From Minisyncoccota bacterium (GTDB lineage Bacteria > Patescibacteriota > Minisyncoccia > Phycocordibacterales > Phycocordibacteraceae): a DNA stretch of 58,673 nucleotides. The notes beneath the pieces are model-generated. The model saw only the letters and a program-made list of their open reading frames with translations. It ran no database searches and was not told the DNA's origin. Both the position numbers and the translations under genes were made by a program. Of this stretch, positions 1 through 58,673 are shown piece after piece. The stretch is taken from assembly GCA_018062445.1 (NCBI GenBank), contig JAGOSG010000002.1, forward strand, positions 1 to 58,673. Direction: 5' to 3'. Each line of letters begins with the position of its first letter. The stretch's first letter is position 1.

Positions 1-16
1 TCTCCTTTCCATCTCC

Positions 17-54
17 CCCTAAACGCTATCCACTAAACCCTAACCACTAACTAA
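17..54. repeat. Degenerate heptamer tandem tract (CNCTANN x5)
   Basis: ccctaaa cgctatc cactaaa ccctaac cactaac, overlapping the stop codon of the first CDS. Confidence 0.7.
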
Positions 55-2420
55 GGCGTTCTCCCTGCCGCAATCTCCTGTATATAGTATTCACCTTGAG
101 CTTTGAATGTAGCATCAATGGCAATCGCATCCTGGAGTGCCTGTATTGCATTTAATCTATCACCTGCCTGCATATACGCCGCTGCAAGCTGAACGCGCGC
201 CTTTACATCCTTTGGCGATTTATCAGCACGAGCTTTAGCTATCAAAAGGCCGTTTGTGTAATCTCGTACATCAAAATACGCTTGCAAAATAGTGTCGTCG
301 TCAGGCGTAGCAGTACCAAAACGCTCAATAAGAATCTCGCGAGCAAGAGTTAGATTGCCGCCCCGTATAAGAGCAGATGCATACAATGTTCGCGCAGAAT
401 CATACGCAGGCTCTAACTCATACGCCTGGCGGAATACATCTAACGCGGTATTCATATCTCCTCGAGATGTTTGCAAGCTTCCAAGCTGAAAGAGTATTTG
501 TTGTTTTTTTGGAGACAGTGTTAATGCGGTTGTAAGTTCTCGCAGTGCATCGTCACTCTTTCCTATCTGCTGAAAAAACGAACCAAGAAAAACACGCAGA
601 CGGGCATCGTTAGGGTTTAGCGCAATCTCATCTGACATCTTCTCTAATGCGTATGCTGTTGCACCCTCACGAAATGCAGTGTCTCCGATAGAAGAGTTCT
701 TTGCTTGAATAGCAAATTGAACAATTTGCTCACGCACTTCCTGCCTGCCTAGACCGGTAGTCTCTCCTGCACTCTTGAGGTACCGCACATTTTCAGAAAG
801 TCCTGCAGTGTGAGGCTTTAATGCTTCAATAAGATTCGATGCTGTCGCAAGCCCCGGAACATTGGCAAAATAAAATACAGCAACCATTCCCCCAACAATA
901 ACTGGGGCGCCGAATGCAAATAATCCTGACGGAACACTTGTACCCCACAAGGAATGTAGCGCGCCCATTGGTTGTCCTGCTGGTGTAACAGTATCCCCTA
1001 CATCTTCTCTACGGTGAGCAATGTACGCAAGAATTGTGAAGAAGAAAATATAACTGACGAGATTGTCGAATACAAATAAATCGTGAAAGGCATACGCGGC
1101 AAGAAGGCCGGTCAGCATTCCTCTCTCTACTATTTGAAAAGAAGATTTTGGTCGCCATAAATACCAGAGAGCAAGACCAAACAAAGAAATCCAGAGAGCA
1201 AAACCAAACACTCCACCAGCCACAAGCCAATCAAGATATTCATTGTGAGCACGGTCAAACCACGACTCCTGCGCATACATTGATGGAGCGTAATGTTTAT
1301 TAAAAATGTAGTTAAAATTTTCTTGCCCCCAGCCTAAAAGTGGCCTTTCAGCAACACCTTTGAAAGCCATGCCCCAAATAGAAAAGCGAGCGGCGCCATC
1401 AGAAAGAGAGATGTTGGCAATGCGAGAAAGTATCCCGTGATTTTGTACAAACGAAGTATCACGAACGACATACAAACCACCCACAACTACTGCCAGAGCA
1501 ATGAGAATCGCAATACCTGCCTTTTTTAATTTCGGCGCTGTTTTTCCAAAGAAAATAAAAATGGCTGAAGCAACAAGAATTCCTCCAATGAGCCCGAGAA
1601 TGGTTCCTCGAGTTGCTGCGTAGAAAATCATGGTGAACTGCAGTGCAATTGCGAGACCGTAGAGCCATTGTCGTTTAACGAACAAGCTACCAATACCAAG
1701 AGTGAAAAATAGTATAAAAATAAACCATCCTAAAGGCGGTAACGAGGTGTCTGGAGGCAAACTCGCAATTAGCCATAGTGTCGCACCGATGATGCCAAAA
1801 ACACCAACAACTTTTTCTCCCGTTCTGAAGTATTCATGTCGGTGATGAAGGAAAAGCAATCCTGCAATAAAAAGATTAAAAAGCATGTACACAGCCAGAT
1901 ACGTTGCGTTGCCAAATGTCCCATCAACACGCGAACCTCCTTGATTGATGGTAAATACACCAGCAAGCTGAAGCACACCATAGACCCCCACGGCAATAGA
2001 AACTGCGAGACTCGTTTCAAAAAGCATCTTCCACCATTTCGCTTCGCGGAGTGTTGACCACACAACGACAAAAAATGCGTAGAGGTGGATTAAACCAATC
2101 CATCCTTCCATGCGTTCAAAGTTTGACCAGAAGCTCTTGAATGGGTTTGCACCAAATATGTCAGCAATACCTATAACTGCAACAAAGGCAGTGAGCGCAA
2201 AAAACAAGAGGGACGCACGGGGTCGAACTTTAGGATCGCGGAGCGCAAGAATAAGCCAAAGCGTAAAGACAATTTCCACCAAAATGCGGAAGGCAAAATT
2301 CTTACCCGTAATAAAGGGGAAAAACAGTGGGGTCGCCACAATGGTAGGAGTAAAGAATACCGCAAGAACCCCAATGACTATCCCCCATCGCAACCATGAG
2401 TCTAATTTCATGCTGATCAC
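51..2420 (-). CDS. O-antigen ligase/Wzy_C-family membrane protein with C-terminal TPR repeats
   Basis: About 12 TM segments, periplasmic loop with RPLLGWGQENF and FDRAHNEYLD motifs, C-terminal TPR-like helices; start may be 2411. Confidence 0.8.
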   Translation of the reverse strand: MISMKLDSWLRWGIVIGVLAVFFTPTIVATPLFFPFITGKNFAFRILVEIVFTLWLILALRDPKVRPRASLLFFALTAFVAVIGIADIFGANPFKSFWSNFERMEGWIGLIHLYAFFVVVWSTLREAKWWKMLFETSLAVSIAVGVYGVLQLAGVFTINQGGSRVDGTFGNATYLAVYMLFNLFIAGLLFLHHRHEYFRTGEKVVGVFGIIGATLWLIASLPPDTSLPPLGWFIFILFFTLGIGSLFVKRQWLYGLAIALQFTMIFYAATRGTILGLIGGILVASAIFIFFGKTAPKLKKAGIAILIALAVVVGGLYVVRDTSFVQNHGILSRIANISLSDGAARFSIWGMAFKGVAERPLLGWGQENFNYIFNKHYAPSMYAQESWFDRAHNEYLDWLVAGGVFGFALWISLFGLALWYLWRPKSSFQIVERGMLTGLLAAYAFHDLFVFDNLVSYIFFFTILAYIAHRREDVGDTVTPAGQPMGALHSLWGTSVPSGLFAFGAPVIVGGMVAVFYFANVPGLATASNLIEALKPHTAGLSENVRYLKSAGETTGLGRQEVREQIVQFAIQAKNSSIGDTAFREGATAYALEKMSDEIALNPNDARLRVFLGSFFQQIGKSDDALRELTTALTLSPKKQQILFQLGSLQTSRGDMNTALDVFRQAYELEPAYDSARTLYASALIRGGNLTLAREILIERFGTATPDDDTILQAYFDVRDYTNGLLIAKARADKSPKDVKARVQLAAAYMQAGDRLNAIQALQDAIAIDATFKAQGEYYIQEIAAGRTP

Positions 2421-2474
2421 TATACCATTCGGTCACAAATCCTTACACCTTTCCACGTCAGTCAACGATTAATA

Positions 2475-3170
2475 CTACAACGTATGAATTTTAAAAATTA
2501 GAGTTCTAGCCACTACTGCCTCAAGAGAGTATCCTTTTGCATGCATGAAAATAAACACTTCACTTTTATTGAATTCTTCGACACGGAGCGAATTATCCTC
2601 AACAATAACTACGGTAGGTAGAATCGACCAGTCATGTGATCTCAGGACCTGCAAATCCATACCTTCAACATCAATAGTTAGCAAATCTATTTTCTTTATC
2701 TGGTAATCGTTCACTATCTTCGATAAAGGAATAATGGGAACAATACTTTTACCCATAAAAACCGGGTATTGCCTCTGTTTTGTTACTTCAGCTTCTGTGG
2801 CATCAAAAGTATTATATGCACCGTCAGTAAATCGATAGTACTCGGCGTCTTCCTCTGACTGTTCCCCAACACCGACATTAATAAACCGATCATGGCGCCG
2901 AAAATACCAATAGAGTAGTTTGAGATTCGAATTTGGATCAATCACAAACCCTCTCCAGCCTCTCCTATACAGTGCATAGGTATTAGAGTACTGAATTGGA
3001 TGATAAGAACCCACGTCTACATATATTCCCTTATTACCAACTTCAGAAAGGAGACCGCGCATAAGGACATCTTCGCCCTCTTGACTATACGACTTAAACA
3101 CTCCCTTTCCGAGCCATAGCTTCAACTGAGCCCTGAGAATCTGATATACGCTATTCATATTAAGAGTCAC
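2475..3170 (-). CDS. FkbM-family methyltransferase
   Basis: SYSQEGED, YVDVGSYHP, LLTIDVEGMDLQVL motifs. Confidence 0.85.
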   Translation of the reverse strand: MTLNMNSVYQILRAQLKLWLGKGVFKSYSQEGEDVLMRGLLSEVGNKGIYVDVGSYHPIQYSNTYALYRRGWRGFVIDPNSNLKLLYWYFRRHDRFINVGVGEQSEEDAEYYRFTDGAYNTFDATEAEVTKQRQYPVFMGKSIVPIIPLSKIVNDYQIKKIDLLTIDVEGMDLQVLRSHDWSILPTVVIVEDNSLRVEEFNKSEVFIFMHAKGYSLEAVVARTLIFKIHTL

Positions 3171-3237
3171 TTTAGTGGGCTGTGTAAGGTTATCAATACT
3201 ACACTGCCTGCAATCAAATGATACTCTACTAAATACA

Positions 3238-4548
3238 ATGCTTGAAGAAATTAAGACACGCAGTGTGTCACTACTTCGTTGGTCAGAACGCTACACAAAG
3301 ACCGATATGGTCTATTTGGCTGGAAATGGCTTTTGGCTTGCTCTCGGGCAAGTAGGAATCGGCATCACCGCACTCCTTATCTCTATCGCATTTGCACGTT
3401 TTATACCAAAGGAGGTATATGGTAACTACCGATTTCTTTTATCGATATTTTGGACACTCACCGCCTTCTCATTCACTGGCATTTCCACAGTGCTTGCACG
3501 AGCAATAGCGCGTGGCGAAGGTCACGCATATCAAAAATCATTGCGACTGAGTCTCATTTGGAGCATGCCCATGGTGCTCATTGGACTTAGCATGAGTAGT
3601 TACTATTTTTTAAACGGAAATGCGATGCTCGCACTGGGCTCCCTCGTAATCGCCCTTATTGGACCATTTATGCAAACTGCCTACTTGTATGGATCATTTC
3701 TTGAAGGCAAGCAAGCGTTTCGCGACAATGCAATCTCAGGAATCACCCTCAATGCGATTCCTGCACTTGCACTCATTGCAAGCATGTTTATGGTGCACGA
3801 CCCTGTCATATTTTTATTAATATATCTAAGCACAAGCGCACTCACAGGGTTCGTAATCTCATTTATCGTAGTACGAAAACACCATTCGAACCCCAATATA
3901 CATACCGCCATAGAATCAAAAGAGTTCGGCATTTTGTCCGCACATTTTAGTGTAATGAATATTTTGAATACAGTGTCACAGCAAGTAGACCGTATTCTTG
4001 TTTTCCATTATCTCGGCGCAGTTCAACTTGCTATATATGCATTTGCTACCGCAATACCTGAACAAATAAAGACTCTTTTTAACAGCGTTGCGACACTTGC
4101 ACTTCCGCGCTTTGTGAAGCGCCCGCTTGAAGAAACAAAAAAAACCCTTATCTATCGACTTTTAGGTTTTTCAGCACTAGCGATTATAGTCATTGGATTC
4201 TATATACTAGTAGCCCCTCTAATATTCTCAGTACTCTTTCCCGCATACCACGAAGCAGTGTTTTATAGCATTCTATATGCAATAAGCCTCGTTGCGGCAA
4301 GTGGAGTCGTACCAGTGGCGCTCCTTGAAGCACATGCAGCAAAACGCGAACTATATATCTACAATACTGTCGGCCCCGTGTTTCAAATTGCGGTGTTATT
4401 TGCGTTTGTGTCCACAATGGGGCTTCTAGGTGCAGTTATTGCTCGCATACTAGGTCGATTCTTTTTTCTCATTCTTGGGGTAGTGCTCACATTCATATAC
4501 GCAGCACGCGTACAAAAAATGAATTCTTCACTTCAAATACCCCTCTAG
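3238..4548 (+). CDS. Oligosaccharide flippase (Wzx/MOP family)
   Basis: 12-14 TM segments, DRILVFHYLGAVQLAIYAFA motif; ATG at 3238 chosen over the upstream in-frame start. Confidence 0.85.
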   Translation: MLEEIKTRSVSLLRWSERYTKTDMVYLAGNGFWLALGQVGIGITALLISIAFARFIPKEVYGNYRFLLSIFWTLTAFSFTGISTVLARAIARGEGHAYQKSLRLSLIWSMPMVLIGLSMSSYYFLNGNAMLALGSLVIALIGPFMQTAYLYGSFLEGKQAFRDNAISGITLNAIPALALIASMFMVHDPVIFLLIYLSTSALTGFVISFIVVRKHHSNPNIHTAIESKEFGILSAHFSVMNILNTVSQQVDRILVFHYLGAVQLAIYAFATAIPEQIKTLFNSVATLALPRFVKRPLEETKKTLIYRLLGFSALAIIVIGFYILVAPLIFSVLFPAYHEAVFYSILYAISLVAASGVVPVALLEAHAAKRELYIYNTVGPVFQIAVLFAFVSTMGLLGAVIARILGRFFFLILGVVLTFIYAARVQKMNSSLQIPL

Positions 4549-5180
4549 CCATTCTTCCGACAAGCAATATAAATACCAGACGAGAGAAGCGACGAAACTA
4601 TGGAGGTGCGACGTATATCACCATAGCGACGTATTGTGAGAAAATCGAGCTTATTGAAAAGCAATACGAAAAGCCATAATATTCCTTTCGTGATTTTTCC
4701 ACCACGCAGTTCACTCTGAAATATAATCCGCTGAAGAAGAACTGCGATGGTCGAGAATGAATCTGCTTCGCACTCCTCATCGAAGATCTCCCAGTTCGCA
4801 AAAAGAAGCCGGAGACCATACGGCGTAAATCGAAAGTAATCTCCGGGTGCGTCATGTACTGGAAAAAGGAAACGTGTAGTGAGAATAATAATGCCTCCAG
4901 ACACAAGAACGCGATGCATCTCGCTTACAGCTTTTCTTGGATCCTCTAAATGCTCAAAGACTTCTGAACACACCACAACCTCGAAACTTGCATCTGGGAA
5001 TGGAAGATTATGTGCATCACCTACAATATCTGGCTTCCGCGCTGGATCAATGTCGAGTGCAATCGCATTCGGAAACATTGAAGCATGATCACCTGACGCA
5101 GCGCCGATATCGAGCACCCTTTTATCGCTCGCATGCTTTGCAAGAAAACTATTTATCTTTCCGCGAGTAAGTTTTTTCAT
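4545..5180 (-). CDS. Class I SAM-dependent methyltransferase (type 11)
   Basis: VLDIGAASG, GDAHNLPFPDASFEVV, EVFEHL, HDAPGDYFRFT; start MKKLTR. Confidence 0.8.
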   Translation of the reverse strand: MKKLTRGKINSFLAKHASDKRVLDIGAASGDHASMFPNAIALDIDPARKPDIVGDAHNLPFPDASFEVVVCSEVFEHLEDPRKAVSEMHRVLVSGGIIILTTRFLFPVHDAPGDYFRFTPYGLRLLFANWEIFDEECEADSFSTIAVLLQRIIFQSELRGGKITKGILWLFVLLFNKLDFLTIRRYGDIRRTSIVSSLLSSGIYIACRKNG

Positions 5181-5205
5181 GAACAGAGCAATGCAGAGAA
5201 AATAA

Positions 5206-5703
5206 TCACTGTTTACAGGTGCATTGAAGATGGTGCTCAACCAACGATATACAGCGTGCTGGAGATCCTGCAACTACTGTATAAGGCAACACATCATGAG
5301 TCACAACTGAACCCATACCGATAATTGCACCTTCTCCGACCGTAACACCTGGGCGAATCCGGGCACCTGCACCAACCCACACATAATCTTTTAATTCTAT
5401 TTGTGCGGAAAAATGTGGCCACCCTTCTTTCTTATAATCGAGTCCTGATGTCGCAAGAATGACTTGTCCTCCAATATGCACATGATTTCCTAATATCAGT
5501 GGTCCGCTCCCGACAACAAGCACCCCTTCATTGATGCGACAATTATGTCCAACAGTAATCAGTTCGGGTGTACGGACAGAGATACGACCATAAACACATA
5601 AACCCGGTCCACATTCCTTAAATAAGAGGTGCCAAAATTTACTTCTCATAGAAAAAAGAAGCTTACTTTTGAGTGCGGAGAATTTTCGAATGAGCGATTT
5701 CAT
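5206..5703 (-). CDS. Hexapeptide-repeat sugar O-acyltransferase
   Basis: Left-handed beta-helix repeats, VWVGAGARIRPGVTVGEGAIIGMGSVVTHDV. Confidence 0.85.
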   Translation of the reverse strand: MKSLIRKFSALKSKLLFSMRSKFWHLLFKECGPGLCVYGRISVRTPELITVGHNCRINEGVLVVGSGPLILGNHVHIGGQVILATSGLDYKKEGWPHFSAQIELKDYVWVGAGARIRPGVTVGEGAIIGMGSVVTHDVLPYTVVAGSPARCISLVEHHLQCTCKQ

Positions 5704-5797
5704 GGATATGTAAATAAATATTACAACGACCGTAGAAGTTTACAGGAAAATTAACCCCTACGTGAAGTAGTGCGGCAATCAATGTACCTGCCAGGCT

Positions 5798-6913
5798 TCA
5801 AATACTACATAATATACTCTGTATACGCACCGCCCGCGTCTTCCAAGTGTATTCCTTAACACGTTCATATGCCTTATTCACTCTTAGCCTTGCATCCTCT
5901 TTGCTACTGAGAGCTTCTTGTATGCCACGAGCAAGTGCCTCAGCACTATCAGGCTCCACAAAATATGCACTATCATCATTCAGAATTTCACGCAGTGCAG
6001 GCAAATCAGGCAACACGATCGGTTTTTTTGATGCCATATACGCAAAGAGCTTCAGAGGCGATGTAAAGTGCGCCGATTCAGCATTCTTGGCAGTGTTAGA
6101 AAGCACTAGCACATCTGCACTAGCAAGATTGCGTGCAAGTTCTTTCGATTCTCTAAACCCCAAGAACAGCACCTTAGAGTAGCGCTTTGATAGCCCCGCA
6201 ATCAGCACTTCATCTTCTCCACCAATAACCGCAAGTATTGTATCTACAGGTAAAAAATCTGATGCGGACAAAAGAGTATTCGCTCCCTTCCATCCGTTTA
6301 ACATTCCTACATACAGTGCAACTTTTTTATCTTGCGGTATTCCAAGTTCACTTCGAACATCTTCTTTTGAATACACTTCTTCATACGCTGACAAATCAAT
6401 TCCATTTGGAACAACAAATATTTTTTCTGAACTCACTCCTTTTGCAATATAAAATTCTTTCAAACCTTTTGAAACAACAACGATTTTCCATGCATGCTTT
6501 ACCGCTACCTGTGCCCACACATTCCATGCACCACTATGGGATTCCCATATAACATTGCGAAAACCCAACAAAACTAAGAGAGCGACAATAATCTCATCTC
6601 GGCAATACACAAATGATTCTGTATTGTTTCGTGGTAATCGCATTGAAACACCGAGTGTAAAAGAGAGGGTTTGTATAAAGAATCCTATAGGTCCTAGTAC
6701 ATCCCATTCCAATGTAAAAATTCTCTTTAAAGGAAACCTGATTTTTATGTCGTAGTAAGAAAATGGCGGTTCGGTAATAAAAAGTTTTTTCCGTGGAGTC
6801 CACAATTCAAGAGATACTCCAGCAAGCACCAATGCCTCGCAGGTTTTCATTATCTGTAACCCGTGCGCCCAATCAGTAGGGATGCGAGCGTTAGTAACGT
6901 AGATGACTTTCAT
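5798..6913 (-). CDS. Glycosyltransferase family 4
   Basis: GT-B fold, SPLKLFAYMASKKPIV motif. Confidence 0.9.
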   Translation of the reverse strand: MKVIYVTNARIPTDWAHGLQIMKTCEALVLAGVSLELWTPRKKLFITEPPFSYYDIKIRFPLKRIFTLEWDVLGPIGFFIQTLSFTLGVSMRLPRNNTESFVYCRDEIIVALLVLLGFRNVIWESHSGAWNVWAQVAVKHAWKIVVVSKGLKEFYIAKGVSSEKIFVVPNGIDLSAYEEVYSKEDVRSELGIPQDKKVALYVGMLNGWKGANTLLSASDFLPVDTILAVIGGEDEVLIAGLSKRYSKVLFLGFRESKELARNLASADVLVLSNTAKNAESAHFTSPLKLFAYMASKKPIVLPDLPALREILNDDSAYFVEPDSAEALARGIQEALSSKEDARLRVNKAYERVKEYTWKTRAVRIQSILCSI

Positions 6914-6963
6914 AGTGGGTATGAGATGCCAAGTAGACTCAAATCTCTAAAGCAATAAATGCA

Positions 6964-7782
6964 TTATCGTGTATAGTGACGCTCAACTGCGTCTAGTCCA
7001 CGCTCCTCCTCTTTTGTATTCATCGGCTCTGTCTTATGAATGAACCCTCGCTCCCCTTCTAAACAATAGGTACTCATTCGATAGTACTGGGAGAGAGATT
7101 TTATGTGAGGAAGAAGACCTTTTTTCTCAATTACCTCTCTCACCGCTCGGTCACTTTCGTTCCAGTCTGAGAGTTCTCCAAAATCTGCCGGTGAATCGAA
7201 CTTTCCTATGCGTGTGAGAGTTGTTTTATATAAATCAAAGCTACCACCGATTCTATCCATTGCTTCACGCGTAAAAAATTCAAACGAACCTCTAGCAAAG
7301 AAAGGTTTTGGCAAGTGAAGCCATTGTCGTAAACGCCTTTGCGAATGCCCCGTTGAATTGGTAAGGATGAGCCAATCATCTTGAGGCAGTAAATCTTCAA
7401 ACATTCTGTCGGTCAAAATAAAATTATCGTCGTGCGTGTACAGTAGTTTGTCGTACTGCTTATAGTCGTGCTTTTCAAGCCATTGATTTGTGATACCCCA
7501 ATCGCCCATGGTGTTTGGTTCCAATGAATATTTAAAACCAAGTGCTTCAATGGCCTCAACCGAGGATTCTTCCGCATACAAAAGACGATCGTACAAAGCA
7601 CGACGATCATACCCAAGTCCTCTCAAAACTTCTTTCTTCTCAGGTGTCGAGTAAGAAGGATCCCGGTGAGCAACACAAAAAAGATCCACTTCCCATCCTT
7701 CAGGAATCTTTTGCTCAGCAATCTGCTTATAAAACAGATACGGGAAGTGCCATCCACCAGCGACAACAGCGAGCTTTTTCAT
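6964..7782 (-). CDS. Uncharacterised protein, probable GT-A-like glycosyltransferase
   Basis: Long ORF inside the glycan operon; N-terminal beta strand and LLYTHDDNFIL (DxD-like) motif. Confidence 0.5.
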   Translation of the reverse strand: MKKLAVVAGGWHFPYLFYKQIAEQKIPEGWEVDLFCVAHRDPSYSTPEKKEVLRGLGYDRRALYDRLLYAEESSVEAIEALGFKYSLEPNTMGDWGITNQWLEKHDYKQYDKLLYTHDDNFILTDRMFEDLLPQDDWLILTNSTGHSQRRLRQWLHLPKPFFARGSFEFFTREAMDRIGGSFDLYKTTLTRIGKFDSPADFGELSDWNESDRAVREVIEKKGLLPHIKSLSQYYRMSTYCLEGERGFIHKTEPMNTKEEERGLDAVERHYTR

Positions 7783-8447
7783 ACCTTTTCTATTACTGAT
7801 AATGATGGGAATTTCTCATTTGCTACACGATACGGCACGCCGGATTCCTCTATTTTCTCTAAGTCATGGTTCGTCATGAAAGATAAGTTGTCCCGCTCAT
7901 GACTTCCACCTTCAAAGTACACAACAGCCCCTTGGTCGATGGAAGACTTCACCGCATCATATAGAATTTTTATCTTTGCACCGGTGTTATTGATATCAAA
8001 GTGCATCATATCGAACGACTCTGGCGACTTGACCCAGTCTGCAAAATTCTTTTTCTTAAGCGAGACGTATTTTGAAACGCCATATTTTTCAATGTTCTTC
8101 ATTAGATGCCCTTTCGTAATCATGCTACGGCTCGGGTGAAGCCACATAGGGAAATCCATTCGGATCGCCTCAAGATAATACTGTAAGTTTTTTTTCTTAA
8201 GTACCTCTTGGTTTGTGTGTTTATGTGCGGAATGCGTGTATATATACGACTCAAACAAATCATAGACATATATTTTTCCTTCCCCGATTTCATCGAGTGC
8301 CATAGCCATGGCCACGGTGGAATACCCATAGAGAGAGCCAAATTCTACTATCTTCTTCGGTTTATATTTCAATACCGCATCGTATAGAGTTCTGCCCAAA
8401 TCATTGGCCCTGTAAGACGAATCGAGGTCGGGATTCTTATACTGCAT
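7779..8447 (-). CDS. Class I SAM-dependent methyltransferase (Methyltransf_24-like)
   Basis: IVEFGSLYGYSTVAMA, YVYDLFE, FDMMHFDIN. Confidence 0.7.
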   Translation of the reverse strand: MQYKNPDLDSSYRANDLGRTLYDAVLKYKPKKIVEFGSLYGYSTVAMAMALDEIGEGKIYVYDLFESYIYTHSAHKHTNQEVLKKKNLQYYLEAIRMDFPMWLHPSRSMITKGHLMKNIEKYGVSKYVSLKKKNFADWVKSPESFDMMHFDINNTGAKIKILYDAVKSSIDQGAVVYFEGGSHERDNLSFMTNHDLEKIEESGVPYRVANEKFPSLSVIEKV

Positions 8448-8473
8448 ACTAGGTACTATAACAAATGCATGCG

Positions 8474-9526
8474 TTACACCTTCGTATTGAACTCTCGGAT
8501 GAGTGAGCAGATAACGCCAACATCTTTTACTGATACCCCGTGGTGCAGTGGCAAGAGAAGATATTGATTTTCAAGTGCGTCCATTGTAGAAAGTTTTTGT
8601 TTGCCTCCAAAAATCGTGTATTTATCATTACGGTAGTGGTAATCACCCGTATGAACCCCTCTCTTCTTCATGAATTGTATTAGATTCGCTCGGTCAGGTG
8701 AGAGCGTATGAGCAAACCATATTGATGACGACACTCCGTTTTTCACATACTCCGCACATAGTTTTTTACGGTGAGAAATTATTGCATCTATGGCGTTGAG
8801 GTTTCCTCTTCCTATAGACGCAGTAATATCATTCATATGATATTTATAACCAGGCTCAACGATATCGGTATCTCCTAATTGTTGTTTGAGCTCCCTATCA
8901 TATCCAAACCAACGCAACCGTTTTGCTTTTTCATGAAGACTCTTATCTTTGGTAATCAAAAAACCACCATCACCAGAAGTAAGGGTTTTTATAGACTGCA
9001 ACGATACGCAGGTGAAATCAGCCTTGCCCCAAAAATCTGAGCCAATCGCTTGGGCAGCATCTTCTATCAAAATAATGTTTTTCTCTTTAGCAATCTGCAG
9101 AAGCTCCTTCAGTCCCCTATTGTTACCACCGAAGTGCACAAATAGTATAGCCTTAGTCTGCGGTGTTATTTTATTCTTAACATCTTCCACCGAAACATTA
9201 AGGTCCGTGTCTATATCAGCAAAAACTATACTAGCCTTTCTGTGGAGCGCAGGAAGCCCCGTTGCTGGGTGGGTCAATACAGGAATGATAACCTCATCTC
9301 CTTCACCAATGCCGGCAAGTTCATACGCTAACTCAAGCGCTACAGTACCGGAATTGACCGATGCGACGTATTCGAATCCAAATTTTTCTGCAAATTCTTT
9401 TTCGAATGCTTTTACTTCAGGTCCCTCACCGAGGTAGGTTCCATAATTAGATTTGAACAATAAAAAGCATACGTTCCAAATTGAGCGCAACGATATGTAC
9501 GATTTAAATAAAGGTATTTTTTTCAT
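8474..9526 (-). CDS. DegT/DnrJ/EryC1/StrS PLP-dependent sugar aminotransferase
   Basis: VNSGTVALELA, IEDAAQA, SLQSIKTLTSGDGG (PLP lysine), GYKYHMNDITA. Confidence 0.9.
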   Translation of the reverse strand: MKKIPLFKSYISLRSIWNVCFLLFKSNYGTYLGEGPEVKAFEKEFAEKFGFEYVASVNSGTVALELAYELAGIGEGDEVIIPVLTHPATGLPALHRKASIVFADIDTDLNVSVEDVKNKITPQTKAILFVHFGGNNRGLKELLQIAKEKNIILIEDAAQAIGSDFWGKADFTCVSLQSIKTLTSGDGGFLITKDKSLHEKAKRLRWFGYDRELKQQLGDTDIVEPGYKYHMNDITASIGRGNLNAIDAIISHRKKLCAEYVKNGVSSSIWFAHTLSPDRANLIQFMKKRGVHTGDYHYRNDKYTIFGGKQKLSTMDALENQYLLLPLHHGVSVKDVGVICSLIREFNTKV

Positions 9527-9552
9527 CTAAAAAGTGAGTACACCTTACACCG

Positions 9553-10818
9553 TTACTCAATGATTCTAAATTCTGGAAGTGGAACAATAAATTTAGACTT
9601 TAGACCTTTTGCACGCCAATTTTTTATAATAAAATCAGCGAAATGCCAGGCTAAAATAAGAACGTACTCAGGTTTCTCCTTTAGCAAAATCTCATTACTC
9701 ACAATCGGATTGTAAGTTCCGGCCATGTATTTGCCGACCTTTTCAGTGCCTGGCAGTTGTGCAATATAGGGCACCAGCGATGTATTGAGACCATAGTAAT
9801 TCATGACTACCACACCTCTCGTTGGACATGAATCTGCAACAAGTTTAAGACCTTTCTTTTGCACTGTATATGCCAGCTCGAGAAATTGCTCCCTGCTTTT
9901 TTCTACGCGTGATCTGAATTTTGACCACGCTGTCGGCGTAAACAATCCAGCTTTTTCTTCTGCTTGAAGTAACTTTTTAACCTCCGCACTAATCGGATGC
10001 TGTCCCTTCCATCCTGCGTAGATTCTAATACTTCCTTCGCGAGTCTTCACCCGACTCGCATCAAACACTTCCATCCCGTAATACGGAAAAAGCTTCACTA
10101 ACGATTTAAGACTGTAGATGCGAACGTGCTCGTGGTATATCTGATCAAATTGATTACCTTCAAAAACATCGAGTAGGTACTGACTTTCAGACACCACAAC
10201 ACCCTGTTTGTCCAAAAGATTTTTTAATCCACGCATGACCTCACCTAAACTAGAAACATGCGCAAATACATTAGTAAACGTGATTACTTTTGCGCGTCCG
10301 TATTTCTTTACGATATCTTTGGCAACTGACTGATTAAAAAAGGCTTGAATCGTATTAATCTTATTTTCCTTACGGGCCGTCTTTGCCATGTTTGTCGGCT
10401 CCACACCTAAGGTGTGCATGCCTTGATCACGAAAAGAACTAAGTAGTGTGCCGTCATTAGACCCAACATCAATACAAAATGATTTTTTGGGTAGCTGAAG
10501 TTTCTCTGTTATTTCTTCAGTGAGCAATTTAAGATGTTGTCGTAGTGGCTCGGATATACCGGTTCGATATACATAGTTGGTATCGGAAAAAAGGACGTTA
10601 CTATCAACAACATAATCCAACTGTCCGAGTCCTGATTCTGGACATATCATTAAACGCAACGGGTAACGAGTCTCCGGCTGATTAAGACCCTCCCTCGTGA
10701 GTAGTGCCCCAGCAGATGGTTGAAAGCCGAGATCAATGGCTTCAAAAAGATTCTTTGACCCGGTAATCTGACAACGATCTAATGTGCCAGGTTTCACGTC
10801 TTGATTGGGGATTTTCAT
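9553..10818 (-). CDS. NDP-hexose C-methyltransferase (Methyltransf_13/23/14 architecture)
   Basis: CIDVGSNDGTLL, GVEPT, NVFAH, QIYHEH, C-terminal PEYVLILAWHFADFI; start MKIPNQ. Confidence 0.85.
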   Translation of the reverse strand: MKIPNQDVKPGTLDRCQITGSKNLFEAIDLGFQPSAGALLTREGLNQPETRYPLRLMICPESGLGQLDYVVDSNVLFSDTNYVYRTGISEPLRQHLKLLTEEITEKLQLPKKSFCIDVGSNDGTLLSSFRDQGMHTLGVEPTNMAKTARKENKINTIQAFFNQSVAKDIVKKYGRAKVITFTNVFAHVSSLGEVMRGLKNLLDKQGVVVSESQYLLDVFEGNQFDQIYHEHVRIYSLKSLVKLFPYYGMEVFDASRVKTREGSIRIYAGWKGQHPISAEVKKLLQAEEKAGLFTPTAWSKFRSRVEKSREQFLELAYTVQKKGLKLVADSCPTRGVVVMNYYGLNTSLVPYIAQLPGTEKVGKYMAGTYNPIVSNEILLKEKPEYVLILAWHFADFIIKNWRAKGLKSKFIVPLPEFRIIE

Positions 10819-10855
10819 ATAGAAAGAGTATGGTACTACGAGCTTTATATAGGCA

Positions 10856-11422
10856 CTAGATAACGAAAAATTCTGAAGCAGGATTCTTGAGCCAGTCTTG
10901 CAAAGAACCTGCGCCACTACTCCGCGCCGATATGAGAGGTGGTTCTTTTATAGGCCAATTAATACCTATAGCAGGGTCATTCCAAACTATTTCACTTATA
11001 CCCTGAGGATCGTATAAATCGCTACACTTATATTGTACTTCGCAATCATCGGTAAGTGTCTGGTAACCACGAGCACAGCCAGCTGGCGCATAGAGTTGTT
11101 TTTTATTTTCCGCACTCGATTCTATACCAACCCATTGTCCTAGCGTTGGAGAATTTTTTCGTATATCAACAGCAACAAGAAAAACCGTACCTCGTGTTGC
11201 ACGCATAATTTTTGCAGTGGGTGGTTGCCACTGAAAGTGTAGCCCTCGAACGGTGTTTCGTTTCGGTGAACGAACATGATTATCTTGCACAAAAACATCG
11301 GCAATCCCTGCTTCCGAAAAAGCATCGTAACGGTACGTTTCCATAAAAAAGCCCCGATCATCTTCTATCACTTTGGGCGTACAGACATACACGTCTTTTA
11401 TCTTTGTTGATTCAATAATCAT
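10856..11422 (-). CDS. rmlC: dTDP-4-dehydrorhamnose 3,5-epimerase
   Basis: DDRGFFMETY, FVQDNH, TVRGLHFQ, VAVDIRKNSPTLGQW. Confidence 0.92.
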   Translation of the reverse strand: MIIESTKIKDVYVCTPKVIEDDRGFFMETYRYDAFSEAGIADVFVQDNHVRSPKRNTVRGLHFQWQPPTAKIMRATRGTVFLVAVDIRKNSPTLGQWVGIESSAENKKQLYAPAGCARGYQTLTDDCEVQYKCSDLYDPQGISEIVWNDPAIGINWPIKEPPLISARSSGAGSLQDWLKNPASEFFVI

Positions 11423-12129
11423 ATTGCTTTGAGACCCGCCATAAAATTACTCGCGGCAAGTAACGAATCAAATGTACCCGCGTCAAACCACTGACCCTCT
11501 ACCATCACGAAACCACAATCGCCCTTCTTTACATATACATCAATAACATCAGTAATCTCAAGCTCACCACGCCCCGATGGCATGAGCGTTTTCACAATCT
11601 GGAACGCCTCTGGAGAGAAGTGATAAAAACCAGTTGCAACAAGAGTGCTCTTGGGTTTTTCTGGTTTTTCTTCAATACCAACAGCGCGATCACCTTCTAT
11701 TTCAACACAACCAGAACGACGCACTGTCGTCTCGTCAGCTTCCTTGAGATACACAGTGCATCCATACTTCGATGGTGTAATACGAAACCCAGGAGTAAAA
11801 ATATTGTCGCCGAGTACAACGCTTACGGATTCACTTCCCGCGAATGATTCACAGAGAGCAAGTGCTCCTGATATACCACTTGCCTCTTCCTGAACCCTAT
11901 AGGTGAGACGTACACCAAATTTAGAACCATCACCAAGAAACTCAATAAAACGGCCAATGTGCGCACTACCGGTGACTACAAGAATATCCTCAATGCCTGC
12001 ATCTTTAAGTGTCTGGAGTGGGTATAGAATCATGGGCCGATCATAGACCGGAAGGAGATGTTTATTCGTGACCTCCGTAAGAGGCGCAAGACGGGTGCCG
12101 TTACCTCCGGCAAGGAGTATTCCTTTCAT
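11419..12129 (-). CDS. rmlA: Glucose-1-phosphate thymidylyltransferase (short form)
   Basis: KGILLAGGNGTRLAPLT, NKHLLPVYDRPMI, PSGRGELEITD, WFDAGTFDSL. Confidence 0.9.
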   Translation of the reverse strand: MKGILLAGGNGTRLAPLTEVTNKHLLPVYDRPMILYPLQTLKDAGIEDILVVTGSAHIGRFIEFLGDGSKFGVRLTYRVQEEASGISGALALCESFAGSESVSVVLGDNIFTPGFRITPSKYGCTVYLKEADETTVRRSGCVEIEGDRAVGIEEKPEKPKSTLVATGFYHFSPEAFQIVKTLMPSGRGELEITDVIDVYVKKGDCGFVMVEGQWFDAGTFDSLLAASNFMAGLKAI

Positions 12130-12186
12130 ATGCATTAGTACACACCTACAGTCTATCTGGTTACCTATAATCTCTCAAGGAATGCC

Positions 12187-13149
12187 CTATGCCTTAGGTT
12201 CCTGAGGAACTAAATACTGACGAATACCTTCTTCAAACGAATATAAAGGCTCCCATCCAAGCTCACGTATGCGACCCGAATCCATCTCATAGCGCATATC
12301 AATACCGGGGCGATGCGAGGTTGTCGTGGGGACTTTCTTTCCTGTCACCTCTTCCGTCTTTTGTATTAGGTTCTTTACTGTATACCCAGCGTTATTCGTT
12401 ATGTTATAGACACCAGTGCCCTTTGCGAGAATGAGATCAATAGCCGGTGGGATGTTAGCGACATATATATATTCACGATAACTCTCTCCAGTATCAAATA
12501 CGGGAACAGGGGTACCTGTCTCGAGCGCACGTTTTATAATTGGCATGATTTTACGGGTATCCTGACGTGGGCCAAAAACATTACAAAATCGGGTTTCGGT
12601 AGTTCTGCCTTTCAAACTCGCATATGTATTGTCATACGTAATACGCATCAGTGAACCGATAGCTTTGGAGCAAGAATATGGATTTCTAGGAGCAAGCATC
12701 TCATCTTCATGCATTTTGTGATCACACTCACCGTACACTTCATCAGTCGAAACATAGATAAACTTTTTGAGATCCGGTAGTGCACGACACGCCTCGAACG
12801 CATGAATGGTGCCGAGATTGTTCTTACTCAAAGTACGCATTGGCTCTCTCACTGAGTAATCAACATCGGTTATGGCCGCAGCGTGAATGACATAGTCTGG
12901 CTTCTCCTTAATGATAGTCTCCATTGCCTCCTTCTCAGCCATGTGAATGTTGTAATGCACAAACGAACCATCAATTATTTCTGGGTGTGACCCTTCAGAG
13001 AGGTTATCAATAACCACTACATTCCAACCCTTAGCCACAAAATATTCTGTTACATGGGAAAAAATAAAGCCTAATCCTCCGGTAATGAGAATTTTCGGCA
13101 TCCCTTCTTTATAGACTGGTTTTGGTCTCAAAAAATTCAAGAAATTCAT
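12187..13149 (-). CDS. NAD-dependent epimerase/dehydratase, dTDP-glucose 4,6-dehydratase-like
   Basis: ILITGGLGFIFS, VSTDEVYG, PRNPYSCSK, RFCNVFGPRQ, RPGIDMRY. Confidence 0.8.
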   Translation of the reverse strand: MNFLNFLRPKPVYKEGMPKILITGGLGFIFSHVTEYFVAKGWNVVVIDNLSEGSHPEIIDGSFVHYNIHMAEKEAMETIIKEKPDYVIHAAAITDVDYSVREPMRTLSKNNLGTIHAFEACRALPDLKKFIYVSTDEVYGECDHKMHEDEMLAPRNPYSCSKAIGSLMRITYDNTYASLKGRTTETRFCNVFGPRQDTRKIMPIIKRALETGTPVPVFDTGESYREYIYVANIPPAIDLILAKGTGVYNITNNAGYTVKNLIQKTEEVTGKKVPTTTSHRPGIDMRYEMDSGRIRELGWEPLYSFEEGIRQYLVPQEPKA

Positions 13150-14225
13150 ATTTTGTTTGTGTATGTTCGAAGCATAGCAGAAAGATGTTTTGAGAACGAG
13201 TCAAAGCGGAGATACTCACGATATGCCTTCCGTGCTTCTCGTTGCATTTCCTCAAAACGCTGAGGTGTAAGCGACGAATGAAAATCTACCAATATATCCC
13301 CTATCCTGTCCGTATCCCTCCAATCAACGAAGACACAAAAGTCTCGGTAATTAATTGTATCTTCGAGTGGGAGTACACACGCAGTATCCAAGAAAAGTGG
13401 AATGCGTCCCAAGGATAGCGCCTCGTAAAAACGGACGGATGCATTCGCGTCTCCCCTAACACAGAGCGCATAATCTGAACCTAGAAGATTTTCAACAAAC
13501 TCGCGTCTGTTGTCCGCGACGGACCCTTGAATGGTCGCCACATGACCGGAGTACGAAGACCGTGCGGTGAAGCGTGCTTCCAAGAACTTGTTCTTTTGAA
13601 GCGCCTTAAGTGCGCGCTCACGGAACAACACACCCTTATGCTCTGCTCCCCGTTTTTCGTCTATAAGTGCCGCAGAGGTTACTGGCAACTCCTTCACGTA
13701 TGTCTTAAACCGCCTCTCTAAAGACATTCCCGCCCATCCAGTGAAACCCACCGAAGGACGCTCTGGTTTCTTTCTTATTTGGAGTTCCCCACCTCTGTAT
13801 GTTTCTAAGAGATCCTCGGCTGGAAATGGGATTGTAATTTCATTAGGTTTTTTTGAATATTGATACTGACTGACACGAAAAATAACAGAGTTTGGAATAT
13901 CAATGTTGTACTCCAAATCCCCCGCACCATCCACGAGAATGGGTTTTTGCGCGTTCGTCGCCTCACTTACAATCATCTGCACTTTTGCAGGGTTAATGAC
14001 TTTGAAGCGCTCGTATGAATACGGAATAACCACAAAATCTGCATCTTCAATTTTTTCAACAAGTACAAAATCATCTTTTGAATACTGGTATTGCAACGCA
14101 GCAGCTTTCATATACGGCATTGTGTCTTTTGCGGTAACGCCCCAGAACGGAAACATGAGTTCCGTGTGCATAGAAATTTTTGGCTCACGATACGTATCGG
14201 GAGCATAGAGTTTTATTGGTTCCAT
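13146..14225 (-). CDS. Exostosin-like glycosyltransferase (GT47)
   Basis: SDYALCVRGDANASVRFYEALSLGRIPL...LPLEDTINY matches the exostosin C-terminal signature. Confidence 0.75.
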   Translation of the reverse strand: MEPIKLYAPDTYREPKISMHTELMFPFWGVTAKDTMPYMKAAALQYQYSKDDFVLVEKIEDADFVVIPYSYERFKVINPAKVQMIVSEATNAQKPILVDGAGDLEYNIDIPNSVIFRVSQYQYSKKPNEITIPFPAEDLLETYRGGELQIRKKPERPSVGFTGWAGMSLERRFKTYVKELPVTSAALIDEKRGAEHKGVLFRERALKALQKNKFLEARFTARSSYSGHVATIQGSVADNRREFVENLLGSDYALCVRGDANASVRFYEALSLGRIPLFLDTACVLPLEDTINYRDFCVFVDWRDTDRIGDILVDFHSSLTPQRFEEMQREARKAYREYLRFDSFSKHLSAMLRTYTNKI

Positions 14226-14229
14226 GAGA

Positions 14230-14853
14230 TTATTTTCGTGCTTCAAAATAATACCCGAGCGGCATTTGTTTTTGAGAAAGCAAGTTATCTGGTTTAAGAA
14301 ACTTAATGAATCCATCAAGGCTTCGACAGAGCGCTATGAGAGGCGTCGCCAGCCAATTCCAGCGAACAAATCCTAAGAGACAGTGGTAGATGACACTAAA
14401 AGCTCCAGTGCCTAGTTCCCTCACTTCTATATGAGTAAAACCATTTTCGGTAAAAAGTCTTTCCAATGTACTTCGAGTGTAACGAAAATAATCATTAGGA
14501 GAGCCGTGCACATTGAACATAAAAGGCACAACACCCACAACAACGCCTCCCGACTTTAAAACACGAGATGCTTCACGTACTGCATTTTCATACTTATACA
14601 AGTGCTCAAGGAGATTTATAAACAGCACACCGTCAAACGATGCGTTTTCAAAGGGCCACGCGTCTTCAGCATTGAAAATGACATCGGTTCCGTACGATTC
14701 ATTTATGTTTCCGGTCGTGATTGTGTGACTACCTTGTATAAGCTCGTGATACCCAGATTTCTTTGACCCACCCACATCCAGAATTGCACCATCTATAGAA
14801 AGCTTCGAAAGTGCTTTATATTCTTCACGACGCAGAAATGATTTTGTTGCCAT
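14230..14853 (-). CDS. Class I SAM-dependent methyltransferase (type 11)
   Basis: ILDVGG, WPFENASFDGV, NLLEHL, HGSPNDYFRYT. Confidence 0.8.
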   Translation of the reverse strand: MATKSFLRREEYKALSKLSIDGAILDVGGSKKSGYHELIQGSHTITTGNINESYGTDVIFNAEDAWPFENASFDGVLFINLLEHLYKYENAVREASRVLKSGGVVVGVVPFMFNVHGSPNDYFRYTRSTLERLFTENGFTHIEVRELGTGAFSVIYHCLLGFVRWNWLATPLIALCRSLDGFIKFLKPDNLLSQKQMPLGYYFEARK

Positions 14854-14863
14854 GAATCTTTAA

Positions 14864-15886
14864 TTATAAGGCTTTGATGAGCATCTCCGAAAGAGCCTTA
14901 AGGCTCTGGGCTTTTTGAACTACTTCTATTCCTTTTTGTTGAAGTGCCTCAAATTCGGCATCACTAATACCCATCATACGCCCCACTCCATCAGCAAGGG
15001 CCTGCGGGTCATTCTCGGAAACAATCCACTCTTCTGGAACAAGATTCGCAAATGCCTTACTTGAAATAACGACAGGAGTACCGCACGCCATCGACTCGAG
15101 AACTGACTTGTCGAAGTGTCCTGACGTCGCAAGATTTATTGACACACCGGCACCTGAATACAGTAGTGGGGTTTCATGATTTGGCACCGAACCTTTAAAA
15201 AGGACAGCACCACTTTCAACTAAGTCGGCATATTCTTTTCGCAAACTTGCACCGTACACAGGATCTTCGGGACCAACCAACATAAGCGTTACATCAGGAA
15301 TATTTTTACGAAGAATGCGTAGAGCTTGAAGTGCAATGGCGACCCTCTTAGAAGGCATGATGCGTCCCTGCATATACATGAGGTGACGGTTGCGCGTTAC
15401 CGCTTGAGGTTTAAAAACATCGACGTCAATTCCTGCAGGCATACACTTCGCTTTTCGAAGATGTGCGGGAGCAGCATATGCTGATGTATGAAAAATAATA
15501 TCCGAAAATACCGAAGCAATGGCAAGTCGCACACCTGCATGCGGGTGGTTATACCAAAGCCGTATAGGCTTATGCCAAAGTTTCCAGAAACATCCCGCAA
15601 GTACAACATATTCAGGATTCATATGCACAAGCACTTTTTCGTACTCTTTCCGTAGCATCCACACGAGATACAAAAAACGAATCGAATACAAAACTGCATT
15701 GCCTCCACCTTGCTCTTTACCAATCGAATGGACACGAACATTTGACGGAAGCTCATGCTTCCCCTCTTTCAAACAAATCACTTCTATACTCTCTACATGC
15801 TTTGCAAACTCTTCAATCCAACGATGAAAAAATCCCAAAATAGGGTCATCTTTATCAACGATTTGTGTGACAAGTAGGAGCTTCAC
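14864..15886 (-). CDS. Glycosyltransferase family 4 (GTG start)
   Basis: GRIMPSKRV, GHFDKSVLESMACGTPVV. Confidence 0.9.
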   Translation of the reverse strand: MKLLLVTQIVDKDDPILGFFHRWIEEFAKHVESIEVICLKEGKHELPSNVRVHSIGKEQGGGNAVLYSIRFLYLVWMLRKEYEKVLVHMNPEYVVLAGCFWKLWHKPIRLWYNHPHAGVRLAIASVFSDIIFHTSAYAAPAHLRKAKCMPAGIDVDVFKPQAVTRNRHLMYMQGRIMPSKRVAIALQALRILRKNIPDVTLMLVGPEDPVYGASLRKEYADLVESGAVLFKGSVPNHETPLLYSGAGVSINLATSGHFDKSVLESMACGTPVVISSKAFANLVPEEWIVSENDPQALADGVGRMMGISDAEFEALQQKGIEVVQKAQSLKALSEMLIKAL

Positions 15887-16404
15887 GGAAGTTCATCGAA
15901 AGAGCGAATAACTGTATGCGTGCCTGCTCCAGATTTTCCATCACGACGCATTTCATAAAGCTGAATTGTAGGACAATGTAGAGCCACTGAATCAAGTTCG
16001 CTAATTTTATCGTCAATGAAAATCAGCGGTTCTTGATAGGAAGTAATCATGCGAGCAATGAATGTACCCTTTCTTTCATCACCATTATAAAAAATCGGCA
16101 ACGACGGGTCAGAATGAAATGCACTCTCTAATTTTGCCTTTTGAAGTTCAACATTTCCTGCAGTAACTACGATACAATTGCCGTGATTCTTTCTTAAAAA
16201 ATCGTTAGCGTCTCCATACATAAAACGATCCAATTCTCCTGGAGCAAAGCCTAGTAGTCCCTGCGCTGTGAGCAAATTTAACTCAGTCGCCATTTCAACT
16301 TCAGAGAGAGAAAGGAGTCGACTCAAATTGTCTCGCTCTAAGATGTAGGCCAAAAAAGCTGAAGTATCAAAAAGTGTTCTATCGAAATCTAAAAAGTACG
16401 TCAT
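15883..16404 (-). CDS. HAD-superfamily hydrolase-like protein
   Basis: N-terminal FLDFDRTLFD (DxDxT), VVTAG, FIDDK motifs. Confidence 0.7.
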   Translation of the reverse strand: MTYFLDFDRTLFDTSAFLAYILERDNLSRLLSLSEVEMATELNLLTAQGLLGFAPGELDRFMYGDANDFLRKNHGNCIVVTAGNVELQKAKLESAFHSDPSLPIFYNGDERKGTFIARMITSYQEPLIFIDDKISELDSVALHCPTIQLYEMRRDGKSGAGTHTVIRSFDELP

Positions 16405-17504
16405 AGAAATGATTGAATGATATCGGCTATTTTTTTCGGATCGTGACGAATGAGGCTCCGCTCAATCGCATCGCCTTCAATTTTATGGAGTGGCACCACA
16501 TCAGCAAAGGTACCGCGGACTACACGCGGATCGTTCCCCAGATCATCGACCACAGGGAATGCTTTTTTGTTTTTGTAGTACTCCAAAATGTCAGTGGGAA
16601 TAGTGCCGACATGCATAATAATATGATCCGGCTTTCTGCCTGCGTACGCTTCAATCTCTGCAACATGCTTTGATGCACTGTATCCACCCGTTTCAGAAGC
16701 AGTACTAAAAATATTTACAAAATAAATAAGGCACGCATGTGATTGTCGAACAGCCTCTTTAAGTCCCGGCACAGCAAAGTTTGCTAACGTCGACGTATAA
16801 AGATCCCCAGGGCCTAAAATAATAAAATCAGCTGAGTCCACGGCAAGCTCCGCCTGATCAGCGAGCGAAATTTTCTCCGAGACACTCAGTCCTACAATCG
16901 CCGGTCCATCTGCAGGGCGAGCATTAATAGCATGCTGACCAACAATTTTTTCACCATTCTCAAGCTCTGCGACTAAGGTGGCTGGGAAATCAGAAACTGG
17001 CACCACATACCCACGCACACGAAGGATTTCTGAAACAGCACGAATGGCTGCACCGTCAGAACCAAGTTTGTCAGTGAGTGCGGTCAGTAGAAGATTACCA
17101 AGATTGTGTCCAGCTATGTCCCCTTTTGAAAATCGATACGTAAAAATATCTCGAAGCATCGTTCCATCTTTTGCAAGAGCAACGAGCGCCTGCCTAGCAT
17201 CTCCTAATGGAAGAAAGCCATACGAGTCACGCAAACGGCCAGTTGAACCTCCGTCGTCCGCTACAGAAACTATCGCGGAAAGAGAAACGCCAGGCAACGA
17301 CTTCAAAGCAGACAGAACAACGAATGTTCCCGTACCTCCACCGATAGTAACGATACGTTTAGCATTCGTGACAAATCTATGACCAGAAACAATGGCATTA
17401 CGTACTGCATGGACACGACTTTCCCGAGTACGTGAAGGGCCAAAAATAGCACGGAAGTGCGTTCCGATACGACGAGGAATGTTGATGTGGGGCTTCTTGC
17501 TCAT
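16401..17504 (-). CDS. YvcK/GlmR (CofD-like) family protein, paralogue 2
   Basis: IVTIGGGTGT, ADDGGSTGRLR, GHNLGNL, ILGPGDLYTS. Confidence 0.88.
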   Translation of the reverse strand: MSKKPHINIPRRIGTHFRAIFGPSRTRESRVHAVRNAIVSGHRFVTNAKRIVTIGGGTGTFVVLSALKSLPGVSLSAIVSVADDGGSTGRLRDSYGFLPLGDARQALVALAKDGTMLRDIFTYRFSKGDIAGHNLGNLLLTALTDKLGSDGAAIRAVSEILRVRGYVVPVSDFPATLVAELENGEKIVGQHAINARPADGPAIVGLSVSEKISLADQAELAVDSADFIILGPGDLYTSTLANFAVPGLKEAVRQSHACLIYFVNIFSTASETGGYSASKHVAEIEAYAGRKPDHIIMHVGTIPTDILEYYKNKKAFPVVDDLGNDPRVVRGTFADVVPLHKIEGDAIERSLIRHDPKKIADIIQSFL

Positions 17505-18481
17505 AGTAGTTCACGAATAGCTGTAGCAATCTTCATTGAATCATGGCGAATAAAACTTCTTGGTACGGTGTCACCTGCAACCTTCGGAGCCACAACCACA
17601 TCAGCAAATGACCCACGGATAACCGATGTGTCATGTGGTAAATCATCAACAATAGGAAGCTCATTCTCTTTCTTATAGAGCTCTAAAACATCATCTGGAA
17701 ATGTACCGACATTCATAATAATTGTATCGGGCCGCCTTCCTACATAGCGCGTTATCTCTTCAATATGATGCGACGCACTGTAACCATCTGTCTGTCCTGC
17801 TTTCGTAAATAGATTCACTATGTATACAAGATGAGCACGTGCTCCAGCAACTGCTTCGGCAAGTCCAGTAACGGTGAAGTTGGCGAGAGTCGAGGTGTAC
17901 AAATCTCCAGGACCCAAAACGAGCACATCAGCTTTAGTAACGGCATCGAGTGCATCCGCTGAAACCGCTACAGGTTCTTTTGTTTCAAGTGAAGCTATTG
18001 GTGATCGCCCTCGGGTGCGCTCATCAATGAGGTGCTCACCGACAATTGTTTCTCCATTTTCAAGGTGTGCAACGAGAGTTGCAGGTCGATCTGAAACCGG
18101 TACTACTTGCCCTTCGACACGAAGAATTTTTGATGCAGCCTCTATTGCAGCTGCATCTGAGCCAAGAATATCGGTGAGTGCAATAAGAAAAAGATTTCCA
18201 AAGTTATGCCCATTGATGTCCCCTTTCGGAAATCGGTAATTAAATAAAGAGCGCATGAGCGGAGCACCCGTATCGTCAGCGAGAGCAATCAACGCTTGCC
18301 TGGCATCTCCCAACGGAAGAAAGCCGTATCCATCCCGAAGACGGCCAGTAGAACCTCCATCATCAGCGACTGAAACGACTGCTTTCAATGAGACCCCCTC
18401 GACATGCTTCAAACCTGACAAAACAACGAAGGTGCCCGTGCCTCCACCAATAGTCACAATATTCTTTTGAGATTCTCCCAT
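17501..18481 (-). CDS. YvcK/GlmR (CofD-like) family protein, paralogue 1
   Basis: IVTIGGGTGT, ADDGGSTGRLR, GHNFGNL, VLGPGDLYTS, RHD. Confidence 0.88.
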   Translation of the reverse strand: MGESQKNIVTIGGGTGTFVVLSGLKHVEGVSLKAVVSVADDGGSTGRLRDGYGFLPLGDARQALIALADDTGAPLMRSLFNYRFPKGDINGHNFGNLFLIALTDILGSDAAAIEAASKILRVEGQVVPVSDRPATLVAHLENGETIVGEHLIDERTRGRSPIASLETKEPVAVSADALDAVTKADVLVLGPGDLYTSTLANFTVTGLAEAVAGARAHLVYIVNLFTKAGQTDGYSASHHIEEITRYVGRRPDTIIMNVGTFPDDVLELYKKENELPIVDDLPHDTSVIRGSFADVVVAPKVAGDTVPRSFIRHDSMKIATAIRELL

Positions 18482-18493
18482 GGTGAAATACTT

Positions 18494-19327
18494 CTACTGT
18501 GGTCCGTGCACGCCCTCCAAAAGATCTGGGTCTTTCCCCGTGCTCTTGAGAAGTTGAATATTTTTTTCTTGAAGACTCTTTAACGCCTGTGTCCCGATAC
18601 TGTCATTGACATGTAACGAATAAAAATCATTGAACGCAGAAAGATCCTTTATAAGACAGTACCCGCCGGCTCCACGGCCACCTTCAAAATTCACTGTGAG
18701 GTGCGTTTTGCCAATACGCGGATCAGCACCAAAAGCATCTTTTACTTTTTCATAGTCAGCTCCAATGGTATTCGATAAATCAAAAAGCATGTTTGCAAAC
18801 ACTACCTTCATTGCCAAAAAAACATTCCCGGCATACTTCACAAGCTCACTCTCTTTTGATGCAACGATCGTTTGAAATGGTGCCTTAGGAAATGTAGCCA
18901 AAACAGCTTCCGCTGCTGCTCGATGTTCAGGAGTATATTTTGGTATACCAACAATGTTCCGGTCAGGATTCTGAACATCTGCGTCAGCTGAGCGTGCACG
19001 CAAAAATTCTGGAGAATGGAGTATGACTCTGTCAGGGTACATTTCTTGAATCTTCTCAGTCGTACCGGGCAGAAGAGTAGACTTAATGACTGCAATTTTT
19101 CCTGCCCCAACAAGATCTATAACCCCTTCAACGATAGACGAATCAAAACCTTCAGGGGTGGTTGGTGTGGGCACTGCAATAATGACGATGTCGCAGCCCG
19201 CAATCGCATCTTTGTTCGCAATATATGCAGGTTCTTTTGAATACCGCACTACGGAAAAGCCTCGGCGCTCATAATCGTCAGCATACGCTTTCCCAATGAA
19301 TCCTTGTCCGATAAAACCAATTTGCAT
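18494..19327 (-). CDS. UDP-glucose/GDP-mannose dehydrogenase family protein lacking the C-terminal domain
   Basis: IGFIGQGFIG, AVPTP, KST, HSPEFLR, ELVKYAGN, GGYCLIKD; 277 aa. Confidence 0.8.
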   Translation of the reverse strand: MQIGFIGQGFIGKAYADDYERRGFSVVRYSKEPAYIANKDAIAGCDIVIIAVPTPTTPEGFDSSIVEGVIDLVGAGKIAVIKSTLLPGTTEKIQEMYPDRVILHSPEFLRARSADADVQNPDRNIVGIPKYTPEHRAAAEAVLATFPKAPFQTIVASKESELVKYAGNVFLAMKVVFANMLFDLSNTIGADYEKVKDAFGADPRIGKTHLTVNFEGGRGAGGYCLIKDLSAFNDFYSLHVNDSIGTQALKSLQEKNIQLLKSTGKDPDLLEGVHGPQ

Positions 19328-19367
19328 AGGGTGAATAGTACTAAAATAAACGCCTTTAGGCGATACT

Positions 19368-20447
19368 TTATATAGAACACCTCGAGAGTGCCTTTTGGTA
19401 ACAGAGGAGATACTCTTCCATAGACATACTGTGCTCCTTGGCAGACTTGAGTGCATTGGTAGCTAAAAGCACGCGAAGCTCTTTGTCTGCAATAAAACGC
19501 TTCATAGCGTCCGCAATTGCCGAGCTAATTCCCGAAACTACTAGGGCTTCCTTTTTATCCTCGAGCACTTCACCAACAATCCCAACATCAGTGGTTATGA
19601 TTGCAAGACCCGAGAGCCCTGCTTCTATAAGAGATACTCCGTACCCTTCAAATCGAGACGCCTGAACAAACACATCTGCAGTTTTATAGTATGGCGCTGG
19701 ATCTTGCCAACCAACAAAATGCACTCTGTCCCCTAACCCTAAACGCTTTACCCTAAACTCCAAACTCTTCTTCAGTGGTCCATCGCCCACAATGGTAAGT
19801 TCAGCCTCAGGGGTAAGAGCTATCGCATCAATAATTAAATGAACTCGTTTTTCGCTCGTCAGTCTAGAAACTGATAGAAATTTTAAATTTCGTGGAGACT
19901 CTACCTCTACCCTCTTACCTCCTCCGTCGTATTCAGTATGAATAGGCAACACTGTCACCGGAACATTAGTAATTTTGCGCACGCTTTTGGCAACACGCTC
20001 TGAAACAACACGGATGCAGGTAGCGCGACCTAAAATAAAAATAGCAAGTAATGCCTCAATAACACGGCGAGGTGATTCTGTAAGAAAACCGAAAGAAAAA
20101 CAATCCGTGTGCAGTTGCACTTGAAGCGGAATGTGACGCGCCTTTGCAATACCGTACCCCAGCATGCCGATGAAAAAAGGATCTTGTGCTGACACAATGT
20201 CATATGTCTTCTCTTTAGTGAGCGCACGAAGAGCACGACGTGTATTTAAAAAACTAGTAAATTTATTTGCCCCTCCTGAAGTTATTGCCTTAACGCTTGG
20301 CGCAAGCATGATCTCTTTTGGTGCTCCAACGCCCACCACAACAATCAATAGTTCGTCAACAATACTGCCGTAAAGAGCCATGCGATTTGCTACGCGTGAA
20401 TCTGCATCAAAAATCTTTACATCACTTGAAAGCATCAACAGGCGCAT
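19368..20447 (-). CDS. Glycosyltransferase family 4
   Basis: VSRLTSEKRV, SRFEGYGVSLIEAG. Confidence 0.9.
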   Translation of the reverse strand: MRLLMLSSDVKIFDADSRVANRMALYGSIVDELLIVVVGVGAPKEIMLAPSVKAITSGGANKFTSFLNTRRALRALTKEKTYDIVSAQDPFFIGMLGYGIAKARHIPLQVQLHTDCFSFGFLTESPRRVIEALLAIFILGRATCIRVVSERVAKSVRKITNVPVTVLPIHTEYDGGGKRVEVESPRNLKFLSVSRLTSEKRVHLIIDAIALTPEAELTIVGDGPLKKSLEFRVKRLGLGDRVHFVGWQDPAPYYKTADVFVQASRFEGYGVSLIEAGLSGLAIITTDVGIVGEVLEDKKEALVVSGISSAIADAMKRFIADKELRVLLATNALKSAKEHSMSMEEYLLCYQKALSRCSI

Positions 20448-20448
20448 A

Positions 20449-21564
20449 TCAATGTATGTTCATCCCTTTCAGAAGCTTGGCGATTTCGTCGATCATGCGC
20501 TCGTTAGAAAATTGCTTAACGCGCCGTTTCGCTGAGGCAACGAGATTGGCACGAAGTGTTGCATCGCCCAAAAGAGAGTTCGTATGATTCATAATTGCGT
20601 CCGCATCATTTGTTTTCACCAGGTAGCCATTTTTTGCATGATCAACAATTTCAACATTACCTCCAACCCTAGTGGTAATAATAGGTACACCAATTGCCAT
20701 TGCCTCCAAAATGAGGTGTGAAAATCCTTCGTATGCGGTATTGAGAATAAACACATCAGATGCACGAAGATAACGTATGAGAATGTCTCGCTCTAGTGAC
20801 CCTGCAAAGATAACGTCACTCTCAACTTCCACCTCTACTGCAAGGCGCTCAAGCATTCCTGCATCAGGACCCGAACCGATAATAAGCAATTTTGTTTCTG
20901 GGAAAGATTTTTGAATCTTCGGTAAAAGTCGAATGAGCGTGTCAAAACCTTTCCACGGCACAAGCCTTCCTACCGACACAAGAAGTTTTCCATGAAATCG
21001 CAATAATCCACGGAGCACTGTTTTGTTGCCAGTGTCCCCTAAGTCTTCGATGCCGTTATATATAACTGAAACTTTTTTATGAGAAAGATTCCATGCGCCA
21101 AGGATTTTTGCTAAATACTTTGACGGAACCACCACTCTGTCAGCACGACCTGCAACAGCTCGTTCAATAGAGCGAAATAGTTTAGGAATCAAAGGGAGTG
21201 TTGCGTATTGAAATGATTCAAGTGTTCCCGTGTAACCAAATCGCTGTGTCGCCTGTTCCCATGCATAGTCACCAACAACTTTCAGTACAAAAGTTTTTTT
21301 CATAAAAAATGCAGCAATCATCGTCGGCACACCGACAGACATTGGGTCTTGCGCATAAAGAATGTCAGCCCGACGACCTTCCTTAAGTATGAGGAAAAAA
21401 TACACTATATGGCGTATGAATTTCGGGAAACGGCGCACTTTTATGAACGGCAACACTATCACTTCTATTCCATACTGAGGAAGCGCCACCTCAAGTTTCC
21501 TTGAATAGGTTGCGGGTCCGCCAATCTCGGGCGGATAGAGTCCTGTCGCAATAAGGACTTTCAT
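20449..21564 (-). CDS. Glycosyltransferase family 4
   Basis: YPPEIGGPATY, VGRLVPWKGF, YEGFSHLILEAMAIGVP. Confidence 0.9.
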   Translation of the reverse strand: MKVLIATGLYPPEIGGPATYSRKLEVALPQYGIEVIVLPFIKVRRFPKFIRHIVYFFLILKEGRRADILYAQDPMSVGVPTMIAAFFMKKTFVLKVVGDYAWEQATQRFGYTGTLESFQYATLPLIPKLFRSIERAVAGRADRVVVPSKYLAKILGAWNLSHKKVSVIYNGIEDLGDTGNKTVLRGLLRFHGKLLVSVGRLVPWKGFDTLIRLLPKIQKSFPETKLLIIGSGPDAGMLERLAVEVEVESDVIFAGSLERDILIRYLRASDVFILNTAYEGFSHLILEAMAIGVPIITTRVGGNVEIVDHAKNGYLVKTNDADAIMNHTNSLLGDATLRANLVASAKRRVKQFSNERMIDEIAKLLKGMNIH

Positions 21565-21607
21565 GAGTGCACTATAACAAACGCCTATCTAGATTGAGAA
21601 TAATGCC

Positions 21608-22810
21608 TCAAAAGAGACTAAAAACCTTCTCTTTCATGTCTTTTGCAATGAGGTTCCAGTCATACCCCTTCTTCGCAACATCACGGGCATTCTGTACCAC
21701 TACAGCTACGGATTCAGGATGCGCCAATATATGCTTCACCGTTTCAGCTATCTGCTGAGGGCTATCTGCGTCGACCGCAAAACCAGTTGGTGCTTTCTCT
21801 GAGTTACGCACTGAGTCAAAGAGAAAGTCAGCAATACCTCCTTCTTGGGTTGCAATCACAGGGATGCCACTGGCAAAAGCCTCTATAAATGAATTCCCCA
21901 TGCCCTCTGAGCGTGAAGGTCGAATAAATATATCGGACACTTGAAGATACTTCGGAAGATCCTCATGGGTCACATGACCGAGAAACAACACACGAGAATC
22001 CAGTCTGCAGTCTGCAGTCTGCAGTCTGAGAGTTTCTTCATCCGGGCCAGTGCCGAGAATAAGAAATTTCACATTCTCAGGGAGAAGTGTGAGTGCCTGA
22101 ATGACATCATCAATTGCATTCTTATGAACGAGCCGTGATGCGGTAATGAGAAAAACATCATCCTGTTTTTTCTGTAATTTCTCTTTGAGAACAATAAGCT
22201 CCTGCTCAGGAACTTCTTTTGAAAACGCCACCGTGTTCACACCATTAGGAATTACTATCGGCTCACCTGCATACCCCATTCGTTTTGCCCATGCTCCAAG
22301 AAAAGTAGAAATAACCTGCACTCTATCTGCACCCGTAAAAGCATATTTAAAGAAAGGCCACGCTGGCCATGCAAGGCGTTCAATATATTTTGGCGGATCT
22401 CCTTCCTGAAGCGTAAGAACATAGTTCACTCTAGGCTTGAGAAGTTTAAATATTCCCACGGCAATACCAACTGAATGCGCCATCATCCCCCATACGCCAT
22501 CGTAGTGATACTTCTTATGAAGACCGAGTGCGTAGAAAGGAGCAAGTCCTTGAAAAAGAAATTTATTTAAAGCCAGAGGAAACTTCTTTAAATCAGCCAT
22601 TGATGGACTGCTCGTAACAAATCCAATGCGGTGCACCAACACATTCCCTACTTGCTCCACCTTTGGCAAGGCTGAGTCAAAACGAAGTGTCACCATATGA
22701 AACTCAATGTCTGTGTGAGCCACACGGTCGGTAATCTCTTTAATTGCAACCTCGGCGCCCCCTATATATTTTGGATAGTATGCGAGAGAAAAAATGAGAA
22801 CTCGTTTCAT
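21608..22810 (-). CDS. Glycosyltransferase family 4
   Basis: YPKYIGGAE, ASRLVHKNAID, SRSEGMGNSFIEAFASGIPV. Confidence 0.9.
   Translation of the reverse strand: MKRVLIFSLAYYPKYIGGAEVAIKEITDRVAHTDIEFHMVTLRFDSALPKVEQVGNVLVHRIGFVTSSPSMADLKKFPLALNKFLFQGLAPFYALGLHKKYHYDGVWGMMAHSVGIAVGIFKLLKPRVNYVLTLQEGDPPKYIERLAWPAWPFFKYAFTGADRVQVISTFLGAWAKRMGYAGEPIVIPNGVNTVAFSKEVPEQELIVLKEKLQKKQDDVFLITASRLVHKNAIDDVIQALTLLPENVKFLILGTGPDEETLRLQTADCRLDSRVLFLGHVTHEDLPKYLQVSDIFIRPSRSEGMGNSFIEAFASGIPVIATQEGGIADFLFDSVRNSEKAPTGFAVDADSPQQIAETVKHILAHPESVAVVVQNARDVAKKGYDWNLIAKDMKEKVFSLF
22001..22028. repeat. Perfect (CAGTCTG)4 heptamer repeat inside a GT4 gene
   Basis: cagtctg cagtctg cagtctg cagtctg read directly. Confidence 0.9.
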
Positions 22811-23664
22811 TTCTTTGCTGTTATTTCCTGAATGTATTCTAAGACACCCTTTGTTGGATTCCATCCCAATGCCTGAGCCTTGGAAATATCAATGGCAGAA
22901 CTGAGTCGGTTTCCTGCTCGCTCTGGCAACATCTCTATTTCGCCCCCAAACATCTGTGCAATTTCCAAAACTGAATATTCATGCGTATCTCCAAGTCCAT
23001 AATTATCACCTTCACCTTTTTCACCAACCAAGATTAATCCAGAGACGATATCGCCAACATACGTGAAGTAACGCTTCTGTGTTCCGGGAGTCACTACACC
23101 AAGCACTTCTCCTTTCAAACGCTTCTGACGAAATATCTCAATGAGTGTGCCGTACTGCCCTGCGCGCTCTCGAGGACCATACACATTGTAGAAATAGGTA
23201 ACCGCATACGGAAGTCCGTACCACTCACCATAATTTTTTACGAGCTCTGTGTTCGCCGCTTTTGTCCACGCATACGGAGTAGCAGTACGGCTGAGCCCTC
23301 CATCACCAAACTTCGTTGAAGAACCTGCATACACTATTTTACATTTTTGCTTTCTCCAAAATTCTAAAACGCCGAGCGTACCAACTGTATTCAAGTCAAA
23401 GACTACTTCTGGCTCAGCAAGACTAATTTCCACACGTGAGTATTCACCAAGGTGGTAAATTAAATCAATTTTTTCTGGTATGAATTTCTCTATATCTTTC
23501 GTATGCCCTTCCCGATACTCCACCCCAGCAACATGGTTATCCTTTGAGCCAGAAAAATAATTATCGAGTGAGATGACCGTATGACCATCTTTTACCAACC
23601 TCTCGCACAAATGCGAACCCACCAATCCAGCTCCCCCGGTTACCAATATTGTTTTCTTATTCAT
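22807..23664 (-). CDS. NAD-dependent sugar epimerase/dehydratase
   Basis: ILVTGGAGLVGSHL, YAGSST, PYAWTK, YFYNVYGP. Confidence 0.88.
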   Translation of the reverse strand: MNKKTILVTGGAGLVGSHLCERLVKDGHTVISLDNYFSGSKDNHVAGVEYREGHTKDIEKFIPEKIDLIYHLGEYSRVEISLAEPEVVFDLNTVGTLGVLEFWRKQKCKIVYAGSSTKFGDGGLSRTATPYAWTKAANTELVKNYGEWYGLPYAVTYFYNVYGPRERAGQYGTLIEIFRQKRLKGEVLGVVTPGTQKRYFTYVGDIVSGLILVGEKGEGDNYGLGDTHEYSVLEIAQMFGGEIEMLPERAGNRLSSAIDISKAQALGWNPTKGVLEYIQEITAKK

Positions 23665-23690
23665 ACAATACAACTACCCCTTGCACCGCC

Positions 23691-23727
23691 CGCCTGCCCC
23701 GTAGCGAGCTTCGCTCTGCTACTGGGG
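23691..23727. repeat. REP-like hairpin element with GCGAAGC mini-hairpin
   Basis: cccc gtagc gagc ttc gctc t gctac t gggg inverted repeat. Confidence 0.6.
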
Positions 23728-23782
23728 TAACAAGTATTGTTTTCTTTCCTGAGTCTTGAGCCATGAATGTTATTTTTTGAAT

Positions 23783-25216
23783 CTACTCCTCTTCAATGAT
23801 TGTATAGCCTGTTGTCGTACCTTTGCTACCTCTAATAAGTAACACTGCACCTATACCAATCCCAATAACTGCAAGAAGCCCTACAATCCAAGGAAGCATA
23901 CCAAATGAAGCGAGTTCTGGCATTGAGGTTGAACTAAGAGCAGTAACAGGTGCAGCAAGAAGATTTGAAGATGAGTTAGACGGGCGCACCGTGTTTGAAG
24001 ATTGAACTATGTTCAAAGAAGGTTCTTTTTCATATGATGCTGCTTCCCCAACTGCTTTTCGCGCCACAATTAACTCTGTCCCATATGCAGCAGCGAGTGT
24101 CCCATTCGGGTATAGCAATGACACAGCATGGGGTGACGATGGGGTGAGCCCCGTTGCGATATTCGATATCGCAACAGATTCATGCGGAAATAAAATCGTA
24201 TTAGCGGGAAACCTAAAAATCTGACCATCAGCGGTGAGTTGCCACAAACCTAAATTCAGTTCGATGTTGGAGCTGTTGGTAATTTCCACAAAGTCAGAAT
24301 TGACTTCGGTAATTGAAACTTGTGCGGGCACGACTGTCACAGTGAGTCGTGTAGTCGCACTATATATTTCTGATGATGCATCAAGTATCACTACATATCT
24401 CCCAGGATATGGAAATGTATACAAAACTGACCGACCTTCGCGACTCTCACCATTCCCAAAATTCCAAACCAAACGGGCGTTGGTAATAGCCTCCCCTTTC
24501 AATCCCTGCACACGCCCCTCGAATACAGTACCTGCGCTCGCAACCACCGTCCTATCTCCTCCCGTAGATACACTAATCTTTGGTTCAATAAAATATGAGC
24601 CACTAGAATTCGAGGGGGTGCTTGACGCAACACTCGAGTTAGAAGTTTCAATATTGGTACCTTGATTACCTGAAGTGCCAGATGTACTACCTCCACCAAC
24701 GGCAGAGCTCGGTGTAGGCGAAGATGTAGTAAACGAAGAACCTACTTTCTGCAGTGAGTTACCATCGCCTCCCGCACCCATTGTTGGGTTATAGGTGATT
24801 GAATCAATATCAACCAAGGAATCATTACGCAACGTAAGCGCTTCACCGTTTGCGTTGTTTAATCCGCCAGAAAAAACAGTATCAAAAATTTGCCCTGAAA
24901 ACTGTGGCCAATCGGCAAGAAATTTCGAAGGATTATCTACCAAGACCGCGTAGCCTCCAGTGGCTAATGTAGAACCGCCTGTGTACGCACTAATGCCATG
25001 ATTCGTCCCCCCTTCAAATAGCTTCCACTTTGAAAGATCAAAAGACGCGCCCGAGTTATACACTTCAATCCACTCATGCCCGTCATCCGACCCAGCAGGG
25101 TCATACATAACCTCAGAGATAGAAACGGAGGCGAAAGACCAGATCGGAAAAAAGGAAAAGAGAGCGACTAAAATTAGGAGCGAGTATTTACATTGCGTGT
25201 TTGAGCACTGCACCAT
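23783..25216 (-). CDS. Secreted lamin-tail-domain/PKD-like surface protein with C-terminal membrane anchor
   Basis: Signal peptide, ISEVMYDPAGSD..HEWIEVYN, Ser/Thr linker, WNFGNG PKD-like motif, second LTD-like repeat, C-terminal TM helix. Confidence 0.8.
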   Translation of the reverse strand: MVQCSNTQCKYSLLILVALFSFFPIWSFASVSISEVMYDPAGSDDGHEWIEVYNSGASFDLSKWKLFEGGTNHGISAYTGGSTLATGGYAVLVDNPSKFLADWPQFSGQIFDTVFSGGLNNANGEALTLRNDSLVDIDSITYNPTMGAGGDGNSLQKVGSSFTTSSPTPSSAVGGGSTSGTSGNQGTNIETSNSSVASSTPSNSSGSYFIEPKISVSTGGDRTVVASAGTVFEGRVQGLKGEAITNARLVWNFGNGESREGRSVLYTFPYPGRYVVILDASSEIYSATTRLTVTVVPAQVSITEVNSDFVEITNSSNIELNLGLWQLTADGQIFRFPANTILFPHESVAISNIATGLTPSSPHAVSLLYPNGTLAAAYGTELIVARKAVGEAASYEKEPSLNIVQSSNTVRPSNSSSNLLAAPVTALSSTSMPELASFGMLPWIVGLLAVIGIGIGAVLLIRGSKGTTTGYTIIEEE

Positions 25217-25261
25217 ACGCTGTAGTATTTTTTATTACTACATAGTACAGCCTTTTAAAGC

Positions 25262-26761
25262 CTACGCCGGAAGACCTACACCAGAAATAGGCTCCACATG
25301 AAGCATCCGCCGAAGATCATCTTCGGGAATCTCTGAAGCCTGTTTTTCTTCCTTCTTTGAAGAAGTATTTTCTTTCTTAGTCGCATCATCCGCCTTCGCA
25401 TCAGGAGTTTTTGGTTTTGGTTTTTCGCCAGAGTCAACTTTCTTTTCTCCTACTGGTTCTCCTGGTGTTGGCGTAGCTGTACGCTTGTTAAAGATAGAGC
25501 GGAATGTATCTGAAAATGACCCCGGCTCACCCCCCTTTCCTTTGTCTTTTGGATCCTCTTCCTTAGGAGCTTTGAAAAGCGCATCAACTTTTACTCGCTG
25601 AGTTGTGTATTTTTCTCGAGAAAAGGTCTGTAAATCTTGGTACGACTCCCCCGTTCTCTCGGGGCGTGGAAGTGCCATGGCAAAAAACGGACGCGCACGT
25701 ACTGAATCAATGGTGAGTGCAACGCACATTTCACCCTCCTTCAATTTTGATAAATCCTCTGGCGAAACATACGGATAAAAAATCTTTTCAGCGAGTGAGA
25801 AATCTGCAGGATGTGGCGCAAAGGCAAGAACCGATCCACATCGTCGAAATGCTTTTTCATATAACTCTTCATCTTCTTCATTTTGTGGCGTACTTGCGAA
25901 CGCACATGCAACCTTCCGCTCTGGCAGTATGAGCTCAATATCTTTTTCAGAAAGGTATTTCAAACAGTCATATAAATAGAGCGCAGTGTTTTCACCAAGT
26001 ACCCCTCGAGCACGAGCTGCATGGGTAAATATACGCACCAAGGGCGTTATGCGTGTTGGAAACATTCGAATACGCGACATATCAACAACAATCACAGCCC
26101 CAGTGTTATTTTGTGCGAGCGAAAATTTTGATTCTGTCTGCCCAAGAACATTGCGCACTAAAGTATCTTTCGCAATGTAACGGCCATGCTCAATAATTAA
26201 CGCAACATCCTCTTCGTTCGACTTCATAATCTCTTCAAAACGAATACTCTCTGGAGTTTGCACACCAAACATCTTGTCGCGCGCTTTTGGATCAGCAACT
26301 GCGTTATATAAACAAAGCGCACTTACGTCTTGGCGAGCAAGAGAAAATTCAGCAATGTATTCAGTAAGGGCACTCGGAGCAATGCGATACATGCTGGCTA
26401 GTGCTTCAGAAAAAACGCCAACGGCTTTTTCACCGAGCGGACGAAATTCATTAATAGGATTCCACGAAAAAGGGTGCTCCCCGTCAGAAGGGTCAAGAAA
26501 TACAAGTCGCTCGCGGGCACTCTCGCTTAAACGCTCTAAAAGCATTGGCACCAAATTTCCTGATGCATCCAAAATAACTACACTCATTCCTCGCTCAATA
26601 TCTTGCAGAGCCATGCCTGCAAAAAGAGTTGCGCGTCCACTGCCAGCCTTCCCCATCACAGAAAAGTGTTCTAAGCGGTCAGCGTCTTTAATACCAAACG
26701 GCACCACACCATCACGAAAAGCTGTTTTCCCGATGTAGGTCACTTTGCCACCCCAATCCAT
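25262..26761 (-). CDS. VirD4/TraG/HerA (DUF87)-like P-loop protein with degenerate Walker motifs
   Basis: FGIKDADRLEHFSVMGKAGSGRAT, QDIERG..VILDASG, FLDPSD..PF.WNP; acidic/basic low-complexity tail. Confidence 0.7.
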   Translation of the reverse strand: MDWGGKVTYIGKTAFRDGVVPFGIKDADRLEHFSVMGKAGSGRATLFAGMALQDIERGMSVVILDASGNLVPMLLERLSESARERLVFLDPSDGEHPFSWNPINEFRPLGEKAVGVFSEALASMYRIAPSALTEYIAEFSLARQDVSALCLYNAVADPKARDKMFGVQTPESIRFEEIMKSNEEDVALIIEHGRYIAKDTLVRNVLGQTESKFSLAQNNTGAVIVVDMSRIRMFPTRITPLVRIFTHAARARGVLGENTALYLYDCLKYLSEKDIELILPERKVACAFASTPQNEEDEELYEKAFRRCGSVLAFAPHPADFSLAEKIFYPYVSPEDLSKLKEGEMCVALTIDSVRARPFFAMALPRPERTGESYQDLQTFSREKYTTQRVKVDALFKAPKEEDPKDKGKGGEPGSFSDTFRSIFNKRTATPTPGEPVGEKKVDSGEKPKPKTPDAKADDATKKENTSSKKEEKQASEIPEDDLRRMLHVEPISGVGLPA

Positions 26762-26782
26762 TGGGTCAGTGTATAGGGTCTC

Positions 26783-26944
26783 GAACCCATTTCAAAATCT
26801 CATTCCGGCTCTGCAAGGTTGGATTTCAGGCTGCGATGCTTCGTTTCAAACTCGACATATCTCAGGATATGCCTCGTCCTCCAACGAAAGCTCTCGCTCT
26901 GAAATACCGCCTTTCGGCTCGAAAGCAGATTTTAAAATTGGTTC
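26783..26944. mobile_element. MITE-like non-coding element with 18-bp imperfect terminal inverted repeats
   Basis: gaacccatttcaaaatct (26783-26800) and agattttaaaattggttc (26927-26944), 16/18 complementary, with nested internal hairpins. Confidence 0.55.
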
Positions 26945-27012
26945 TGGCGTTGAGGGTCTAGCGAAGACACAAATATACAAAAAGACTAAGTGGCTAAATG
27001 ATTAAGTAGAGA

Positions 27013-27054
27013 CGATATAGTTTAATCTAACGATCGTTAGATTAAACTATATCG
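27013..27054. promoter_or_regulatory. 42-bp perfect palindrome, site 1 of 3 (candidate operator or recombination site)
   Basis: cgatatagtttaatctaacga|tcgttagattaaactatatcg. Confidence 0.75.
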
Positions 27055-27090
27055 ATTTTTCTCTCTATATCTTGGTGAAACCCTTGAAGA

Positions 27091-27672
27091 TTATTTAGCT
27101 GGAGACAAACCAAAGCGTTTTCGGAGAGCTCCGTCATTCTCTATGGTGTCCGCAATGATGTAGAGAACCTCCTGTCCCATCTTGAGGTCAGCCTTAATGA
27201 GAATAATCAAATCTTCACAATCATACGGATACGCCCACACACTATTTTGCAGGCGAACAAACCCAAGATTGATAAGTGCCATTCGCATCTTGTCGCGCAA
27301 ACCTCGTCGCTTTTCTTCGATATCAAAAACAAGCACACGCCACTTACCATCCCATTGCTTTGGTTTTTTAGGAGTCAGCGCACCTTCATGCACCAGCATC
27401 GCAAATCGCTCCCCTTTCGGAGTTAAAGACGCATACGAAGTGCCATTTCTTTTTTCAAGAACAATGTACCCCTCACGAATCATTCGTGAAAAAGATTCTT
27501 TCACCTGATAGCGTCGTTGATTAAGAAATTTCATCTTTCCCAACGCACCTAAAACATTTGGTGCGACAGCTGCCACAGCAAGAGTGCCTGTCAGTGCAAC
27601 AGCACTGACAATCGCGTTGTTAATTTTTGTTCGACGAATCTTCCCCTTCAGTGCCTGTTCAATTTTCCCCAT
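27091..27672 (-). CDS. PaaX-like transcriptional regulator (wHTH plus Cas2-like ferredoxin-fold domain)
   Basis: LTPKGE wing, WDGKWRVLVFDIEEKRRGLRDKMR, LGFVRLQNSVWAYPY. Confidence 0.8.
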   Translation of the reverse strand: MGKIEQALKGKIRRTKINNAIVSAVALTGTLAVAAVAPNVLGALGKMKFLNQRRYQVKESFSRMIREGYIVLEKRNGTSYASLTPKGERFAMLVHEGALTPKKPKQWDGKWRVLVFDIEEKRRGLRDKMRMALINLGFVRLQNSVWAYPYDCEDLIILIKADLKMGQEVLYIIADTIENDGALRKRFGLSPAK

Positions 27673-27720
27673 AAATAATCCTTTCTAAAAAATAATGTAG
27701 CAAAAATGCTTAAATAATAA

Positions 27721-27762
27721 CGATATAGTTTAATCTAACGATCGTTAAATTATACTATACCG
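27721..27762. promoter_or_regulatory. 42-bp imperfect palindrome, site 2 of 3, 49 bp upstream of the PaaX-like gene
   Basis: cgatatagtttaatctaacga|tcgttaaattatactataccg; contains TATAAT on the minus strand. Confidence 0.75.
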
Positions 27763-27808
27763 TGAGAATATAAGGAATATAGTGCAAAACCAGCTATACC
27801 CGAGAACA

Positions 27809-28459
27809 CTAGTTCTTTTTTCGAAGAGCGATAGTTTTCCAAACAATAATTCCTAAACTAATCACCGCAAACAGCCCTCCCGCAAACCACGCTCTATACT
27901 CAAGGCTGATTGGAAAACCGAAAAAGTTAAAGAAGTACCCTTCTAGAAATTCGTGTACAAGTGGTGGCATCAGAACAAACGCGAGCGAAAATGGAACCCA
28001 AAAGTAAACAAATTTAAGCCATGCTCTCAATATAATGTGAGAGCTGCTGACATTTCTCTCCAAGAATACCGCCAGTAACTTGCCAACGATAATCCCCACA
28101 CTAACCATGACAAAAAGACTGCTCATTAAAAATACGGCGTCTTTTTGAATAAAGGAGTAGATTGGCATCATTGCACTACCTGGTTGTGATGCGGCCAAAA
28201 TAACCAACACTGAAAGCGGAATCCACCATCGTGCGAATTTGAACCAGGAGTTAAAAATTGAGGAAGAAACAAAAATAAGAAAGAAGGCGAGAGGTAGAAC
28301 TACAACTGAAAAAAGGTAAACGGGTATGAGCAAATCAAAAGACTGATGTACTAATGATCCGTAACAGGTATCGAGAGAATCAACACACCAATGTGCAACA
28401 TAATCTAATACTATCCCAAAAAGTATCAAAAATAACGGGATGAACTGTTTTATTTTCAT
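27809..28459 (-). CDS. Hypothetical multi-pass membrane protein with an internal two-fold repeat
   Basis: FNSWFKFARWWIPLS...SVGIIVGK vs LRAWLKFVYFWVPFS...SLGIIVWK. Confidence 0.7.
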   Translation of the reverse strand: MKIKQFIPLFLILFGIVLDYVAHWCVDSLDTCYGSLVHQSFDLLIPVYLFSVVVLPLAFFLIFVSSSIFNSWFKFARWWIPLSVLVILAASQPGSAMMPIYSFIQKDAVFLMSSLFVMVSVGIIVGKLLAVFLERNVSSSHIILRAWLKFVYFWVPFSLAFVLMPPLVHEFLEGYFFNFFGFPISLEYRAWFAGGLFAVISLGIIVWKTIALRKKN

Positions 28460-28473
28460 AGATTTTTAAATAA

Positions 28474-31400
28474 TCAAAAAAGAAAATTCAAAAGCTTAAA
28501 GGATTTCCATAAGTCATTGTATACCCCCCGAATAAGGCGGAAGAAATCCCTCTGTTGAGAAAGGGCGCCGAAAGCTGAAGCTGTCTGCGTGGTAACGGGA
28601 GTTTTTTGAATAGACTGTTTTTCTGGCTTCTTAGTTGGTGTCTCTATATTCTTTATTGGTAGAACCTGAAAAGTTTCTACCAGCGTAGTTGTTGCATGAG
28701 CTTGTGTTGAAGTAGATTCATAAAAAACAGCGACTGTGCTGGTGCCAGCAACAATACCTATAGGGGTATTCCAAATAGGTCCTCCTCCAGTGGGTACGAC
28801 GACATTCTCAACCGAACTTTCTTCAGGCACTTCAGGTTCAGGTTCTTCATAGATTACAGTTTCCCCAACTAACGGCTGAAGTGTAATATCGATTACCCCA
28901 TCACCGTCTTCATCAACTTCAAGGAGTGATGTGCTCTCAATACCATCTCCTATGTTTAAGGTAACTAGTGTATTTTCAGTTGTGGGTATGTTGGCGAGAA
29001 TAGTTTGCCTAGTTACACTACCCCCTTCAACTTCTTGAATATCGAGCGAGAAGGTTCCTACATCAAGTCCATTTAATACAAGCCGATACTCTGGACCTTG
29101 TGGAGCAATGATGTACTGCACATCTCCAAACTCTCCGTATTCAACATCAGGAATTTCTTGGTCAAATGAGCCATCTGCATTGTGCCCAACATGATTTCCA
29201 GATGAGTCATACAGCTCGAGCGTAAGTGGAGAGTGAAGAAAGAAGCGAAGTTTTTTTGTTTGCTCTGCTGGAGTGGGTTGCTCTATTTGAACATAACTAG
29301 TAAGAGCCTTTGTTTCATCAAGAATGTTTTTAATAAACTGACGCAATTCAGAGACTTCCAGAATATTTCCATGATCACTTGGATTATCTCTATGGTCATT
29401 ATTATAGTCTTTTAAGTCCACCCAATATCTCTTCACATTTTCAGTACTCGTGCTCATCATGAGAGCGCTCGGAATAGGTACGACTCCATCACCGTCTTCA
29501 ACAAAGAGTGGGCGATATGCCTTTGGGTTAAGAGCAGTGAAGGCACTCACCTGTGGTGCATCATAAAATTCAATACCTGCCACAGTATCTTTCCCCCACC
29601 CAGCGATTTGATACAGGGTGATATTTTCTGGTGGCACCCACACATCAAGGGTTTCATGGAGTAAATGCGCATAATCAACAAGAGTCGAATTCAAAACATT
29701 TGCTCTGCCAATTTGTCCTGAAAGAGGTTTTTCTCTTCCTCCATCTCGCGCAAGTAAAAAATCACCAAGCTCTATTTGATTACCAATGACTAATCCATAC
29801 GCAGTTCGCTCTTTCTCAAGAGCTCTTTCACCACCAAAAATAACGACAGGGTGATTAATGTCTTTCGTGTCATCGAAATATCTTTGTGACGGGAGCAGGT
29901 GGTAGCCCATCGGGGAATTCTCTGCAAACTCACGAGCAACGGAAGCCTTCACTACGAATGGAAAAAAGTCCGGTATCCCCTCTCTGTAGCCGTACAGGAG
30001 CGAACCAATACTTTGTGGTGCCCCGCTTTGCGGAACACCCACCAAAATAATCTTATCTACCAACTTTTGAGCCTCTACATCTCCAAGCTGTTCTAGTAAT
30101 GCTTTCGTTACTAATCCACCATTTGAATGCGCCACAATGGTCACTTTTCCTGTTTGCGATTGTGATGCAAGTGCTCGGAGCGTCTGAGTAATATAGGGCG
30201 TTGAGGTGGCCGTGCCATAAAAAATCTTTCCATCAACTTCGGCACCATTTGCAAGAATATCGTCCAAAGAAAGGCGCCAGTCGTATGCAACAGACTGCCA
30301 GTCTTCTATATCTCCACTACTCTCCAGAGCATCCATATCAGCAATGAAAGATTTGTAATAATCCTTTCCTCCTGCTGAATCAAGAACGCTCCCCTCTTTC
30401 ACATATACATTTCCGATGCTCTTGCCGTTTGAATCGAGTGACATGCCTCGCACATCATCGTTTCCTTCAAACAAGTCCGGTTCCCATAACTTATTTTCCG
30501 AGCCATCAGTCTCCACATAGAGACGGCTCCCTTTAATGCCAGGCAAAAACAGGACACTCGAACAGCACTTCTGAAACTCAGTTGGAGAAAATGGCGTGGT
30601 TTGAATAATGGAGGCATCTCCATCAATGGTGCCGTAGAAAGAAACATATGTTGAATCGTCAGGTATATCTCCTGCACACCCAACACAAGAGAGTGCAACA
30701 TCGTTTTCGTCGTCCCACAACACAAAGTGGGTCGACGAGGTCATACGAAATGAAAAATAGCGGATGTACGGCGTGAAAGTGGTATCGGGCGCCAGTGATG
30801 AATAGTCGGGTGCATTTGTCACACACAAATCACCAACTACCAAGACTGAGGTACGAAAAGCTCTACCATCGTTATAGGGAGTCTTCAATCTCAAATGAAC
30901 ACGAAGTAACCCGTCTACATACTCTGCACTTTCTGATGAGTCAAAATAATACCCGCTTGCACTCCCTGCACTGCAGGGAGTGGGTGTATCTATTGTGTTT
31001 TGAAATGAAGGGGGCTCTGCATCTTTTTGTATGTTCAGAGTTTTTGAGGTAAAAACACTCCCACCATTATCTATAGTTCCTTCAAAAGCGATTCTCGTAT
31101 AGAGAGGTACTGCGGGTATGTCAAAGCCAGTCACAATTGCTTCATTTTGATCATCCCATACATCAAAGTGCTCGCCAGAACTAAAACGAATACTCCAATT
31201 CGTCACTCCAGTAGGCAGACTTATAGAAACAAACGAGCTCGTGGAAGTTAGCGGATTACATTCATCGTCGAGATATGACCAACGAAGGCTAAAAGAACGC
31301 CCATCTGCATATTCAGGTAAATTATGAAAACTATAAATCAAATAGTCACCGTCTGAGTACTGTACATTTTCGTACGAATCAAAAAAATAACCGCTGGCGG

Positions 31401-31503
31401 AAAGAGAAGACAATCCACATGGTGCAGTGTCAGCAAATACTGGTATAGGAAAAAAGACAAGAACGAAAAATAGAACGACAATGGTCGCCACAGTTCTCTT
31501 CAC
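28474..31503 (-). CDS. Large secreted alpha/beta-hydrolase (LCAT/PGAP1-like lipase or acyltransferase)
   Basis: Signal peptide, two SASGY(F/Y)FDS repeats, VLFLPGIKGSRL, YDWRL, nucleophile elbow AHSNGG, GDGVVP, HGNI, DEDGDGVID Ca-binding-like motif. Confidence 0.78.
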   Translation of the reverse strand: MKRTVATIVVLFFVLVFFPIPVFADTAPCGLSSLSASGYFFDSYENVQYSDGDYLIYSFHNLPEYADGRSFSLRWSYLDDECNPLTSTSSFVSISLPTGVTNWSIRFSSGEHFDVWDDQNEAIVTGFDIPAVPLYTRIAFEGTIDNGGSVFTSKTLNIQKDAEPPSFQNTIDTPTPCSAGSASGYYFDSSESAEYVDGLLRVHLRLKTPYNDGRAFRTSVLVVGDLCVTNAPDYSSLAPDTTFTPYIRYFSFRMTSSTHFVLWDDENDVALSCVGCAGDIPDDSTYVSFYGTIDGDASIIQTTPFSPTEFQKCCSSVLFLPGIKGSRLYVETDGSENKLWEPDLFEGNDDVRGMSLDSNGKSIGNVYVKEGSVLDSAGGKDYYKSFIADMDALESSGDIEDWQSVAYDWRLSLDDILANGAEVDGKIFYGTATSTPYITQTLRALASQSQTGKVTIVAHSNGGLVTKALLEQLGDVEAQKLVDKIILVGVPQSGAPQSIGSLLYGYREGIPDFFPFVVKASVAREFAENSPMGYHLLPSQRYFDDTKDINHPVVIFGGERALEKERTAYGLVIGNQIELGDFLLARDGGREKPLSGQIGRANVLNSTLVDYAHLLHETLDVWVPPENITLYQIAGWGKDTVAGIEFYDAPQVSAFTALNPKAYRPLFVEDGDGVVPIPSALMMSTSTENVKRYWVDLKDYNNDHRDNPSDHGNILEVSELRQFIKNILDETKALTSYVQIEQPTPAEQTKKLRFFLHSPLTLELYDSSGNHVGHNADGSFDQEIPDVEYGEFGDVQYIIAPQGPEYRLVLNGLDVGTFSLDIQEVEGGSVTRQTILANIPTTENTLVTLNIGDGIESTSLLEVDEDGDGVIDITLQPLVGETVIYEEPEPEVPEESSVENVVVPTGGGPIWNTPIGIVAGTSTVAVFYESTSTQAHATTTLVETFQVLPIKNIETPTKKPEKQSIQKTPVTTQTASAFGALSQQRDFFRLIRGVYNDLWKSFKLLNFLF

Positions 31504-31567
31504 ATATACATCTTTCCCCTTCTAAGAAAATGCGCCACCCAATCCATCGTAATTAAGTGGAAAACCT

Positions 31568-31609
31568 CGATATAGTATAACTTAACGATCGTTAAATTAT
31601 ACTATATTG
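31568..31609. promoter_or_regulatory. 42-bp imperfect palindrome, site 3 of 3, 65 bp upstream of the lipase-like gene
   Basis: cgatatagtataacttaacga|tcgttaaattatactatattg; contains TATAAT on the minus strand. Confidence 0.75.
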
Positions 31610-31692
31610 TTGTGTTTGTGATTAATATGTAGAGATATATGCATGCGTACCCAACTAACACTAGCGCTCACCTCATTTAACGAAATTAGGCA

Positions 31693-32214
31693 CTAGTGAG
31701 TGGAGAAAACGCTATTTTTTATGAGAGTGTAGACCTCTTCTGGATTCAAGTTAGTGGTATCTATCACTGTCGCTCCTGATCTTTCTTTTCGAAACTGCTC
31801 TGAGCTCTCCCACAGCTCTTCCACCTTTTGGGGGGTGAGTAGACTATCAGCACTGTATCCCCTCTGTGCTGCACGCTCGATTACCTTGCCCTTCTCTGCA
31901 GTCAACACAAACTCATGAATCTCGGCGCCGTACTTTGCTCCGAGTAGCGTTATGGCATCAAGGATTTCTGGCGCATCTAGAAGAACTTTATCGACAATGA
32001 CACTATTGCCAGTTTTCAAATACGACTCAATGGCATCCGTTGTGTATTGGTATGCAAGCTTCAAACTCTCATCTGTGTGCTCCTTGTATGCACTAATGAA
32101 TCTCCGCCATACATCAACCTCCACCAAAAGTGATAGTGGAATTTCTCTATGCAGGCGTTCTGCGACAGTAGACTTCCCCACTCCCGACGGCCCATTTATG
32201 AGTATTAGTTTCAT
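31693..32214 (-). CDS. P-loop kinase (AAA_33/NMP-kinase-like)
   Basis: LILINGPSGVGKST Walker A, ERAAQR lid. Confidence 0.8.
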   Translation of the reverse strand: MKLILINGPSGVGKSTVAERLHREIPLSLLVEVDVWRRFISAYKEHTDESLKLAYQYTTDAIESYLKTGNSVIVDKVLLDAPEILDAITLLGAKYGAEIHEFVLTAEKGKVIERAAQRGYSADSLLTPQKVEELWESSEQFRKERSGATVIDTTNLNPEEVYTLIKNSVFSTH

Positions 32215-32250
32215 AGCTCCTGAAGACCACTGCCCTCAAGCATAGCCCGC

Positions 32251-32709
32251 CTACTTTTTATTCTCAACCAGATCAATCGCCCGCTTACCGTAAAACGCAA
32301 CATTGCTTTGTAAATCCTCCATTCCATCAATATCCTCTTTGGTGCACCATCTCCATTCGTCAGTTGCTTTTTCAGGAACAATTTCATCGGTGTTTGTAGT
32401 GGCGAAATAAATCAACGAGATGTGTTGGTGTGTATCAGAAATGCTGTGACGATTCATTGAAATGGGTGGGATGAGTTCTTTTATTTTTGCATCTCCTTGA
32501 TATTCTCTTGTGTCATAAAGTTCTACGGTGAGCCCCACTTCCTCTTGTACCTCCCGGAGTGCCGCTTGATTGGGATCTTCATTAAGTTCAATGTGCCCAC
32601 CAACAGAAAGCCAAATACCGTATTTGTCGTGCTTTCTTAAAAGGACTTTGCCTTTGAAGACTACAAACACCTCAACAGTAAAATCAATTTGCTCGTGTAG
32701 GTGAGGCAC
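32251..32709 (-). CDS. NUDIX hydrolase
   Basis: GGHIELNEDPNQAALREVQEEVG Nudix box. Confidence 0.9.
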   Translation of the reverse strand: MPHLHEQIDFTVEVFVVFKGKVLLRKHDKYGIWLSVGGHIELNEDPNQAALREVQEEVGLTVELYDTREYQGDAKIKELIPPISMNRHSISDTHQHISLIYFATTNTDEIVPEKATDEWRWCTKEDIDGMEDLQSNVAFYGKRAIDLVENKK

Positions 32710-32714
32710 GATTT

Positions 32715-33401
32715 TTATATTTCAATAGTAGCTGATATCGGTAGATGATCAGAGCCTTTTGAATTCTCTACTTTTGAAGTGATAGTTTGAACATCTGGGC
32801 TCGTAAAAATATAATCCAACCGTATGTCTACTTTCTGTGGGTTACAAACAGGACATCCTTCAGGGTACACGCTCCACGTAGGAGCTGAGGTAGTGTCTGT
32901 ATCGGTAAGTACTGAGTGCATTTTTTGTACAGCCACACTTTCAGGGGTTGCGTTAAAATCCCCCATCACAACTGCTTTTTCCGGAGGAAGAACCCGTAAC
33001 AAGTTTTCCGCCTGCAATTCTTGAACGCTAGAGGGCTGTTGATGTGTGTGAAGAAGGTGAACGGAAAACACATGTATTGTTTTTCCTTCCACAGAAATGT
33101 CAGCTTGCACGGCAATGCGCTTATTTTCGTCAGAAAGCACATGAACCACATTGCTTATTATTGGGTATTTACTAAAAACAGCATTACCCATTTCTTCCTT
33201 CTCACCACTTGAAAGCCTTGCAGGAGCATATACATGTTCGTAGCCGAGCGATGTCAGAAATTCAATTATTGGAATGCTTTTACTAAATGGAAGAACTTCC
33301 TGAAGGCCAATAATGTCTGCCTCTGAGGATTTTAGAAATTGTGCAATTTCATCAAAATGTCCCTCGTCCCAAATATTCCAAGAAATAACTTTTAATTCCA
33401 T
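32715..33401 (-). CDS. Endonuclease/exonuclease/phosphatase family protein
   Basis: ISWNI, DIIGLQEV, MGDFN, RLDYIF, SDHLP. Confidence 0.9.
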   Translation of the reverse strand: MELKVISWNIWDEGHFDEIAQFLKSSEADIIGLQEVLPFSKSIPIIEFLTSLGYEHVYAPARLSSGEKEEMGNAVFSKYPIISNVVHVLSDENKRIAVQADISVEGKTIHVFSVHLLHTHQQPSSVQELQAENLLRVLPPEKAVVMGDFNATPESVAVQKMHSVLTDTDTTSAPTWSVYPEGCPVCNPQKVDIRLDYIFTSPDVQTITSKVENSKGSDHLPISATIEI

Positions 33402-33410
33402 ATAGTTATA

Positions 33411-34007
33411 TTAAGGTTTACGGTAAAAAGAGAGAAGGTTCATCATCAACATTATAAGCGAGGCTACGGCAATGAGTCCATAGTATTCTACAACCCACAC
33501 GACTAAGCCCGATTTACCCATCAACTCCATATATGTCGGATCGGAGGTACTAACAAGATCTGGAATAAGTAACCCAAAAAAATGAATAAAAATACCCAGC
33601 GTAAAGAGTGTGAATAAAAATACTGCGGTACGAATGAGCAAATCTATTCCTGCCGACCGGGGGTTAATGAGTATCTTGAGAGTACGCACCACGAGCACTC
33701 CCAACATGAACGCACCTAGCACCCACTGAGAAAAGACCATTGTTATAACCACCATGAATAGTACATAAAAAGCGAAGAGTGAGAGGACAATGCGAGTACC
33801 GAATTTCTCTCGAGCATGCGCAGAGAGCATGCCAGCGCTATGTATTGCCAAAAACTCGCTCACCATCCAGAACTCAAAACTCTGACCAAGAAATGTTGTG
33901 TACAGAGCGGGTGACTGTAATGCAAGGTATGCCGTTACTGCAGTACCCATATAGAGGGCAATCTCTACTAAGGAACTAAGTGTGTCCTTGAACTTTGAAT
34001 ACATCAT
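33411..34007 (-). CDS. Hypothetical membrane protein
   Basis: About six hydrophobic segments; ATG at 34007 right after the upstream gene's stop. Confidence 0.65.
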   Translation of the reverse strand: MMYSKFKDTLSSLVEIALYMGTAVTAYLALQSPALYTTFLGQSFEFWMVSEFLAIHSAGMLSAHAREKFGTRIVLSLFAFYVLFMVVITMVFSQWVLGAFMLGVLVVRTLKILINPRSAGIDLLIRTAVFLFTLFTLGIFIHFFGLLIPDLVSTSDPTYMELMGKSGLVVWVVEYYGLIAVASLIMLMMNLLSFYRKP

Positions 34008-34011
34008 GTAA

Positions 34012-34923
34012 TTACCACGAACCACTTGCACCGCCACCGCCTGAGGACCCTCCACTAAAGCCACCACCTCCAGATGAACCACCACCCCATCCTGAACCAT
34101 TCCTACCACCGCCAATATACCAAGGTGGAGTAAGTCCATGATCTACATGTTCTTTGTATACTTTTGATACGAAATAGTCATAGAGGGCACCTAATACTCC
34201 GAGAACTACCGAAGCCGTGATTCCAACGAGTAGTGATTCCGTCATATAGAAAAGAAACATACCGAGCCCAACACCGGCAACTCCACCAAACCACCACGAC
34301 TTTGAACGAGAAAGTATCGCCGCAAGAAGCATCAAAAACTGAGACAGGAATATAATTCCAAACATACCGAACATCCCAACACCAAAGACCGTTCCAATTA
34401 AATCAAGGAGTGGGTTTGTGTCTTGCGCAGAACTAACAAATACCTCACCTTCAGCAACGTGCTCGAGCGCCTGCACTCCAGCAATCACACCACCGTCATA
34501 ATCACCCAGTTTAAATGCTGGTGTGATTAGCTCCTCTATTATTTGACCGGCAGTAATGTCAGGCACTACACCCTCGAGCCCATACCCTACTTCAATGCGC
34601 ATCTCGCGTTCGTTTGGCGCCACAAGTAGTAAGAGACCGTTGTTTGTTTCCTCTTTTCCTATCCCCCACTCACGAAACAATTCGTTTGCATATGTTGCGA
34701 CATCATCGCCATCGAGAGAATTCACGGTCACCACAGCAATTTCTATCGTGGTAGATGCTGTGAACTGTGCGAGTTCCGACTCAAGCATACTCTCTGTCTC
34801 TGGAGAAAGAATTTCTGCAAAATCAGTGATGTATCCGTCCGAACTACCTGGAGACGTATACGCAAACACACTTCCTGGTACCAAGAGGAGAAACATGGCC
34901 ACTGCGGAGAGGAAGCGTTGCAT
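34012..34923 (-). CDS. TPM-domain (YgcG-like) membrane protein
   Basis: ITDFAEILS, EIAVVTV, NELFREWGIG, MRIEVGYGLEG, Gly-rich tail GGGFSGGSSGGGGASGSW. Confidence 0.9.
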   Translation of the reverse strand: MQRFLSAVAMFLLLVPGSVFAYTSPGSSDGYITDFAEILSPETESMLESELAQFTASTTIEIAVVTVNSLDGDDVATYANELFREWGIGKEETNNGLLLLVAPNEREMRIEVGYGLEGVVPDITAGQIIEELITPAFKLGDYDGGVIAGVQALEHVAEGEVFVSSAQDTNPLLDLIGTVFGVGMFGMFGIIFLSQFLMLLAAILSRSKSWWFGGVAGVGLGMFLFYMTESLLVGITASVVLGVLGALYDYFVSKVYKEHVDHGLTPPWYIGGGRNGSGWGGGSSGGGGFSGGSSGGGGASGSW

Positions 34924-34955
34924 GAAATGATTTTTAGAATTGTTATATTCGCCCG

Positions 34956-35573
34956 TCACGGGAGTGGCGTATTGAAAGTAGCTAGCACTCGGAATTTCTT
35001 GGTTTTGAGACTATACACAACTATACCCCCCGCATCTACGCCCGTCCCTGAATTAACAATGTTTCTTACCGTAACGGTAACCTCACCGCGTGCATACCTG
35101 GGCGAGGTGTCATTCATTACAAAAGCGTAGTCACTCTCTGGTACTGACGGCTTACCCTCCACCATATCAAACGAGGGAACGTAGTTTACCAGTACCGTTT
35201 TCAGCGTTTCTCCATCACACGTTAGATTTAACGCACCGCCCGATGAAGATATTGAAGCACCAATGTCACCAGCACAAACAAATTGCGTGTTGCCTTGGTT
35301 GAAGAACAGAAAAACCGGCGCCACGGCAACAACTAAAGCGATTAGACTAAAAAGTAGCGAGAACGATTTTTTTCGCTTTAGTAGATATAAGGCAAGTAGT
35401 ATTGCTCCAAAGGTAACTATCGAAGACGCAAAAAAAGAAAGCGCCCACACGCGTATTGAAGGATCGGGATTGGGACTATCCACAACAACCGTCATTAAAA
35501 ATGCCATAAGCAGTCCTACCGACGCTGACATGCCAGCTACGACATTCAAGGCAACAACAAGAAAACTATTCAT
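34956..35573 (-). CDS. Hypothetical membrane-anchored protein
   Basis: Three N-terminal TM segments and a soluble beta-rich C-terminus; co-oriented in the lemA-TPM operon. Confidence 0.65.
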   Translation of the reverse strand: MNSFLVVALNVVAGMSASVGLLMAFLMTVVVDSPNPDPSIRVWALSFFASSIVTFGAILLALYLLKRKKSFSLLFSLIALVVAVAPVFLFFNQGNTQFVCAGDIGASISSSGGALNLTCDGETLKTVLVNYVPSFDMVEGKPSVPESDYAFVMNDTSPRYARGEVTVTVRNIVNSGTGVDAGGIVVYSLKTKKFRVLATFNTPLP

Positions 35574-35611
35574 GCGTTACTAATGAATAGGAGTAAAAAA
35601 CGACGCATGGA

Positions 35612-36199
35612 TTAGAAGTTCACCTGCGGAGTATTCTCACTTCCCGTAACTGCTTCAAAGTATGCCTTTGGAACAAATCCAAAAAGTGAAGCAACGAGCG
35701 AATTCGGGAAAGTTTTAGTACTTACATTGTATGCTTGTACCGCACTATTGAAATCCTTGCGTGATACTGCAATACGGTTCTCTGTTCCTTCAAGCTGTGT
35801 CTGGAGTCCACGGAAACTTTCGGTTGCTGTGAGAGCTGGATAGTTTTCTGCAATCACAAGAAGCTTACCAAGAGCACCAGAGAGCCCTGTCTGTGCTTGT
35901 TCGTATGCAGCAATATTCTCCGCAGTGAGTTTGGTTGGGTCAATCTGAATACTCGTTGCTTTTGCGCGAGCCTCGGTGACTACAAGAAATGTATTCGTTT
36001 CAAATGCGGCTGCACCCTTTACAGTAGAAACAAGATTGGGTACGAGATCACTTCGACGTTGATAGTCTGCTTCTACCTGTGCCCATGCAGAAGTTACCGC
36101 TTGATCTTTCTGTACGAGACCATTAAATGAAGCGAGTACGAAAAGTAGTAATGCAACAACAACTACTCCAGCGCCAATCAAAAGTTTTGAATTTTTCAT
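35612..36199 (-). CDS. lemA: LemA family protein
   Basis: AWAQVEADYQRRSDLVPNLV, ENYPALTA, QLEGTENRIAVSR. Confidence 0.92.
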   Translation of the reverse strand: MKNSKLLIGAGVVVVALLLFVLASFNGLVQKDQAVTSAWAQVEADYQRRSDLVPNLVSTVKGAAAFETNTFLVVTEARAKATSIQIDPTKLTAENIAAYEQAQTGLSGALGKLLVIAENYPALTATESFRGLQTQLEGTENRIAVSRKDFNSAVQAYNVSTKTFPNSLVASLFGFVPKAYFEAVTGSENTPQVNF

Positions 36200-36359
36200 A
36201 CTCAAAATTGTAGCATCTCTTTTTGTGCTCTATCGTTAAACGATTCCAGACATTCAACGCCTATAATAAGCGTGTTTTACTTCGACCCCACCAACTTCAG
36301 GTGTTGCCTGAAACAATTTCTGCTTCATACAGTGAGCGTAGCAAAAAACATATACCAAA

Positions 36360-36887
36360 TTATGAAAGACGACGGGAATTGAATTCACGCTCGCGCTCAC
36401 GGGGCATTTTTGCTTTTACTAATTCCCCGACCTCATTGAGTACAAAAATAGAGTCGAAACCGTCTGATATCTGCGGGGGAAATTCTTTAAGATGTCGAAC
36501 TCGCCCATCAAATAGTTTTCGAGTTGTCTTTTCTTCAGCACTCCGTGCTTGCACACGCTCCCACGCATGTTCTTCTGGAGTATCAACAAATATTCCTTGT
36601 ATTCTCTTCACACCGTTCGCCCGCGCGAATGCAATAAGCTCTCGTCGATATCCATTGAGAAAAGTACCGTCAAGGACTACAGTCTTACCTCTACGATAGA
36701 GCTCGAGCATGTGTGAGCCGATATGCTCAAACACTTCCGGAGTAGATGACTCCGCACGACTAAGGCCGAACGCCTCTCGAACGGTGTCGAAACTTATATA
36801 TTCATAGGCATACTTTTGAGCAAGCTTGGTGAGATTTGTCGATTTGCCAGAGCCTGGAAGCCCCATTCCTACCATCAGTTTTGCCAT
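36360..36887 (-). CDS. P-loop kinase (AAA_33, polynucleotide-kinase-like)
   Basis: MVGMGLPGSGKST, VVLDGTFL. Confidence 0.8.
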   Translation of the reverse strand: MAKLMVGMGLPGSGKSTNLTKLAQKYAYEYISFDTVREAFGLSRAESSTPEVFEHIGSHMLELYRRGKTVVLDGTFLNGYRRELIAFARANGVKRIQGIFVDTPEEHAWERVQARSAEEKTTRKLFDGRVRHLKEFPPQISDGFDSIFVLNEVGELVKAKMPREREREFNSRRLS

Positions 36888-37155
36888 ACGCCTACCCTAA
36901 TGTACTTAGCGGGAAGAAACAAGGAAACGGGTAGTCACTCAAAAATTCTCGTCTTGGCGCCTTGCGGGGCGTCCGCGACGCGAATTTGCACTTAGGACTT
37001 CTTGGTGCCATATCTATGGCACTGGCGAAGAGATCTTAAGCTTTTTTATAGTGGAACGCTTCGCGTGCAATGCATCATCTTGGTGATTAGGAAATCATCC
37101 GCGATGTGAATTGAAGCTTTTTATAAAGCTTCGTTTTCTAAAAACATCAATTCAG

Positions 37156-37226
37156 CTGCGGGACCTGGACTCGAACCAAGATAGCCTCCTCCAGAGGGAG
37201 GTGTCCTACCATTAGACGATCCCGCA
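37156..37226 (-). tRNA. tRNA-Gln(CTG)
   Basis: Cloverleaf TGCGGGA...TCCCGCA, anticodon arm CCTCC-CTCTGGA-GGAGG, T-loop TTCGAGT; CCA not encoded. Confidence 0.93.
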
Positions 37227-37235
37227 ATTCTTAAC

Positions 37236-37274
37236 TAGCTTTCAAGCTTTCAGCTTCTAGCTGTTAGCTTTTAG
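37236..37274. repeat. Degenerate heptamer tract (NAGCTNN) upstream of tRNA-Gln
   Basis: tagcttt c aagcttt cagcttc tagctgt tagcttt. Confidence 0.7.
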
Positions 37275-37299
37275 AGAATACTATGGAAACAAAGCAGAT

Positions 37300-37908
37300 T
37301 CAACGCGGAACAGAAGTGGGTTTTAGGATGGCTCGTCTTCTGAAAAGGCAGATGCCTATGACAATACTATTGAGGGTGGCGCTCATCGCAAGATACACAA
37401 CCGTGAGGAAATTGTATTGAGCAAGGGCTACAAGTCCAATGAGCGCTGTCACCGTGAAAAGAAGCCACGAAGCTAGAGATTCACTCCATGGCTCTTCCAG
37501 TACTTTGCGGATGGTAGGCACATACCCAAAGGCATCAATTGCTGTAACCATGAGAATCGAAAGAAGAGGAGCATTGAGTTGCCACCACACAAGAATCGCA
37601 AGAAGAGCAAGCACCAAGAGCGTTACGTCTCCTTTCGTAATATTTTTTGTTCCATATTTAAAAGAAAGAAGAAAAACCAAAAATGTAAGCACCGACCATA
37701 AGGCAAGCAGTAGAACACCATATCCCCCACCTCCGTACCACCCACCAACAGCGGCAGTGCCCGTGGTAATCGCCCAAATAAGCCAGGTGTATGGATGCGG
37801 TGTTGTCTGCCGAAGAACCATGCTTCGTATATAGGGTATGTACGACACTACACCAAAAATGAGCACCAGAATGGTAGCTATAATTTTAAAATCAGGAAAC
37901 AGAAACAT
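37300..37908 (-). CDS. Hypothetical 7-TM membrane protein with two PQ-loop-like repeats
   Basis: YIPYIRSMVLRQTTPHPYTW and YVPTIRKVLEEPWSESLASW. Confidence 0.65.
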   Translation of the reverse strand: MFLFPDFKIIATILVLIFGVVSYIPYIRSMVLRQTTPHPYTWLIWAITTGTAAVGGWYGGGGYGVLLLALWSVLTFLVFLLSFKYGTKNITKGDVTLLVLALLAILVWWQLNAPLLSILMVTAIDAFGYVPTIRKVLEEPWSESLASWLLFTVTALIGLVALAQYNFLTVVYLAMSATLNSIVIGICLFRRRAILKPTSVPR

Positions 37909-37954
37909 ATCGTCAGTATATCCTCAAAGATGAGAAGCTTTCTTCTCTCTTTCC

Positions 37955-38000
37955 CCCTCCCTATGTATCACTGTAGTACTACAGTGATACATAGGGAGGG
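37955..38000. repeat. 46-bp perfect loop-less palindrome
   Basis: ccctccctatgtatcactgtagt|actacagtgatacatagggaggg. Confidence 0.85.
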
Positions 38001-38095
38001 AAAACAAACAACGAAATGGCAACAAAATCTAATAAAAAATCCACATCTATCTGTGGTTATTCTGCATCAGTGTGCCGTGTGCTGAAAGCGTATGT

Positions 38096-39148
38096 TTAAT
38101 CTTCAAAAACTTTCGCGAGGGAGTGCGGATTGTTTTCTTTGACTGATGCACCTGAAACTACCATGAACTGCACTTTCTTTTCAAAATCAGAAAGTTTTTT
38201 GGCGCCAACATATCCCATAGAAACTCGAATGCCTCCAACAAGTTTTGAAACAACATCTTCAAGCGTACCTGCGTAGGGCACCAATGCTGAAACACCTTCA
38301 GGGACAATACCTTTTGAAGTGCCGAGATAGCGATCATTTGCTTTTCCTTTTTTCAAAACCGCCATTGAACCCATACCTCGGTATTCTTTAAATTTCTTTC
38401 CGCCAACAGTAACCATTTTCCCCGGTGCGGCGTCAGTACCCGCAAGAGTGTTGCCGAGCATGACGGCAGATGCACCAGCACCCAAAGCTTTTGCAATATC
38501 TCCAGACATACGAATACCACCATCAGCAATAACTGGGACTCCGAATTTTTTTGCAACTGAAACTACTTCCATGATTGCGGAAAGCTGTGGCACACCAACA
38601 CCAGAAACAATGCGTGTTGTACAAATTGAACCAGGGCCGATACCAACCTTAATTCCATCTGCAAATTTGACCAGCTCGAGAGCTGCTTCTTTTGTGGCAA
38701 TGTTTCCGACGAGAAGTGGTGTTTTGCCTATAGCTTTCTTTATTTTTCTGGCACCCGCAACCACATTCATATTGTGACCGTGTGCTGAGTCAACAGCAAT
38801 CACATCGGCTCCTGCTTTTTTTAGTGCAATAGCTCGCTCCAAATCAAACGCGCTACATGCCGCACCAACCCGCACACCTGCCTTCTTAACTTCTTTCACC
38901 ATACGAACTTCTTCTTCCAATGTATTTGAACGATGAATGATTCCTAAACCTCCGAGTTTGCCAAGAGCGATCGCCATTTTAGTTTCTGTCACTTTATCCA
39001 TCGCAGCAGAAATGATTGGTATGGTAAGAAAAAAACCACGAGCAATCGCGGTCTCTACATTTGCTTCGCGCGGCTCAACAGAACTTCGAGCAGGCCGAAT
39101 CAAGACATCATCGAAAGTAAGAAACTTCCCTGTGTGTACTTTCCCCAT
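38096..39148 (-). CDS. guaB: IMP dehydrogenase (CBS-less)
   Basis: LTFDDVLIRP, PIISAAMDKVT, DSAHGH, KVGIGPGSICTTR, YRGMGS, PEGV. Confidence 0.92.
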   Translation of the reverse strand: MGKVHTGKFLTFDDVLIRPARSSVEPREANVETAIARGFFLTIPIISAAMDKVTETKMAIALGKLGGLGIIHRSNTLEEEVRMVKEVKKAGVRVGAACSAFDLERAIALKKAGADVIAVDSAHGHNMNVVAGARKIKKAIGKTPLLVGNIATKEAALELVKFADGIKVGIGPGSICTTRIVSGVGVPQLSAIMEVVSVAKKFGVPVIADGGIRMSGDIAKALGAGASAVMLGNTLAGTDAAPGKMVTVGGKKFKEYRGMGSMAVLKKGKANDRYLGTSKGIVPEGVSALVPYAGTLEDVVSKLVGGIRVSMGYVGAKKLSDFEKKVQFMVVSGASVKENNPHSLAKVFED

Positions 39149-39215
39149 GCCTCAGGATACCATAATTGGCACAGGGTCGCCAAGTAGTAAGGTTTAGGTG
39201 GAAAACACACAAAAT

Positions 39216-39812
39216 ATGAATACAAAAACACCTAAAAATATAGCCGTCTTTGTGTCAGGGACGGGCTCTAATTTTGAAGCCATGCTGGATAAGCATATTC
39301 CTGTAAAACTAGTCGTTGCTGACCGTCCATGCAAAGCGCTCGATAGAGCGAAAGAAGTGGGAATCCCCACAGAACTAATAGAGCGCAAAAACTTTGGCGT
39401 TACCTTCGACAGAGGGCTGTACACACAAAAAATTCTAGAAGTACTTCGTACGAACGACATTCATCTTGTTGCCATGGCAGGATTTATGACCATTCTTGGA
39501 GAGTCTCTTTTTACTGAATACGACGGATTCATTCTTAATACACACCCTTCTCTACTTCCCCTCTTTAAAGGCGACCATGCGGTGAGAGATGCACTTGGAG
39601 CTGGAGCAAAAGAAACAGGATGCACCATCCACATCGCAACAGCGCGTCTCGACGATGGCCCCATACTTGCACAAAGGAGTGTTCCAATACTTCCAAACGA
39701 CACCACGGAAACCCTTCATGAGAGAATCAAGATTGAGGAACGAGCTCTCTACCCTGAGGTATTAAAGAACATACTTTCCGGTAACCTTGTCCTTCCTCAA
39801 CCAGTAGTTTAG
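39216..39812 (+). CDS. purN: Phosphoribosylglycinamide formyltransferase
   Basis: IAVFVSGTGSNF, AGFMTIL, NTHPSLLP, GCTIH, LDDGPILAQ. Confidence 0.92.
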   Translation: MNTKTPKNIAVFVSGTGSNFEAMLDKHIPVKLVVADRPCKALDRAKEVGIPTELIERKNFGVTFDRGLYTQKILEVLRTNDIHLVAMAGFMTILGESLFTEYDGFILNTHPSLLPLFKGDHAVRDALGAGAKETGCTIHIATARLDDGPILAQRSVPILPNDTTETLHERIKIEERALYPEVLKNILSGNLVLPQPVV

Positions 39813-39930
39813 AATAGGGTTTGACTAGCGACGTAGAGTGAGAGAAATACAAAAGTACGCTTTTGGATTTCCGAACCGAGGACGCTAGAAAGGATTGGCG
39901 GGATTCCCCGACACATCCTTACAACTGAAT

Positions 39931-40024
39931 ACGTATCAAGAGTGTGAGGAGGCATCTGGGCCTATGATTCACCAGCAACTTGTCGAAAGATAAAGTGCTA
40001 CCAGCCCTTCGGGGAAAGATATCT
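39931..40024 (+). ncRNA. SAM-I riboswitch aptamer upstream of metK
   Basis: TATCAAGAG...GGAGGCATCTGGGCCTATGA...CCAGCAAC...GTGCTA...GAAAGAT matches the SAM-I consensus; P3 acttgtc-gaaa-gataaagt, P4 ccc-ttcg-ggg. Confidence 0.85.
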
Positions 40025-40029
40025 TAAAC

Positions 40030-40064
40030 AAAATCTTTCCTTAATAGGGAAAGATTTTTTATTT
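40030..40064 (+). terminator. Intrinsic terminator forming the riboswitch expression platform
   Basis: aaaatctttcc-ttaatag-ggaaagatttt followed by a U-tract. Confidence 0.8.
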
Positions 40065-40090
40065 ATTATCCACCAACTAAAAAATAATTT

Positions 40091-41143
40091 ATGCTTCACT
40101 TACTTAAGACATACACAACCGAGAGCGTTACCGCAGGACATCCCGACAAAGTCTGCGATCAAATATCAGATGCCATTTTAGATGCATGCTTAACGCAGGA
40201 TCCAACGAGTCGAGTCGCCGTTGAATCCTTCGGCAGTCATGGGTACATGATGCTTGGTGGTGAAGTACGCACAAAGGCGACTATTGATTACGCAGGTATT
40301 GCAAAACAGGTATATACAGATATTGGCTACACAGAACCATTAGACATTCTTGAACACATCGCAAAACAATCTGGAGATATCGCGATGGGGGTGGACACCG
40401 GTGGCGCAGGCGACCAAGGCATCATGTATGGTTATGCCACGAATGAAACAAAAGAAATGCTCCCGCTCGGTGTTGTACTTTCACATGCACTCGCACGACG
40501 CCTTGAAGCACTCCGCCGCGGAGGCACACTTCCATGGGCACGGCCTGACGGAAAGACACAAGTCACTATTTCAAACGGAAAAGTAATTACTGCACTCACT
40601 TCAACTCAACACACAGCAGATGTTTCTCAAGAAGAAATCCGCACGAAACTCATTGAGCATTTATTCGGGCCGGTCCTCGGAGATTTGTCTGGAATTGAAA
40701 TATTGGTAAATCCAACAGGTCAATTTATTCAGGGAGGCTTTGAGGCAGACGCAGGACTCACTGGACGAAAAATAATGGTGGACACCTATGGAGGCCTCAT
40801 GCCACACGGAGGCGGAGCTTTCTCAGGAAAAGACGCCACGAAAGTTGACCGTTCGGCCGCATACATGTGCCGATTTGCTGCAAAGAATCTCGTTGCAAAT
40901 GGCTACGGAACTAAAGTATTAGTCTCAGTCGCCTATGCTATTGGCCGTGTGGAGCCGGTGATGGTAGAAGCCTTCGATGATTCTGGAAAAGATTTAAGTG
41001 AGATTGTACAGAAAAATTTTGACTTCCGTCCACGAGCAATCATCGAGCGCCTCGGTCTCACCCGCCCTATCTTCCAACAGACAGCGGCATATGGACACTT
41101 CGGAGTTGAAGGTAGACCGTGGGAAAATATTGAGAAGATTTAA
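40091..41143 (+). CDS. metK: S-adenosylmethionine synthetase
   Basis: TTESVTAGHPDKVCDQISD, GAGDQG, DAGLTGRKIMVDTYGG, GGGAFSGKD. Confidence 0.96.
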   Translation: MLHLLKTYTTESVTAGHPDKVCDQISDAILDACLTQDPTSRVAVESFGSHGYMMLGGEVRTKATIDYAGIAKQVYTDIGYTEPLDILEHIAKQSGDIAMGVDTGGAGDQGIMYGYATNETKEMLPLGVVLSHALARRLEALRRGGTLPWARPDGKTQVTISNGKVITALTSTQHTADVSQEEIRTKLIEHLFGPVLGDLSGIEILVNPTGQFIQGGFEADAGLTGRKIMVDTYGGLMPHGGGAFSGKDATKVDRSAAYMCRFAAKNLVANGYGTKVLVSVAYAIGRVEPVMVEAFDDSGKDLSEIVQKNFDFRPRAIIERLGLTRPIFQQTAAYGHFGVEGRPWENIEKI

Positions 41144-41160
41144 AAAGTATCGTACCTAAA

Positions 41161-41200
41161 ATAAAAAATCCCTCGTCGTATACGACGAGGGATTTTTTAT
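41161..41200. terminator. Bidirectional terminator between convergent metK and pilin genes
   Basis: Perfect 40-bp palindrome ataaaaaatccctcgtcgta|tacgacgagggattttttat. Confidence 0.85.
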
Positions 41201-41208
41201 TAAAAACA

Positions 41209-41673
41209 TTACGGCTTCACATCAAACATGGGGTCAGTCCCCGTAAAGTCATTTGAAGAGCCTGTGCATTTTGAACCTGCAGTGGCATCATTATCGCTAC
41301 CTAATACCTGATTGGTACTGTCCTCTAGCGTAGCTCCAAGATGATAGCTCGAGCATAGAGCGCCAACACCGAGTCCTGCGTACCGATAGAAAATGGGAGA
41401 AGATGCGGTGCCGGAAGGATCTGTAGGAAGAACGGCAATATAGGTTGGCACGAGACCATTCAGTGTTGTTGGATACGAAGACGAATTCGCATTTGCATAC
41501 GCACCAAGTGCGATTTGTAACTGCCTAATATCTGAAGTACGACGCGAGTCGCGAGACTTTATTCGAACAACACTAAGTGATGCTAAAACCACCGATGCAA
41601 GAATGCCGAAGATTGCAATGACAATAAGAAGTTCAATGAGAGTAAACCCTTTATGTGATTTAAATGAAACCAT
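41209..41673 (-). CDS. Type IV pilin/pseudopilin
   Basis: KGFTLIELLIVIAIFGILASVV prepilin cleavage motif, SRDSRRTSDIRQ, C-terminal Cys pair. Confidence 0.92.
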   Translation of the reverse strand: MVSFKSHKGFTLIELLIVIAIFGILASVVLASLSVVRIKSRDSRRTSDIRQLQIALGAYANANSSSYPTTLNGLVPTYIAVLPTDPSGTASSPIFYRYAGLGVGALCSSYHLGATLEDSTNQVLGSDNDATAGSKCTGSSNDFTGTDPMFDVKP

Positions 41674-41721
41674 ACTACTCTAGAGTAACAGACTCTTAAG
41701 CTTGAAAAACTAGCGGGGAGG

Positions 41722-41958
41722 TTAGAAAAATTTAAAACGAGAATCTTTACCTGAACCTCCACACGCAGAACATGCGCCCGGCGGAACAGTACGCCCACCT
41801 GAACTTGGAGAACATTCTATACACACTTCAACAGAACCCCGCCTTTGACCATGGTTACAATTCAGACGGCAATCACCGCTACCCTTACACAATCCACATA
41901 TCCTTTCAGCTAAAGAGGTCAGTACTGCGTAAGGTTTTGTCTCAAGACTCCCATCCAT
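41722..41958 (-). CDS. Small DnaJ-type zinc-finger-like protein
   Basis: CGLCKGSG, CRLNC, CIECSPSSG, CSACGGSG; starts 7 bp after the pyrG stop. Confidence 0.6.
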   Translation of the reverse strand: MDGSLETKPYAVLTSLAERICGLCKGSGDCRLNCNHGQRRGSVEVCIECSPSSGGRTVPPGACSACGGSGKDSRFKFF

Positions 41959-41965
41959 CTCGGCA

Positions 41966-43663
41966 TTAAATCACAGTGTCTTTCCGTACGCACGCCTTCA
42001 AAAAAGCAGTGAAAAGTGGATGTGGCGCCAGAGGCCGTGCCTGTAATTCAGGATGAAATTGAGTACCTAACATGAATGGATGAACATCGCGAGGCAGTTC
42101 TGCTATTTCCATCAAAATACCTGAAGGAGAGACTCCTGAAAACACCACACCTCCCTCTTCAAACTGCCGAACGTACTCTGGATTAACCTCGTAACGATGA
42201 CGGTGACGCTCTTCTACACTCTCCATAGCATATGCATCTCCCGCAATAGTGCCCTTCTTTAGGAGGGCAGGATACACACCGAGACGCATAGTCGCACCAT
42301 AATCTTCATTTGCAAGAATTGCTTTTTGTTCTGGGAGAATATCAATGACTGGATGAGTTGGATTCGAGTCAATTTCTGTCGTGTGAGACCCTGGTAGTTT
42401 CAAAACATTTCGAGCGTATTCAATAAGCATTAATTGCATACCGTAGCAAAGGCCGAAATAAGGAATTTTCTTTTCGCGCGCATATTGTATTGCCAAAATC
42501 TTTCCTTCAATACCAGTTTCCCCAAAACCTCCCGGCACAATAATTCCGTTGTATTTATTCAAAGCGGAAACAGATTTCGGATTTTTCTGAAAATCTTTTG
42601 CATTGACCCAAGTAATCTCTACGCGTGCGCCCACAGCGGCGGCCGAGAATTTTATTGCTTCTATAACAGAAAGATACGCATCTGAAAGTACAAAGTCACC
42701 TGTATCAAAATATTTACCAACAATTGCTATTTTTACTTCCTTCTTTGCATTTTTTATCTTCGAGACAAAATTTTGCCAATCAGCTAAACCTGTTGCTGGT
42801 TTCTTAGGAAGTCGTAGCGCTTTTAAAAGCATTTCCCCTATTTTCTCCCGTTCAAAATTCAACGGCACATCATAGATGGATTCAACGTCAGGAGCTGAAA
42901 TAATGTGATCAGCTGAAACATTGGAACTAATGGCAATCTTTTCTTTGCGCCTTTGATCTAACTTCTGCGAAGAACGCGCAATTATTATATTCGCCTGTAC
43001 TCCGTATGAGTTGAGTTGCTGGACGGCATTTTGCGTTGGACGAGTTTTCATTTCACCTAACGCACCTGGAACTGGTAGATAAGAAACAAGAATAAACAAA
43101 ACATCATCTGGATGTTCAAGTTTCAACACACGAGCAGCTTCTATGAAAAGAGCATTCTGGAAATCGCCCACGGTACCTCCAATTTCGATAACTGAAATAT
43201 CGGATCCATTTTGTTCAGATGCAAGACGGATGCGACGAATAATTTCATCGCGCACATGTGGAATTGCCTCTACACATTTACCTTTGTACCCAAGATTTCG
43301 CTCTTTCTCCAAAACACTCTGATACACCATTCCGCTCGTCATGTAATCCTCCTGATTTAGAGAGACATTCAAGAACCTTTCGTAGTTCCCCATATCCTGA
43401 TCAGTCTCAAGACCTGAGCGAAGTACGAACACTTCACCGTGCTCGGTTGGATTCATTGTTCCAGCATCAATATTTAAATAGGGATCAACCTTTACGGCAT
43501 TCACCTTGTACCCCTTACTTTGCAAAATGAGTGCAACTGAAGATGTGGCAATACCTTTACCAACACCACTCATCACACCACCGATGACAAAGATGTATTT
43601 ATGACGCTTCTTTTTTGAGGGGGCTGGGCCCGATCTTTTTTTAGTTGATCGAGCGTCTTCCAT
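41966..43663 (-). CDS. pyrG: CTP synthase
   Basis: KYIFVIGGVMSGVGKG, DPYLNIDAGTMNPTEHGEVF, GLCYGMQ, RHRHRYEVN, QFHPE. Confidence 0.97.
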   Translation of the reverse strand: MEDARSTKKRSGPAPSKKKRHKYIFVIGGVMSGVGKGIATSSVALILQSKGYKVNAVKVDPYLNIDAGTMNPTEHGEVFVLRSGLETDQDMGNYERFLNVSLNQEDYMTSGMVYQSVLEKERNLGYKGKCVEAIPHVRDEIIRRIRLASEQNGSDISVIEIGGTVGDFQNALFIEAARVLKLEHPDDVLFILVSYLPVPGALGEMKTRPTQNAVQQLNSYGVQANIIIARSSQKLDQRRKEKIAISSNVSADHIISAPDVESIYDVPLNFEREKIGEMLLKALRLPKKPATGLADWQNFVSKIKNAKKEVKIAIVGKYFDTGDFVLSDAYLSVIEAIKFSAAAVGARVEITWVNAKDFQKNPKSVSALNKYNGIIVPGGFGETGIEGKILAIQYAREKKIPYFGLCYGMQLMLIEYARNVLKLPGSHTTEIDSNPTHPVIDILPEQKAILANEDYGATMRLGVYPALLKKGTIAGDAYAMESVEERHRHRYEVNPEYVRQFEEGGVVFSGVSPSGILMEIAELPRDVHPFMLGTQFHPELQARPLAPHPLFTAFLKACVRKDTVI

Positions 43664-43684
43664 ATCGGATTAGAATAACACAAC

Positions 43685-43762
43685 AAGCTGTCAGGTTCCA
43701 GCTTTCAGCTGCCAGCTTTTTGACTTCAAAGCTGAAACCTGGCAGCCGACAGCTGGAAGCTT
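43685..43762. repeat. Head-to-head heptamer tracts (NAGCTNN) between ftsX and pyrG
   Basis: aagctgt caggttc cagcttt cagctgc cagcttt ... aagctg aaacctg gcagccg acagctg gaagct. Confidence 0.7.
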
Positions 43763-44681
43763 AGACAGACAGGTACTTCCTCACCGCAAGAAAAGCAGAT
43801 AGAGCACCAAGAAATGCACCTGCTGAGATAAGGACAATGAAAAACACGGGGAAAGCACCTAGGTAATGCGAAAAGATATCGGCACCAAACATTTTTTGAG
43901 CTGGCGCCTTTAAGAACCATGCGAGTGGGAAAAATGTAATTAATGCAATAAGACCTGAAACAACACCGTACAAGGTGCCCTCCACCACAAACGGACCTCT
44001 AATGTACATGTTTGACGCACCCACAAGACGCATCACTGATATTTCCTCGCGAGCAGTATAAATAGCCAATCTAATAGTGTTAAATGTAATCAATATTGAA
44101 GCCAACGAAAAGATAAAGATCATAAACCAACCAAACTGTTGAACATAGGTGGTTAGATTCCCCAACTGTGTAATGACTGTTTTATTCTGTGCATAGTTCA
44201 CAGAACTAATAAACGGTTTGCCATTGGAATCGTTCAGGTGATCATTAAGAAATAACGCGATAGCTTCATACTGTGAAGGTTGTTTTGCCTTGATAGCAAG
44301 CGCGGCACCAAATGGATTAGAGCTCAATTCATCAAGAGCTTGCAGGGTTAATTGATCATCCTCGTGACGAAGACGGAACTCTGCTATTGCATCATCCCTC
44401 GATGTGTAAGTAACATAGGCAACCTCAGGAATATTTTGCAGTACTGTTTTAAAATCAAAAATCGATTGTTCTGAGGCTGACGTTACAAAATATACATTTA
44501 CATCAACTTTATCTTTCACATAGGTGACAAATTCACCAACAAGTGTATTCAAAAACATCAACGAACCGATGATGATTAAAGTCATTGTCATCACAAAAAT
44601 AGATGCAAGCGAAACAAAACTATTTCGCATCACATTCACTGATCCTGCACGCAATACTCTTCTGATATTAGTCCACAACAT
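43761..44681 (-). CDS. ftsX: Cell division permease FtsX
   Basis: SFVSLASIFVMTMTL, NTIRLAIYTAREEISVMRLVGAS, YIRGPFVVEG. Confidence 0.93.
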   Translation of the reverse strand: MLWTNIRRVLRAGSVNVMRNSFVSLASIFVMTMTLIIIGSLMFLNTLVGEFVTYVKDKVDVNVYFVTSASEQSIFDFKTVLQNIPEVAYVTYTSRDDAIAEFRLRHEDDQLTLQALDELSSNPFGAALAIKAKQPSQYEAIALFLNDHLNDSNGKPFISSVNYAQNKTVITQLGNLTTYVQQFGWFMIFIFSLASILITFNTIRLAIYTAREEISVMRLVGASNMYIRGPFVVEGTLYGVVSGLIALITFFPLAWFLKAPAQKMFGADIFSHYLGAFPVFFIVLISAGAFLGALSAFLAVRKYLSV

Positions 44682-44725
44682 GATTAGTTTTTGTTATCGA
44701 GGATTACGAGATTAGAAAAACTTTC

Positions 44726-44780
44726 ACCCTGTTAAATACGTTGCTCGGCAACGTCCCGCGAAGCGCGGATTTAACAGGGT
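44726..44780. repeat. Y-shaped REP-like element
   Basis: 12-bp outer stem accctgttaaat/atttaacagggt enclosing acgttgc-tcg-gcaacgt and ccgcg-aag-cgcgg. Confidence 0.7.
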
Positions 44781-44814
44781 CTAATAAAGTGTAACTCATT
44801 TCATTCATAACACT

Positions 44815-45495
44815 TTATAAGACATACCTCCCTTCTTTATCATCTCTTACCACATGTCCATTATCCATCGTGATAACCCTCTTCCCAAGTGAATCAACAA
44901 CGCCCTTATTATGACTCGTCAGAATGACGGTCGTACCAAGTTCATTAATACGCTTAAGAATTTCAACCACCTGATAGGTGTTAATAGGATCCAAGTTACC
45001 CGTTGGCTCATCCGCAAGAAGCACCTCTGGCTGATTCACAATCGCGCGCCCGATAGCAACCCGTTGGCGCTCCCCCCCTGAAAGCTCACGGGGGAAATTC
45101 CATGCTTTATCAGCAAGATCTACAAGCTCTAATACATGTGGGACATCTGCGGCAATCTCATCATCACTTCTCCCTGAGGCTTCCATTGCAAATGCCACAT
45201 TTTCATAAGCGGTTTTATTTGGAATCAATCGATAATCCTGAAAAACGGTTCCTATTTTTCTTCGAAGCGTATGAAGTTTATTTTTAGGTATCTTATGAAC
45301 ATCAGTGGATTCAAAAAAGACCACTCCTGAGGAAGGTGTCTCTTCTGCCAAGATCATTTTAAGCAAAGTTGTCTTTCCAGCACCGGCGTGTCCCACAATA
45401 GAGGCAAACTCTTTGGGGCCAAATGATAGTGTCACATCCTCAAGTGCGACAGATTTGTCTTGGTATATTTTGGTAACTTTGTCGAAATAAATCAT
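44815..45495 (-). CDS. ftsE: Cell division ATP-binding protein FtsE
   Basis: GHAGAGKTT, IGTVFQDYRL, LSGGERQRV, LADEPTGNLDP; upstream of ftsX. Confidence 0.93.
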   Translation of the reverse strand: MIYFDKVTKIYQDKSVALEDVTLSFGPKEFASIVGHAGAGKTTLLKMILAEETPSSGVVFFESTDVHKIPKNKLHTLRRKIGTVFQDYRLIPNKTAYENVAFAMEASGRSDDEIAADVPHVLELVDLADKAWNFPRELSGGERQRVAIGRAIVNQPEVLLADEPTGNLDPINTYQVVEILKRINELGTTVILTSHNKGVVDSLGKRVITMDNGHVVRDDKEGRYVL

Positions 45496-45592
45496 TGGAA
45501 GATAGGGGTTAGGCGATGCCTCATCGGTTCCGAAGGGAACATTTAAGGTTTAGTGAAAAACAAAAACAAGGAAAACCCCAAGACACATAATA

Positions 45593-46501
45593 CTACACCT
45601 CTTCACTTGAATCGGAGTCTGCAACTTTTCCAGACTGCATTGCTTGTATGAATGTATCTAATTCACCAGAAAGCACCGCATCAGTGTCATGCATTTCAAC
45701 GCCAGTGCGATGATCCTTCACTAATTTATATGGATGGAGCACATATGAGCGAATCTGACTCCCCCATTCATTCTTCACGGTACCTGCAATTGAAAGTCCT
45801 TTTAACTCACGGGCACGCTTCTCTTCTTCAAGAATAAATAATTTTGCACGCAACAGAGTAAGCGCACGGTCGCGATTTGCAGCTTGAGAGCGTTCGGTAG
45901 AAGCACGCACCGCGAGCCCGGTTTGTTTGTGCACAATGCGTACTGCTGTTTCCCTTTTGTTAACATTCTGCCCCCCTGCCCCACCTGAACGAGAAAATTG
46001 TACTTCTATCTCGTCATCTTTTATTTCTAGCCCTTCTCCTGGTGCAAACTTTGGAACCACTTCCACAAGCGCAAAAGATGTTTGTCGTTTTGCATTCGCA
46101 TTAAAAGGAGAAATGCGTACTAGTCGGTGAACCCCTGCCTCGTGCTTCAAGTTGCCGTATGCACCAGTACCTGCAATCTCACAGGTGACACTTCGAAAAC
46201 CTCCATGGTCATTTTCATTTTCGTCCAAAAATGTTACCGACCACCCTTTCTTTGAAGCATGTCCTTGGTACATGCGAAAAAGAATACCGGCAAAATCTTC
46301 AGCGTCGTCCCCACCAGCACCTGCAAGAATAGATAGTATGGCTGACCCTTTGTCGTAACGAGTAGGCCCCGCAACAATGGCCTCCAAATCTTTCATTTCA
46401 CGAATCATCTTCTGTGCTTTATCCACATCCAGCCAAAAATCAGCGCCTGCCATCGCTGTTTCAATTTCTGTAATACGAGCTTTTGCTTGGTCGGGAGACA
46501 T
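45593..46501 (-). CDS. prfB: Peptide chain release factor 2 (shortened domain 1)
   Basis: AGAGGDDAEDF, HRLVRISPF (SPF), SGGAGGQNVNK (GGQ), WGSQIRSYVLHPY. Confidence 0.9.
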   Translation of the reverse strand: MSPDQAKARITEIETAMAGADFWLDVDKAQKMIREMKDLEAIVAGPTRYDKGSAILSILAGAGGDDAEDFAGILFRMYQGHASKKGWSVTFLDENENDHGGFRSVTCEIAGTGAYGNLKHEAGVHRLVRISPFNANAKRQTSFALVEVVPKFAPGEGLEIKDDEIEVQFSRSGGAGGQNVNKRETAVRIVHKQTGLAVRASTERSQAANRDRALTLLRAKLFILEEEKRARELKGLSIAGTVKNEWGSQIRSYVLHPYKLVKDHRTGVEMHDTDAVLSGELDTFIQAMQSGKVADSDSSEEV

Positions 46502-46507
46502 ATGAAC

Positions 46508-46542
46508 TAGGGTATAGGGTTTAGGGGTTAGGGTCTAGGGGG
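46508..46542. repeat. Heptamer tract (TAGGGNN x5)
   Basis: tagggta tagggtt taggggt tagggtc tagg. Confidence 0.8.
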
Positions 46543-46759
46543 TATCTCGGAGAAATTCAAAACGCGGAACTTCTTTCCCTTCAATTAACACAATTTCATT
46601 AAACATTGAAAGAGGTCTGACCCATAATCGAGACGAAGTATTTTCATACAATGCCTCGTAGACCACCACATCTTCTAAAGTTTCGCTGTGTTTAGCAACA
46701 CCAATTACTCTATACTCCCTACCTTTGTAATGACGGTAAATACCTTTTGCCAAAATCAT
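46535..46759 (-). CDS. DUF1653 family protein
   Basis: GIYRHYKG..Y.V...AKHSETLEDVVVYEALY..LWVRPLSMF. Confidence 0.88.
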   Translation of the reverse strand: MILAKGIYRHYKGREYRVIGVAKHSETLEDVVVYEALYENTSSRLWVRPLSMFNEIVLIEGKEVPRFEFLRDTP

Positions 46760-46761
46760 TT

Positions 46762-46837
46762 TGGAGCCGCCTCCCAGATTTGCACTGGGGACCTATGGTT
46801 TACGATACCATTGCTCTACTAGCTGAGCTAAGGCGGC
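46762..46837 (-). tRNA. tRNA-Thr(CGT)
   Basis: GCCGCCT...AGGCGGC-T-CCA, anticodon arm ATGGT-ATCGTAA-ACCAT. Confidence 0.93.
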
Positions 46838-46908
46838 AAGTCTGACAATCCTAAGCTATTACAGAGCAATATTCAAACAAGCCATCTCCCAATGTTACTA
46901 TTATCCCC

Positions 46909-48483
46909 GTGATTGAAGTTGCTATCTTTTTTGCAAATGCGGCGATTCTTGCACTTGAAATAGTTGGCGGCAGATCTCTTACTCCTTACTTTGGTTCTTC
47001 CGCAGAAGTGTGGGCTGGCATTCTTGCTGTCGTTCTTGCTGGCCTTGCAATAGGATATCGGGCTGGTGGAATATTTGCTGATCGTGCAAAAAACGAACAA
47101 CGCCTCCGCACACTACTAGCAATAACACTTGGAGGTGCGGGTATAGCAATTGCCACAACGTGGATGGTAGCTGATGCATTTGCAATTGTTGGCACAGCAC
47201 TAGCACAAAGCGCAGGTCTTACTGTAGGTGCTGCGATGGTTGCACTCTTCCTTTTATTCCCAGCAAGTATCCTTCTTGCGGCCGTCTCCCCCATCGCAGC
47301 AAAAATTCGTATCCGTTCTCTTGCAGACTCTGCCAGTGTCGTCGGGCGTTTGTCCGCCATCGCAGCAATTGGAAGTGTCGCTGGATCACTCATCACTGGC
47401 ATTGTGCTCATTCCAAATGTGGGCTCAAAAGAATCAATCATTGGTATTGGAATTAGCCTCATCGTTCTTGCAATTCCTTTTAGTACTAAAGGAAAGAGAG
47501 TGACTATGTCCACTCTCTTTGTTTTCTTTATAGGTGCATTAATAAGTACGCACCTCGTCTTCGCTTCAAGTGCCGCAGGAGCAGTAGTAGGAACACTCGT
47601 TGCCGATATCGACACTCGCTACAATCGTATGTGGATTATTGATGCACCACACAGAGATGGCGAAACATATCTCCGCTTAGTGCGTACAGATCCAAATAGC
47701 ACACAATGCGGAGCACTCATGAGAGGCAACGCCCCAACGGACGCAGATGAAACGCCCATTTTCCAGTACACAAAAGCATTTGATGCTGTGTTTCGTGTAA
47801 TACCAGAACCAGAACACATACTCATCATTGGTGGATGTAACTATTCATATCCCCGACACACAGCGCGTATCGCACCAAAAGCCACCATTGATGTTGTTGA
47901 GCTCGACCCAGGGATGACGGCAATGGCAGAGCGTTGGTTTGGTTTTGTTCGTCCACCTACCATGAACATCTTTCATGCGGATGGACGCACATTTCTGAAT
48001 GAGGCGGGCGATGGGGAAAAACCATACGACATTGTTTTCATAGATGCCTATAATTCAATCCTCTCAATTCCCTATCAGCTCATGACACAAGAAGCATTTG
48101 AGAAATTACGTAATTCACTTGCTCCAGGGGGTATCGTAGTCTTCAATATTATTGGCACATTTGAGGGCAAGGGCAGTCCATACCTTGGAAGTGTACTCTC
48201 AACCTTGCGTACAAGCTTCACACATGTGGAAGTCTTCCGCATCAAAGATGTATCGCTTAATGCTACACAAAACATTATCGTTATGGCGAGTGCCGATGAG
48301 ATAGGTCGCGAATCACTACTGCGCGCAATCGGAGAAAGTGGAACACTAACTCTCACTGAATACCCTGTGACGCTGAAGCGAATACCCAATGAGAAAATTA
48401 ATTCGAGCGGAGCACTTGTTCTCACTGATAACTACGCTCCAGTTGAAGCACTGACAAAACCACTTCGAGAACGACGCTACTAA
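46909..48483 (+). CDS. Fused membrane/spermidine-synthase-like methyltransferase
   Basis: N-terminal TM block (LALEIVGGRSLTPYFGSS), VDVVELDP, FHADGRTFL, YDIVFIDAY, VLTDNYAP; GTG start. Confidence 0.85.
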   Translation: MIEVAIFFANAAILALEIVGGRSLTPYFGSSAEVWAGILAVVLAGLAIGYRAGGIFADRAKNEQRLRTLLAITLGGAGIAIATTWMVADAFAIVGTALAQSAGLTVGAAMVALFLLFPASILLAAVSPIAAKIRIRSLADSASVVGRLSAIAAIGSVAGSLITGIVLIPNVGSKESIIGIGISLIVLAIPFSTKGKRVTMSTLFVFFIGALISTHLVFASSAAGAVVGTLVADIDTRYNRMWIIDAPHRDGETYLRLVRTDPNSTQCGALMRGNAPTDADETPIFQYTKAFDAVFRVIPEPEHILIIGGCNYSYPRHTARIAPKATIDVVELDPGMTAMAERWFGFVRPPTMNIFHADGRTFLNEAGDGEKPYDIVFIDAYNSILSIPYQLMTQEAFEKLRNSLAPGGIVVFNIIGTFEGKGSPYLGSVLSTLRTSFTHVEVFRIKDVSLNATQNIIVMASADEIGRESLLRAIGESGTLTLTEYPVTLKRIPNEKINSSGALVLTDNYAPVEALTKPLRERRY

Positions 48484-48504
48484 AATCAGCGGGAGTTCAA
48501 CTAT

Positions 48505-49500
48505 TTAACGACCCGCAATAAAGGTCGCATCAAATGCCCACGCCGTTGCACGGTCAATCTCTTCTTGGGTGAGTATATTTTCTTTAAGCAAATATGCTTC
48601 TTCATCGGCTAAGTTGGACTGATACATTTCTGGTCCATCAGTATTGATGGTGAACTTCACACCACTATCCACAAAAGCGCGGAGCGTAGAACGCAATTCA
48701 TCAACACTCTTAATGATGCTATTTTTCAAGTTTGATGTTGGGCAAATTTCAAGCGTTATTCCAGCATCTCGCACCAACTCAAGAAGCGATGGGTCTTGTG
48801 CCGCGAGTATGCCGTGTCCGATTCTATTTGGTTTGATTGTAGTTACTACATAGCGCATTTCATCAACTGAACCTTCTTCTCCCGTATGAATGGTGACACC
48901 AAGTCCTCTGTCGCGCGCACGAGCAAATAAAGGGGCGTGTGCCTCCATAGAAAAATCCTTTACATGCGGACCTGCAATATCGATACCGACAACGCCGTCC
49001 TTAGCATAGCGAATTGCTTTGTCTAAAATAATCTCATTCTGTTCAATTGAAAACCGGCGATCCATGGAAAGAAGAATGCCTGCTTTAACTTGAGGATACT
49101 CCAGAAGTGCGCGGTCCATACCTCGGAGACTCGCACTAATAATGTGATCGAGATCTCGCTCACCAGAGCGATTGCGACGCATAGGATTAAAACGAAGCTC
49201 CTGCAATACAATGTTGCATTTTCTATATCCCCCACCAATGACTGAGTGTACTGACACCTCAAGAGCTTCTGGCGATGATTGGATGCGCTCTGTCCACTCA
49301 AAATATTTACGATCCATTTCTTCGAGCGAGGTATTTCGCTCGTCCGCAGACATAGTAATCATTTCTTCAAAATCCCAATAGTCTTTAGAGGGGAGTTTGA
49401 TGCCTTGCTGGTGAGCAATCGTCCACATGATGACGGGGTCCACGGATGAGCCGAGGTGTGAATGGAGTTCTGCCCGTTTTTTCGTCATGTGATGCACCAT
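48505..49500 (-). CDS. Adenosine/adenine deaminase family amidohydrolase
   Basis: ELHSHLG, GIDIAG, TIHTGE, RIGHG, EICPTSN, INTDGP. Confidence 0.88.
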   Translation of the reverse strand: MVHHMTKKRAELHSHLGSSVDPVIMWTIAHQQGIKLPSKDYWDFEEMITMSADERNTSLEEMDRKYFEWTERIQSSPEALEVSVHSVIGGGYRKCNIVLQELRFNPMRRNRSGERDLDHIISASLRGMDRALLEYPQVKAGILLSMDRRFSIEQNEIILDKAIRYAKDGVVGIDIAGPHVKDFSMEAHAPLFARARDRGLGVTIHTGEEGSVDEMRYVVTTIKPNRIGHGILAAQDPSLLELVRDAGITLEICPTSNLKNSIIKSVDELRSTLRAFVDSGVKFTINTDGPEMYQSNLADEEAYLLKENILTQEEIDRATAWAFDATFIAGR

Positions 49501-49562
49501 ATACTGTCTACAAAAAATACTCCTTAATGTATTTTCATACTATCACGGAGCATCTAAAATTC

Positions 49563-49706
49563 TGGAGCCGATGATCGGAATTGGCGTCAAGTCACTAAGC
49601 TCGAGGACTTACTAAGTGCTTCCTGCCCGACCTCGCCTGCCGTATACGGCATGGCTCTGGTTTTCAATTCCGAACATACGCAAAGCAGTTTGCGTATTCC
49701 ATTCGC
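49563..49706 (-). other. tRNA-trailer structured element at tRNA-Thr(GGT)
   Basis: Antisense T-arm copy split by a 22-nt hairpin, conserved core, then a 21-bp direct repeat of the tRNA 3' end at 49563-49583. Confidence 0.75.
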
Positions 49707-49782
49707 TGGAGCCGATGATCGGAATTGAACCGATGACCCCCACCTTACCATGGTGGTGCTCTACCAACTGAGCTACATCGGC
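49707..49782 (-). tRNA. tRNA-Thr(GGT)
   Basis: GCCGATG...CATCGGC-T-CCA, anticodon arm CCACC-ATGGTAA-GGTGG. Confidence 0.95.
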
Positions 49783-49853
49783 GGGTGCGAATATAGTATC
49801 CGAAAAACTGACTATTGCCAAAGTAAATGTACTTTTTGAACTGCTAGAATACA

Positions 49854-50402
49854 TTGGTGCTTAAGCATTACCCTCGCTTCACTACTATTGCCCTCTCGTA
49901 TGTTGCAGCGGGATTACTTTTTATATTTCTTGGTCCTGAATTTTTTCAAACACTCATACTGCCATTTGGCATCTTTGGGGTCATCGTCGCTGGAGCTCTG
50001 TACACCTACAGCTTCACCACAGCTATCGGAGCTCTGCTTTTAATCGCGCTTGTTCCGTATCACCCAATAGGAGTGCTAGCCGTCGTGGGCGGCATTGGAG
50101 CCACGCTTGCCGATTTCACTATTTTTAAATTCGTCCGTGATGATTTAAAGAAAGAAGTGCGACGATTTGGTGCTTCAAAGATGATACAAAATGTATGTTC
50201 AGCCAATGGAATTCTATGTAAAAAGTGGATGCGTAATCTGATGGGAGTCATGATTATGGCTTCACCATTTCCTGATGAACTCGGCATTGCAATGATGAGT
50301 ACCACAAAGATGAAGCGCGAAACATTTCTACTCCTTGCATTTATTGTAGATATAATTGGTATCTATCTTTTGGTATTCACTGCGAGCGCACTGTTGCCGT
50401 AG
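49854..50402 (+). CDS. Hypothetical membrane protein (DedA/VTT-like, tentative)
   Basis: Five to six TM segments, GGIGATLAD, SPFPDELG motif. Confidence 0.65.
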   Translation: MVLKHYPRFTTIALSYVAAGLLFIFLGPEFFQTLILPFGIFGVIVAGALYTYSFTTAIGALLLIALVPYHPIGVLAVVGGIGATLADFTIFKFVRDDLKKEVRRFGASKMIQNVCSANGILCKKWMRNLMGVMIMASPFPDELGIAMMSTTKMKRETFLLLAFIVDIIGIYLLVFTASALLP

Positions 50403-50426
50403 CAAGCAAAAAACATCATTCCGCTT

Positions 50427-50476
50427 GTCAGCACCCAACGCAGGCAAAGCAGTTTGCCTGCTTCAGCCGCTTGCCA
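50427..50476 (-). other. tRNA-trailer element (antisense module only) at tRNA-Asp
   Basis: gtcagcaccca + ac + 22-nt hairpin + t + tcagccgc..gcca is the tRNA-Asp 3' end, inverted and split. Confidence 0.75.
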
Positions 50477-50477
50477 T

Positions 50478-50514
50478 AAGAAAAAACGAATATCTATGAT
50501 ATTCGTTTTTTCTT
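50478..50514 (-). terminator. Terminator-like hairpin directly 3' of tRNA-Asp
   Basis: aagaaaaaacgaatatc-tat-gatattcgttttttctt. Confidence 0.75.
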
Positions 50515-50589
50515 TGGCGCGGCTGATGGGTGCTGACCCCACGACCTCCCGCGTGACAGGCGGGTGCTCTACCGTTGAGCTACAGCCGC
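50515..50589 (-). tRNA. tRNA-Asp(GTC)
   Basis: GCGGCTG...CAGCCGC-G-CCA, anticodon arm CCCGC-CTGTCAC-GCGGG; atypical T-loop GTCAGCA. Confidence 0.92.
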
Positions 50590-50783
50590 AAATGAGGGAG
50601 AGAGTGAAAGTTTATTTTCACTCTTCCCGAATGCCGCGGCTGAAAGCTTTGCTTACAGCCCGCAAACCCATCGGAAGATGCTCCTGATTCAATACGACCT
50701 CAAACTTGCCTCGAGATCGTGTATTTGCGATTCTACCAGAAAAAGCCTTTAAAAACGAGTGCGGGGAGAACCTAGCATCAGCA

Positions 50784-50949
50784 TCGGGAGGACTAGGCCA
50801 CGAGTAATCTTGCGCCGTCGCTTAAGATTCTCTCGGCCCCCGCTCACGGTCCAGCGAGGCGCTGGACATCGTTCCGCGCTGCAAGTCCTCACGCATTGTG
50901 CATTTGCACAATGCTCTCCCGACACAATATGTCGCTTCGCTTTATATTG
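50784..50949 (-). other. tRNA-trailer structured element at tRNA-Met/Ile2(CAT)
   Basis: tgcaagtcctc + ac + 22-nt hairpin + t + ctcccgacacaa; core ctctcggcccccgctcac..gacatcgttccg; partial sense copy tcgggaggact. Confidence 0.75.
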
Positions 50950-51023
50950 TGTCGGGAGGAGGACTTGCACCTCCGACCTAGGGCTTATGAGTCCCTCGCT
51001 CTAACTACCTGAGCTATCCCGAC
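50950..51023 (-). tRNA. tRNA with CAT anticodon (elongator Met or Ile2)
   Basis: GTCGGGA...TCCCGAC-A, loop CTCATAA, T-loop TGCAAGT; CCA not encoded; Met vs Ile2 not resolvable by eye. Confidence 0.88.
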
Positions 51024-51045
51024 AATGAGACTAATCTATCATTAT

Positions 51046-51726
51046 TTAGGTCTTCTTCAAAAGCGTTTCCGCTACAGCCACATCTTCCGGGTAGGTTACG
51101 GTAATCCATTGATTTTGGCGAACAACGGCCACGGGCTTTTCTTTCGCAATCACTGAGAGCATATCGGTCAAGAAATATTCGCCAAGTCGTGGGTGAGCAA
51201 ACGGAGTGATTAAAAACATATCAGGAGAAAGTATCATTGCGCCAGAATTTACCAGATTACCAACAGGGTTTTCTGGTTTCTCAACAACCTCTTTAAGTGT
51301 GCCATCGGGATTTAACTCAACAACACCGTAGCGTTCAGGATGTTCTTTCTCTGCTACAAAAAGACAGTATTCATACTCAACTCCTTTTGTGAAAGCCTGC
51401 TTGTCACCAATATCATCACCATAGAGCATGATGAATTTTTCAGTTATAAGCTCTTTCGCTAAATATACTGCGTCCCAAGTTCCAATTTGTTTTTCTTGAA
51501 CAATGTAATGAACGGACTTCCCTTTCCATTCAGTACCAAAGTACTCTTGTATTTTTTCTCCTTTGTACCCGATGATAATCACAATGTCAGTCACCACATC
51601 AGGGAGTTGCTCCAATACATATTCTAGAAGTGGCTTCCCATTAAGAAGCACCATGCCTTTGGGCTTTTCGTCCGTGAGTGGACGAAGTCGTTGCCCTTCT
51701 CCGCCTGCGAGTATTAAAGCTTGCAT
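51046..51726 (-). CDS. Sugar-phosphate nucleotidyltransferase (NTP_transferase)
   Basis: ALILAGGEGQRLRPLTDEKPKGMV, YGDD, YGVVEL, EVVEKP. Confidence 0.88.
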   Translation of the reverse strand: MQALILAGGEGQRLRPLTDEKPKGMVLLNGKPLLEYVLEQLPDVVTDIVIIIGYKGEKIQEYFGTEWKGKSVHYIVQEKQIGTWDAVYLAKELITEKFIMLYGDDIGDKQAFTKGVEYEYCLFVAEKEHPERYGVVELNPDGTLKEVVEKPENPVGNLVNSGAMILSPDMFLITPFAHPRLGEYFLTDMLSVIAKEKPVAVVRQNQWITVTYPEDVAVAETLLKKT

Positions 51727-51785
51727 GAATCAAATAGTACCGACAAATACAAGAAAAGGAAACGTGTCAGGCAAACTTAAAAATC

Positions 51786-52118
51786 CTAATCCTCCCTGTC
51801 TTCAATATCCTCAATATACTTTCTTACCGGTTCCGCTACTGTATCTTCATTAATGTCTCTTGTAATACAGAAATCTGTTTTAAACCAATCCCTTATTTTT
51901 TTATTTCCTCTACTTGAATTACAGCTCCAGCAGCAAATCGTAACGGTTGCCGGGTTATTCCAGGGTGGCAAATAATTCAAGTGTTCGATTGTGTACCAAT
52001 TGGAGCGTTTATTATGTGCGCCGTGATCTGTCATTTTCTTGTGACAGTAGACACATATTTTATCTCTTTTAAAAATACGTTGAAGCTCATCTTTAGGGAG
52101 CCCATAGTTGTTTTTCAT
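51786..52118 (-). CDS. Stand-alone HNH endonuclease
   Basis: RDKICVYC ... TIEHL ... CCWSCNSSRGNK. Confidence 0.75.
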   Translation of the reverse strand: MKNNYGLPKDELQRIFKRDKICVYCHKKMTDHGAHNKRSNWYTIEHLNYLPPWNNPATVTICCWSCNSSRGNKKIRDWFKTDFCITRDINEDTVAEPVRKYIEDIEDRED

Positions 52119-52166
52119 AGTTTGATTTATGCATGACAGTCACCTGATTGGCATATGACTGCTACT

Positions 52167-52471
52167 GGGGCCAGGATTTGGTCACGAGTCAGTAAGTATT
52201 TTACCTCCACAAGTTCGAAAAATACTAACTGCTCTCGACCCCACCTCACCTGTCGCAGAGCGACATGGTTCCGGTTTTCGAATCCTGACGCAAGACGAGC
52301 AGTCGTCGATGTCCGGATTCTCTCCTTACAGGAGCTGTACACCTTTGCAATTTTCTCGAAGCAAAACTTCTCAAAAATATAGCAAAGGACTTCGAATCCT
52401 GGACATGAAGCGTGCAGACGCTTCATTCCCCGCAACGCAAAACACCGAGCGGATGCTCGGTGTTTATCTTG
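52167..52471 (-). other. Composite tRNA-trailer structured element at initiator tRNA-Met
   Basis: Hairpin 52439-52465; antisense 3' end split by a 22-nt hairpin (52391-52436); second antisense T-arm (52278-52287); core 52180-52277; direct copy ggggccaggatt 52167-52178. Confidence 0.75.
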
Positions 52472-52542
52472 TTGCGGGGCCAGGATTCGAACCTGGGTCT
52501 GGAGGTTATGAGCCTCCTGAGGTACCACTCCTCCACCCCGCT
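52472..52542 (-). tRNA. tRNA-Met(CAT), probably initiator
   Basis: A1:A72 mismatch, GCGGGG/CCCCGC stem, anticodon arm GGAGG-CTCATAA-CCTCC; CCA not encoded. Confidence 0.9.
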
Positions 52543-52550
52543 ATATTAAT

Positions 52551-52585
52551 TAGCTTTTAGCTTTTAAGTTCCAGCTGTCAGCTTT
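52551..52585. repeat. Heptamer tract (YAGCTNN) upstream of tRNA-iMet
   Basis: tagcttt tagcttt taagttc cagctgt cagcttt. Confidence 0.75.
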
Positions 52586-52660
52586 AAAGACAATAACTCA
52601 TTCCAACATCGATTTCAAGCCACGCCTTCATTCTGCATGTTTCTGCATTGACGCTTTGCG

Positions 52661-53431
52661 TCAAATAAAACCAAACTCCTGAAACACTTGCTCGTAAAGT
52701 TTCATCACACGAAATGCTTCTTGTTGCGTGAGAATATAATTTGAAGAAGACGCACTCACAAAGTTTCGAATACGGTGCGCTTCCCATGCAAAAGGAAGTG
52801 TCACAAAAGCATTTTCAGGTACCAACAAAATTTGATCTGAAGTTGTTTTTCCAATGTATCCAACACTGGCAAGAACTTCTCCTAGAATTATGTCGGCTTC
52901 CAAAATCCCCTGTCGCCAAAGCTTTGGATCGTTAGAGCGAGTGCCGTTCAAAAGTAATTGCCATCGGTCTCGAAGTGGGTGCACATTAACTGATTGCGGT
53001 GGCAGTGAACCATAGAGAGCTCCTTCACTGAAGCGAATAGAAAAAAGATACACAAGAAGACCTACGATGGCGAGAAATAGAAGCCCTGAAACGGTGTATG
53101 CCAAAAAACTATATATAGACCAAAGGAAAGATATAAGTGTTCCAATGAGGTTACCAAAAAAGAAAACGGTATCGAGCATAGGGCCAAACAAGCCACCATG
53201 CACTACTGGCGCCGATGTGGATACAACATCAGTTGAAGCACTTCCACCAAAAAGCCAACTCCAAAAATCAACCTTCCCTGATTGAGCACCAACATTTGCG
53301 CCTGCACTCAGCGTTGCCTCTACACTGCCATTAATTGAATCTACTTCTGTACATTTCCCACCAAAAATTGAATAAATAACACAGTACCAGTATTGAATAT
53401 TTACATACGAAAGATACACGGGGTCGGTCAT
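52661..53431 (-). CDS. Hypothetical membrane protein
   Basis: ATGA overlap with the gatA stop; TM segments then RWQ...LWRQGILEAD...AWEAHRIRN helical domain. Confidence 0.75.
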   Translation of the reverse strand: MTDPVYLSYVNIQYWYCVIYSIFGGKCTEVDSINGSVEATLSAGANVGAQSGKVDFWSWLFGGSASTDVVSTSAPVVHGGLFGPMLDTVFFFGNLIGTLISFLWSIYSFLAYTVSGLLFLAIVGLLVYLFSIRFSEGALYGSLPPQSVNVHPLRDRWQLLLNGTRSNDPKLWRQGILEADIILGEVLASVGYIGKTTSDQILLVPENAFVTLPFAWEAHRIRNFVSASSSNYILTQQEAFRVMKLYEQVFQEFGFI

Positions 53432-54843
53432 AGAGTCTCACCTATGAGGTCTCGGGCAATATCAAAAAGCGAACTTTCAGTGCGCTTAGGACTCATGAAT
53501 TGAACACCAACCGGCAATGACACTCCGTCACGAACCACCATATTCATTGGAACTGATATCGCAGGGATGCCTGTTAAGTTTGCTGGTGCAGCAAATATAT
53601 CTTCCAAATACATAGACACAGGATCACTTTTCTCCCCTATTTTAAATGCAGGCCCTGGCGTCGTTGGGGTCGCAATGAAAGAAACATTCTCAAATGCCTT
53701 CGCTAAATCATTGGCAATGACACTTCGAAGTGCAGTCGCCCGTTTATAGTACGCATCGTAATATCCACTGGAGAGCACGTACGCACCGAGCATGACACGA
53801 CGCTTAGTTTCAGCGCCAAACCCTCGAGCGCGTGATTGCTCATACTCATCGAGAAGATTTTTTCCCTCATGTGAAAGTCCATAGCGTATACCATCAAGGC
53901 GCGCCAAATTTGTAGACACTTCTGCTGGCATCACAATGTAATACGCTGCGAGTCCATACGGAGCGGAAGGAAATTCTATATCAACAATTTCATATCCTTT
54001 ACCACGAAGTGTATCTAAAGTTTTTTCAAAATTCTCACGAACATCAGGCTGTGCATCTTTTACGAATTCGCGCGGGACACCAATGCGCTTATTAGAAACC
54101 CGAGTCTCTCCTTGATTTGGCAATGTCGTACCATCGAGAGAATCTGACCCGCGAATAGTTTCGAACACAAGTTTTGCATCGTACACAGTTCGAGCAATAG
54201 GGCCTATCTGGTCTAATGAAGAACCCATAGCGATGAGCCCTGAACGCGACACTTCTCCGTAGGTTGGTTTTAGTCCCACAAGGCCACAGAGGCTCACCGG
54301 TTGACGAATTGAGCCACAGGTTTCAGAACCAAGTGCAATCGGCGCAAGATGCGCAGCGACGGCTGACGCTGAACCCCCAGATGAACCCCCCGGCACTCGC
54401 GTGATGTCATGTGGATTTTTTGTTACACCGTATGCCGAGTGCTCTGTAGAAGAACCCATAGCAAACTCATCCATGTTGGTGCGACCAAGAAAAAATGCTC
54501 CTGCATTTTTAAGGCGAGCAATCGCTGTTGCATCGTAGGTTGCAACATAATTCTCGAGCATCTTTGATGCAGCACTTACCTTCTTTCCCTTTATTAAAAT
54601 ATTATCTTTGACGGCAATAGGAATACCAGTGAGCAAATGTGCTCCAGCTCCCTTCTCAGTAAGAATTTTTTCAGCACGCTCGGCCTCAGCAACAACATCA
54701 TCAAATACCTCAAGATATGCGTTGAGTGTAGGATTCTCTTTCTCAATGCGAACAAGATGTGCCTTTGCCACATCAACTACAGAAAAAGTCTTGGCACGGT
54801 AGCCTTCTCCTAATTCCTTTACTGATAAATCTGTAAGCTCCAT
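53428..54843 (-). CDS. gatA: Asp/Glu-tRNA amidotransferase subunit A
   Basis: GIPIAVKDN, NMDEFAMGSSTE, PGGSSGGSA, GSETCGSIRQP, RVMLGAYVLSSGYYDAYY. Confidence 0.96.
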   Translation of the reverse strand: MELTDLSVKELGEGYRAKTFSVVDVAKAHLVRIEKENPTLNAYLEVFDDVVAEAERAEKILTEKGAGAHLLTGIPIAVKDNILIKGKKVSAASKMLENYVATYDATAIARLKNAGAFFLGRTNMDEFAMGSSTEHSAYGVTKNPHDITRVPGGSSGGSASAVAAHLAPIALGSETCGSIRQPVSLCGLVGLKPTYGEVSRSGLIAMGSSLDQIGPIARTVYDAKLVFETIRGSDSLDGTTLPNQGETRVSNKRIGVPREFVKDAQPDVRENFEKTLDTLRGKGYEIVDIEFPSAPYGLAAYYIVMPAEVSTNLARLDGIRYGLSHEGKNLLDEYEQSRARGFGAETKRRVMLGAYVLSSGYYDAYYKRATALRSVIANDLAKAFENVSFIATPTTPGPAFKIGEKSDPVSMYLEDIFAAPANLTGIPAISVPMNMVVRDGVSLPVGVQFMSPKRTESSLFDIARDLIGETL

Positions 54844-54845
54844 AA

Positions 54846-55136
54846 TCAACCCAACACTTTTTTAACCTTTACATAATCACCTTCTCTCCGTGGTGCTTGT
54901 ACCAAAAGGTCTTCGGTGTATTTACCAGCTTCGTGAGGATTCTCGTCTTCTCGCATTACATTCTCCAAATCAAGATGTGTTGATGTGTTAGATGTTTCCG
55001 GTAGTGGAACTTTTTGTATCACATCAACATACGCCACTATAGATTCAATTTCTCCTTGAAGCTTCGTGATTTCTTCATCAGTCAAGGAAAGACGCCCTAA
55101 AACGGCGAGCTTTTTAACATCGTCAGCACTGATCAT
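54846..55136 (-). CDS. gatC: Asp/Glu-tRNA amidotransferase subunit C
   Basis: DVKKLAVLGRL, NVMRED, YVKVKKV; adjacent to gatA. Confidence 0.92.
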   Translation of the reverse strand: MISADDVKKLAVLGRLSLTDEEITKLQGEIESIVAYVDVIQKVPLPETSNTSTHLDLENVMREDENPHEAGKYTEDLLVQAPRREGDYVKVKKVLG

Positions 55137-55141
55137 AGGAA

Positions 55142-57225
<2,084 letters not shown>

Positions 57226-57386
57226 CTAGAAGTATGTTTGTCAGCAACTTAGCACTTGCGAGCTATTGAACAAAGAACGCAGCACTTGTCCGGCATGCTA
57301 AACAATCCCCCACACCCTCCTTTACAAGGATAGACTCCTTCTGGGCCCGTCCGAGCAATGCTCACATCTTCATTCATAAATGGAAG

Positions 57387-57632
57387 TTACACCTTCTCAA
57401 CAGGGGCGGTGTTTGCAAAAGAAGGACCATTCTCTGTATATGCATCAGTTTTATGTTCTCCTGAAATTGCACGCACAAGCCACAAGCGCTCTTGTCGGAC
57501 AAGGAAGCCAAGCACCATAACAATAATTCCAAACAAAACAGTAAAGGCCAATTTAATACCATTTGGAAAACCGGTGAATGGTAAAAATGCGAGGAGAAAA
57601 CCGAGAACTAAAATAGTGGAGCCTTTTGACAT
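57387..57632 (-). CDS. Small hypothetical membrane protein (2 TM)
   Basis: LGFLLAFLPFTGFP..LFGIIV; lies 12 bp after the rsmI stop. Confidence 0.7.
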   Translation of the reverse strand: MSKGSTILVLGFLLAFLPFTGFPNGIKLAFTVLFGIIVMVLGFLVRQERLWLVRAISGEHKTDAYTENGPSFANTAPVEKV

Positions 57633-57644
57633 GCGGTAAGTGTA

Positions 57645-58322
57645 TCAAGGAGCGATGATGACAACAAACTCCCCTTTGCCTGAGATATCCCCATTTTTTA
57701 GGCGCTCCATTACTTCAAGTGCTGTGCCTCCTGCAATATGCTCAAACATCTTCGTAAGCTCCTTGGCAATAACCACATGTCTTTCAGGAACACGGGCGAC
57801 AAGCTCTTCCATAAGCTTTTCCATTCGGTGCGGAGATTCATACATCACGACGGCGCGCTTCATAAGAACAACTTCATCAAGTAATTTCTGTCTTCCTTTC
57901 TTATGTGGAAGAAATCCTAAAAAAACAAACTCGTCAGCAGGTATTCCAGAGCCTGAAAGTGCTGTCACCACGGCAGAGACTCCGGGAATCGGTACGACGG
58001 ATTTTTCACCGCACTTTTCACGGACTAACCTAACAATTAATGCACCGGGGTCTGAAACACCAGGAGTTCCTGCGTCAGTTACCATCGCAACATTCTGGCC
58101 TGACTCAACCATTTCCACGACCTTATCAAACTGTGCTCGTGATGAATGTGCGTGGAGCGGAAAGAGTGGAACATGAATATCATGCCTATCTAACAGCTTC
58201 TTCGTAACTCGAGTGTCTTCCGCAACAATTCTGGTAACACTCTTCAATGTCGAAAGCGCGCGGAGCGTGATGTCCTGCAAATTCCCTATTGGAGTTGCCA
58301 CTACATACAATATTCCAGCCAT
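57645..58322 (-). CDS. rsmI: 16S rRNA C1402 2'-O-methyltransferase
   Basis: LYVVATPIGNLQDITLRA, AEDTR, TDAGTPGVSDPG, YESPHR, KELTK. Confidence 0.95.
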   Translation of the reverse strand: MAGILYVVATPIGNLQDITLRALSTLKSVTRIVAEDTRVTKKLLDRHDIHVPLFPLHAHSSRAQFDKVVEMVESGQNVAMVTDAGTPGVSDPGALIVRLVREKCGEKSVVPIPGVSAVVTALSGSGIPADEFVFLGFLPHKKGRQKLLDEVVLMKRAVVMYESPHRMEKLMEELVARVPERHVVIAKELTKMFEHIAGGTALEVMERLKNGDISGKGEFVVIIAP

Positions 58323-58354
58323 GGCTCTACGGTATCACAACGGTAGTTATGGAA

Positions 58355-58480
58355 TTACCATTTCTCTTCAAAGGGTCTAACTTTAGAATCAACTATCTTT
58401 TTCGTGATAGCCCAAAAAAATCTACCGATTGGACCTTTCTCTCTTTTAATTTTTTCACTTGAGCCTTCTTGAGTAGACAT
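58355..58480 (-). CDS. Putative 41-aa small protein, below the ORF-track cutoff
   Basis: ATG...TAA frame MSTQEGSSEKIKREKGPIGRFFWAITKKIVDSKVRPFEEKW fills the murC-rsmI gap in operon orientation. Confidence 0.4.
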   Translation of the reverse strand: MSTQEGSSEKIKREKGPIGRFFWAITKKIVDSKVRPFEEKW

Positions 58481-58523
58481 ATAGCGATTATATTCTTTAC
58501 TAAACAGACCGCAAGTAATGAGC

Positions 58524-58673
58524 CTAATGGTCTATTAAGTGGTCAGCCACTTTATATATATCTCCTGCACCCATAGTCATCAAAATGGTGTTCGGTGCGG
58601 AAACTGAGCGGAGGTATGTTTCAACTTCTTCGAGTGAATGAAACGCCTGTGCCTGTTTACTAGTGGCGCGGAT
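58524..58673 (-). CDS. murC: C-terminal end of UDP-N-acetylmuramate--L-alanine ligase (partial, runs off the window)
   Basis: Translation ...EVETYLRSVSAPNTILMTMGAGDIYKVADHLIDH* carries the MurC-type MGAGDI motif. Confidence 0.7.
   Translation of the reverse strand: MRATSKQAQAFHSLEEVETYLRSVSAPNTILMTMGAGDIYKVADHLIDH

Follow-up and report, generated by a model that had tools for sequence, protein, structure and literature searches.

Three 42-bp palindromes as probable recognition sites of a PaaX-type protein in a Minisyncoccota bacterium

In the Cas1-Cas2 complex, Cas2 dimers lie on the middle of the DNA duplex. The RAYT proteins that accompany REP and REPIN palindromes are relatives of HUH/Y1 transposases and act on single-strand hairpins with a GTAG foot. 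In the E. coli repressor PaaX, a winged helix at the N-terminus precedes a Cas2-like domain in the middle of the protein (PaaX_M). The operators of PaaX (Pa, Pz and Px) are long dyads of about 40 bp. The operator dyad TGATTC-N27-GAATCA spans 39 bp, and at Px PaaX blocks RNA polymerase and so represses itself (PMC9493321).

The window, the whole 58,673-nt stretch of contig JAGOSG010000002.1 analysed here, contains three 42-bp palindromes (S1, S2 and S3), identified by direct reading and repeat search and not assigned to a strand. In agreement with a preliminary description of a PaaX/Cas2-like gene and a lipase module between them, they bracket a gene for a 193-aa winged helix-turn-helix (wHTH) and Cas2-like (PaaX_M) protein and a unit made up of an LCAT-type lipase gene and a membrane-protein gene. 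A degenerate pattern with up to three mismatches matches exactly S1, S2 and S3 in the 58.7-kb window and nothing in 100 shuffles of it; the chance expectation is zero. S1 (27013-27054) is a perfect palindrome of two 21-bp halves, CGATATAGTTTAATCTAACGA and TCGTTAGATTAAACTATATCG, with the centre ACGA/TCGT (the slash marks the dyad). It starts 36 nt past the wHTH/Cas2-like stop codon and is 100% identical in the related loci L001, L005, L006, L007, L101, L107 and L114. S2 (27721-27762) is a near-palindrome whose arms differ at positions -20, -12 and -7 counted from the centre. It lies 45 nt past the membrane-protein stop and 48 nt 5' of the wHTH/Cas2-like gene (start 27672), and an equivalent is found in all relatives. 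S3 (31568-31609), 64 nt 5' of the lipase gene (start 31503), had been described as a B-B' palindrome, but it pairs at 19 of 21 positions and is hence near-perfect. S1 lies 251 nt from the start of a 499-aa ATPase gene (26761, minus strand); without an insertion of ~165 bp that is absent in L001, L006 and L007, this distance is ~87 nt. Each site is 5' of a minus-strand unit, as first reported. TATAAT is present in S2 and S3, as claimed, on the transcribed (minus) strand. The upstream arm on that strand reads TAGTATAAT in S2, and the corresponding arm of S3 contains this sequence too. The gene-facing arms of both sites hold the consensus TATAAT and the opposite arms TTTAAT or TATAAC, the latter in S3.

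The 193-aa protein (27091-27672, minus strand) matches Pfam PaaX_M (5.9e-20) and scores 29.8 bits against the Cas2 model TIGR01573. This is above the model's cutoff of 24.5 bits, so databases call such proteins 'Cas2'. Residues ~50-96 form the recognition helix and wing, and residues 111-187 form a Cas2-like ferredoxin domain in which the Cas2 beta1 Asp (FDI, D117) and Q142/S144 are conserved. The C-terminal effector domain of PaaX is missing. In a Foldseek search with the AlphaFold model, PaaX (8a39) is the best match and Cas2 structures come next; PaaX is the top match by sequence as well. The catalytic Asp of Cas2, together with several charged residues, is invariant across the family and absent from E. 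coli PaaX, which hints at some further function beyond dimerisation. The second unit encodes a 1009-aa secreted-type LCAT-family alpha/beta-hydrolase (28474-31503, minus strand; LCAT 4.5e-13) and, as its second gene, a 216-aa multi-pass membrane protein (27809-28459, minus strand) that is recognised from its sequence and has no match in a Pfam scan. The earlier PaaX/Cas2-like and lipase gene calls are upheld by these matches.

The wHTH/Cas2-like family comprises 5,983 protein clusters at E<=0.001. Palindromes of 2x21 bp are present in about 62 of 85 loci with a family gene (916 kb surveyed), and the palindromy score of RCKR/YMGY occurrences across these loci is bimodal. The arms of the family palindromes are lineage-specific and the centre, RCKR/YMGY, is conserved, with CG-RY-CG in the window lineage and GC-TA-TA-GC in most relatives. 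Within the protein, the wHTH evolves fast (p-distance 0.69) and the Cas2-like domain slowly (0.36), a parallel to the variable arms and conserved centre. Palindromy and the identity between upstream and downstream sites both stop at position 21, and the 2x21-bp site is thus a family constant. Family genes usually have their own palindromes on either side. Both flanks carry a site in 40 non-redundant loci: the upstream one lies 0-100 nt from the start codon and the downstream one 0-35 nt from the stop. The window most likely holds one instance of a large, apparently undescribed protein-plus-palindrome system of ultra-small (CPR/Paceibacteria) bacteria.

Judged from sequence, S1-S3 are most likely DNA recognised by the wHTH/Cas2-like protein encoded between S2 and S1. 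This assignment, proposed in the preliminary description, is very probable in view of concerted site change in relatives, co-divergence of wHTH and arms, and the geometry of PaaX operators. Cognate site pairs have an identity of 0.75-0.79 and non-cognate pairs 0.32-0.41. Paralogues in one genome carry different arms, and arm motifs specific to a subfamily accompany recognition-helix motifs. Arm divergence correlates with wHTH divergence when Cas2-domain divergence is controlled (partial Mantel r=0.29, p=0.0005).

On balance, and with slightly better than even confidence, we favour the reading that S1-S3 are sites of a dimeric PaaX-type protein that binds genome-wide and acts as a repressor of both the lipase operon and its own gene. 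The 193-aa protein would be a PaaX-type DNA binder cut down to a winged helix and a Cas2-like dimerisation domain. Two Cas2-like domains would pair over the family-conserved centre, and two winged helices would recognise the outer, lineage-specific arms at a distance of about three helical turns, the spacing known from TGATTC-N27-GAATCA. The TATAAT in the gene-facing arm of S2 and S3 lies 8-13 bp off the dyad, so transcription is proposed to start close to the palindrome centre. A bound dimer would then occlude RNA polymerase and repress its own gene and the lipase/membrane-protein operon. S1 would be a second, downstream flanking copy, as in most family members with detectable sites, and may serve in looping via a second operator, as a roadblock or as the next gene's promoter. 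In the centre-aligned family profile, a -10-like T-A-W-A-A-T occupies positions -13 to -8, with A(-12) in 78% and T(-8) in 65% of sites. Against the operator reading, no -35 element is found, -10 quality shows no strand asymmetry family-wide, and in at least 10 loci a convergent gene comes after the downstream copy.

Sequence comparison supports the protein's own gene and the lipase unit as its conserved, predicted targets. In the subfamily, the wHTH/Cas2-like gene has the LCAT lipase as a conserved neighbour (L001, L002 and L004), with four LCAT matches among 33 neighbouring proteins scanned. A cognate site is kept 5' of the lipase in L001, L005-7, L002, L004 and L010. In relatives with 55-74% protein identity, the site sequence is altered in concert at all three positions. 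Across L002, L004 and L010, arms and centre are changed and the order is permuted, with cognate sites kept 5' of both regulator and lipase. The gene order is S-lipase-TM-S-FAM-S (FAM, the wHTH/Cas2-like gene) in the window, L001, L005-7 and L010, and S-FAM-S-lipase-TM-S, a circular permutation, in L002 and L004.

This permutation would be consistent with the regulator gene and the lipase unit being mobile cassettes, with site-specific crossover at the central CGATCG, as the preliminary description proposed in the alternative. The n units within n+1 sites, centres that resemble joined half-centres (e.g. GCTA/CCGT in L004) and the asymmetric centres of flanking pairs (~10 inverted, ~5 direct) point the same way. 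Such a system is nevertheless extremely doubtful here. No positive evidence of recombination at CGATCG was found, and neither the window nor its relatives have a recombinase gene near the module. Ordinary unequal recombination between 42-bp repeats can yield the permutation, most dispersed copies bracket nothing, and no chimeric sites with unrelated arms are found. Breakpoints at the palindromes had been predicted, but the only block swapped in close relatives, where an unrelated 141-aa gene replaces the 216-aa membrane-protein gene (27901-28642), has neither breakpoint at a palindrome. The hybrid pattern described for S2 is literally correct: its left 21 bp equal those of S1, and the first 18 bp of its right half equal those of S3. 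It is no evidence of a crossover, since the A and B arm types differ at just 2-3 of 21 positions and one genome contains all four combinations of two freely assorting positions (AT 19, TC 5, AC 5 and TT 5 half-sites).

An autoregulated three-operator regulon had also been suggested. Two of its targets, the protein's own gene and the lipase unit, are supported as above, but three sites are too few: related metagenome contigs carry the window-type site at 23 distinct intergenic places, and contigs of one metagenome account for 18-19 of these. There are about 20 sites beyond S1-S3 in the genomes of the lineage, which argues for a genome-wide site-specific binder and not a private three-operator switch. 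The dispersed sites occur in tandem, divergent and convergent gene contexts and are 89% identical on average. They hold their position between strains with flanks just 75-95% identical, which suggests purifying selection, and no presence/absence polymorphism of any site is seen between the strains compared. Several features count against simple operators. The adjoining genes are unrelated housekeeping genes, and at least two sites separate real genes that converge on them (Sua5; M23 peptidase), a setting that offers an operator no gene to repress. The 27-bp 'spacer' is itself palindromic, and conservation is far above that of ordinary operators (~36 bits per half-site, against ~16 bits sufficient for ~20 sites in 0.8 Mb).

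Dispersal among mutually unrelated neighbours, the similarity of the copies and their information excess are also consistent with semi-autonomous repeats of a REP/RAYT-like kind, in which the flanked gene supplies the recognising factor and effects on neighbours are secondary. The protein would recognise the arms and its Cas2-like domain would nick or cut the conserved centre, and so disperse, homogenise or maintain the copies. A gene flanked by its own palindromes, the invariant Cas2 residues lost in PaaX, several paralogues per genome with private arms (compare multiple RAYT/REPIN groups), and the clustering of indels and an inserted MITE-like element beside sites agree with this. At variable positions, the two arms of a site agree above chance (p=0.0004-0.011), and palindromy sometimes runs past the site into unique sequence (up to 52 bp). 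A symmetric dimer does not by itself account for this; such symmetrised arms and flanks are expected if hairpins or cruciforms truly form. We still consider a REP/RAYT-like system unlikely. The 193-aa protein is not an HUH/Y1 transposase, and to our knowledge Cas2 domains do not catalyse transposition. Copy number is low (~20), the places are fixed between strains, no target-site duplications are seen, and extra cognate copies are rare within +/-6 kb of other family members.

The N-terminus of the protein bears on a further reading. Residues 8-53 are hydrophobic and poorly modelled by AlphaFold, which counts against the preferred reading, as part of the HTH may be missing or the protein may be anchored in the membrane. 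Residues ~17-45 form an uncharged hydrophobic stretch of 29 residues that is family-conserved and outside the modelled wHTH. With this anchor, the protein may bind the ~20 palindromes and, much as ParB-parS or Noc-NBS systems do, link the loci to each other or to the membrane; transcriptional effects would be incidental. The dispersed, orientation-independent and positionally conserved sites fit such a role, as do the position of the gene beside the best-conserved site, S1, and weak matches of the wHTH to the centromere-binding protein AspA. It is improbable, however, because several paralogues per genome with private sites are hard to fit to a single organising system and the lipase operon is specifically conserved as a target. 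The topology of this segment can be read in more than one way, and from the alignment the segment may equal the first two wHTH helices of PaaX.

It is very improbable that the palindromes act independently of the neighbouring protein, as RNA or DNA hairpins that serve as terminators, processing sites or mRNA stabilisers. Their stems are predicted to be long and stable (S1 as single-strand DNA, -16.8 kcal/mol, z = -8.6), many copies start 0-35 nt past a stop codon, some lie between convergent genes, and a simple scan marks S1 as terminator-like on the plus strand. The arm mismatches (31 G.T, 22 A.C and 87 other) show no G.U-type wobble bias, however, which suggests symmetry at the DNA level and not in an RNA hairpin. 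The AT-rich stems lack a U-tract on the transcribed (minus) strand, five dispersed sites lie between divergent genes, an Rfam search matches the palindromes to no family, and a terminator has no need of paralogue-specific arms that co-vary with the wHTH.

Compared with known systems, the preferred reading of a PaaX-type binder is closest to E. coli PaaX, which shares the domain order, the best sequence and fold match, the long dyad with half-sites about three turns apart and, as proposed, autoregulation through promoter occlusion. Unlike PaaX, the 193-aa protein has no phenylacetyl-CoA-binding C-terminal domain and no paa genes near its gene, scores 48.6 bits against a PaaX equivalog cutoff of 264.55, retains the beta1 Asp of Cas2 and has a hydrophobic stretch near its N-terminus. 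All 42 bp of its sites are palindromic around a family-conserved centre, a second copy lies 3' of the gene, and ~20 copies are dispersed per genome. With Cas2 of CRISPR adaptation modules, and with VapD toxins, it shares the ferredoxin-like fold, and with Cas2 the motif xLVxFDI...R...R...GF.RLQ.SVW that carries the beta1 Asp; the protein passes NCBIfam TIGR01573. Here the domain forms part of a wHTH fusion, the window has no cas1 or CRISPR array, and, unlike the repeats of an array, the palindromes have genes and no spacers between them.

REP/REPIN and RAYT systems likewise have a gene flanked by cognate palindromes, further intergenic copies, several possible protein/palindrome pairs per genome and stable inheritance of copies. 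They differ in that the protein here is wHTH and Cas2-like, the hairpin tip or dyad centre is conserved, copy number is low and no mobility is observed. Integron attC sites also bracket gene units as imperfect palindromes with hairpin potential and n+1 sites. Here there is no integrase, the centre and not the ends is conserved, cassette content is invariant without breakpoints at sites, and most copies stand alone. HrcA-CIRCE, ParB-parS and Noc-NBS resemble the system in having near-identical palindromes conserved far above recognition need and a binder gene that adjoins a site; Noc additionally has dispersed sites and an N-terminal membrane-targeting segment. Their folds are unrelated to that of the 193-aa protein, whose family has much longer sites and many paralogous protein/site pairs.

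The palindrome at 27013–27054 of the window (S1) is a perfect 42-bp palindrome composed of CGATATAGTTTAATCTAACGA and TCGTTAGATTAAACTATATCG, as found both by direct reading of the region and by a repeat search. Its frame is common to S2 (27721–27762) and S3 (31568–31609), the latter pairing at 19 of 21 positions and thus short of perfect. When up to three mismatches are allowed, a degenerate pattern recovers just these three sites in the window of 58,673 bases, and 100 shuffles give no match. Direct reading, repeat search and pattern scan therefore confirm the preliminary description, in which the palindromes bracket a wHTH and Cas2-like gene and a lipase unit; the distances, the TATAAT in S2 and S3, and the half-site identities are also as it gave them. 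All genes of the palindrome region are carried on the minus strand. In the direction of transcription, S3 is followed by the gene for a 1009-aa LCAT-type lipase (31503–28474), the gene for a 216-aa membrane protein (28459–27809), S2, the gene for a 193-aa protein (27672–27091; the regulator), S1, an insertion of about 165 bp, and the gene for a 499-aa HerA/TraD-like ATPase. The neighbours of the regulator are the lipase, the membrane protein, the ATPase, an LTD protein, a kinase and a NUDIX protein; paa catabolic genes are not among them. A defence system is rejected, as PADLOC returns only Cas2 models and weak HerA/mad8 matches for the ATPase.

The insertion between S1 and the ATPase gene (26783–26947) is MITE-like, with the terminal inverted repeats GAACCCATTTCAAAATCT ... 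AGATTTTAAAATTGGTTC. The window and the related loci L005/L101 have it, whereas L001, L006, L007, L107 and L114 lack it, and no further copy occurs among the loci examined. Elsewhere in the window, a SAM riboswitch (RF00162, 47.6 bits; 39930–40025, plus strand) lies upstream of the ORF at 40091–41143, one of the window's few units on the plus strand. Two similar modules, each of about 150 aa (ASGYFFDSYENVQYSDG... and ASGYYFDSSESAEYVDG...), lie in the N-terminal half of the lipase before the LCAT domain, and the N-terminus of the lipase is hydrophobic, typical of a secreted or surface protein.

The 193-aa protein matches Pfam PaaX_M (PF20803) with 71.6 bits against a cutoff of 24 (E 5.9e-20). 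It also passes the NCBIfam Cas2 model TIGR01573 (29.8, cutoff 24.5) and is matched by the PADLOC Cas2 models, and it falls far under the cutoff of the PaaX equivalog TIGR02277 (48.6 bits, cutoff 264.55). It stops after the Cas2-like domain, with no match to PaaX_C, the C-terminal effector (phenylacetyl-CoA) domain. In Foldseek, E. coli PaaX (8a39) is the top match and Cas2 structures rank 2–30. The AlphaFold model has a confident Cas2-like ferredoxin fold at residues 111–187 and a helix, wing, helix at residues 50–96. The recognition helix and wing (residues 50–83) are modelled and align with PaaX residues 57–100; residues 8–53 are hydrophobic with pLDDT below 50. Residues ~17–45 (window 27538–27624) form a 29-residue charge-free stretch, INNAIVSAVALTGTLAVAAVAPNVLGALG, which is kept across the family with basic residues on both sides. 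On the model, this stretch could be a membrane anchor or unusual wHTH helices 1–2. The Cas2 beta1 Asp (D117), R126, R130, S144, D151, E153 and D175 are invariant in the family, and its FDIPE corresponds to LLLSE in E. coli PaaX. A phage origin is rejected: viral contigs contain no relatives, and PHROG gives no match.

In the related loci L002, L004 and L010 (74%, 68% and 55% protein identity), three cognate sites likewise bracket the regulator, the LCAT lipase and a small membrane protein. The site sequences of these relatives have changed in concert. For example, L004 has the arms TATAGTATAAAATC and the centre ACGGTAGC, and L010 has the arms CGGTCTAGTATAATTATGC and a TATA centre. This concerted change, together with the cognate sites bracketing both genes, supports a functional link between regulator and lipase. 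In L002 and L004 the order is site, regulator, site, lipase, membrane protein, site; in the window, L001, L005–7 and L010 it is site, lipase, membrane protein, site, regulator, site.

Such a permutation would be expected from cassette shuffling, which the preliminary description had offered as its second reading, with the palindromes as recombination sites. Unequal recombination between 42-bp repeats would give it equally, and it is the sole point compatible with an integron-like array. No recombinase is present in the window or in the relatives scanned. When the window is compared with L001, L005, L006 and L107, the only non-homologous block is 27901–28642, and it is not bounded by palindromes. 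This block, consisting of the membrane-protein gene and the last ~55 lipase codons, has no detectable similarity to L001/L005/L007, which have a 141-aa gene there, and is collinear with L006/L107, which have a gene of 222–228 aa. By alignment, it is an allelic swap within the module, its ends not at a palindrome. Chimeric or solo half-sites are almost absent (L025 position 1582 and one unrelated metagenome match). With no recombinase, no breakpoints at the sites and no chimeras to speak of, recombination at the palindromes is not supported.

The same applies to the hybrid S2, whose A-B' composition had been offered as a possible trace of cassette insertion with crossover at the central CGATCG. 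In the site family of the window, variation is confined to positions -20/-19, -12, -7 and -1, and the A and B half-sites differ at -12 (T/A) and -7 (C/T). These two positions combine in many mixtures (AT 19, TC 5, AC 5, TT 5 and AA 2 half-sites in what is probably one genome), and S2 and S3 of close relatives have other A/B mixtures. A-B' is thus one mixture among many, and no crossover is needed.

The regulator belongs to a large family. In a profile search, clusters at 50% identity number 5,983 for E<=0.001 and 2,858 for 1e-10. The search also finds 565 loci in GTDB species representatives, all of them Patescibacteria/Paceibacteria-type MAGs, with several paralogues per genome. Sites were surveyed in 85 loci (916 kb in total). 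Around the centre motif RCKR|YMGY, flank palindromy is bimodal, with a random mode near 4/16 and a second mode at 10–16/16, and such palindromic sites are present in about 62 of the 85 loci. The most frequent centres are GCTATAGC and CGATCG/CGGTCG/CGACCG/CGGCCG. At 40 non-redundant loci, the gene has one site 0–100 nt upstream and another 0–35 nt past its stop codon. Beyond position 21, palindromy and the identity of the flanking pair are both at background, so the site is 2x21 bp family-wide. Arm identity is 0.75–0.79 between the two sites flanking one gene and 0.32–0.41 between loci. The next gene after the downstream site is convergent in at least 10 loci; where it is co-directional, it is an unrelated housekeeping gene (SecA, GyrB, aminoacyl-tRNA synthetase, RNase HII). 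The downstream copy therefore goes with the regulator gene and not with the neighbour, and the lack of an S1 counterpart upstream of the ATPase homologue in L002 is consistent with this.

Extra sites bracket further regions in L073, L065, L023, L036 and L032, which were also searched with the family HMM; only L079 has a further distant paralogue. This shorter wHTH and Cas2-like protein (L079 843–1320; E 7.6e-12 to the family profile) is bracketed by palindromes with an GCTATCGC centre, so the bracket reaches beyond the subfamily studied. Long palindromes with the GCTATAGC centre and other arms lie away from any detectable family gene at L073 9377 and 10090, L065 8154, L023 8880 and L036 3997. 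The L073 pair, 713 bp apart, brackets small ORFs only. These stray palindromes may be dispersed copies of sites of other paralogues or relics of lost genes.

The position of the upstream site invites comparison with E. coli PaaX, whose operator is a 39-bp dyad, TGATTC-N27-GAATCA, and which represses its own gene by occlusion of RNA polymerase (PMC9493321). In the 40 loci with both flanking sites, the 2x21-bp dyad upstream of the gene has lineage-specific outer positions (14–21). In the simplest model, a dimer would place its Cas2-like domains over the dyad centre, with the wings reading positions about 14–21 on each side. The centre-aligned profile contains a -10-like TAWAAT at -13 to -8, which would put transcription initiation at the dyad. 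In S2 and S3 of the window, the arm facing the gene has the consensus TATAAT and the opposite arm TTTAAT or TATAAC; Shine-Dalgarno-like sequences separate the sites from the start codons. A sigma-70 scan finds no -35/-10 pair at the sites, and family-wide there is neither a conserved -35 upstream of the upstream sites nor a sense/antisense asymmetry in -10 quality. Promoter overlap is plausible in the clade of the window.

Arms differ between paralogues of one genome and covary with the protein. The subfamily with the recognition-helix motif RKKNxKYxI pairs with the arm motif TTACCTAAC, and that with SRxRL and a short wing pairs with ATACR. In partial Mantel tests controlled for Cas2-domain divergence, wHTH divergence correlates with that of the outer arms (r=0.29, p=0.0005) and of the inner arms (r=0.21, p=0.001). 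The rate of evolution of the wHTH is about double that of the Cas2-like domain (p-distance 0.69 vs 0.36), a pattern that mirrors the variable arms and conserved centre of the sites.

The half-site pattern matches 43 stretches in JGI metagenomes, nearly all full palindromes, which reduce to 23 distinct genomic places. In the metagenome Ga0207952, 18–19 sites lie on four contigs (about 789 kb in total), probably of one genome, which include a regulator locus adjoining the same ATPase as in the window. Lineage DNA totalling 344 kb contains a single regulator gene and a single site family. Crude ORF calls place the dispersed sites in tandem (9), divergent (5) or convergent (6) contexts, and at least two convergent sites sit between real genes (Sua5; M23 peptidase). 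Genes with a 5' end facing a site are unrelated (GluRS, ParB, RecG, YchF, pol III delta-like, CofE-like, acyltransferase). A regulon by function is rejected, since the genes after downstream sites and beside dispersed sites are unrelated housekeeping genes. The operator reading of the preliminary description is supported in its core of cognate sites, autoregulation and the lipase target. Its scope is too small, since sites occur across the genome and many family members have one on each side of the gene.

Strains with flank identity of only 75–95% have the sites at identical places; the sites therefore predate these strains and are under constraint. No presence/absence polymorphism is seen; at every comparable orthologous place the site is in both strains. 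Mean identity between copies is 89%, and a half-site holds about 36 bits, where about 16 bits are needed for 20 sites. Indels of 200–470 bp lie directly beside dispersed palindromes between strains (L100 2136–2610 vs L117; L113 vs L103; L108 vs L123). One holds a 92-aa ORF, and the palindromes themselves are kept. These sites may be local rearrangement hot spots.

Three further explanations of the palindromes were considered. An RNA hairpin or terminator is disfavoured. Mismatches on the sense strand (31 G.T, 22 A.C, 87 other) have no wobble bias, Rfam finds nothing at the sites, there is no U-tract on the coding strand, and sites occur between divergent genes; the intrinsic-terminator pattern is present at S1 only, and only on the non-coding (+) strand. 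Chromosome or membrane tethering by the regulator would account for the dispersal of sites and the hydrophobic N-terminus, but the many private paralogue/site pairs do not fit it. In a REP/RAYT-like reading, the dispersed palindromes would form one system with the cognate wHTH/Cas2-like gene that they also flank. This fits the placement of palindromes around the gene, their dispersal and excess conservation, and the invariance of the Cas2 residues, while no mobility is observed and the chemistry would be without precedent.

Arms agree within a site above random pairing at -20 (p=0.0004), -19 (p=0.011) and -12 (p=0.005). Orthologous sites sometimes differ by one change mirrored on both arms, and palindromy sometimes continues into unique flanks, up to 52 bp. 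This symmetrising tendency is compatible with hairpin-templated (quasi-palindrome) correction as well as with selection for an extrudable structure; a symmetric dimer would not by itself explain it. A rather improbable extension is that the Cas2-derived domain, guided by the fast-evolving winged helix, nicks or cleaves its own 42-bp palindromes at their conserved CG-RY-CG / GC-TATA-GC centre. In that case, thousands of Paceibacteria genes would be protein partners of a hitherto unrecognised REP-like palindrome system, and a Cas2 relative would have a non-CRISPR, non-HUH way to maintain, symmetrise or spread hairpin-forming DNA.

In CPR/Paceibacteria, genomes are tiny, recognisable regulators are few and genetics is lacking. 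Databases label the family (about 6,000 clusters at 50% identity) either "PaaX" or "Cas2", and a literature search found no description of the regulator family or its palindromes. At most loci examined, a presumptive DNA site lies beside the gene, on one or both sides, so that natural protein/site pairs number in the dozens to hundreds, sufficient for a winged-helix recognition code, for regulon prediction in uncultured bacteria and for fixing a widespread Cas2 misannotation. The sites raise the questions of why 42 bp are fully palindromic, why the centre is conserved with the Cas2-like domain, and whether a Cas2 relative has site-specific activity outside CRISPR. The conserved tie to a secreted LCAT-type lipase may bear on the control of lipid scavenging in these episymbionts.

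Among known systems, the regulator resembles PaaX in its Cas2-like PaaX_M domain and the long dyad site upstream of its gene, but it is without the C-terminal effector domain and paa neighbours. It shares with Cas2 the fold and the motif with the beta1 Asp; unlike Cas2, it has no cas1 among the neighbours scanned in the window and relatives and no CRISPR tandem array in the window. The RAYT protein is an HUH/Y1 transposase homologue, whereas the 193-aa protein has no HUH/Y1 (IS200/IS605-like) homology and matches PaaX_M and Cas2 only. As in REP/REPIN-RAYT systems, extragenic palindromes are dispersed and the cognate gene is flanked by copies of them.

Follow-up and report, generated by a model that had tools for sequence, protein, structure and literature searches.

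Modular, protein-less trailers with target-matched arms behind tRNA genes: a probable superfamily of insertion elements in Patescibacteria

Introduction

Genomic islands that occupy tRNA or tmRNA genes integrate at the T loop or 3' end and regenerate the gene that they enter, both textbook features of such islands (PMC4383910). The elements described here carry the same hallmark of 3' integration, gene regeneration and a displaced partial copy at the far end, and like tyrosine-integrase islands they target the 3' part of tRNA and tmRNA genes, form arrays with the newest copy beside the gene, and include non-autonomous derivatives. Unlike those islands, they are 100-300 nt long and cargo-free with no integrase linked or detected nearby, a single folded core serves many tRNA targets, and they contain a split reverse complement of the target together with a conserved 22-nt hairpin. 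No cognate integrase was found within about 4 kb of 146 loci, nor in viral, phage and plasmid collections.

Several other systems invite comparison. Reports from 2024 on IS110/IS1111 are said to describe a bridge RNA, or seekRNA, as a structured segment whose hairpin-separated variable guides match the insertion target. Such an RNA lies in the non-coding end of an element that also carries the DEDD/serine recombinase gene, and has two internal loops, one for the target and one for the donor, each with a left and a right guide directed at opposite DNA strands around a 2-nt core. Integron attC sites adopt an R''-L''/L'-R' fold whose crossover bears GTTRRRY, next to an intI-attI platform, and group II introns run from 5' GUGYG through domains I-VI, with a catalytic domain V hairpin, to 3' AY. 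IS200/IS605 elements have subterminal hairpins bound by the Y1 HUH TnpA and insert 3' of a 4-5 nt target without duplicating it, and omega RNA is a scaffold that overlaps the right end beside tnpB. T-boxes lie upstream of the gene they regulate and recognise tRNA by pairing of a specifier codon to the anticodon and of a UGGN bulge to NCCA. Here we describe trailers behind four tRNA genes in one window (the whole 58,673-nt stretch of DNA that was analysed) and their relatives in other genomes.

Results

Organization of the trailers

All four trailers lie on the minus strand, and each holds, downstream of the gene, an antisense copy of its own tRNA's 3' end that is split by a hairpin. The order antisense(acceptor 3' strand)-A-[9 bp + 4 nt hairpin]-GT-antisense(T arm) recurs behind 4/4 tRNAs, and three of the four trailers continue into a folded core followed by a sense repeat of the tRNA end. 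A full copy at a tRNA end, read on the tRNA-sense strand, consists of X (the tRNA from T loop to 3' end), a cap hairpin that is often a terminator, arm1-A-22-nt hairpin-G(T)-arm2, a core of type A and/or type B, and DR2, which is a second, displaced X. The two arms together, termed X', are a split reverse complement of X. The Thr copy contains the following features:

49707..49782, minus strand: tRNA-Thr(GGT); its last 22 nt (49706-49727) are direct-repeat copy 1 (X)
49698..49701, minus strand: arm1 (TGGA), antisense to the terminal TCCA and far shorter than arm1 of the other copies
49676..49697, minus strand: 22-nt hairpin (ATACGCAAA CTGC TTTGCGTAT)
49663..49673, minus strand: arm2 (TCGGAATTGAA), antisense to the T loop and T-stem 3' strand
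49583..49666, minus strand: type A core, a divergent family member (covariance model, E = 6.5e-8)
49562..49583, minus strand: displaced direct repeat (DR2), 22/22 identity to the tRNA 3' end (49706-49727)

Helix P1 is formed in this copy by DR2 (49562..49583) paired with arm2. The core was recovered at E = 6.5e-8 by a covariance model trained without the Thr copy. The Asp copy is shorter:

50515..50589, minus strand: tRNA-Asp(GTC)
50478..50514, minus strand: cap, a 17-bp terminator-like hairpin in the interval between tRNA and arm1
50463..50476, minus strand: arm1 (TGGCAAGCGGCTGA), antisense to the acceptor 3' strand and CCA
50440..50461, minus strand: 22-nt hairpin (GCAGGCAAA CTGC TTTGCCTGC)
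50427..50437, minus strand: arm2 (TGGGTGCTGAC)
50414..50426, minus strand: core-start remnant (AAGCGGAATGATG), the first ~13 nt, by-eye comparison with the core alignment

The remainder of the core is absent, and the 3' end of a neighbouring ORF lies at 50402. Arms and hairpin are kept with just the first ~13 nt of the core; this is a truncated copy. The Met/Ile2 and initiator copies comprise:

50949..51023, minus strand: tRNA-Met/Ile2 (CAT)
50916..50930, minus strand: Met arm1 (ATATTGTGTCGGGAG), 15-bp helix with the tRNA 3' end and trailer (50944-50958)
50893..50914, minus strand: Met 22-nt hairpin (loop AAAT)
50880..50890, minus strand: Met arm2 (GAGGACTTGCA)
50796..50883, minus strand: Met type A core (covariance model, E = 3.3e-15)
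50784..50795, minus strand: Met DR2 (TAGTCCTCCCGA), a decayed copy of the T loop to acceptor region
52471..52542, minus strand: initiator-like tRNA-Met (CAT)
52440..52465, minus strand: iMet cap, a terminator hairpin
52428..52435, minus strand: iMet arm1 (TTGCGGGG)
52405..52426, minus strand: iMet 22-nt hairpin (ATGAAGCGT CTGC ACGCTTCAT)
52391..52402, minus strand: iMet arm2 (CCAGGATTCGAA)
52322..52390, minus strand: iMet type B core, a long hairpin, then GGTGTACAG-CTCC-TGTAA-GGAG
52311..52319, minus strand: decayed direct repeat (AATCCGGAC) beyond the type B core
52277..52307, minus strand: start of the distal iMet element, a degenerate CTGC hairpin (5 bp left), GT and arm2
52277-52287, minus strand: arm2 of the distal element (CAGGATTCGAA)
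52180..52280, minus strand: type A core of the distal element (covariance model, E = 1.4e-20)
52167..52178, minus strand: iMet DR2 (AATCCTGGCCCC), pairs with arm2 of the distal element

An earlier note on this DNA had placed a fixed 22-nt hairpin, with a 9-bp stem, a 4-nt loop and A and GT flanks, at 49676-49697, 50440-50461, 50893-50914 and 52405-52426. These positions are exact, and in all four the stem has nine Watson-Crick pairs and the hairpin is preceded by A and followed by GT; the loop is CTGC in three, as claimed, and AAAT in Met. The antisense copy of the tRNA's own end is likewise present in all four, with an arm2 of 11 nt (Thr, Asp, Met) or 12 nt (iMet) against the T arm, but arm1 amounts to merely 4 nt in Thr, compared with 12/14 positions matching the acceptor strand in Asp, 15 nt in Met (extending into the trailer) and 8 nt in iMet. 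An intrinsic-terminator hairpin sits between tRNA and arms in Asp and iMet. The note's shared core stands for Thr, Met and iMet, with the correction that the iMet trailer is two tandem elements with different cores, a type B element nearest the tRNA and then a type A element with a degenerate hairpin. Sense re-copies of the tRNA end, also reported there, measure 22 nt (exact) in Thr, 12 nt in iMet and about 11 nt with a 3-nt deletion in Met.

At the gathering threshold, a scan of the window with Rfam 15 returned six tRNAs and a SAM riboswitch and nothing else, and for region 49400-52700 matches at E of 10 or below were noise far under threshold. The core matches no Rfam family at either level; the earlier note had likewise not recognised it as a named one. 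The only other contigs of this strain are identical.

Conservation of core, hairpin and arms

The type A core is ~90 nt long and has three short helices. Covariation, proposed earlier as a check, is evident in P2 and at the base of P4: columns 7/44 of P2 are CG in 8 copies, GC in 7, AU in 6, UA in 3 and GU in 1, and columns 56/101 of P4 are GC in 14 and AU in 12. Columns 52/105 form an invariant G-U pair, and tandem G.A pairs are also seen. The 22-nt hairpin length is kept in 24 of about 26 comparable copies, so its conservation extends to a larger sample. The hairpin stems use many pair types, among them 3 G-T and 0 A-C, which indicates a fold on the tRNA-sense strand. The 3' ends are constant (GTGACC in type A, AAGGAG in type B), and the insertion junction lies in the T loop (TTC|RA) or after CCA.

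The arms follow the adjacent tRNA. In 24 elements outside the window, the longest exact match between arm and target averages 9.0-9.2 nt for the own tRNA and 4.9-5.0 nt for other tRNAs, which bears out the expected isotype matching, though not in every case: the arm of L026-Val suits another tRNA while both X copies are Val-type. The arms of L014 fit DR2 better than the tRNA. The P1 (arm/DR2) pairing is also specific to the local target. The two arms complement the same strand and together make an uninterrupted antisense copy of it; their targets abut (gap 0) in 9/24 elements. A predicted fold joins the tRNA T arm to arm2 (z = -3.3). In one subfamily the arms pair with the trailer and not the tRNA body. 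The tRNA-adjacent copy is the best preserved, and the acceptor part of DR2 can be lost while the arms still match the tRNA. Matched arms could persist through gene conversion inside the inverted repeat, with no need for a guide function.

Distribution and the type B module

An exact scan for the core pattern in 185,579 species genomes gave matches in 27, every one Patescibacteria; the strict pattern had no match in viral contigs, and phage and plasmid collections contained no match to the elements. The covariance-model search found about 50 copies. A same-strand tRNA or tmRNA lies <=500 nt upstream of 41/50, and the remaining matches are at contig edges or beside tRNA remnants. Type A sits behind tRNAs for Thr, Asp, Met, iMet, Gly, Lys, Ala, Glu, Arg, Cys, Leu, Trp, Phe and Val and, in one case (L024), behind tmRNA, and many tRNAs have no element. 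The family is apparently undescribed and Patescibacteria-wide.

The arm and hairpin module is also joined to type B, a core unrelated to type A. A type B 19-mer (52322-52340 in the window) occurs exactly in more than 119 Patescibacteria species, and Rfam returned nothing at E of 1 or below for eight type B loci. Type B often lies away from tRNAs. It occurs in or beside protein genes, and also in or beside the 5' part of tRNAs, between direct repeats of 10-70 nt that keep the interrupted gene intact. The proposed association with tRNAs describes the core-model matches but not the related type B module, which is mostly at other targets; the family is not intrinsically tRNA-specific.

Comparative evidence for mobility

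Relatives with conserved gene order (the window, L004, L011, L012, L014 and L016; also L007, L010, L015 and L019) differ in the type of element that follows a given tRNA, and in some that tRNA has no element. Tandem arrays combine different element types, with distal members decayed or truncated. Two cores of one genome differ at 2/88 positions while their arms differ at 6/21, each fitting its own tRNA-Leu, and cores behind different tRNAs in different genomes are 91-94% identical. Some copies are 5'-truncated with the 3' end and repeat retained (L007, L010, L015, L027), and others are 3'-truncated (window Asp, L012 unit 2, L025 unit 3). Flanking direct repeats vary from 6-70 nt overall, unlike the fixed-length target duplications of classical transposases. 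Displaced tRNA ends were also seen adjoining a free-standing endonuclease VII/HNH-like protein.

The co-occurring recombinase that the earlier note proposed to look for did not emerge: within about 4 kb of 146 loci the elements have no linked gene for a recombinase, a transposase or a reverse transcriptase and are therefore non-autonomous, and no conserved ORF is linked to them in these loci. Many copies have a terminator, or a T run within the hairpin, ahead of the arms, which makes it less likely that the tRNA promoter drives efficient transcription of arms and core.

Discussion

Comparison with known systems

The elements resemble IS110/IS1111 bridge RNA or seekRNA in their fixed geometry and variable, target-matched arms. 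Unlike that family, they have no DEDD/serine recombinase gene in or near them, their arms complement the same strand whereas bridge RNA guides address both strands, they have no donor-binding loop (no second loop matching the element ends was seen), and the flanking repeat is 6-70 nt as opposed to a 2-nt core; nor is there a sequence or Rfam relation. Membership was rejected on the lack of a conserved ORF in 146 loci, the element size of 100-300 nt, the single-strand arms and the repeat lengths.

Integron cassettes with attC, and CTX phage-like elements that exploit Xer, are similarly protein-less and rely, as the elements here would, on an enzyme in trans, and the would-be site here would likewise be the fold of one strand, with structure over sequence and an extrahelical feature. 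As in integrons, new units enter beside a fixed site and older ones are pushed outward. However, there is no IntI-like gene or attI here, insertion sites are many, the GTTRRRY R-box is not required, and the target segment is duplicated and the gene restored; a cassette origin was rejected because the junction is TTC|RA or after CCA, with no common GTTRRRY and no integrase neighbour. Group I/II introns, with their internal guide sequence or EBS/IBS pairing, likewise contain a stretch complementary to the adjoining target that reaches a few nucleotides across the junction, and they too have a structured core; those of class IIC share a site just behind terminator-like hairpins. In contrast to introns, the elements have no ribozyme domains (no Rfam match at E of 10 or below), and the tRNA is complete without splicing and the target duplicated. 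A group II intron was rejected for want of an Rfam intron match and on a core of about 90 nt with three short helices.

Among small, abundant, protein-less hairpin repeats, MITEs, REP/BIME and IS200/IS605 PATEs are the nearest, and PATEs fold strand-specifically, but the elements here lack terminal inverted repeats and a short target duplication of fixed length, their arms are target-matched, and neither a RAYT nor a TnpA gene was seen. MITEs were rejected since the cap/arm end and the GTGACC or AAGGAG end are not inverted repeats of each other and the flanking repeats vary from 6 to 70 nt; an IS200/IS605 PATE or TnpB omega RNA, since the target is duplicated, tnpA/tnpB are not nearby and Rfam gives no omega RNA or HEARO match; and a T-box or tRNA-sensing leader, since the element lies downstream of the tRNA, pairs with T arm and acceptor 3' strand, and has no Rfam T-box match. 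For the window elements, the Rfam models for introns, T-box, omega RNA and HEARO were all without a match.

Origin of the trailers

The four trailers, one of them truncated, are probably copies of a Patescibacteria-specific superfamily of protein-less modular insertion elements of about 100-300 nt. X' pairing with the upstream X would form a three-way junction in which the 22-nt hairpin is a branch, and pairing alternatively with DR2 would form helix P1, closing the core. The elements may move, or have moved, through a trans-acting activity on the folded sense strand (RNA or single-stranded DNA), for which the conserved core and hairpin would be the handle. Either X' and X would select the target by base pairing or they would be copied from it during insertion; the arms may act as a guide beforehand or be copied at or after insertion. 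The interrupted gene would keep its function, since a copy of the target segment comes to flank the element on each side. Of the earlier note's three proposals, a mobile element with guide-like arms fits best, given the mixed arrays, the turnover in relatives and the shared cores with different arms, with the amendment that type B lies mostly off tRNAs. No evidence was found for a decoy of integrases.

It is improbable that the trailers are attL-attR scars or miniatures of tyrosine-integrase islands that lost their cargo, akin to cis-mobilisable elements. The direct repeat from T loop to 3' end, the regenerated tRNA, the tmRNA target, the new copies adjoining the tRNA in tandem arrays, and a repeat as variable in length as attP/attB identity blocks all agree with such scars. 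The same covarying core stands, however, behind at least 14 tRNA isotypes in genomes of about 1 Mb, which would require many integrase specificities; the split antisense target copy and length-invariant hairpin are foreign to att sites; and the integrase is missing from the neighbourhoods of the 146 loci, as are matches from viral contigs, phages and plasmids. SINE-like retroelements, in which a trans reverse transcriptase copies element RNA at staggered nicks by target priming, are an explanation to which we give little credence. Like SINEs and LINEs, the elements are non-autonomous and have constant 3' ends and 5'-truncated copies, their flanking repeats are readable as variable-length target duplications, and their G-U and tandem G.A pairs are RNA-like. 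Yet the host is bacterial, a reverse transcriptase partner is neither known nor linked in the 146 loci, there is no A-rich tail, 3'-truncated copies exist, terminators precede many copies, and simple target-primed synthesis leaves the inverted target copy at the 5' end unexplained.

Nor does a host-beneficial role in cis, which the earlier note raised as a switch for tRNA maturation, have more than a slim chance of being right. Under such a role the trailer would be a part of the tRNA unit (for termination, 3' processing or sequestering of read-through) that co-evolves with it and is occasionally duplicated, and the best-preserved tRNA-adjacent copy, arms that still match after loss of the DR2 acceptor part, terminator caps and the predicted T arm-arm2 pairing (z = -3.3) would all be at home there. 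It fits poorly with a terminator often in between, with the presence of the element at a given tRNA varying among relatives, with its absence from many tRNAs, with unrelated core types mixed in arrays, with near-identical cores behind different tRNAs, with a subfamily that pairs exclusively with the trailer, and with type B relatives mostly off tRNAs. Chance similarity or random fold-back replication errors, which the earlier note had discounted, can practically be dismissed: template switching can make inverted and direct repeats near hairpins, but more than 27 species share the core and more than 119 the 19-mer, the helices covary, hairpin length and sequence are conserved, and the covariance model recovers copies.

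For the insertion elements favoured here, the layout of a folded core with a split antisense target copy suggests, as read from sequence, that insertion may be programmed by base pairing. We consider it unlikely, in a more specific form, that they represent a new kind of nucleic-acid-programmed insertion in which arms pair with the target, the hairpin shapes a three-way junction and a trans enzyme cuts. Arm1 and arm2 on the element's sense strand would then base-pair to the target's tRNA-sense strand, the 22-nt hairpin would make this duplex a defined three-way junction with the core docked alongside, and a structure-specific enzyme acting in trans, possibly a free-standing endonuclease VII/HNH-like protein, would cut the branch points so that the paired segment is duplicated on both sides of the insert. 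The target would be written in the element and not in a protein, and rewritten on each move.

Significance

If the elements are mobile with a target specified or copied by base pairing, they would add a protein-less class of roughly 150 nt to the short list of programmable DNA-insertion systems, which includes CRISPR-associated transposons, IS110 bridge RNAs and group II introns, and would imply an undiscovered enzyme in Patescibacteria. Interpreted most cautiously, they are still a structured repeat of the smallest bacterial genomes that is widespread and unannotated. Dozens to hundreds of species carry it, and the core and 19-mer are conserved enough for use as markers. The elements can mislead predictors of tRNAs, terminators and genomic islands. 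They reshape tRNA loci and generate pseudo-tRNA fragments, and they offer a testable case of harmless insertion, which duplicates exactly the gene segment that it interrupts.

Trailers behind the tRNA genes of the window

Four tRNA genes, each identified by both ARAGORN and Rfam, carry the trailers:

49707-49782, minus strand, tRNA-Thr(GGT)
50515-50589, minus strand, tRNA-Asp
50949-51023, minus strand, tRNA-Met(CAT)
52471-52542, minus strand, initiator-like tRNA-Met(CAT) (iMet)

Direct reading of the tRNA strand confirms that all four are followed by the reverse complement of their own 3' end, split by a hairpin. Here X denotes the tRNA segment from the T loop to the 3' end, X' its split reverse complement (arm1 plus arm2), DR2 the displaced second copy of X that follows the core, and cap a hairpin between the tRNA and arm1. 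A mechanical scan for 9-4-9 hairpins regained, to the nucleotide, the four 22-nt hairpins described in the earlier note; all four have nine Watson-Crick pairs, with A on the 5' side and GT on the 3' side; the Met hairpin has an AAAT loop and the other three have CTGC. An inverted-repeat search independently found the pairing of arm2 with the T arm (Thr I7, Asp I16, Met I4, iMet I13 and I20), as well as complementarity of the Met arm1 to the acceptor end and trailer at 15/15 positions (I5). The Thr 3' end forms a 22-nt direct repeat (D3). Other details of the original description are corrected here: arm1 of Thr is TGGA only, the Asp core retains just its first ~13 nt, the iMet trailer consists of two tandem elements with different cores, and the Asp and iMet trailers have a terminator hairpin between tRNA and arm1. 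Downstream of the Met element, directly before the true tRNA-Asp, is a mini-helix similar to the acceptor stem of tRNA-Asp, GCGGGCTG-taagcaaagcttt-CAGCCGCGGCA (50632-50665, minus strand), possibly the remnant of a tRNA.

Two unrelated cores

A strict search pattern taken from the Met and iMet cores (GGAACSATG-N8-24-GTGAG-NN-GGGGYCGAG) matched 27 of 185,579 species genomes, all 27 of them Patescibacteria (MAGs labelled Paceibacteria, Kaiser-, Nomura- and Saccharibacteria). The pattern had no match in viral contigs, and no copies were found in the phage collection, the plasmid collection or the viral contigs. The alignment of 26 such type A cores (A1) yields a fold composed of P2, a 3-bp helix beside an internal loop that has tandem G.A pairs; P3, a variable hairpin; and P4, a long hairpin with the base GGUCGAGAG/ACUCGUGACC. 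Covariation is strong both in P2 (columns 7/44: CG 8, GC 7, AU 6, UA 3, GU 1) and at the base of P4 (columns 56/101: GC 14, AU 12), and because one G-U pair is invariant the fold is assigned to the tRNA-sense strand. The covariance model R1 produced 57 matches in the window and 27 loci from other Patescibacteria genomes (designated L004, L010 and so on); it recovered the Thr copy, which had been left out of its building, at E = 6.5e-8, and detected no additional copies in the window. At gathering and permissive thresholds, Rfam identified tRNAs and a SAM riboswitch in the window (39930-40025, plus strand; RF00162, 47.6 bits), and no family for the trailers.

The first iMet element represents the second core, type B, and its 3' end reads GGTGTACAG-CTCC-TGTAA-GGAG. 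The 19-mer GTACAGCTCCTGTAAGGAG (window 52322-52340, minus strand; L052-L170) occurs exactly in more than 119 species genomes, exclusively Patescibacteria among the matches listed, and is absent from viral contigs; Rfam has no family for the type B loci. Only ~18 of the first 80 type B copies lie behind a tRNA, so that the proposed preference for tRNA ends holds for the type A/hairpin branch and fails for the family as a whole. Other type B sites include protein-gene ends or starts, tRNA 5' parts (the 5' halves in L082 and L128) and an anticodon loop. The flanking direct repeats of 10–70 nt leave one copy of the interrupted gene intact, as at the start of msrA in L076 (28 nt exact by scan, ~35 nt by eye); the repeat in L108 is ~70 nt. 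The terminal AAGGAG of type B was considered as a portable ribosome-binding site and rejected, since a suitably spaced ORF start follows in just 5 of 110 copies. In L078, L089, L113, L121, L123, L165 and L170, the long hairpin of type B holds in its loop a complete tRNA-Ile on the opposite strand; these copies come from several Zambryskibacteria/Paceibacteria genomes, with partial copies of that tRNA outside both element halves. Composite copies in L004 consist of arms, an A-like domain and then B; the arm/hairpin module and the A and B domains are therefore modules that a single superfamily can combine.

Target-matched arms

Among the best 50 of the 57 model matches, 41 have a same-strand tRNA or tmRNA within 500 nt upstream (27 of these within 150 nt), and the remainder lie at contig edges or adjoin tRNA remnants. 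The targets comprise at least 14 tRNA isotypes and one tmRNA. Hairpin length is conserved in this larger sample, contrary to one of the refuting outcomes named in the earlier note: the split-arm hairpin has 9 bp and 4 nt in 24 cases, with the consensus A-GNAAGnnnn-CTGC-nnnnCTTNC-G(T), in which the variable positions use many kinds of base pair. The longest exact match to the element's own upstream sequence averages 9.0 nt for arm1 and 9.2 nt for arm2, versus 4.9 and 5.0 nt, respectively, for other loci, and the two target segments are directly adjacent (gap 0) in 9 of 24 elements. DR2 begins right behind the GTGACC of the core and pairs with arm2 at 7/8 or more positions in 53% of copies versus 6% of mismatched controls; X' is therefore able to pair with either the tRNA end or DR2. 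The former pairing would create a three-way junction, which at the Thr locus is the predicted minimum-energy fold (z = -3.3), and the latter would close the core.

The split arm (class 1) is accompanied by two further layouts. In the trailer-pairing class the paired segment comprises the final 3–5 nt of the tRNA together with an A-rich trailer, and the CTGC hairpin forms the tip of a single long palindrome (L006, L008, L009, L013, L026, L035); the continuous-arm class has a 20-nt unbroken arm without a hairpin (L007, L010, L026, L032). In all classes X' covers, besides the repeated segment, a few nt of the left flank (T-loop TTC or the last bases of the tRNA). The trailer-pairing and hairpin-less subfamilies weaken the idea of a strict tRNA mimic that is always split at position 65/66.

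Two side observations concern targets. Arms in L022 (2150-2300) and L025 (1660-1700) match CCCGCTCGAGCA, which lies outside every ARAGORN tRNA; the target may be some other stable RNA, at its 3' end. In L018 (573-646, plus strand), ARAGORN identifies a tRNA with anticodon TTA, which would read UAA; it takes the position held by tRNA-Lys(CTT) in the close relatives L007 and L010, has the same element behind it, and may be a suppressor or recoded tRNA.

Signs of mobility

Five relatives (L004, L011, L012, L014, L016) share the prfB-ftsEX-NTP-transferase gene order of the window. The comparison of filled and empty sites proposed earlier points to mobility at these loci, as the five carry different sets of elements, or none, at tRNA-Met, Asp and Thr; the Cys-Leu-Lys-Leu cluster varies in the same way among L007, L010, L015 and L019. 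Two copies behind different tRNA-Leu genes in L010 differ at 2/88 core positions and have an identical cap strand, while their arms differ at 6/21 positions, each fitting its own tRNA. Cores that are 91–94% identical also occur behind different tRNAs in different genomes. Arrays can be of mixed type (B then A at the window iMet and in L021, class 1 then class 2 in L027), with the intact copy nearest the tRNA and the distal copies decayed or truncated. A search for polymorphic contigs of the same strain gave three, all 100% identical.

A linked recombinase, sought as the earlier note proposed, was not found: ORF clustering around 27 and then 146 loci returned housekeeping neighbours only, with no linked reverse transcriptase or transposase. 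One neighbour in the window is a candidate nuclease:

51786-52118, minus strand, endonuclease VII/HNH-like ORF, 110 aa (PHROG E = 5e-6)

This ORF starts 47 nt past the last displaced iMet 3' end and matches PHROG HNH/endonuclease VII families exclusively, with no match in Pfam or the PDB. Its closest homologues (L031-L036, L042; 66–73% identity) also adjoin a tRNA or the displaced end of one, and the tRNAs differ (Ser, Gln x3, Arg, Ser); in four of these homologues an element lies in between, and a short conserved leader, GCTAGCACAARATGCTT, precedes two. The ORF resembles a mobile, free-standing nuclease cassette with a preference for tRNA flanks. A tie to the elements is suggestive, a lead that comes from neighbourhood rather than from an association test.

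The window also has three copies (27023-27044, 27731-27752, 31578-31599) of a long palindrome, TAATCTAAC GATC GTTAGATTA, flanked by atatagtt/aactatat, which may represent another repeat or operator family.

Nature of the elements

The elements may act as RNA or as single-stranded DNA. The G-U and tandem G.A pairs give the element fold an RNA-like look, and terminators lie upstream of the arms. Two loop motifs are located in caps and P3/P4 tips and are enriched on the element sense strand only:

L004, L010, L013, L016, L017, L026, L027; window 50931-50943 and 50812-50830: loop motifs AGCGAAGCGAA and GCGACGGC

GCGAAGC is observed 7 times on the sense strand versus 1.0 expected, and GCGACGGC 8 times versus 0.2. 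DNA of the sequence GCGAAGC folds into an unusually stable mini-hairpin. X' may guide insertion, or it may derive from X by later copying or conversion. The Val arm of L026 does not match, though both X copies are Val-type, and in L014 DR2 is a better fit to the arms than the tRNA is. Decay of the arms was compared with that of DR2 in eight elements, and the result is indicative only.

The elements resemble several known systems. Tyrosine-integrase islands and their cis-mobilisable derivatives likewise regenerate the tRNA end, leave a displaced repeat, target tmRNA and form newest-proximal arrays; however, the present elements have no visible integrase, and a single core serves many targets. 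IS110 bridge RNAs also place variable arms around a fixed hairpin, although the elements lack a recombinase gene, the two-strand guide logic, a donor loop and a 2-nt core. Integron attC sites and CTX-type elements share a strand-specific fold, cassette-like arrays and a proposed trans-acting enzyme, intron guide sequences share pairing across a junction, and SINEs share constant 3' ends, variable repeats and copies truncated at the 5' end. The element lacks a tested defining feature of bridge RNAs, attC sites and group II introns, and no integrase or reverse transcriptase is linked to it in the 146 loci; it is filed under none of these families. A TnpB omega RNA with DR2 as guide was rejected on two grounds, regeneration of the target at the filled site and the lack of a tnpB.

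Rfam contains no description of the element family, and none was found in the searchable literature on tRNA-trailer RNAs, MITEs, bridge RNAs and HNH-linked RNAs in Patescibacteria. It is unlikely that insertion is programmed by base pairing through the three-way junction. The trailers are a real feature, widespread in Patescibacteria, and the best explanation, which we consider reasonably probable, is that they form a family of insertion elements that are non-autonomous and carry segments matched to their targets.

Follow-up and report, generated by a model that had tools for sequence, protein, structure and literature searches.

A duplicated tRNA 3' end bounds a structured 144-nt unit

When the 3' end of a tRNA gene occurs twice in close succession, the second copy may be the scar of an integration or a working part of a structure. 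The tRNA-Thr(GGT) locus of the Minisyncoccota DNA analyzed here (58,673 bases in full, from a Parcubacteria/Patescibacteria, or CPR, genome; hereafter the window) raises this question. The window contains two exact copies of the sequence TGGAGCCGATGATCGGAATTG, at 49563-49583 and 49707-49727, and no third copy even when three mismatches are allowed, and a chance repeat was ruled out by the lack of any match in 100 dinucleotide shuffles. The initial annotation had reported an exact 21-bp repeat at the 3' end of tRNA-Thr(GGT), and this is accurate, the identity reaching 22 bp with one more flanking base (C at 49562 and 49706). Because ARAGORN and Rfam place tRNA-Thr(GGT) here, the repeat corresponds to its final 21 nt, made up of CAATT from the T-loop, the 3' strand of the T-stem, the 3' strand of the acceptor, the discriminator, and the encoded CCA. 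The locus contains the following features.

49793..49821, minus strand: promoter-like site TTGGCA-17-TACTAT just upstream of tRNA-Thr (consensus scan, 9/12 matches)
49707..49782, minus strand: tRNA-Thr(GGT), intron-less, with CCA encoded (ARAGORN; Rfam tRNA model, 70.7 bits)
49707-49727, minus strand: proximal repeat copy, the last 21 nt of tRNA-Thr(GGT)
49563..49706, minus strand: whole 144-nt Thr unit, delimited from the sequence
49700..49706, minus strand: heptamer GCGAATG, similar to an acceptor 5' strand and identical at 5/7 positions to GCCGATG of the tRNA
49676..49697, minus strand: hairpin H1 (the "core"), with a perfect 9-bp stem and the 4-nt loop CUGC
49663..49675, minus strand: invariant linker GT and, after it, the 11-nt module TCGGAATTGAA
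49630..49661, minus strand: conserved interior domain, a G-A-loop hairpin, recognized from invariant columns and compensatory changes
49584..49629, minus strand: variable distal interior
49562..49583, minus strand: distal repeat copy, the 21-nt tRNA 3' end together with one flanking base

On the minus strand, the Thr unit runs from the base after the tRNA CCA to the CCA of the distal copy. The dinucleotide GA separates the heptamer from H1. The module TCGGAATTGAA (49673-49663) combines the 5' strand of the T-stem with the exact reverse complement of the tRNA-Thr T-loop; read on the opposite strand, this 11-nt antisense module is TTCAATTCCGA (49663-49673), reverse-complementary to 49719-49729. 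The interior domain consists of a 3-bp helix, an internal loop AGA/GA with G-A pairs, and the bulged hairpin GCC-A-TGCCG-TATA-CGGCA-GGC; its columns C48, A51, T56, G73, A74, and G75 are invariant, and G50 is nearly so. We do not claim a K-turn as the reading of the G-A loop, the bulge being 1 nt instead of 3. The 123 bp between the repeat copies had been described as holding only the antisense module and the core, without an ORF. The module, the core, and the absence of an ORF stand (the three listed ORFs touching the region run into the tRNA), but the interval also holds the conserved G-A-loop hairpin domain (49630-49661) and the variable distal part.

When the whole Thr unit was folded with RNAfold (-49.1 kcal/mol, z -2.4), its ends paired together: the distal copy paired with the module over 9 bp and, through its CATCGGC, with the heptamer GCGAATG at 5/7 positions. 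The predicted fold is an acceptor-like stem stacked on a long helix, with a single-stranded UCCA terminus. The covariance model R1, described below, recognized 49623-49706 with 73.3 bits (E 1e-15).

Several simpler identities were rejected. Neither ARAGORN nor the Rfam tRNA model (E up to 10) found a tRNA or tmRNA within 49563-49706; a tRNA gene or pseudogene was dismissed, as the tRNA models found no cloverleaf and the resemblance to a tRNA is confined to the unit ends. A MITE or IS-derived element was likewise discarded, since the 123 bp lack terminal inverted repeats (the termini read GCGAATGGAA... and ...GACTTGACGC) and the repeat is 22 bp long and coincides with the tRNA end. No Rfam family matched the units, and a known RNA family was rejected: searches of the window at the gathering score and of 49450-52600 with E up to 10 returned only tRNAs and a SAM riboswitch. 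The riboswitch (39930-40025, 47.6 bits) lies upstream of the S-adenosylmethionine synthetase gene (40091-41143), an ordinary arrangement. By eye, the 123 bp showed no similarity to the tRNA-Thr intron of a related contig, L001.

No terminator was found between tRNA-Thr(GGT) and the Thr unit, and for this reason the promoter-like site at 49793..49821 is likely to be the start of a transcript containing both, although a consensus scan alone is weak evidence for a promoter there.

Empty and occupied alleles at the tRNA-Thr locus

The initial annotation had proposed a search for empty sites in related genomes, and three contigs with a single repeat copy were indeed found (L001, L083, and L082). 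In these, the tRNA 3' end directly abuts GAATTTTA..., the sequence lying beyond the distal repeat in the window, so that exactly 123 bp and one repeat copy are missing. The identity of the empty-allele contigs was 97.4% downstream for L001, 96.0% for L082, and 98.5% for L083, the last to the occupied L002. Occupied alleles were found at the same place in L002, which has a 144-bp unit and a flank with 87% nucleotide identity to the window, and in L087, a JGI metagenome contig with a unit of approximately 162 bp. The counterpart of 49584..49629 in L087 is different and longer, and is homologous to units at tRNA-fMet and tRNA-Asp. The presence of empty and occupied alleles at one place indicates that the Thr unit is an insertion/deletion polymorphism with the repeat as its exact boundary. 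The contig L081 (98.8% identical) starts exactly at the repeat, which fits an assembly-graph branch between two alleles and suggests that both occurred in one sample.

In L002 and L087, the proximal copy ends in CTCCAG and the distal copy in CTCAG, the latter also being the form in the empty L083. This pattern gives no direction, because integration of a CCA-encoding end and deletion between the repeats would both produce it. In L082, a short Logan contig with its tRNA at 44-119, the acceptor 5' strand GCCGAGA mismatches the 3' strand CATCGGC at two pairs; the same GCCGAGA would fit the acceptor 3' strand TCTCGGC of the tRNA-Thr in L085. The L082 allele may be a true recombinant within the tRNA or an assembly chimera. 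Genes for tRNA-Thr(GGT) without a unit were found in plain form in L089, L091, L083, and L082 and in intron-bearing form in L001 and L090. Only three sequences carry the Thr unit, which, from this sampling of contigs, appears to be young or patchy; the patchy distribution also fits mobility.

Between the window and L002, the Thr units differ at only 4/123 positions, versus 28% of the third codon positions of add and 35% of the next 62 nt of spacer (P about 5e-13 for 4/123 against 28% under neutrality). This low divergence appears to exclude a neutral relic. It is no proof of recent transfer, because the interior of an old fMet unit differs at only 5/76 positions between the same two sequences, and recent horizontal transfer was accordingly weakened as a candidate explanation.

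The adenosine deaminase gene add (48505-49500, minus strand) lies just downstream of the unit; its protein is 99% identical in L001, a "Parcubacteria group bacterium" MAG, and 95% in another MAG, L002. For the 182-aa ORF upstream of the unit, no exact-protein record was found. Within the window, 49583-51021 (tRNA-Met, tRNA-Asp, the 182-aa ORF, tRNA-Thr, and the unit) is 82-86% identical to L001, with flanks at 97%, and this block has apparently been replaced by recombination, its right edge being the distal repeat copy.

A family of tRNA-specific units

The Thr unit is not a one-off element. In 10 sequences (the window and nine related contigs), tRNA-fMet, -Met, -Asp, and -Thr genes are followed by at least 20 homologous units, which occupy orthologous positions even in relatives with protein identity as low as 60%. 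The contigs of the distant relatives were found via the 256-aa neighbor of tRNA-fMet (60-73% protein identity). Judged from these comparisons, the family appears conserved and is apparently undescribed. Besides the Thr unit, the window contains the following members.

50781..50923, minus strand: paralogous unit after tRNA-Met(CAT) (50949-51023), R1 87 bits
50403..50470, minus strand: truncated unit after tRNA-Asp (50515-50589), reading GCGGCTG AA hairpin GT TGGGTGCTGAC
52167..52434, minus strand: two tandem units after initiator-type tRNA-Met (52471-52542)

The Met unit reads GTCGGGA GA hairpin GT GAGGACTTGCA, followed by an interior and a degenerate 3' copy, AGTCCTCCCGAT. The first of the tandem fMet units differs in its interior ("type B"); the second, of type A, has AATCCTGGCCCC at its end. 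The Asp unit of the window stops after the first hairpin domain and lacks the interior and the 3' copy, both of which are present in L001, L002, L089, L090, and L093; full Asp units are located, for example, at L001:1899-2040, L090:8503-8651, and L002:2799-2970. Between the full Asp unit and the 182-aa ORF, relatives have a terminator along with one to three additional genes, including a member of the Exo_endo_phos family. The full units and extra genes in relatives point to a deletion in the window.

The units share one plan: a 7-nt copy of the tRNA acceptor 5' strand, RA, a hairpin, GT, the 11-nt module, the G-A-loop hairpin, and a copy of the tRNA 3' end. The order from acceptor copy to module was kept in 18 of the 19 tabulated units, the sole exception being the second fMet unit of the window, in which the acceptor copy and the hairpin are degenerate. 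Across the plan-bearing units, H1 has a 9-bp stem and a 4-nt loop, except for stems of 8 bp and 6 bp in two of them, and about 10 different stem sequences are represented. At the heptamer position, the acceptor copy is exact in the Asp, Met, and fMet units.

The module is specific to the adjacent tRNA. At 33-80 nt downstream of the tRNA, an 11-nt stretch exactly complementary to its T-loop and four of its T-stem bases was found for 4/6 tRNAs in the window (Thr-GGT, Asp, Met, and initiator-type Met), 3/5 in L002, 1/5 in L005, and 10/17 in L089, L090, L091, and L093; mismatched tRNA/module control pairs matched in 4 of 394 cases. Among three fMet tRNAs with the T-loop variants TTCGAAT, TTCGATT, and TGCAATT, the module tracks the variant. 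In every unit, the module is complementary to the real tRNA T-loop at 7/7 positions, even where the 3' copy of the unit lacks the T-loop part. This full match hints at pairing with the tRNA or its gene, not only within the unit.

The Thr unit is a mosaic: 14 nt are common to the Thr and Asp hairpins, and the Thr interior of L087 matches the fMet interior of L090. These shared stretches suggest that units recombine with one another. Matches to unit parts in L030 and L086 lie inside coding sequence and were set aside as chance.

Covariation and maintenance of the 3' copies

In an alignment of 15 units under a three-helix structure, 91.3% of the cells were paired versus 66.8% in shuffles, and 20 of the 23 pairs had changed on both sides; none of 500 shuffles reached the observed values, and slid controls gave 34-44%. 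In H1, 161/164 cells were Watson-Crick across units. As a strand comparison, G-U and A-C cells numbered 11 versus 9, favoring neither strand. A nearly pure Watson-Crick H1 would also suit a DNA-level palindrome. The covariance model R1 was built from the three-helix structure and used to search 748 kb of sequence. It returned 20 hits, confined to the window, L001, L002, L005, L087, L089-L091, and L093; all were on the tRNA strand directly downstream of tRNAs, with no hit away from a tRNA in the 748 kb.

Exact 14-19-nt copies of the unit's own tRNA 3' end are kept in old units whose interiors have diverged beyond alignment, namely the fMet units of L002, L005, and L093, the Asp units of L090 and L093, and the Met unit of L089. 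In L093, the 3' copy includes the T-loop variant of that lineage. This maintenance indicates that the tRNA-end repeat is a built-in part of the unit and no integration scar. The view that the repeat is an attL/attR by-product fails on the same ground, as the 3' copy is predicted to pair inside the unit and remains exact in old fMet, Met, and Asp units. RNAfold paired the 3' copy with the module and the heptamer in the Thr unit and the L002 fMet unit; in the other units folded, the acceptor-like ends paired and the module was unpaired with the 3' copy. Several older units lie between two bidirectional intrinsic terminators with no visible promoter, and such boxed units could be transcribed by read-through only.

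Search for a recombinase, a parent element, or a circle

According to Pfam, the approximately 54 ORFs of the 58.7-kb window are housekeeping and cell-envelope genes, with no integrase, recombinase, transposase, or reverse transcriptase among them. Genes of these kinds were likewise missing from those called in five syntenic 12-kb loci in relatives. Viral contigs were scanned three times, once for each arm (left and right) and once for the hypothetical circle or tandem junction (...GACTTGACGC-CAATTCCGAYCATCGGCTCCAG-CGAATGG), with 0 hits to a larger parent element or a circle junction, and a phage or satellite origin was rejected on these scans. A metagenome scan with a single 21-mer, which divergent Thr units would escape, returned L087 and one chance hit. 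The earlier suggestion of a miniature integrative element is thus borne out in the precise empty and occupied alleles, but these searches found no recombinase, parent element, or circle junction to go with them.

Introns and other repeats near the tRNA genes

The tRNA-Asp and tRNA-Thr alleles of the window are intron-free. At L001:1592-1822, the anticodon loop of tRNA-Asp is split by a group I intron (RF00028, 29.8 bits, under the gathering score), and tRNA-Thr(GGT) at L001:3719-3898 and L090:11190-11369 carries a 180-nt insertion after GGT that contains a group-I-like AAGATACAGTC element, has U at -1, and ends in G. At L001:875-1450, between tRNA-Met and tRNA-Asp, lies an ORF absent from the window that contains ...LGFFAADGYI... 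and by eye resembles a LAGLIDADG homing endonuclease.

Upstream of tRNA genes, we observed "microhelix" leaders composed of the acceptor 5' strand, TAAGCAAAGCTTT, and the acceptor 3' strand, followed by a conserved leader of approximately 45 nt ending in ...TCTCCCTCAYTT. These leaders, which are sometimes tandem, occur at 50636-50663 (minus strand) of the window, at L001:3606-3632, and in L002, L003, L005, L083, L085, L089, L090, L091, and L093; their acceptor sequences track the downstream tRNA between genomes. Repeats of AGCTNNN with a 7-nt period are located at 37241-37276, 43682-43731, and 52555-52590 of the window, two of these three sets being directly upstream of tRNA genes (Gln and initiator Met), and similar repeats precede tRNA-fMet in L005, L090, and L093. 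They may be a promoter or UP-like element. A second 7-nt periodic repeat, TAGGGTN/CCCTAAN, occupies short gene-end spacers at 17-48, 19737-19768, 46494-46554, and 55142-55188, and similar runs follow tRNA-Thr(CGT) or its neighbor in L002, L089, L090, and L091. Perfect palindromes of 42-46 nt occur at 26996-27054, 27704-27762, 31551-31609, 37955-38000, and 41160-41201; three of these belong to one repeat family (CGATATAGTTTAATCTAACGATCGTTAGATTAAACTATATCG).

Comparison with known tRNA-associated systems

A duplicated tRNA 3' end had been taken as an established mark of attL and attR, yet it is not diagnostic: the tyrT/tyrV trailer of Escherichia coli K-12 (NC_000913.3) has the same feature without any integrative element. 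It contains three 178-bp rtT units, each terminated by 19 nt identical to the tRNA-Tyr end (AATCCTTCCCCCACCACCA). RttR RNA is a product of these repeated units of the tyrT operon (PMC3318445) and is involved in processing of the tyrT transcript (bioRxiv 10.1101/2024.07.17.603846). The annotated end of RttR is the CCA of the first tRNA-Tyr-end copy, and in the minimum free energy structure, the internal GGGGAAGGAU pairs with AUCCUUCCCC of the copy (positions 53-62 with 154-163).

Like rtT/RttR (RF00391), the Thr unit is a same-strand tRNA trailer that ends in an exact tRNA-end copy including the CCA (19 nt in rtT, 21 nt in the Thr unit), and in the predicted folds of both, an internal antisense segment pairs with the copy and encloses a structured interior. 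Tandem arrangement is possible in both rtT and the Parcubacteria units, and neither needs protein machinery of its own. However, the Thr unit has no sequence similarity to rtT and no match to RF00391 in Rfam (gathering score; E up to 10). In contrast to rtT, the Parcubacteria family serves four tRNA species and has an added bipartite, tRNA-specific 5' module and the conserved G-A-loop domain. The rtT antisense is one continuous 10-mer over the T-stem and acceptor strand, not the T-loop, and rtT also overlaps a small ORF (tpr). By analogy, the Parcubacteria units are probably best filed with the rtT kind of tRNA-trailer unit and not as members of RF00391.

Integrative elements and CIMEs, as in streptococci, resemble the Thr unit in that the direct repeats at their borders are copies of a tRNA gene's 3' portion. 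CIMEs and the Thr unit family also have in common empty and occupied alleles in close relatives, the lack of an internal recombinase, and tandem occurrence at one tRNA. To our knowledge, however, the Thr unit is 10-100 times smaller than any described CIME, and no helper element or integrase was found in the window, the syntenic loci, or the viral-contig scans. In addition, the repeat of the Thr unit is a structural part that is kept in old fixed units, and the interior is complementary to it.

The third group of relevant systems comprises tRNA-like processing signals, such as t-elements, the tRNA-like domain of tmRNA, and RNase P minihelices. These share with the Thr unit the paired acceptor-like ends, the acceptor-like stem stacked on a second helix, the NCCA end, and the position adjoining a tRNA gene; in the Thr unit, however, the T-loop is paired away, and there is no D-arm or anticodon arm.

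Proposed function and alternative explanations

With moderate confidence, we consider the Thr unit to be an rtT-like structured RNA of the tRNA trailer that is gained and lost by recombination at tRNA-end repeats. It would most likely be transcribed together with tRNA-Thr(GGT). Folding and family comparison predict that the unit RNA closes on itself, its 3' tRNA-end copy pairing with the heptamer and the anti-T module, and that the resulting long coaxial helix imitates the acceptor/T-arm half of a tRNA and ends in NCCA. Through this mimicry, the tRNA end-processing enzymes would free the unit: the predicted RNase P cut at its 5' end would coincide with the mature 3' end of the tRNA, and 3' trimming or CCA maintenance at the other end would yield a stable RNA of approximately 144 nt. 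The function would reside in the conserved interior, formed by H1 and the G-A-loop hairpin, perhaps as protein binding. Recombination between identical tRNA ends would allow the unit to be easily lost and regained from relatives, a route to empty and occupied alleles that would need no dedicated integrase. Several points speak against the rtT-like reading: the similar counts of G-U and A-C cells (11 versus 9) single out no transcribed strand, H1 is nearly pure Watson-Crick, the boxed older units show no promoter, the module matches the real T-loop even where the 3' copy has no such part, the Thr unit is patchy among relatives, and neither sequence nor structure matches the Rfam rtT family.

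In an unlikely alternative, the unit bears a guide. This guide, 18-19 nt made up of the acceptor copy and the anti-T module with H1 between them, would base-pair with the 3' part of the cognate tRNA, its precursor, or its gene. The unit would then act either as a tRNA-specific antisense regulator or chaperone or as a cassette that encodes its choice of target as nucleic acid sequence, as in bridge-RNA or guide-directed insertion, with the 3' copy as a donor-side mimic of the target. It is correspondingly doubtful that the units are a new class of tRNA-addressed modules in Parcubacteria that steer tRNA maturation or their own insertion without an element-encoded protein. The perfect Watson-Crick palindrome of H1 fits a DNA-level role, and the 7/7 complementarity to the real T-loop in every unit, even where the 3' copy lacks it, together with the covariation of the module with T-loop variants, the reach to four tRNA species with tRNA-specific ends, and the shuffling of modules between units, would be expected of a guide. 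However, the units have no associated protein gene and no copy away from a tRNA in 748 kb, and pairing with a folded mature tRNA would need unfolding of the acceptor and T arms. Moreover, both guide halves pair with the same strand, unlike those of IS110 bridge RNAs, which counts against a guide.

It is quite unlikely that the Thr unit is a miniature CIME-like element without an integrase, whose 21/22-bp repeats would be attL and attR and which a tyrosine (or serine) recombinase from another part of the genome or a helper element would move in trans. Like classical att sites in tRNA genes, the repeat does begin in the T-loop and reach the end of the tRNA, and precise empty and occupied alleles occur in two lineages, with the start of L081 suggesting both in one sample. 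The tandem units at tRNA-fMet resemble accretion, the Thr unit is absent from more distant relatives, and the distal CTCAG of L002 and L087 equals that of the empty L083, which would follow if the native end were the distal copy. Yet deletion between the repeats would give the CTCCAG/CTCAG pattern equally well, and recent transfer is not needed for the low divergence of the unit (4/123), which is matched by that of the old fMet interior (5/76). There is no recombinase in the 58.7 kb or in the relatives' loci, and the viral-contig and metagenome scans found no larger element sharing the arms and no attP or circle junction. Units fixed at orthologous tRNAs across 60-73% protein identity retain exact 3' copies, which scars would not, and a double-stranded circle of 144 bp, about one persistence length, is a poor recombination substrate, which also counts against this explanation.

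A functionless relic, either the cargo-less remnant of a tRNA-Thr island or a decayed tandem tRNA duplicate, is already disfavored and very unlikely: tRNA ends commonly serve as integration sites, GCGAATG resembles an acceptor strand at 5/7 positions, and partial degeneration is seen in the window's Asp and Met units, but the Thr unit belongs to a strongly covarying family, differs far less between the window and L002 (4/123) than third codon positions (28%) and spacer (35%), is not recognized as a tRNA by ARAGORN or Rfam (E up to 10), and loses its identity to the tRNA abruptly, with no fading.

Implications

Genomic-island calling routinely takes a duplicated tRNA 3' end as an att scar, and the Thr unit points to a second, structural origin of this signature. 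Ultra-small CPR genomes spend approximately 130-220 nt per tRNA on conserved, covarying, tRNA-specific non-coding units. If these are processed RNAs, the long-neglected rtT principle, in which a trailer RNA borrows the tRNA end, would reach a distant phylum and several tRNAs. If the units instead pair with the tRNA or its gene, they would represent a new kind of tRNA-directed regulator or address-bearing cassette.
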